16,528 nucleotides of DNA from Chthoniobacteraceae bacterium (lineage in GTDB: Bacteria > Verrucomicrobiota > Verrucomicrobiia > Chthoniobacterales > Chthoniobacteraceae): positions 1 through 16,528 of the forward strand of contig JANNWY010000262.1 in assembly GCA_031409335.1 (NCBI GenBank), given 5' to 3'. Within the stretch, counting starts at the first letter, position 1, and every line of letters starts with the position of its first letter. The position numbers were made by a program, and so were the translations under genes. Under the pieces are notes generated by a model. It had not been told where the DNA came from, did not search any database, and saw only the letters and a program-made list of their open reading frames with translations. Below, piece by piece: positions 1-16,528 of the stretch.

Positions 1-151
1 CATTGAAGACGCTGCGCAGGCTGTGCTCGCGTTGCGGGGCATCCTCCTTCATTAGCGTCAAATAGGGAGCACAGAAGGCCCATTCCTCGTCGGTGACATC
101 GCTGGGATAGGTCGTTTTACCACTGCCGCTTTTGAAGATCTTTTTTGCCAT
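1..151 (-). CDS. IS5-family transposase, N-terminal part (partial)
   Basis: Manual translation from ATG at 151: MAKKIFKSGSGKTTYPSDVTDEEWAFCAPYLTLMKEDAPQREHSLRSVFN. YPSD-x-(T/S)DEEW...PYL...R.VFN is the typical IS5-family (DUF4096-type) N-terminus. Not in the ORF track because it runs off the edge. Confidence 0.88.
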   Translation of the reverse strand, partial: MAKKIFKSGSGKTTYPSDVTDEEWAFCAPYLTLMKEDAPQREHSLRSVFN

Positions 152-222
152 CCCCAGCGTGATGCATGATGGCAATTGTAAAGTACAGCCTTATTTACAA
201 ACCCAAAGTGCAGAAGACGCTC
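1..222 (-). mobile_element. IS5-family insertion sequence, one end (truncated by window edge)
   Basis: Transposase N-terminus at 151..1. The candidate terminus reads GAGCGTCTTCTGCACTTT on the minus strand from position 222 and overlaps CTAG (222-225), fitting IS5-family ends and CTAG/TNA-type targets. The segment is visibly more AT-rich than its neighbours. The other end is not in the window, so the boundary is approximate. Confidence 0.8.
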
Positions 223-254
223 TAGAGAGAGGAAAAGTTGACAAACCATTGATT

Positions 255-1895
255 TCACGAAGCTGCCCGCAGCACTTCGCGTGGGTAGGATCCCTGGCCG
301 AGCGCCGGCCCTGCTCCGAGCACCGAGACCAACGCGCGCCGGAGTTCGCGGCGCGGGACGGGTTTGCGCAGGACGAGATCGATGTCGCCCTGCATCTCGC
401 TGGATTCCACGCGCGCTTCACCAAAACCCGTCGCCAACACGATCGGCTGGCCGGGCCGCATCTCGCGCACCATGGCGGCGAGCTGCACGCCGTTCATGCC
501 GGGCATCGAATGGTCGGTGATGAGCAGGTCGAAGCTCTCGGTTTTCACCCGCTCGATCGCCTCCAGTCCGTTGATCGCGGTGATCACGCGATGCCCGTCC
601 GTCACGAGATAGCGCGCGATCACATCGCGGGCGATCGGCTCGTCATCCACCACGAGCACATTCAACGTGCGCCCCAGCTCAAAGTCGTCGTCGGAAGCCA
701 GCTCCTGCGCCTTGTCCTGCGCGGGCAGCCGGATGCGGAATGTAGTGCCCTTTCCGACTTCGCTGTCGATCTCCACGGCACCTTCGTGGCGTTTCACGAT
801 GCCGAAGACCATCGACAGTCCGAGGCCTGTTCCCTTCTCGCCTTTCGTGTAAAAAAACGGCTCCAGGCAGCGCTCGCGCACCTCCTCCGTCATGCCCGCG
901 CCGTTGTCGATCACTTCGAAAATCACATCGCCCGCGTCAACGGAACTGCGCAGCGTGATCTTCCCGCCGTGCGGCATCGCATCGACCGCGTTGAAGACCA
1001 GATTCGTCGCGATTTCCCGCATGTCCGAGGCGTTGCCGGAAATGGCGGGGAGCTTTCCGAGATCGAGCGCAAGCACGATCTGGCGGCCTTCCGCGAGCGC
1101 CTGATCCTTCCACTTCGGCTGCGTGAGCGGCACACATTGCTCGATGATTTCGTTGAGATCGACGCGGGAAAAAAGGTCGATGGCTTCGCGCGGGCGGTAG
1201 AAATCGCGCAACTGGCTGATGACGTGCGATGCGTCCTGCCCGGCGGTGTTGATGATCTTCAAAAAACGGCGCGTCGTCGCGATGTCGGCGAGTTGCTCGT
1301 CATCGTGGAGCAGCAGTTCGCTGTACCCGATCACCGACATCAGCGCGTTGTTGAAATCATGCACGATGCCGCCCGCCATTTCGCCAAATGCGCGCAGCCG
1401 CTCCTGCGCGATGATCTGGTGCTGCGTCTCGCGCAACTCGCGCGTCCGCTCCGCGACCTTCAATTCCAGAGTCTCATTTTGATCCTGAAGCTGGCAGTGC
1501 ATGAAACGCATCTGAAGGAGATTCCGCACGCGCATGAAGAGCTCCGACGTGTTGAACGGCTTCGCCTGAATGTCCGCCGCGCCGGATGCGAGCGCGCGCC
1601 GCGTGGTCTCGCCGGAGGCTTCATTGCTGATGACGAGGATCGGGAGAAACGTCTCGCGCGGAATGATCCGGCTGAGCTGCTGCATCACCGCGAAGCCATC
1701 GAGATGCGGCATGTTCAAGTCGAGCATGATGAGGTCGGGCTTGAAGCGCTCGAGCAGCCCGAACGTCTCGCGCGAATCCGTCGTGCTTTCGATGTAGCGA
1801 AATCCCAGCCGGTTCAGGACGTTCGAAAGCAGGCAGATGTTCGCGACGTTGTCGTCAACGATGAGCAGCCGTGCCGTCTGCAACAAATCACTCAT
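255..1895 (-). CDS. Cytoplasmic hybrid histidine kinase (REC-HisKA-HATPase-REC)
   Basis: N-terminal receiver (LIVDD, LIMLDLNMP, AKPF), coiled-coil linker, H-box GGIVHDFNNAL, N-box NLVFNAVDAM, G1 DNGAGM, F/G2 EPFFYTKGEKGTGLGL, C-terminal receiver (VLVVDDE, LLITDHSMP, RKP). No transmembrane segment seen. Confidence 0.95.
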   Translation of the reverse strand: MSDLLQTARLLIVDDNVANICLLSNVLNRLGFRYIESTTDSRETFGLLERFKPDLIMLDLNMPHLDGFAVMQQLSRIIPRETFLPILVISNEASGETTRRALASGAADIQAKPFNTSELFMRVRNLLQMRFMHCQLQDQNETLELKVAERTRELRETQHQIIAQERLRAFGEMAGGIVHDFNNALMSVIGYSELLLHDDEQLADIATTRRFLKIINTAGQDASHVISQLRDFYRPREAIDLFSRVDLNEIIEQCVPLTQPKWKDQALAEGRQIVLALDLGKLPAISGNASDMREIATNLVFNAVDAMPHGGKITLRSSVDAGDVIFEVIDNGAGMTEEVRERCLEPFFYTKGEKGTGLGLSMVFGIVKRHEGAVEIDSEVGKGTTFRIRLPAQDKAQELASDDDFELGRTLNVLVVDDEPIARDVIARYLVTDGHRVITAINGLEAIERVKTESFDLLITDHSMPGMNGVQLAAMVREMRPGQPIVLATGFGEARVESSEMQGDIDLVLRKPVPRRELRRALVSVLGAGPALGQGSYPREVLRAAS

Positions 1896-1957
1896 GGGAA
1901 AATCGGACGACCGGTGTCATCGGCCCGGTCTGGCACGGAACGCGAATGACCGGCGGG

Positions 1958-2350
1958 CTAAGTGGAAACCGCCTTCTCCGCCATGACTTGATCGATGATA
2001 GTGATCAGGACTTTCGGATTCAGCGGCTTCGCCAGAAAGCGCATGCCGCCGCGCATGCTGATGCGGTCGCCGGCTTCCTGAGCTGAAATCAGCGACGTGA
2101 AAAACAGAATCGGTGTGCCGCGCAGACTCGGGTCCGCGTTCACGTCCCGCGCCACTTCCCCGCCATCCTGCCCGGGCATATCCACGTCGAGGAGGATGAG
2201 TTCCGGCCGGAATTCGCGCGCGGCGGCGAGCACGTTGCCGGGACGATTCTCGGTGCGGACCTCGAAGCGTTTGGTCTTTTCAAGAAAGAGGCGAACCAGG
2301 TCCGAAAGATTCGGATCATCGTCCACCGCGAGAATGCGGGTCTTATTCAT
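1958..2350 (-). CDS. Stand-alone response regulator receiver (CheY-like), 130 aa
   Basis: Start moved to MNKTRILAVDDD (ATG at 2350). Motifs ILAVDDD, LILLDVDMP, FFTS, AKP; no output domain. Confidence 0.9.
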   Translation of the reverse strand: MNKTRILAVDDDPNLSDLVRLFLEKTKRFEVRTENRPGNVLAAAREFRPELILLDVDMPGQDGGEVARDVNADPSLRGTPILFFTSLISAQEAGDRISMRGGMRFLAKPLNPKVLITIIDQVMAEKAVST

Positions 2351-2429
2351 GTCAGGGTTGTCTAGGTGTGCGGACCCATATTTAGCAGGATCGGTGCTCA
2401 CCCCTCCCCGTCTTTCACGAAATGGCCCG

Positions 2430-3359
2430 CTACGACTTTCGCGACGACCGGCCGGAACTGTTGGCAAGCAGTGCCGCCTTCGCCGCCGCGAGTTCCTTCC
2501 GCTGGGCTGGACTCACTTTCGGATAGTGCAATTTCAGCGACGCAAGCGCGTCGATCACTGCCGCCGCGACCACGACCCGCGTGAACCACTTGTTGTCCGC
2601 CGGCACCACGTACCACGGGCAATCCTCCGTCGCCGTCTCGCGAATCGTCTCCTCGTACGCCGTCATATAGTCATCCCAGAAGGTACGTTCCTTCACGTCG
2701 TTCACCGAAAATTTCCAGTGCTTCTCCGGCTCATCCAGCCGCTCGAGAAAGCGCTTCTTTTGCTCCGCTTTCGACACATGCAGGAAAAATTTCCGCACGA
2801 TCGTGCCATTGCGCGTGAGGTAACGCTCGAACGCCCGGATGTCCTGAAACCGCTCGTCCCAAATGTGTTTCGTCACGCATTGCTCCGGCAATTTCTGCCC
2901 GGCGAGAAACTCGGGATGCACCCGCACCACCAGCGTTTCCTCGTAGTAGCTGCGATTGAAAATGCCGATGCGCCCGCGCTCGGGCAGTTGCTTCATGCAC
3001 CGCCAGAGAAAGTCGTGATCGAGATCCTCCGAAGTCGGCGCCTTGAAAGACGAAACATGGCACCCCTGCGGATTGATGCCCGACATCACGTGCTTGATCG
3101 TCCCATCCTTCCCCGCCGCATCCATCGCCTGAAAGATGAGCAGCACCGACCAGCGATCCTGCGCAAACAGCGTATCCTGCAACTCCGCCAGCGCCTGCAC
3201 GCCCGCATCCAGCGCCTCCTCCGCGTGCGGTTTGTCGTCGTCGGTAAAATCCTGCGTGTCATCGGGGTCGAAGTCCTTGAGACGGAATTTGTTTCCGTTT
3301 GTGACTCGGTAAGGCTTGGCGATTCGATGAGCGGCTTCGATGGTCCGAGCGGGTTTCAT
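2430..3359 (-). CDS. ppk2: Polyphosphate kinase 2 family, single domain (probably class III nucleotide phosphotransferase)
   Basis: Walker [23 protein letters not shown]...HDFLWR, Walker [35 protein letters not shown]. Start taken at MKPARTI (ATG 3359). Confidence 0.93.
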
Positions 3360-3430
3360 GGCGCAGGTCTTCGGATTTCGGTGAAGAAAAAGCAATCGCT
3401 GAGACGCGGGCGAAGGCTGCCCGGCAGCAG

Positions 3431-3460
3431 AAAGGGCGACGGCATCGCCGTCGCCCTTTT
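3431..3460. terminator. Rho-independent terminator (likely for the PEP-CTERM gene; possibly bidirectional)
   Basis: Perfect 13-bp inverted repeat AAAGGGCGACGGC-atc-GCCGTCGCCCTTT with short T-runs on both strands, about 25 bp downstream of the stop at 3485. Confidence 0.8.
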
Positions 3461-3484
3461 GGCAAATCCGATCCGCGAGATGGC

Positions 3485-4201
3485 TCAGGTCATCCGGCGG
3501 CGGCGGGCAAAAAGCAACGCACTGCCCGACAGCAGGCCGATGATGGCAGTGGGCTCCGGAATCGGTGCTGGAACGGCCTCATCTGAAACAATGAAGTTAT
3601 CCACGCGACTCGTGCCGGCAGCGGCGACGGTGCCACCGCCAGCCGATGTCGTGGATGTGTTCACGAGTCTGAAAACGACGTCTGTATTGTTACTGAGCGC
3701 CGCAACGCCGGTGAGATCGAAACTGTAAAATGCCGCCGGAACGGGCGTGAGTGAGCCCCAGGAATTCGGCACCGCGTTTGCAAGGACGGCATAAGCAGCC
3801 TGGGTCGTGAATGGGCCAGCAACGCCGGTTGAGCTGTATTGCAGCGCGAAATCCCGCGGTCCCGTGCCACTCGAAATCTGCGAGAAGCTGACGAAGATTG
3901 GCGTGAAGCCGACGGTGCTGACCAGAAACTGGAAATAATCGCCGCCCGCCCACTCATTCACGCTGAAAGCATCTGTCGAACCGTTTCCGACAGGCGTGCT
4001 CCAATCAGCAAGCGCACTCAAGTGGGTGCCCCCGGCGTTGCCCGTTCCGACATTGGGCGAAATGGGATTCGGATAAGTTGCCATGTTGGCGGCATCGGCC
4101 GGAATGGGCGATTCAAAGGTCCAACTGGCGATGGTCACCGCAAACGATGACGAACCGAGCAAGGCGATGGCGCCGCCGGCGAGTGAGAGTTTTTTTAACA
4201 T
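3485..4201 (-). CDS. PEP-CTERM sorting-domain surface protein, 238 aa
   Basis: Signal peptide [21 protein letters not shown] (ATG 4201), Ser/Thr/Gly-rich beta-type body, C-terminus [25 protein letters not shown] (PEP, transmembrane helix, Arg cluster). Confidence 0.92.
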
Positions 4202-4474
4202 ATTTTTGTCCCTGAAGTAGATGTTGATTGAAGGTGTGGCTTCCCTCACCGGAGGAGTCCGGCGGCTCGAACGAGAAGACCGTTCTCGGCAGCATCACTC
4301 AAGTTGTTTTTTGTGATGATTGCGCGACATCGGACCTCAGTGTTTGTCCGACAAGGCGGGCAACAAGTGAACCATGCGCGAGCGCCGCGCCGCCGCCTTG
4401 TAACTGCGCAGGTTGCCGTCGAACTCTGCTGCGCCGGTGCGTTTCGGAGCGCCGGTATCCGCGTTGTCGAAAAC

Positions 4475-5380
4475 TCACCCCAGCCGTTCAGACACCGATT
4501 CACAGAGCCGGATGAAAGTCTCCTGCGCCAGATCGAGCCTGCGGCCTTTCCAATGCAGCACGCCCCAGCGCCGCCTGAGCTTTCGCCGACCCAGCGGAAG
4601 CGTCACGAGCGAGCCCGCTTCGATTTCCTTCTTCGCCGTCCACGGCGCGATGATGCTGATGCCTAGTCCTAACATCACCAGTTCCTTGATGGCTTCCATG
4701 TTCCCGAGATCGAGCAGGCTGTGCAGGACGATCTTTTCCTCGCGGAAATACTCCTCGATCATCTGGAAGGTGTAGCTCGCCTTGCCGTAAAGGATGTAGT
4801 GCTGGCGCGCGATGTCATCGCGCGGGACCCGGCGCGTGCGCGCCCACGGGTGGACCGGGCTGAGCGCGAAGAGCAGTTCGTCGGTAAAGAGCGGGCGGAA
4901 ATCGAGCGCGTCCTCGCGGCGCGGTTCGAGGTTCACGGCGAGGTCGATGCGGTGTGCGCGCAGCGATTCGATGGCTTCCGGGGTGTCGCCGGGCTCGATC
5001 GAAATCGCGCAACGCGGGAAGCTCTCCTTAAATTCGCGCAACACCGCGGGCAGCACATACTGGCAGGCCGTGGTGCTCGCGCCGATGCGTAGCCGGCTGC
5101 TGCCCCATTTGCCGAGATGGCTCAGTTCCGCGCGGGCGGCGGTCATCTCATTGAGGATCTTTTCAGCTCGCGCGAGCAGTTGTTCGCCCGCCTGCGTGAG
5201 CACCACCGTCTTGCCCATCCTATCCAAAAGACGGCAGCCGATTTCATCTTCGAGCGCCTTCATCGCGTGACTGATGGCGGATTGCGTGAGATGCAGCTCC
5301 TGCGCGGTGCGCGTAAAACTGCCCGTCCGCGCGAGCACGGTGAAGGCGCGAAGTTGTCTGCTATCGAGCGGTTGCGACAT
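4475..5380 (-). CDS. LysR-family transcriptional regulator
   Basis: wHTH LDSRQLRAF...GSFTRTAQELHLTQSAISHAMKALEDEIGCRLLDR, LTQAGE, LRIGAS, EAIKELV..GLGISI; 301 aa. Confidence 0.96.
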   Translation of the reverse strand: MSQPLDSRQLRAFTVLARTGSFTRTAQELHLTQSAISHAMKALEDEIGCRLLDRMGKTVVLTQAGEQLLARAEKILNEMTAARAELSHLGKWGSSRLRIGASTTACQYVLPAVLREFKESFPRCAISIEPGDTPEAIESLRAHRIDLAVNLEPRREDALDFRPLFTDELLFALSPVHPWARTRRVPRDDIARQHYILYGKASYTFQMIEEYFREEKIVLHSLLDLGNMEAIKELVMLGLGISIIAPWTAKKEIEAGSLVTLPLGRRKLRRRWGVLHWKGRRLDLAQETFIRLCESVSERLG

Positions 5381-5381
5381 G

Positions 5382-5398
5382 GATGAATCGTTTTCATC
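5382..5398. promoter_or_regulatory. Putative LysR-type (T-N11-A) autoregulatory operator
   Basis: Dyad GATGAA-N5-TTCATC containing T(5384)-N11-A(5396), immediately upstream of the LysR start codon. Confidence 0.6.
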
Positions 5399-5478
5399 AT
5401 CTTTGCGGCAAAGTCGAACTCCATTGTGGGATCACGATGTTTCCCCCGCTGGGTGCATTGCCCAAACAAGCAGCCGCG

Positions 5479-6420
5479 CTACTTTTTCTTCGCGTCGAGA
5501 TTCGCGTCGAGGTCGGCCTTTGCCACGGTCGATGCGACGCCGTCTTTCGGTACTTCGACTTTCGCCAACCAGAGCAATGCGTTCAGGATCGTTTTGCGGA
5601 AGTTGTCGTTGCCCCAGTTGTCGTGGAAATGCCCGCCGGTGAATCCGAATCCGCGTCCGCCATCGGGTCGTTCGATGGCCCACATCATCGCCTCATCGCG
5701 GCCTTTGCCGGCCTGAATGTGCGGATAGGGACCGGCTGGCCAGACGTATGGGCCATTGCGCACCGCGTCGCCCGGCGCGGCGACGAGGATGGGTGTGAAC
5801 TTTGTGCCAGCGACAGTCTTTGCGCTCTCGGCGCCGAAGCCTTCGACAAAGCGGATATTCATGTACCACTCGTCCTTGATCTGGAATGGCTGCACACCGC
5901 GCGTGATCGGATGCTCGGGGAACTTCGTGAAGTTCGGCTCCCACATGGGGTTGCACGAGTAGTCCTTTTCGTAGTGACCGCCGATCCAGCGCTTGAACTG
6001 CGCGCCCGCCTTGTCCGCCTCCACTTCCACGCCGTAGTGCATGGCACCGATGCCCACGCCCTTTTTCACCCATTCCTCGACTTTCGCCAGGCGCGAGCCG
6101 TCGCCCTGCACGACCTCGTGGCTCGGCCCGCCGTCCATGTAGAAAACGACCGCGTCCACGCCGTCGAAAATCTTCTCATCCTGCGGCCAGCCATTCAGCA
6201 CGATCTCAAATCCAAGCTCTGGCACACTCTGCGCCAGACACTTCGCGAGGAGCAGCGCGCCCGCGTTGAACTCGTGCATCCGCGGCGGATGCGAGGGTTT
6301 TCCCGCGATCAGGACGAGCTTCGTTTTTCCGTCCGCAGTCTTCGCTTCCGCGATCGTGGAAAGTGAAACGGTAAGGGCTGCCGCGAGAACGCTGACGCTG
6401 AGAGGAAGGGAGATTCGCAT
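5479..6420 (-). CDS. Secreted ThuA-like (class I glutamine amidotransferase-like fold) protein
   Basis: Signal peptide; KLVLIAGKPSH...HE, DAVVFY.DGG, GIGAMHY, HPITRGV.PF.I.DEWY, WAIERPDGGRGFGFTGGH.H.NW...FRK.ILNALLW. Confidence 0.85.
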   Translation of the reverse strand: MRISLPLSVSVLAAALTVSLSTIAEAKTADGKTKLVLIAGKPSHPPRMHEFNAGALLLAKCLAQSVPELGFEIVLNGWPQDEKIFDGVDAVVFYMDGGPSHEVVQGDGSRLAKVEEWVKKGVGIGAMHYGVEVEADKAGAQFKRWIGGHYEKDYSCNPMWEPNFTKFPEHPITRGVQPFQIKDEWYMNIRFVEGFGAESAKTVAGTKFTPILVAAPGDAVRNGPYVWPAGPYPHIQAGKGRDEAMMWAIERPDGGRGFGFTGGHFHDNWGNDNFRKTILNALLWLAKVEVPKDGVASTVAKADLDANLDAKKK

Positions 6421-6581
6421 AGGATTTGGAGCTTTTGAACTTGGTTAGTTTGGCAGCGCGGGAAAGTCCACTCGCGAAACGGCAGCCGCTTGCGGAAGGC
6501 TGCGCCGGAGCAGGTTTCCGCAGCGCTGCGTCCGGCTGGCCGGAAAGCTGCTACCTACCGTTTTTCGAAAATCCAACTTCA

Positions 6582-7595
6582 ATGACACATCGCTTTCTCA
6601 ACACAGTCCGACTGAAACCCGTTCTCGTCACGCTCATCGCCGCAGGTTGCGAGCTGGCTCTGGCAAATGAATCGCGGGCGGCAGTCGATTTCGTCTTCAA
6701 CTTCACCGATGCCGCTGGCGTTGGCTTCAACGCCGCCGGGCAAGTCGGTGCCGATCGTCGCGCCGGTCTGGATATCGCCGCGGGAGTGCTCGAAAACTAC
6801 CTCTCGAGCTACACTGCCACGATCACCATCGACGTGAATGGCAGCGTGACGAATGACACGACGCTGGCCTCCGCGTCGTCGAATTTCAACGCCGCTTTTC
6901 CCGGCAATGGCTTCGGCACGCAAGGGGATGTGATGATCAAAATCCTCGGCGGAGTTGATCCAAATCCGGCGGCTGCTGATGGTGGCGTGAGTTGGAATTT
7001 CGAGGATTTCAACTGGGAATCCGGCAGCGATTTCCAAGCAGGCGAACTCGATCTGCAATCCACCGCGACGCACGAACTCGCCCACGCGCTCGGCTTTGCC
7101 TCGAGTATTTCGCAAACAGGCACAGGCATCTGGGGCGACCCGGCGGGCTCGCCCACGGGGTGGTTTCCGTTTGATCGATTCGTCGCGGATTCCACATCCG
7201 CGATCATCGACGGCGGCACGTTTTCGCTCAGTCTCACGCGCTGGAATAGCGCCTCCGTCGGCGGCACGGGCAGCAATGGCTTATTCTTCAACGGCTTGAA
7301 CGCGATGCTCGCGAACGGCGGGAATGTAGTGCCGCTCTATGCGCCGACGACTTGGAGCAACGGCAGCTCGGGCTCGCATCTCGATACCGATTTTTTCACC
7401 GGCGCGAACGCTCAAATGATGAACCACTCCGGCGTCGCGCAAGGCCTCGATATTCGTGCGCTCAGCCCGATCGAAATCGGCGTGTTGAAAGACATCGGCT
7501 ATTCGTTGGTCGCCGTGCCAGAGCCGGGTGCAGCGACGCTCTGGTTGCTCGGTTCCGCGTTCGCGTTCGCGTTCCGTCGCCGTCGGTCGGCGTAG
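6582..7595 (+). CDS. PEP-CTERM surface protein with HEXXH zinc-metalloprotease motif, 337 aa
   Basis: Start MTHRFLN (ATG 6582) with signal-like N-terminus; THELAHALGF, downstream SGSHLD...QMMNH and LSPIEIGVLKDIGY; C-terminal VPEPGAATLWLLGSAFAFAFRRRRSA. Confidence 0.88.
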   Translation: MTHRFLNTVRLKPVLVTLIAAGCELALANESRAAVDFVFNFTDAAGVGFNAAGQVGADRRAGLDIAAGVLENYLSSYTATITIDVNGSVTNDTTLASASSNFNAAFPGNGFGTQGDVMIKILGGVDPNPAAADGGVSWNFEDFNWESGSDFQAGELDLQSTATHELAHALGFASSISQTGTGIWGDPAGSPTGWFPFDRFVADSTSAIIDGGTFSLSLTRWNSASVGGTGSNGLFFNGLNAMLANGGNVVPLYAPTTWSNGSSGSHLDTDFFTGANAQMMNHSGVAQGLDIRALSPIEIGVLKDIGYSLVAVPEPGAATLWLLGSAFAFAFRRRRSA

Positions 7596-7651
7596 TTCGC
7601 GGCAGGCTTTGACCAGCGGTCCGGCGTGTGTGAAATACACGCATCGAATCC

Positions 7652-8461
7652 GTGGTGAAACGCCTCCTTCCATCTCTCGTCTGCGCGATTGCCGCGGTGG
7701 CAAACGCAGCGGCTCCGATCGATCTGAAGGACGCGCTAGATCGTCCGGACCTGCATTGCGAACTGTCGATGTCCGCGGTGGATCGGATGACGTTCGTTGT
7801 CACGAATTCCGGCGCGGAAGCGGTGAGCATCGCGATTCCCGCTGGCGCGATTGGCGCCGGTGCGGAAGGCACGGCAAAAGTAATCGTGCTGCAAACTGCG
7901 ACACTCGACATCGCGCCTTTGGCCACGGGCGAAGCGCTGCTTCCGGTGGCATTGCTTTCGTCCAAACTTTCGCCTCCGGGGAAAGCGGTGCGCTTTTCCG
8001 AAGAGTCCGAACCGCGGCTGGAGCGATTGCTCAAGCGGCTCGCGAGCGAGAAGGATGTGCCGCGCGCGACTGCGCAGTTCGCGATTTTCGGCATTCTCGA
8101 GGACATGAATTTCGGGGCGTGGCAGAAGTTTCTCGCCGCCCATCGCGGGCCGGAGCCGGACCCGCAGCCGCATCCGAATCCCGTCGAAATCGTGCAGGCC
8201 ATTGACGCGCTCGGCCTGATTCGCGAGGTCGCGCCGGAAAGGAAGTTCGCGCTCATGGAAGACGGCGAATTGAAGTTGCGCGCGCTCCGCAATCCGTGGT
8301 GCCGGGCAAAGGCGATGCAGCTTTACGGCATCAAGGTGACCGACGACGGTAGCGAATTTGGCCTGCCAAATATCAGCCAGCTTTTGCACACCAAACCCGG
8401 CGACAATTGTCCGGTCTGCCGCAATCGCGAGGAGATGAAAAAAGGCGCGAGCGATTTCTGA
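7652..8461 (+). CDS. Secreted hypothetical protein with C-terminal CxxC
   Basis: GTG start (7652 or 7655), signal peptide KRLLPSLVCAIAAVANA, host-like codon usage, fills the gap between two clear genes, ends HTKPGDNCPVCR. Confidence 0.75.
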   Translation: MVKRLLPSLVCAIAAVANAAAPIDLKDALDRPDLHCELSMSAVDRMTFVVTNSGAEAVSIAIPAGAIGAGAEGTAKVIVLQTATLDIAPLATGEALLPVALLSSKLSPPGKAVRFSEESEPRLERLLKRLASEKDVPRATAQFAIFGILEDMNFGAWQKFLAAHRGPEPDPQPHPNPVEIVQAIDALGLIREVAPERKFALMEDGELKLRALRNPWCRAKAMQLYGIKVTDDGSEFGLPNISQLLHTKPGDNCPVCRNREEMKKGASDF

Positions 8462-8469
8462 GCGCAGGC

Positions 8470-9471
8470 TCACGCGCGCCGGGCCCAGCGCAGCTTTGCG
8501 CTGCTGGCGCGGGAGTTCGCGCGGGTTTCCTCCGCGGTCGGGCGCAGGATGTCGGGTGAAACGGCGCTGTAGATTCCGTCCCGCAGTCCGCCCTGAAATG
8601 CTTTTTTCACGCGGCGATCTTCGCCGGAGTGAAAGCTGAGGATCGCGGCGCGACCACCGGGTTTCAGGCACAGCGGAAGCTGGCGCAGGAATGTTTCGAG
8701 CGCGCTGAATTCATCGTTCACCGCAATGCGGAGTGCCTGAAAAACGCGGCGCACCGTGGCGTCGTCGCCGCCTGCGCCGCGGATGGTTTTCGCGAGGCCC
8801 ACAGTCGTCGTGCGTGGCGATTGAAGAATCGCGTGGGCGAGGGGAAGCGCGTTCGGTTCGTCCGCGTTTTCGGCGAGCAATGTGGCGAGACGCTTTTCAT
8901 CGAGCGTCGTGAGCAGCGCGCTGGCAGGCTGGCCGCGTTCGGGATTCATGCGGAGATCGAGCGGGCCGTCGTGTTTGAAGGTGAAGCCGCGCTCCGGGTT
9001 GTCGATCTGCATCGAGGAAAGGCCGAGGTCGGCGAAGATCGCGTCAGCAGGCTCGCCGAGGATTTTCGGGAGGCCGGCGTAGTTCGTCCGGTGCGCGGTG
9101 AATGTCTCCTGCCCGAAGCCGAGGGCGCGAAAACGGGCTTCGGTTTTCGGGAGTTCGATGGGATCAATGTCGAGGCCAATGAGCCGCCCGCCGGGCTGAA
9201 TCGCCGCGAGCAATTCCCGCGCGTGCCCGCCGTATCCGAGCGTGCAATCGACGACCAGATTCCCCGGTTTCGGCGCAAACACTTCCAGTATTTCGCGCAG
9301 CATGATCGGGCGATGCGTGCCCGCCGGCGTCTTGCCGCTGGCGAGCACCTTTGCCACATCCTCCGCGTAGCGCTCCGGCGCGTGCTCCTTGTATTTCTCG
9401 GAGAAACGGCGGGGATTTTTTCCGGCATACCGCGGACGGCGCTTGGGTTTGTCGGGCGCGGGATCGCTCAT
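8470..9471 (-). CDS. rsmH: 16S rRNA m4C1402 methyltransferase RsmH/MraW, N-terminally extended form, 333 aa
   Basis: True start MSDPAPDK (ATG 9471) inside the 770-aa track ORF. Motifs HRPIML.E, VDCTLGYGGH, DLGLSSMQID..RGF...DGPLDLRM, RVFQALRIAVN.E, ILSFHSGEDRRVK, NSRASSAKLR. Confidence 0.92.
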   Translation of the reverse strand: MSDPAPDKPKRRPRYAGKNPRRFSEKYKEHAPERYAEDVAKVLASGKTPAGTHRPIMLREILEVFAPKPGNLVVDCTLGYGGHARELLAAIQPGGRLIGLDIDPIELPKTEARFRALGFGQETFTAHRTNYAGLPKILGEPADAIFADLGLSSMQIDNPERGFTFKHDGPLDLRMNPERGQPASALLTTLDEKRLATLLAENADEPNALPLAHAILQSPRTTTVGLAKTIRGAGGDDATVRRVFQALRIAVNDEFSALETFLRQLPLCLKPGGRAAILSFHSGEDRRVKKAFQGGLRDGIYSAVSPDILRPTAEETRANSRASSAKLRWARRA

Positions 9472-9579
9472 TGGCAGGACGTTAAGAAGCCATTGCCGGA
9501 AGGCGAAACTAATAAACGGCGGCGTGTGCGGTTCCCATTTTGCTTTGAAACATCGGAAGGATTCTCTCCTTTCCAGCCA

Positions 9580-10794
9580 ATGCCCACCGCATCTGCCCAG
9601 CCATCCAGCCGCCCCAATCTGCAAGCCGCCGCCATCGCGATGCTGCTCGCCGCGGCAGGCGTGGCCGCCGGTCTCTCCTACTGTGGGAAAGTCGAGGAAC
9701 AGTATATCCACGCGCTCGCACCCGAGTTTTCCGAGGAGAAATTGCAGGGCGCAGTCTTGCAGCGCGAGGCCTTCCGGCAGCCGAATCTGCTGATGATGTA
9801 TGGCAGCTCGGAGCTCGCGAAGGAGATGCCAAACAATCCCGTCCAGTTCTTTAAGGACTACCCGACCGGCTTCACCGTTTTCCCCGTCGGCAAACCCGGC
9901 GCGACTTCGCTGAACATCCTGCAAAAGCTCGCCGCCGTCGGCTCCGAAGCGCGCGGGCGCAAGCTCGCGTATTCGATCTCGCCCGGCTGGTTTCTTTCCG
10001 AAGAGACGGACGTGAAATACTACGAGGGAAACTTCTCCACGATGCAGGCGATGGCATTGGTTTTCAGCGGAGAACTCAGCATCGGGCTCAAGCGCGACAT
10101 CGCGTGCCGGATGCTGGAATTTCCCACGACGACGGACAATGCGTGGCTGCTGGATTTCGCCGTGCGCAGGCTCGTCGGGGATTCGCGGCTCGATCGCATC
10201 CTGTACGCCGCGGTGGTTCCGCTCGGGAAATTGCAAAACGCGATCGGTCGCGGCCAGGATCATTTTGAAGCCGTGCTCCACATTTTGGATGAGGACGAAA
10301 AGTTGAACCCCGTCACCAAGTCCGTCCTGCGCAGGCTGAATTGGGCGGACATCCTGAAAGCCGCGGGCAAGGCGGTGAACGCGAAAGCGCTCAGTGCGAA
10401 GCAGAGTGAAGTCGCGAAGCGCAAGCAGACCGCGGATCGCGCCAAGACGATCGAACGCGCGAGAAAATTTCGCAGAGGGCTGGAAAGATCCGACGAGTGG
10501 ACGGACTTCCGGCTGCTGCTGCGGACATGTGAGGAACTCGGCGCGAAGCCGCTCTTTCTCTGCATGCCGATCGAGGACATCCGGCTCGAAGTCTATGGGC
10601 TCGGAAAGGAAAGTCGGCTCGCTTTTGTCCAGCGGCTGCAGGAGATGGCGGGAGAGTTTCACTATCCGATGATGCTCTTCCGCGAGCATGAGAGTGATCC
10701 GGCGTTCCTCTTCGATTTTCAGGATCATCTCAGCGGCCAGGGCTGGCTCTTTTACAACAAAGCCCTCGACGATTTTTTTCACGGTCGCATTTAG
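9580..10794 (+). CDS. dltD: DltD, membrane-anchored SGNH-like D-alanyl transferase, 404 aa
   Basis: Start MPTASAQ (ATG 9580); one N-terminal hydrophobic helix; YGSSEL, VGKPGATSL, SISPGWF, GNFS..Q, EW.DF.LLL, C-terminal DHLSGQGW; first gene of a dlt cluster. Confidence 0.88.
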   Translation: MPTASAQPSSRPNLQAAAIAMLLAAAGVAAGLSYCGKVEEQYIHALAPEFSEEKLQGAVLQREAFRQPNLLMMYGSSELAKEMPNNPVQFFKDYPTGFTVFPVGKPGATSLNILQKLAAVGSEARGRKLAYSISPGWFLSEETDVKYYEGNFSTMQAMALVFSGELSIGLKRDIACRMLEFPTTTDNAWLLDFAVRRLVGDSRLDRILYAAVVPLGKLQNAIGRGQDHFEAVLHILDEDEKLNPVTKSVLRRLNWADILKAAGKAVNAKALSAKQSEVAKRKQTADRAKTIERARKFRRGLERSDEWTDFRLLLRTCEELGAKPLFLCMPIEDIRLEVYGLGKESRLAFVQRLQEMAGEFHYPMMLFREHESDPAFLFDFQDHLSGQGWLFYNKALDDFFHGRI

Positions 10795-10839
10795 AACCTT
10801 TCACTTTCCCCATCGCCCATTTAGTCACCGTCACCCCGT

Positions 10840-11088
10840 ATGATTGCCGAAAAGACCGACCAGATCCTCGACTTGCTCGCCGCCGTGGCCGAAACCGACG
10901 AAGTCCGCACGAACCCCGAACTCGCGCTGTACGATCTCCAGATTTTGGATTCGATGAAAACCGTGGAGTTGATCGTGGCGCTCGGGCGCGATGTCGGCGT
11001 CGAGGTTTCGCCCGCCGAGTTCGAGCGCGAAGCGTGGGCCACGCCCGCGAAATTCGTCGCGGACATCCTGCGCCGCCTCGCCGCCTGA
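10840..11088 (+). CDS. dltC: D-alanyl carrier protein DltC
   Basis: 82-aa acidic ACP-like protein; L.LYD..ILDSMKTVELIV (phosphopantetheine Ser), EF.RE.W.TP.K. Confidence 0.93.
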   Translation: MIAEKTDQILDLLAAVAETDEVRTNPELALYDLQILDSMKTVELIVALGRDVGVEVSPAEFEREAWATPAKFVADILRRLAA

Positions 11089-11091
11089 AGT

Positions 11092-11235
11092 ATGCTGGAT
11101 GCATGGAAAGCCGCCCATCCGCGCACCCGGCTCATCGCGCGCTCGCTTTACTATTTTGCCATCATCGCCGGCCTGATCGCGCTTTACGGCCGCGGCGATT
11201 TCGCGACGCCGACCTTTGTCTATCAAGGATTCTGA
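11092..11235 (+). CDS. dltX: DltX small membrane protein, 47 aa (missed by ORF track)
   Basis: MLDAWKAAHPRTRLIARSLYYFAIIAGLIALYGRGDFATPTFVYQGF*: one transmembrane helix, LY-G linker, terminal F-x-Y-x-x-F. Starts 3 bp after dltC and ends 4 bp before dltA. Confidence 0.88.
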   Translation: MLDAWKAAHPRTRLIARSLYYFAIIAGLIALYGRGDFATPTFVYQGF

Positions 11236-11239
11236 GCCG

Positions 11240-12697
11240 ATGGACTTGATCGATCGCATCGATCGCTGGGGACGCGAAACACCCGATCGCGCCGCGCACA
11301 TCAGCGGCGATCGCACGCTCACTTATCGCGAACTTTGCACGCGTTCGGACGCGCTGGCCGCGTGGATTGAAAATCATCTCGGCGAGAATCGCGGCCCCGT
11401 CGCCGTGCTCGGACACAAGGAGCCGGAAATGCTCATCGCGTTTCTCGCGGTCGTAAAATCGGGACGCGCCTACGTCCCGATCGACACGTCATTGCCACCG
11501 CAGCGCATCGAGCGAATCGTGCAGACCGCTGCCGCCGCGCTCACCCTCACGCCGGCGCGCGTCGCGGAACTCGCCGGTGACACCGCTGCCGCGCAATGCC
11601 GACGCGTCGGGAACGACGACCCATTTTACATCATCTTCACATCGGGCAGCACTGGCGAGCCAAAGGGCGTCGTCATCACCCTCGCGAATCTCACCGCGTT
11701 CGTGGATTGGATGATCGGCGAGCAGCGATTCGCCGAAGCCACGGAGACCTTCCTGAATCAAGCGCCCTACTCGTTCGACCTTTCGGTGATGGACCTTTAC
11801 CTCGCGCTCGTCACCGGCGGCACGCTTTTCAGCATCACAAAAGACGACGTCGCAAATCTGAAGATGCTGTTTGAAAAGCTCGGACGCTCCGGCATCACGA
11901 CGTGGGTTTCCACGCCGTCATTTGCCCAGATGTGTTTGATCGAGCGCAGCTTCAATCCAACGATGCTGCCCGGCCTGCGGCGTTTCCTTTTCTGCGGCGA
12001 AACGCTCGCGCCCGAAACCGCCGCGCAACTGCTCGATCGCTTCGCGCAGGCCGAAGTCTGGAATACCTACGGACCCACCGAAGCCACCGTCGCCACCAGC
12101 TCCGTCCGCATCGATCGCGACGTGATCGCGAAACACCACACGCTACCCATCGGCTACACCATGCCCGGCACCCGCCTGCTCATTTGCGATGAAAACGGCG
12201 CGGCAATGCCCGAAGGCCAGCGCGGCGAACTCGTCATCGCCGGCCCAAACGTGAGCCCCGGCTACTTCCACCGCGACGATCTCACCGCGAACGCCTTCTC
12301 CACGCGCGACGGCGAGCGCGCATACCGCACCGGCGATTGGGCGCGCGAAACGGACGGGCTGTTTTTTTGCGACGGACGCATGGACGGGCAGATCAAAATG
12401 TTCGGCTACCGCATCGAACTCGGCGACCTCGAAGCCAATCTCCGCGCCCTCCCGCAAATCGCCGACGCCGTCGTCCTGCCCGTCCGCAAGCACGAAAGGA
12501 TCGAATCCCTCGCCGCATTCGTAATCCTCTCCGTGGAAAAAACCGGCACCGATTTCGAGATGGCCGCGCTGCTAAAAAAGGAACTCGCCGACCGCCTCCC
12601 CGCCTACATGCTCCCGCGGAAATTTCACTTCCTCGACGCCTTCCCGATGACGCCGAACGGCAAGGCCGACCGGCGAATGCTGGCGGAAAGGCTTTAG
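11240..12697 (+). CDS. dltA: D-alanine--D-alanyl carrier protein ligase DltA, 485 aa
   Basis: ATG 11240. YIIFTSGSTGEPKGV, NQAPYSFDLSVMDLY, WVSTPSF, FLFCGETL (DltA-type Cys), NTYGPTEATVA, YRTGD, GRMD.QIK..GYRIEL, TPNGKADR. Confidence 0.95.
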   Translation: MDLIDRIDRWGRETPDRAAHISGDRTLTYRELCTRSDALAAWIENHLGENRGPVAVLGHKEPEMLIAFLAVVKSGRAYVPIDTSLPPQRIERIVQTAAAALTLTPARVAELAGDTAAAQCRRVGNDDPFYIIFTSGSTGEPKGVVITLANLTAFVDWMIGEQRFAEATETFLNQAPYSFDLSVMDLYLALVTGGTLFSITKDDVANLKMLFEKLGRSGITTWVSTPSFAQMCLIERSFNPTMLPGLRRFLFCGETLAPETAAQLLDRFAQAEVWNTYGPTEATVATSSVRIDRDVIAKHHTLPIGYTMPGTRLLICDENGAAMPEGQRGELVIAGPNVSPGYFHRDDLTANAFSTRDGERAYRTGDWARETDGLFFCDGRMDGQIKMFGYRIELGDLEANLRALPQIADAVVLPVRKHERIESLAAFVILSVEKTGTDFEMAALLKKELADRLPAYMLPRKFHFLDAFPMTPNGKADRRMLAERL

Positions 12698-12769
12698 GCG
12701 CGACTTGCCGAGTGAGGAAGATTGCAATCGTGGAACGCGGCTCGTTACATGCGCAGCCTTCCCGCTGAG

Positions 12770-12787
12770 GCGGGAGAATTCTCCCGC
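12770..12787. repeat. Perfect 18-bp palindrome in the dltA-dltB spacer
   Basis: GCGGGAGAATTCTCCCGC equals its own reverse complement. Confidence 0.85.
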
Positions 12788-12829
12788 TGCCATGCCTGAT
12801 CGTTTTTCCATGCGCCCCCGCTTCGCGGA

Positions 12830-13996
12830 ATGATTCCGTTCTCCGATTTTCACTATTTCGGACTGCTGCTCTACATCGTCCTCCCGACGATCGCGCTGGG
12901 ACTCTTCGGGCGCGCGAACCGGGCGTGGACGTTGCTCGCGACGCTGCTCGTGGCGATCCTGAATTTCAGCGACGATACGCCGATGCGCCCGGACGTTTTT
13001 GTCCGCGAAATCTGGATCGCGCTCGGCTTTGCGATCTATCAAGGCGGGCTGGCTGCGGCGCTGCTTCGCTGGAAATCGACGCCGCTTTTCCGCATCGCGC
13101 TCGGGCTCTCGATCCTGCCGCTGGCTGCCGCGAAATTCCTGCCGCTCATTTCGCCGGGCACGCTGTTTGGATTTCTCGGCATCTCCTACGTCACGTTCCG
13201 GTCGCTCGATGTGATCTTCAGCATTCAGGACGGCGTCGTCAAAACGCTCTCGCCGGGCAGCTATTTCGCGTTTGTCTTTTTCTGGCCGACGGTTTCATCC
13301 GGCCCGATCGATCGCTACCGCCGCTTCGTGCAAGACCTCGACCGCACGCGCACGCGCGCGGATTTTCTCGATGATCTCGATTTTGCGGTGGAGCGCGTCT
13401 TCCGCGGATTTCTCTACAAGTTTCTCATCGCCGCTCTGCTCAACAAATACTGCGTGGACCCGCTAGAAGCCCGTGCCGACGCGCTCTCTACGCTGCTCTA
13501 CATGTATAGCTACAGCGTGTATTTATTCTTCGATTTTGCCGGCTACAGCGCGTTTGCGATCGGCTGTGGGCGGCTGTTTGGAATCCGGGTGCCGGAGAAT
13601 TTCGATCTGCCATTCCTCTCGCGAAACATTCGCGATTTTTGGAACCGCTGGCATATCAGCCTGTCGTTTTGGTTTCGCGACCATATCTACATGCGCTTCC
13701 TCATCGCGGCGGGGAAGGGGAAGTGGTTCAAGGGAAAGCACACGGCTTCCTACCTCGGGCTGTGGCTCACGTTCGGGCTGATGGGTGTGTGGCATGGCCT
13801 CGAGGCGCGTTACCTTATCTACGGCGCCTATCACGCCACGCTGCTGTGCGGCTACGATGCCTTCGCGCGCTGGAACAAGCAAACCAAACGCTGGCCCGAC
13901 ACGCGCGTCATGCGCTTCGTGAATATCGCGATCACCTTCCACGCCGTTTGCTTCGGGCTGCTAATTTTTTCGGGTAAAATCACGCCGCATCACTGA
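12830..13996 (+). CDS. dltB: DltB, MBOAT-family D-alanyl transferase
   Basis: Multi-pass membrane protein; GFLGISYVTFR, SSGPIDRYRRF, GFLYKF, YLFFDFAGYS.FAI, NF..PF.S.NI.DFWNRWHISLSFWFRD.IYMRF, MGVWHG...Y.IYG.YH. Confidence 0.95.
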   Translation: MIPFSDFHYFGLLLYIVLPTIALGLFGRANRAWTLLATLLVAILNFSDDTPMRPDVFVREIWIALGFAIYQGGLAAALLRWKSTPLFRIALGLSILPLAAAKFLPLISPGTLFGFLGISYVTFRSLDVIFSIQDGVVKTLSPGSYFAFVFFWPTVSSGPIDRYRRFVQDLDRTRTRADFLDDLDFAVERVFRGFLYKFLIAALLNKYCVDPLEARADALSTLLYMYSYSVYLFFDFAGYSAFAIGCGRLFGIRVPENFDLPFLSRNIRDFWNRWHISLSFWFRDHIYMRFLIAAGKGKWFKGKHTASYLGLWLTFGLMGVWHGLEARYLIYGAYHATLLCGYDAFARWNKQTKRWPDTRVMRFVNIAITFHAVCFGLLIFSGKITPHH

Positions 13997-14012
13997 CGCT
14001 CGTGAGTGATCC

Positions 14013-14648
14013 ATGCCACGAACGCACTCTCCCATCCCCATCCGCTTCCCCGTTCTTCGCGGCAACGAACCGGCCGTGGTGACTCTCGACTTTGCCGGCC
14101 ACGAGGATGTGATCGCTACGACGCACTGGCAAGTGCCTCGCAGTCTGAAGCGCGACGCGGCCACGCGCACTCGCGCCGCGGATGCGCGGGAGTTCGCCCT
14201 CTTCGCCGCCAAACGCTGGCGTCACTACCGCGACAGCGGCATCGCCGCTCGCAGCCTGCCTGAACTCCGGCGGATGATCTCCTCCGACCCGCAGGGCGAG
14301 TATTGTTTCCATCTCAAGCTCACCGCCCCGTGGTTCCCGCACAGCCTCGGCGGCGCGATGGTTCGCCGCACCTGGTGCCACCATCTCATCGTGGACTTTC
14401 TCTTCGTGCATCCGCGCATCTGCGGGAAGATCGAGCCCGTGAAAGGCACCGGGGTCGGTATCCTGCATGGCATCTGTCTCATTGCCCGCACCCTCCGGTG
14501 CAAGCGCGTCTGGGGCGAGGCCACGCGAGACTCCGCGTCGTTCTACGAACGGCAACTCGGTCGTGCCATCGAAGACAGTTTCACGCTCGATGTTAGTGAG
14601 ATCGCGTTCTTTGCCGACCAGATTGAAAAGGAAAGCCGTCGGGCTTGA
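14013..14648 (+). CDS. Hypothetical protein, probable GNAT-fold acyltransferase
   Basis: C-terminal half LIVDFLFVHP...KGTGVGIL...RVWGEAT..SASFYE resembles GNAT acyl-CoA-binding motifs A and B; starts 16 bp after dltB. Confidence 0.6.
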   Translation: MPRTHSPIPIRFPVLRGNEPAVVTLDFAGHEDVIATTHWQVPRSLKRDAATRTRAADAREFALFAAKRWRHYRDSGIAARSLPELRRMISSDPQGEYCFHLKLTAPWFPHSLGGAMVRRTWCHHLIVDFLFVHPRICGKIEPVKGTGVGILHGICLIARTLRCKRVWGEATRDSASFYERQLGRAIEDSFTLDVSEIAFFADQIEKESRRA

Positions 14649-14673
14649 ACGCTCTGCCACTTCACACTACCCT
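14645..14673 (+). promoter_or_regulatory. Putative sigma70-type promoter for a leaderless transcript
   Basis: TTGAAC (14645-14650), 17-bp spacer, TACCCT (14668-14673), then 6 bp to ATG 14680. Confidence 0.5.
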
Positions 14674-14679
14674 GCGCCC

Positions 14680-14874
14680 ATGTCGAAGAACACCTCCGCG
14701 CCCAAGATGACCAAGGCCGAGTTGGTCGCTCATCTCAACAAGTTGTTCGCCGCCGAGGAATACTTCACCGGCGTGCTCGGCAACCGTCACCACTTCACCC
14801 TCGCCAAGCCGTCCCGGAGAAAGAGAGTTCCCGGCGGCCGAACCGCGCGGCAACGGGCGAAGACCTCTGGTTGA
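14680..14874 (+). CDS. Small basic hypothetical protein, 64 aa
   Basis: MSKNTSAPKMTKAELVAHLNKLFAAEEYFTGVLGNRHHFTLAKPSRRKRVPGGRTARQRAKTSG; strong G/C third-position bias; promoter-like sequence upstream. C-terminal part of track ORF 14467..14874. Confidence 0.6.
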   Translation: MSKNTSAPKMTKAELVAHLNKLFAAEEYFTGVLGNRHHFTLAKPSRRKRVPGGRTARQRAKTSG

Positions 14875-14974
14875 CGATCCCGGTGCCGCGAACCGCTTCC
14901 GCTCCCAGGCGGTTGGATCCGCCAGCGGGATCGTGCCAGGGAGCCAAGCCCGCAGACACTCCCTCCGTGGGCAA

Positions 14975-15037
14975 AAAGCCGTCAGCGTGTGTTCCAAAGC
15001 TGTCAGCATTTTTTCCAAACCCTTCCGCGTTTGCGGC
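14975..15037. repeat. Degenerate 21-bp tandem repeat
   Basis: AAAGCCGTCAGCGTGTGTTCC / AAAGCTGTCAGCATTTTTTCC / AAACCCTTCCGCGTTTGCGGC. Confidence 0.55.
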
Positions 15038-15241
15038 AGACGGTGCGGACTTCCCGCCGGACAGGGTGCCATTTGTGTGATTGAGCCGACCGGTCCCGAA
15101 GAAGTTTGCGTCTTCCAAAGTTTTTCCCGAAACTTTCTGCCGTACCGCTCCCAGACGGTGTGTTTTCGATCGCGCGCGACTTCGGCATGATGCCCGGTCG
15201 AGCGGGCTTGAAGACGGCGCACTTCAGCTCTCGACCGTTCT

Positions 15242-16528
15242 ATGAAACTCGCCCATCTGTTCGTCCCCGCGCTCTTCCTCGTCTTCATCGTCTCGCTTTC
15301 CGCGGCCACGCCGCCGGGGAAGACGCAACAGCTCACCTCGCCGGATCAGGTGCCCGAGGGGCTGGCGAAGTCCGACTGGCACAGCATCCGCGCTGCTTAC
15401 GAAGCGGGGCGGCACGCTTTCCAGCCGATCGAAGGCGGATGGCAGGCGCGCAATCCGGGGCAGCAATGGACCACGAAATTCGACGGACGCGGTTTCGTGG
15501 CCGAGCCGAAGGATGGCGCGTGGCAGTGGGGGCTGGAACTGAAGGGCTACGGCTTCCCCGGCGCGGAGCGCGCCGTCGGCGGCGTGCCGGCGGTGAAGGC
15601 CGAGGGCCAGCGGCTCACCTACGGCTGGGATGCGGCGGTGCAGGAGTGGTGGGTGAATGATGCGCGCGGGCTGGAGCATGGCTTCACGGTGCGGGAGAGG
15701 CCGGGGGGCGCTCCGTCTCTCAACTCTCAACCCTCAACTCTCAACTTTTCCGTCGCCGTCCGCGGCACCCTCAGCCCTCAAATCACCGCCGATGCCCAAG
15801 GCGTGGAGTTCCGCGACCCCGCCGGAGCCACGGTGCTCACCTACGCCGGGCTCAAGGTCTGGGATGCGGATGGCAAGCCCCTCGCCTCCCGTTTCGCCCC
15901 ACTCGACACCCGGCACCCGACGCTCGTCACTCTCGTCGTGGAAGAGCGCGGCGCGCGCTACCCACTGACCATCGACCCCATCGCCCAGCAAGCCTATCTC
16001 AAGCCCGCCGCCGTCGGCACCTCGCAGGCAGGGGACGTTTTCGGCATCTCGGTGGCCGTCTCGGGCGACACGGTGGTCGTCGGGGCACCCTATGAGGGTA
16101 GCAGCACGACGGGCGTGAACAGCACGCCCGACGAGGGCGCCATCTATGCCGGCGCGGCCTACGTTTTCGTGCGAAGCGGGACGACGTGGATGCAGCAGGC
16201 GTATCTCAAACCCGCCGCCGTCGGCACTACGCAGGCGGGGGACTGGTTCGGCTGGTCGGTGGCCGTCTCGGGCGACACGGTGGTCGTCGGAGCACCCTAT
16301 GAGGGCAGCAGCACGACAGGCGTAAACAGCACGCCCGACGAGAACGCCACCGCTTCCGGCGCGGCCTTTTTTTTCACGCGCAGCGGTACGACGTGGACGC
16401 AGCAAGCCTATCTCAAACCCGCCGCCGTCGGCACCTCGCAGGCAGGGGACGTTTTCGGCATCTCGGTGGCCGTCTCGGGCGACACGGTGGTCGTCGGCGC
16501 ATTCAAGGAGGACAGCAGCACGACGGGC
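15242..16528 (+). CDS. Secreted FG-GAP (integrin-alpha beta-propeller-like) repeat protein, partial
   Basis: Manual translation from ATG 15242: signal peptide MKLAHLFVPALFLVFIVSLSA, N-terminal domain (EWWVND.RGLEHGF, YAGLKVWDADG, YPLTIDP), then repeats QQAYLK...GD.FG.SVAVSGDTVVVGAP.E...GAAYVF.RSGTTW. Open to the window end; absent from the ORF track. Confidence 0.92.
   Translation, partial: MKLAHLFVPALFLVFIVSLSAATPPGKTQQLTSPDQVPEGLAKSDWHSIRAAYEAGRHAFQPIEGGWQARNPGQQWTTKFDGRGFVAEPKDGAWQWGLELKGYGFPGAERAVGGVPAVKAEGQRLTYGWDAAVQEWWVNDARGLEHGFTVRERPGGAPSLNSQPSTLNFSVAVRGTLSPQITADAQGVEFRDPAGATVLTYAGLKVWDADGKPLASRFAPLDTRHPTLVTLVVEERGARYPLTIDPIAQQAYLKPAAVGTSQAGDVFGISVAVSGDTVVVGAPYEGSSTTGVNSTPDEGAIYAGAAYVFVRSGTTWMQQAYLKPAAVGTTQAGDWFGWSVAVSGDTVVVGAPYEGSSTTGVNSTPDENATASGAAFFFTRSGTTWTQQAYLKPAAVGTSQAGDVFGISVAVSGDTVVVGAFKEDSSTTG
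15717..15744 (+). repeat. Heptanucleotide tandem repeat (x4) inside CDS
   Basis: CTCTCAA CTCTCAA CCCTCAA CTCTCAA, encoding SLNSQPSTLN. Confidence 0.85.
15902..15929 (+). repeat. Degenerate heptanucleotide tandem repeat (x4) inside CDS
   Basis: CTCGACA CCCGGCA CCCGACG CTCGTCA, encoding LDTRHPTLVT. Confidence 0.55.
15986..16528 (+). repeat. 207-bp (69-aa) tandem FG-GAP repeats, about 2.6 copies visible
   Basis: Units start at 15986, 16193 and 16400 with CAGCA(A/G)GC(C/G)TATCTCAA. Confidence 0.95.

Follow-up and report, generated by a model that had tools for sequence, protein, structure and literature searches.

Results and discussion

The dlt locus

The window, a stretch of 16,528 nucleotides, carries the genes dltD, dltC, dltX, dltA and dltB in this order at positions 9580–13996, all on the plus strand and each uninterrupted. 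They encode an SGNH-like D-alanyl transferase with a membrane anchor and a predicted periplasmic orientation (DltD, 9580..10794), a D-alanyl carrier protein (DltC, 10840..11088), a membrane microprotein of 47 residues with a C-terminal acyl-shuttle motif (DltX, 11092..11235), DltA (11240..12697) and a membrane D-alanyl transferase of the MBOAT family (DltB, 12830..13996). In profile searches, all five proteins exceeded the curated cut-offs of their families. The first-pass annotation had described a complete, uninterrupted set of five genes with characteristic motifs in DltA, DltC, DltB, DltD and DltX; positions, strand and family scores bore this out, and every motif it had named was found. 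Upstream, dltD diverges from rsmH (about 8470–9330, minus strand), and the intergenic region between the two genes (9331..9579) presumably holds the operon promoter; a scan of this region for sigma-70-type consensus sites returned 0 sites, with 1.1 expected. Comparison with two congeners gave dN/dS values of 0.07–0.20 for the five genes (dltD, 0.13; dltC, 0.17–0.20; dltX, 0.07–0.15; dltA, 0.11–0.17; dltB, 0.11–0.12); the dlt genes are under purifying selection.

On the loading side of the pathway, DltA matched the subfamily model NF003417 with 579.7 bits (cut-off 476) and the equivalog model TIGR01734 with 560.3 bits, a margin of 0.45 bits over the cut-off of 559.85. The longest reading frame of dltA starts at TTG 11216 and overlaps dltX; the alignment to DltA of Bacillus cereus (3fcc) begins at the methionine encoded at 11240, and ATG 11240 is the more likely translation start. 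This alignment covers the full length of the protein (490 bits), and the blocks SFDLSVMD, FLFCGE and PTEATVA, which we take to be the sites of the D-Ala pocket residues, are identical in the B. cereus enzyme. The same holds for the aligned positions Asp197, Cys269 and Val301, which Du et al. (2008) reportedly tied to D-Ala selection in B. cereus DltA. The narrow equivalog margin might suggest that the operon serves Dlt-like aminoacylation with a cargo other than D-Ala, e.g., D-serine, glycine or L-alanine, but the full-length match to the B. cereus enzyme, the identical pocket-bearing blocks and the comfortable subfamily score render such a cargo very unlikely. DltC scored 77.5 bits against NF003464 (cut-off 68) and 71.7 bits against TIGR01688 (cut-off 52.35), with the phosphopantetheine site LDSM in place.

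On the membrane side, DltB matched TIGR04091 with 434.7 bits (cut-off 375) and DltB of Streptococcus thermophilus (6bug) with 232 bits, the FWNRWH block being aligned and both RWH and WHG matching. Two AlgI-like MBOAT paralogues encoded in the host genome reached 142–154 bits against the DltB model, compared with the same cut-off of 375. DltX scored 26.3 bits against PF12459 (cut-off 25) and terminates in FVYQGF, which fits the FxYxxF motif; 59 of 60 DltX homologues from related loci have FxYxxF at their end. An acyl relay via the tyrosine of the FxYxxF tail has been described (PMC12148441).

DltD reached 164.6 bits against TIGR04092 (cut-off 150) and 176.2 bits against PF04914. Its AlphaFold model (pLDDT 94.1) resembled two crystal structures of DltD, 6pfx_B with Z 33.2 (332 residues, rmsd 3.3 Å) and 7dxm_A with Z 31.5, while the next SGNH entry, which is unrelated, scored Z 10.8. 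Ser77, located within the GSSE motif, and His383 were invariant among 58 sequences. The residues around His383 read D-F-Q-D-H, with aspartates at –4 and –1, whereas Bacillota sequences show D-x-x-H, so that DltD of the window has one residue more between the conserved aspartate and the catalytic histidine. The aspartate ahead of the catalytic histidine is absent from Udaeobacter-type sequences, and no aspartate near His383 was invariant across the 58 sequences. The model showed one N-terminal helix (residues 12–46) followed by the catalytic domain, an order that predicts a periplasmic location and thus supports the orientation proposed at first pass. DltD is also the least conserved Dlt component (36–40% identity even inside the family), and acceptors may therefore differ among relatives.

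Host genome and contig integrity

The host is a Chthoniobacteraceae (Verrucomicrobiota) metagenome-assembled genome (MAG) from freshwater sediment, 98% complete. The first-pass annotation had tentatively placed the DNA in the Verrucomicrobiota, and the nearest DltB loci (61–72% identity) were indeed titled Chthoniobacteraceae or Chthoniobacter MAGs. Since the MAG consists of 326 contigs with 3% estimated contamination, and two related loci appear to be misbinned, we considered whether the operon could be an artefact: the contig might be chimeric or misbinned, or the genes might have come from a Firmicute very recently and have no role in the host. However, read depth stayed even from the flanks through the operon in both samples (run X1, about 11x; X2, about 7x), and contigs tile the operon junctions in the read data. 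The rsmH–dltD junction is kept in three of four congeners (G002, G003 and G004), dltA and dltB are contiguous in the fourth, and all flanking genes have counterparts in congeners with 77–88% identity. Codon usage was host-like, in line with the similarity noted at first pass between the dlt genes and the surrounding stretch: the GC3 of dltD, dltA and dltB is 0.77–0.78 (genome median, 0.76), and their codon-usage correlation is 0.75–0.87 (median, 0.81). Moreover, DltB is closer to family members, at the 61–72% given above, than to Bacillota (40–50%), its tree follows taxonomy, and a closed one-contig genome of the Chthoniobacterales encodes both DltB and LpxC. Even depth, junctions common to congeners and host-like codon usage demonstrate that the contig is not chimeric; together with the DltB tree they led us to reject chimerism, misbinning and recent transfer, and an artefact of any kind is highly improbable.

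By gene content, the host is diderm, encoding LpxC (303.6 bits) and BamA (538.3 bits). LpxC was likewise detected in all five dlt-positive relatives checked, one of them a single-contig genome. A search for the TagF-type polymerase (PF04464) gave 0 matches in the 98% complete genome, with controls matched, and OpgG was not found in the host genome. Four exosortase matches were present. The survey of teichoic acid, lpx and exosortase genes that had been recommended at first pass thus turned out as its author expected for LpxC, the exosortases and PF04464. In a diderm that encodes LpxC and BamA but no TagF-type polymerase, classical wall teichoic acid cannot be the acceptor. The earlier statement that the host lacks teichoic acid holds for the TagF-type polymerase, but not in full for a lipoteichoic acid (LTA)-like polymer, as one gene of LtaS-like architecture is present (see below).

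Distribution of the operon

Of 401 genomes from the order Chthoniobacterales, 85 encode DltB above the cut-off, as do 46 of 71 from the family Chthoniobacteraceae, and its presence within the order was genus-consistent; among 400 other Verrucomicrobiota genomes sampled there was none. Outside this phylum, 17 of 101 genomes of one planctomycete family encode DltB above the cut-off, and close relatives of the operon occur in Gemmatimonadota, including LpxC-bearing Gemmatimonadaceae, and in Chloroflexota, including loci without LpxC (G804). The DltB tree follows taxonomy, with verrucomicrobial DltB as one clade (SH-aLRT 98). None of the 80 loci retrieved was a proteobacterial dlt locus. Misbinning seems to explain two related loci whose titles name Nitrospirota and Alphaproteobacteria; the one titled Alphaproteobacteria nests inside Udaeobacter in the DltB tree.

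The dlt operon is a common, inherited trait of Chthoniobacterales and not peculiar to one genome. Because it is so common in the order, we regard it as a known system in a new host lineage rather than a new system. We found no published account of Dlt in this lineage, in agreement with the first-pass annotation, which knew of none. Its claim of novelty was nevertheless overstated: what is new is the host lineage, and Dlt itself has already been described in the Gram-negative genera Dickeya and Bordetella (PMC3544676, PMC5541007, PMC9410548).

Comparison with known systems

The closest counterpart is DltXABCD of Bacillota, which comprises the same five proteins with the same catalytic residues (in DltD, the serine and histidine), the DltX motif FxYxxF and, as the Z score of 33.2 indicates, the same DltD fold; solved structures of this pathway cover DltA (3fcc), DltB with DltC (6bug) and DltD (6pfx). 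Gene order differs (D-C-X-A-B in the window, X-A-B-C-D in Bacillota), and identity to the Bacillota sampled is 40–50% for DltB and 20–30% for DltD. In Bacillota the system D-alanylates teichoic acids, whereas the host studied here is a diderm of the gene content set out above.

Dlt proteins in LPS-bearing bacteria are also represented by Dickeya dadantii (dltBAC plus dltD), Pectobacterium and Photorhabdus. A dltB mutant of Dickeya was killed to 99% by polymyxin, assigning the locus a role in cationic peptide resistance, and the same report stated that the Dlt substrate was unknown (PMC3544676). In that organism dltD lies apart from the other dlt genes, and a dltD mutant kept its resistance (PMC5541007), unlike the arrangement in the window, where all five genes including dltX form one operon; the phylum differs too. 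Bordetella pertussis, a betaproteobacterial pathogen, carries the dra locus, a Gram-negative Dlt-type system that places D-Ala on an outer membrane component (PMC9410548). Among the Gram-negative loci, a contribution to cationic peptide resistance is known for Dickeya and Bordetella only.

The PatA/PatB system of peptidoglycan O-acetylation and the acetylation systems of alginate and cellulose likewise combine a membrane MBOAT protein, a periplasmic SGNH protein and an acyl-tyrosine hexapeptide (PMC12148441). Such MBOAT–SGNH relays (PatA/PatB, AlgI/AlgJ/AlgX) use acyl-CoA and have the hexapeptide fused to the MBOAT protein, while the window encodes separate DltX, DltC and DltA proteins; these rule out membership in the acyl-CoA-dependent subfamily, although the principle is alike. 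In the lipid A glycylation system AlmEFG of Vibrio cholerae, a DltA-like ligase and a DltC-like carrier deliver an amino acid to LPS. AlmG is a lipid A acyltransferase of the cytoplasmic face, and AlmEFG is not known to include DltB, DltX or DltD. In contrast, the window locus comprises a full trans-membrane relay.

Proposed relay and candidate acceptors

Judging from sequence, the operon very probably encodes a working D-alanyl relay. We infer this relay from homology with the Bacillota pathway, and substrate, topology, acceptor and benefit are to be read in the same conditional sense. In the cytoplasm, DltA would use ATP to activate D-Ala and would attach it to the phosphopantetheine arm of DltC. 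DltB would then pass D-Ala across the inner membrane to the tyrosine of the DltX tail FVYQGF, from which it would be handed over to Ser77 of DltD, and DltD would esterify it onto a hydroxyl group of the acceptor. The benefit would probably be a less negative surface and protection of the cell from cationic antimicrobials.

As for the acceptor, one option is a polymer or glycolipid that bears glycerol phosphate, resembles teichoic acid and is made by a periplasmic, membrane-anchored phosphotransferase of the LtaS/OpgB/EptA type. Dlt would then D-alanylate a so far unseen LTA analogue of these diderms just as it acts in Bacillota. Indeed, exactly one of the 88 sulfatase-domain matches in the host (G000:C289:8326-10350(-)) has five hydrophobic segments before the sulfatase domain. 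It aligns over the whole LtaS catalytic domain (NF053595 residues 285–590; PDB 4uop, E 1e-11). Sulfatases carry the motif C/S-x-P-x-R, and this protein has a threonine in place of its Cys/Ser. However, it scored 48.8 bits against the LtaS model, whose cut-off is 970, and did better with the models for arylsulfatase and choline-sulfatase; with PF04464 also unmatched, gene content points to no known route to teichoic acid, although an unrecognised polymer is conceivable. Within the order, 15 of 23 holders of the LtaS-like gene are dlt-positive, compared with 88 of 401 genomes overall, but this enrichment is confounded by kinship, as the family is already 65% dlt-positive. Conversely, eight holders lack dlt, and of the 88 dlt-positive genomes in the order, 73 showed no orthologue in a search that scored two candidates per genome, so that absences may be overcounted. 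The genes next to the LtaS-like gene (pectate-lyase-like and FG-GAP proteins) are uninformative. In planctomycetes, a gene with four to five TM segments and a sulfatase-superfamily domain adjoins dlt in five of nine loci, and a gene of like architecture occurs twice in one Gemmatimonadales dlt locus; yet the host lacks an orthologue of the planctomycete gene, the best match there reaching 25–30% identity over the domain only. Taken together, we consider an LTA-like acceptor unlikely.

A surface protein or its glycan might serve instead, and the first-pass annotation named PEP-CTERM/exosortase substrates. According to its title, Taneja 2013 reportedly found the D-Ala-bearing outer membrane component of Bordetella to be protease-susceptible, which makes a protein acceptor conceivable. 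Both PEP-CTERM genes read from the window were confirmed by family cut-offs (3485–4249, minus strand, TIGR02595 21.4 bits, cut-off 16; 6426–7595, plus strand, PF07589 24.6 bits, cut-off 20.7), and the four exosortases are encoded in the same genome. The link drawn between these genes and dlt, however, reflects accidental adjacency, given that PEP-CTERM genes adjoin dlt in 0 of 21 Chthoniobacteraceae loci. PEP-CTERM systems are widespread in Verrucomicrobiota, whereas DltB was found in 0 of the 400 other genomes sampled from this phylum. In the account given in PMC12148441, moreover, the DltD proteins characterised so far all target hydroxyls of polyols or glycans. The Bordetella acceptor itself is described as a component of the outer membrane that awaits identification (PMC9410548). 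An acceptor of this protein type is thus improbable.

Our preferred reading, to which as a whole we assign a probability of roughly 60%, is that the verrucomicrobial host bears LPS and has an intact Dlt operon under selection, whose products would esterify D-Ala onto a non-teichoic envelope acceptor at the periplasmic face of the inner membrane; among the candidates, a lipid-linked anionic glycan such as LPS or its precursors ranks first. Taken by itself, LPS or a related lipid-linked glycan is a tentative candidate for this acceptor, somewhat less likely than not. It was reached by elimination, as none of the dlt neighbours is conserved across the loci compared and the LtaS-like gene is missing in 73 of the 88 dlt-positive relatives. 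LPS has also been proposed as the Dlt acceptor in Dickeya (PMC5541007). It cannot be the acceptor everywhere, because closely related operons occur in Chloroflexota loci without LpxC (G804).

A bolder and rather doubtful proposal is that an undescribed D-alanylated anionic envelope polymer, a functional equivalent of teichoic acid in diderms, is produced by Chthoniobacterales (among them Candidatus Udaeobacter, a genus very abundant in soil), by Isosphaeraceae and by Gemmatimonadota and other environmental phyla. If so, Dlt would be an old and widespread means of charge tuning in soil and sediment bacteria rather than a Gram-positive loan to a few pathogens. Where a 2026 review of bacterial surfaces deals with Dlt, it treats the system under teichoic acids only. 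The question of the Gram-negative Dlt target, standing since the Dickeya and Bordetella reports, reaches past a few pathogens. An acceptor found in any such group would establish a hitherto undescribed modification of the envelope in bacteria that abound in soil and sediment, with consequences for how well they tolerate cationic antibiotics and peptides. Roughly one fifth of the Chthoniobacterales genomes sampled, and some two thirds of those from Chthoniobacteraceae, have inherited the complete relay and keep it under selection.

Identification of a complete dlt operon

Profile searches of the window placed five dlt genes head to tail on the plus strand (9580–13996), confirming the order dltD–dltC–dltX–dltA–dltB and the positions claimed by the first-pass annotation from sequence alone. 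The products of dltD (9580–10794) and dltC (10840–11088, LDSM present) scored 164.6 bits on TIGR04092 (cut-off 150) and 77.5 bits on NF003464 (cut-off 68), while dltX (11092–11235), a gene of 47 codons with the tail FVYQGF, reached 26.3 bits on PF12459 (cut-off 25). For dltB (12830–13996), TIGR04091 gave 434.7 bits (cut-off 375), and dltA, ending at 12697 on the same strand, scored 560.3 bits on TIGR01734 (cut-off 559.85) and 579.7 bits on NF003417 (cut-off 476). The longest dltA frame opens with a TTG codon at 11216, within dltX. Since the alignment with Bacillus cereus DltA begins at the Met of ATG 11240, four bases past the dltX stop, the latter appears to be the likelier start. All motifs previously named in the dlt proteins were recovered. 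Aligned with 3fcc (490 bits), DltA matched it exactly at Asp197, Cys269 and Val301, pocket residues that we take to have a role in d-Ala selection. A literature search for the role of a Cys269-type DltA pocket yielded no match, and the residues are absent from PMC12196251. The alignment of DltB with 6bug ran through FWNRWH, and the FxYxxF-pattern tail of DltX recurred in 59 of 60 homologues. Comparison with two congeners gave dN/dS values of 0.07–0.20 for all five genes, the 47-codon dltX included. Scans of 9200–14800 returned 0 promoter-like sites (1.1 expected) and eight terminator-like sites (6.9 expected), an uninformative outcome. The runs listed as matching 8400–14100 included no RNA data set.

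The relay established for Bacillota (PMC12148441; PMC5541007) begins with DltA, which activates d-Ala by adenylation and charges DltC with it. DltB then transfers the d-alanyl moiety to an invariant Tyr within the DltX tail (FxYxxF), from where it passes to the catalytic Ser of DltD, an extracellular protein, which in turn esterifies lipoteichoic acid. Every element of this relay was in place at the window locus. We infer that the operon would constitute a working d-alanyl relay, the last step of which, performed by DltD, would take place in the periplasm.

Host and soundness of the contig

The window is the whole of contig C262 (16,528 bases), part of an assembly of 7.94 Mb in 326 contigs with a completeness rating of 98% and a contamination rating of 3%. 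In a species-representative genome collection, the closest DltB loci (61–72% identity) come from MAGs titled Chthoniobacteraceae, Chthoniobacter or Verrucomicrobiae, which bears out the initial assignment of the host to Verrucomicrobiota. In line with the diderm, PEP-CTERM-bearing host envisaged at the outset, the genome contained LpxC (303.6 bits), BamA (538.3 bits) and four exosortases. Neither a TagF-type glycerophosphotransferase nor OpgG/MdoG of periplasmic glucans was found in this 98% complete genome.

The window was tiled by Logan contigs from four metagenome runs of freshwater sediment, all belonging to one study. Word depth was flat over the operon and its flanks alike, at about 11x in run X1, which may be the source sample, and about 7x in X2, with the exception of 15716–15746. 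The rsmH–dltD junction was also present in three congeners (G002, G003 and G004); in a fourth (G001), dltA and dltB are contiguous and rsmH lies on another contig. All other window genes had counterparts at 77–88% nucleotide identity in congeners, the dlt genes were typical of the genome in codon usage and GC3, and a single-contig genome of Chthoniobacterales carried both DltB and LpxC. Based on the even depth, the congener junctions, the host-like composition and this closed relative, a chimeric or misbinned contig is excluded as far as the data reach.

The exceptional segment, 15716–15746, is a heptamer repeat of about four TCTCAAC-like units within an FG-GAP repeat gene (15242 to the window end). 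It draws 150–690x word depth from other metagenome contigs, and short matches of 90–100% to it occur on many congener contigs. Long open reading frames at 2097–3728 (plus strand), ~7650–8460, 13980–14660 and 14662–15336 had no Pfam or NCBIfam match, two of them with an ambiguous coding strand; the stretch 7752–8461 is conserved at 70–73% in congeners. Elsewhere in the genome, two AlgI-like MBOAT paralogues fell short of the cut-off of the DltB model: one on contig C170 (166752–167591; 154 bits), with an exosortase gene some 22 kb away at C170:144211, and one on contig C57 (48477–49265; 142 bits). Furthermore, contig C289 encodes a McsB-type protein arginine kinase, a protein best known from Bacillota (positions 16610–18004, minus strand, of its stretch L100; NF002194 423.8 bits, cut-off 385).

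Distribution and descent of dlt

DltB exceeded the curated cut-off in 85 of 401 genomes drawn evenly from Chthoniobacterales and in 13 of the 41 nearest relatives, a sample with all five genomes of the genus. An even draw from the phylum, with only nine genomes of Chthoniobacterales and none of Chthoniobacteraceae, gave 1/401, the one being the window's own genome. Counted by family code within the order, Chthoniobacteraceae (f1) stood at 46/71, followed by f6 (18/30), f14 (9/71), f7 (7/43), f16 (3/17), f5 (2/8) and f8 (2/71), with 0 in other families. Presence was genus-consistent, for example 14/14 and 12/14 versus 0/7 and 0/5. Of 48 verrucomicrobial loci, 32 had the gene order D-C-X-A-B, and contig ends truncated most of the others. 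Two Chthoniobacteraceae loci (L025 and L028) read D-C-X-B, dltX being followed by dltB without an intervening dltA, and at three loci (L018, L026 and L030) a DltB of 63–66% identity occurs without dltA, dltC or dltX within 10 kb.

Outside the phylum, DltB with adjoining dlt genes was detected at 44–57% identity in loci assigned by title to Isosphaeraceae (Planctomycetota), Anaerolineae (Chloroflexota), Gemmatimonadota, Eisenbacteria and Spirochaetales; DltB of Bacillota was 40–50% identical to that of the window. The planctomycete family of locus L036 had DltB over the cut-off in 17 of 101 genomes. Gene orders were D-X-A-B-C in 7/9 planctomycete loci, C-D-X-A-B in 4/6 Chloroflexota loci, and A-B-C-D or X-A-B-C-D in Bacilli. 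LpxC was present in a dlt-bearing Gemmatimonadaceae genome; it had no match in the Chloroflexota genome(s) checked, nor among three candidates scored in the dlt-bearing 9.5 Mb genome of L036 (G803, titled Planctomycetaceae MAG).

A phylogeny of the kind proposed by the first-pass annotation was built for DltB (quick search, LG+G4; 80 rows plus the two AlgI-like paralogues of the host genome as outgroup), leaving out the Eisenbacteria row, which fell outside the cluster. The tree followed taxonomy: all 50 verrucomicrobial rows formed one clade (SH-aLRT 98), within which Chthoniobacteraceae (99) and the Udaeobacter type (99) were each recovered as a subclade, and Planctomycetota formed one clade (100). 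A branch with support of 90 set apart the Bacillota, only nine rows taken as best matches to the window query. The rooting is not safe, as the AlgI-like outgroup joins long branches; we therefore claim no direction of transfer between phyla. Two loci titled Nitrospirota MAG (L038) and Alphaproteobacteria MAG (L052) are probably misbinned verrucomicrobial contigs, since their DltB falls within the Udaeobacter clade and they have flanking gene clusters in common with Udaeobacter. Distribution and tree together argue that the dlt operon is an old inherited trait of Chthoniobacterales that underwent repeated losses, not a recent import.

Gram-negative Dlt genes have been described in Dickeya, Pectobacterium and Photorhabdus (PMC3544676). 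Dickeya induces its dltBAC and dltD genes inside aphids and becomes polymyxin-sensitive when dltB is mutated, the substrate being stated as unknown (PMC3544676); a dltD mutant retained resistance, and LPS was proposed as the acceptor (PMC5541007). Through its dra locus, Bordetella modifies an outer membrane component, reported as not yet identified, with d-Ala (PMC9410548). For Verrucomicrobia, the literature yielded one sentence, on a DltB annotation in Akkermansia phylogroup AmIV (PMC8262928); in a 2026 review on bacterial surfaces, Dlt is covered under teichoic acids only. Searches for literature on Dlt in Chthoniobacterales, Udaeobacter and Planctomycetes found none among the top-ranked papers listed for the taxon names, which were mostly community surveys and in which the one occurrence of "dlt" was the name of an E. 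coli strain. The window locus represents a new, widespread host lineage for known machinery and not a new kind of system; the Dlt acceptor in diderms is an already recognised question. The present data add a contig proven sound, an operon inherited and under selection across Chthoniobacterales that recurs in other environmental phyla, a negative result for PEP-CTERM linkage and a partial, non-obligatory association with an LtaS-like gene.

Neighbouring genes and candidate acceptors

Open reading frames from 81 sources (the window and 80 loci from the DltB search) were compared by all-against-all BLAST and clustered. No gene family besides dlt was common to the 21 Chthoniobacteraceae loci. The link between dlt and PEP-CTERM proteins raised by the first-pass annotation was not upheld, the window's PEP-CTERM genes not being conserved neighbours among these 21 loci, and we regard a protein or glycoprotein as an improbable acceptor. 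A convergent PHP-domain gene lies 3′ of dltB in 6/21 of the loci; it was rejected as a conserved partner, as the window's open reading frame downstream of dltB is unrelated.

In the planctomycete loci (Isosphaeraceae-titled), a sulfatase-superfamily gene adjoins the operon in five of nine cases, upstream of dltD (L033, with two copies, L036, L048, L051 and L093). Its product has four to five N-terminal hydrophobic segments, scores 140.9 bits on PF00884 with weak EptA/YejM-type matches, and carries Thr at the C/S position of C/S-x-P-x-R, the sulfatase motif with Cys or Ser. A Gemmatimonadales locus (L080, 3–3175) likewise contains two copies of a membrane-anchored sulfatase-superfamily gene. 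Eight of nine planctomycete loci and three loci of Bacilli have dlt flanked by a gene of the beta-lactamase family (PF00144, 231.7 bits; AmpH/class C-like; such loci include L033, L036, L048, L050, L051, L077 and L093; L092, L094 and L095). This gene may be the counterpart of the d-Ala esterases of DltE/FmtA type in Bacillota. No orthologue of either gene lies next to the window's dlt operon, and the planctomycete sulfatase-superfamily gene was dismissed as a partner in this host, whose genome has no orthologue of it.

Udaeobacter-type loci have a divergent gene for a sigma-54-type response regulator directly upstream of dltD (L040, L042–L046, L049, L054, L058, L061, L064 and others; also L022 and L070), with a histidine-kinase-like gene and phosphoglucose isomerase in the same region. 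The regulator's cluster spans 19 loci, and the arrangement suggests two-component control of dlt in this group; no such regulator adjoins dltD in the window.

Among 88 sulfatase-domain matches in the genome, one protein of 674 aa (contig C289, 8326–10350, minus strand) has five hydrophobic segments before the domain. Its alignment with LtaS and LtaP covers the catalytic domain, but the LtaS score of 48.8 bits is far below the cut-off of 970. Across the 401 genomes of Chthoniobacterales, 23 had this LtaS-like gene, 15 dlt-positive and eight dlt-negative; a further 73 had dlt only and 305 neither, in a search that scored only two candidates per genome and may thus overcount absences. Since 73 of 88 dlt-positive genomes lacked the gene as searched, it was ruled out as an obligatory Dlt partner. 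The enrichment is confounded by kinship, and judged by these counts the association is partial and non-obligatory. An LTA-like polymer, the acceptor to which this gene would point, seems unlikely, if less so than a protein. As the other leads were eliminated, we tentatively favour LPS or its precursors, i.e., a lipid-linked anionic glycan common to these relatives, with a probability of 0.35–0.4 at most; what remains falls to an exopolysaccharide or something else.

Conservation of DltD

The structural model of DltD (pLDDT 94.1) comprised an N-terminal helix (residues 12–46) followed by a domain matching DltD crystal structures. Comparison by VIA-align over PDB representatives gave Z 33.2 with an rmsd of 3.3 Å over 332 residues for 6pfx_B and Z 31.5 for 7dxm_A, versus Z ≤ 10.8 for other SGNH enzymes. 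Ser77 and His383 were invariant in 58 aligned DltD sequences, representing the window and 57 of 61 open reading frames found (L048 and L077 were left out for over-long frames, L085 as a near-copy of L084, and L089 as cut by a contig end). Non-Bacillota DltD sequences showed D-x-x-x-H and Bacillota D-x-x-H, and Udaeobacter-type sequences were without that Asp. DltD was the least conserved dlt component: while DltA and DltB of the family loci stay at 58–75% identity to the window and DltC is also far steadier, DltD falls into two classes within the family, 58–66% and 36–40% (L016–L089). Given this low conservation, acceptors may differ between lineages, with DltD tracking them. Four loci (L037, L054, L058 and L069) carry two tandem dltD paralogues in one operon.
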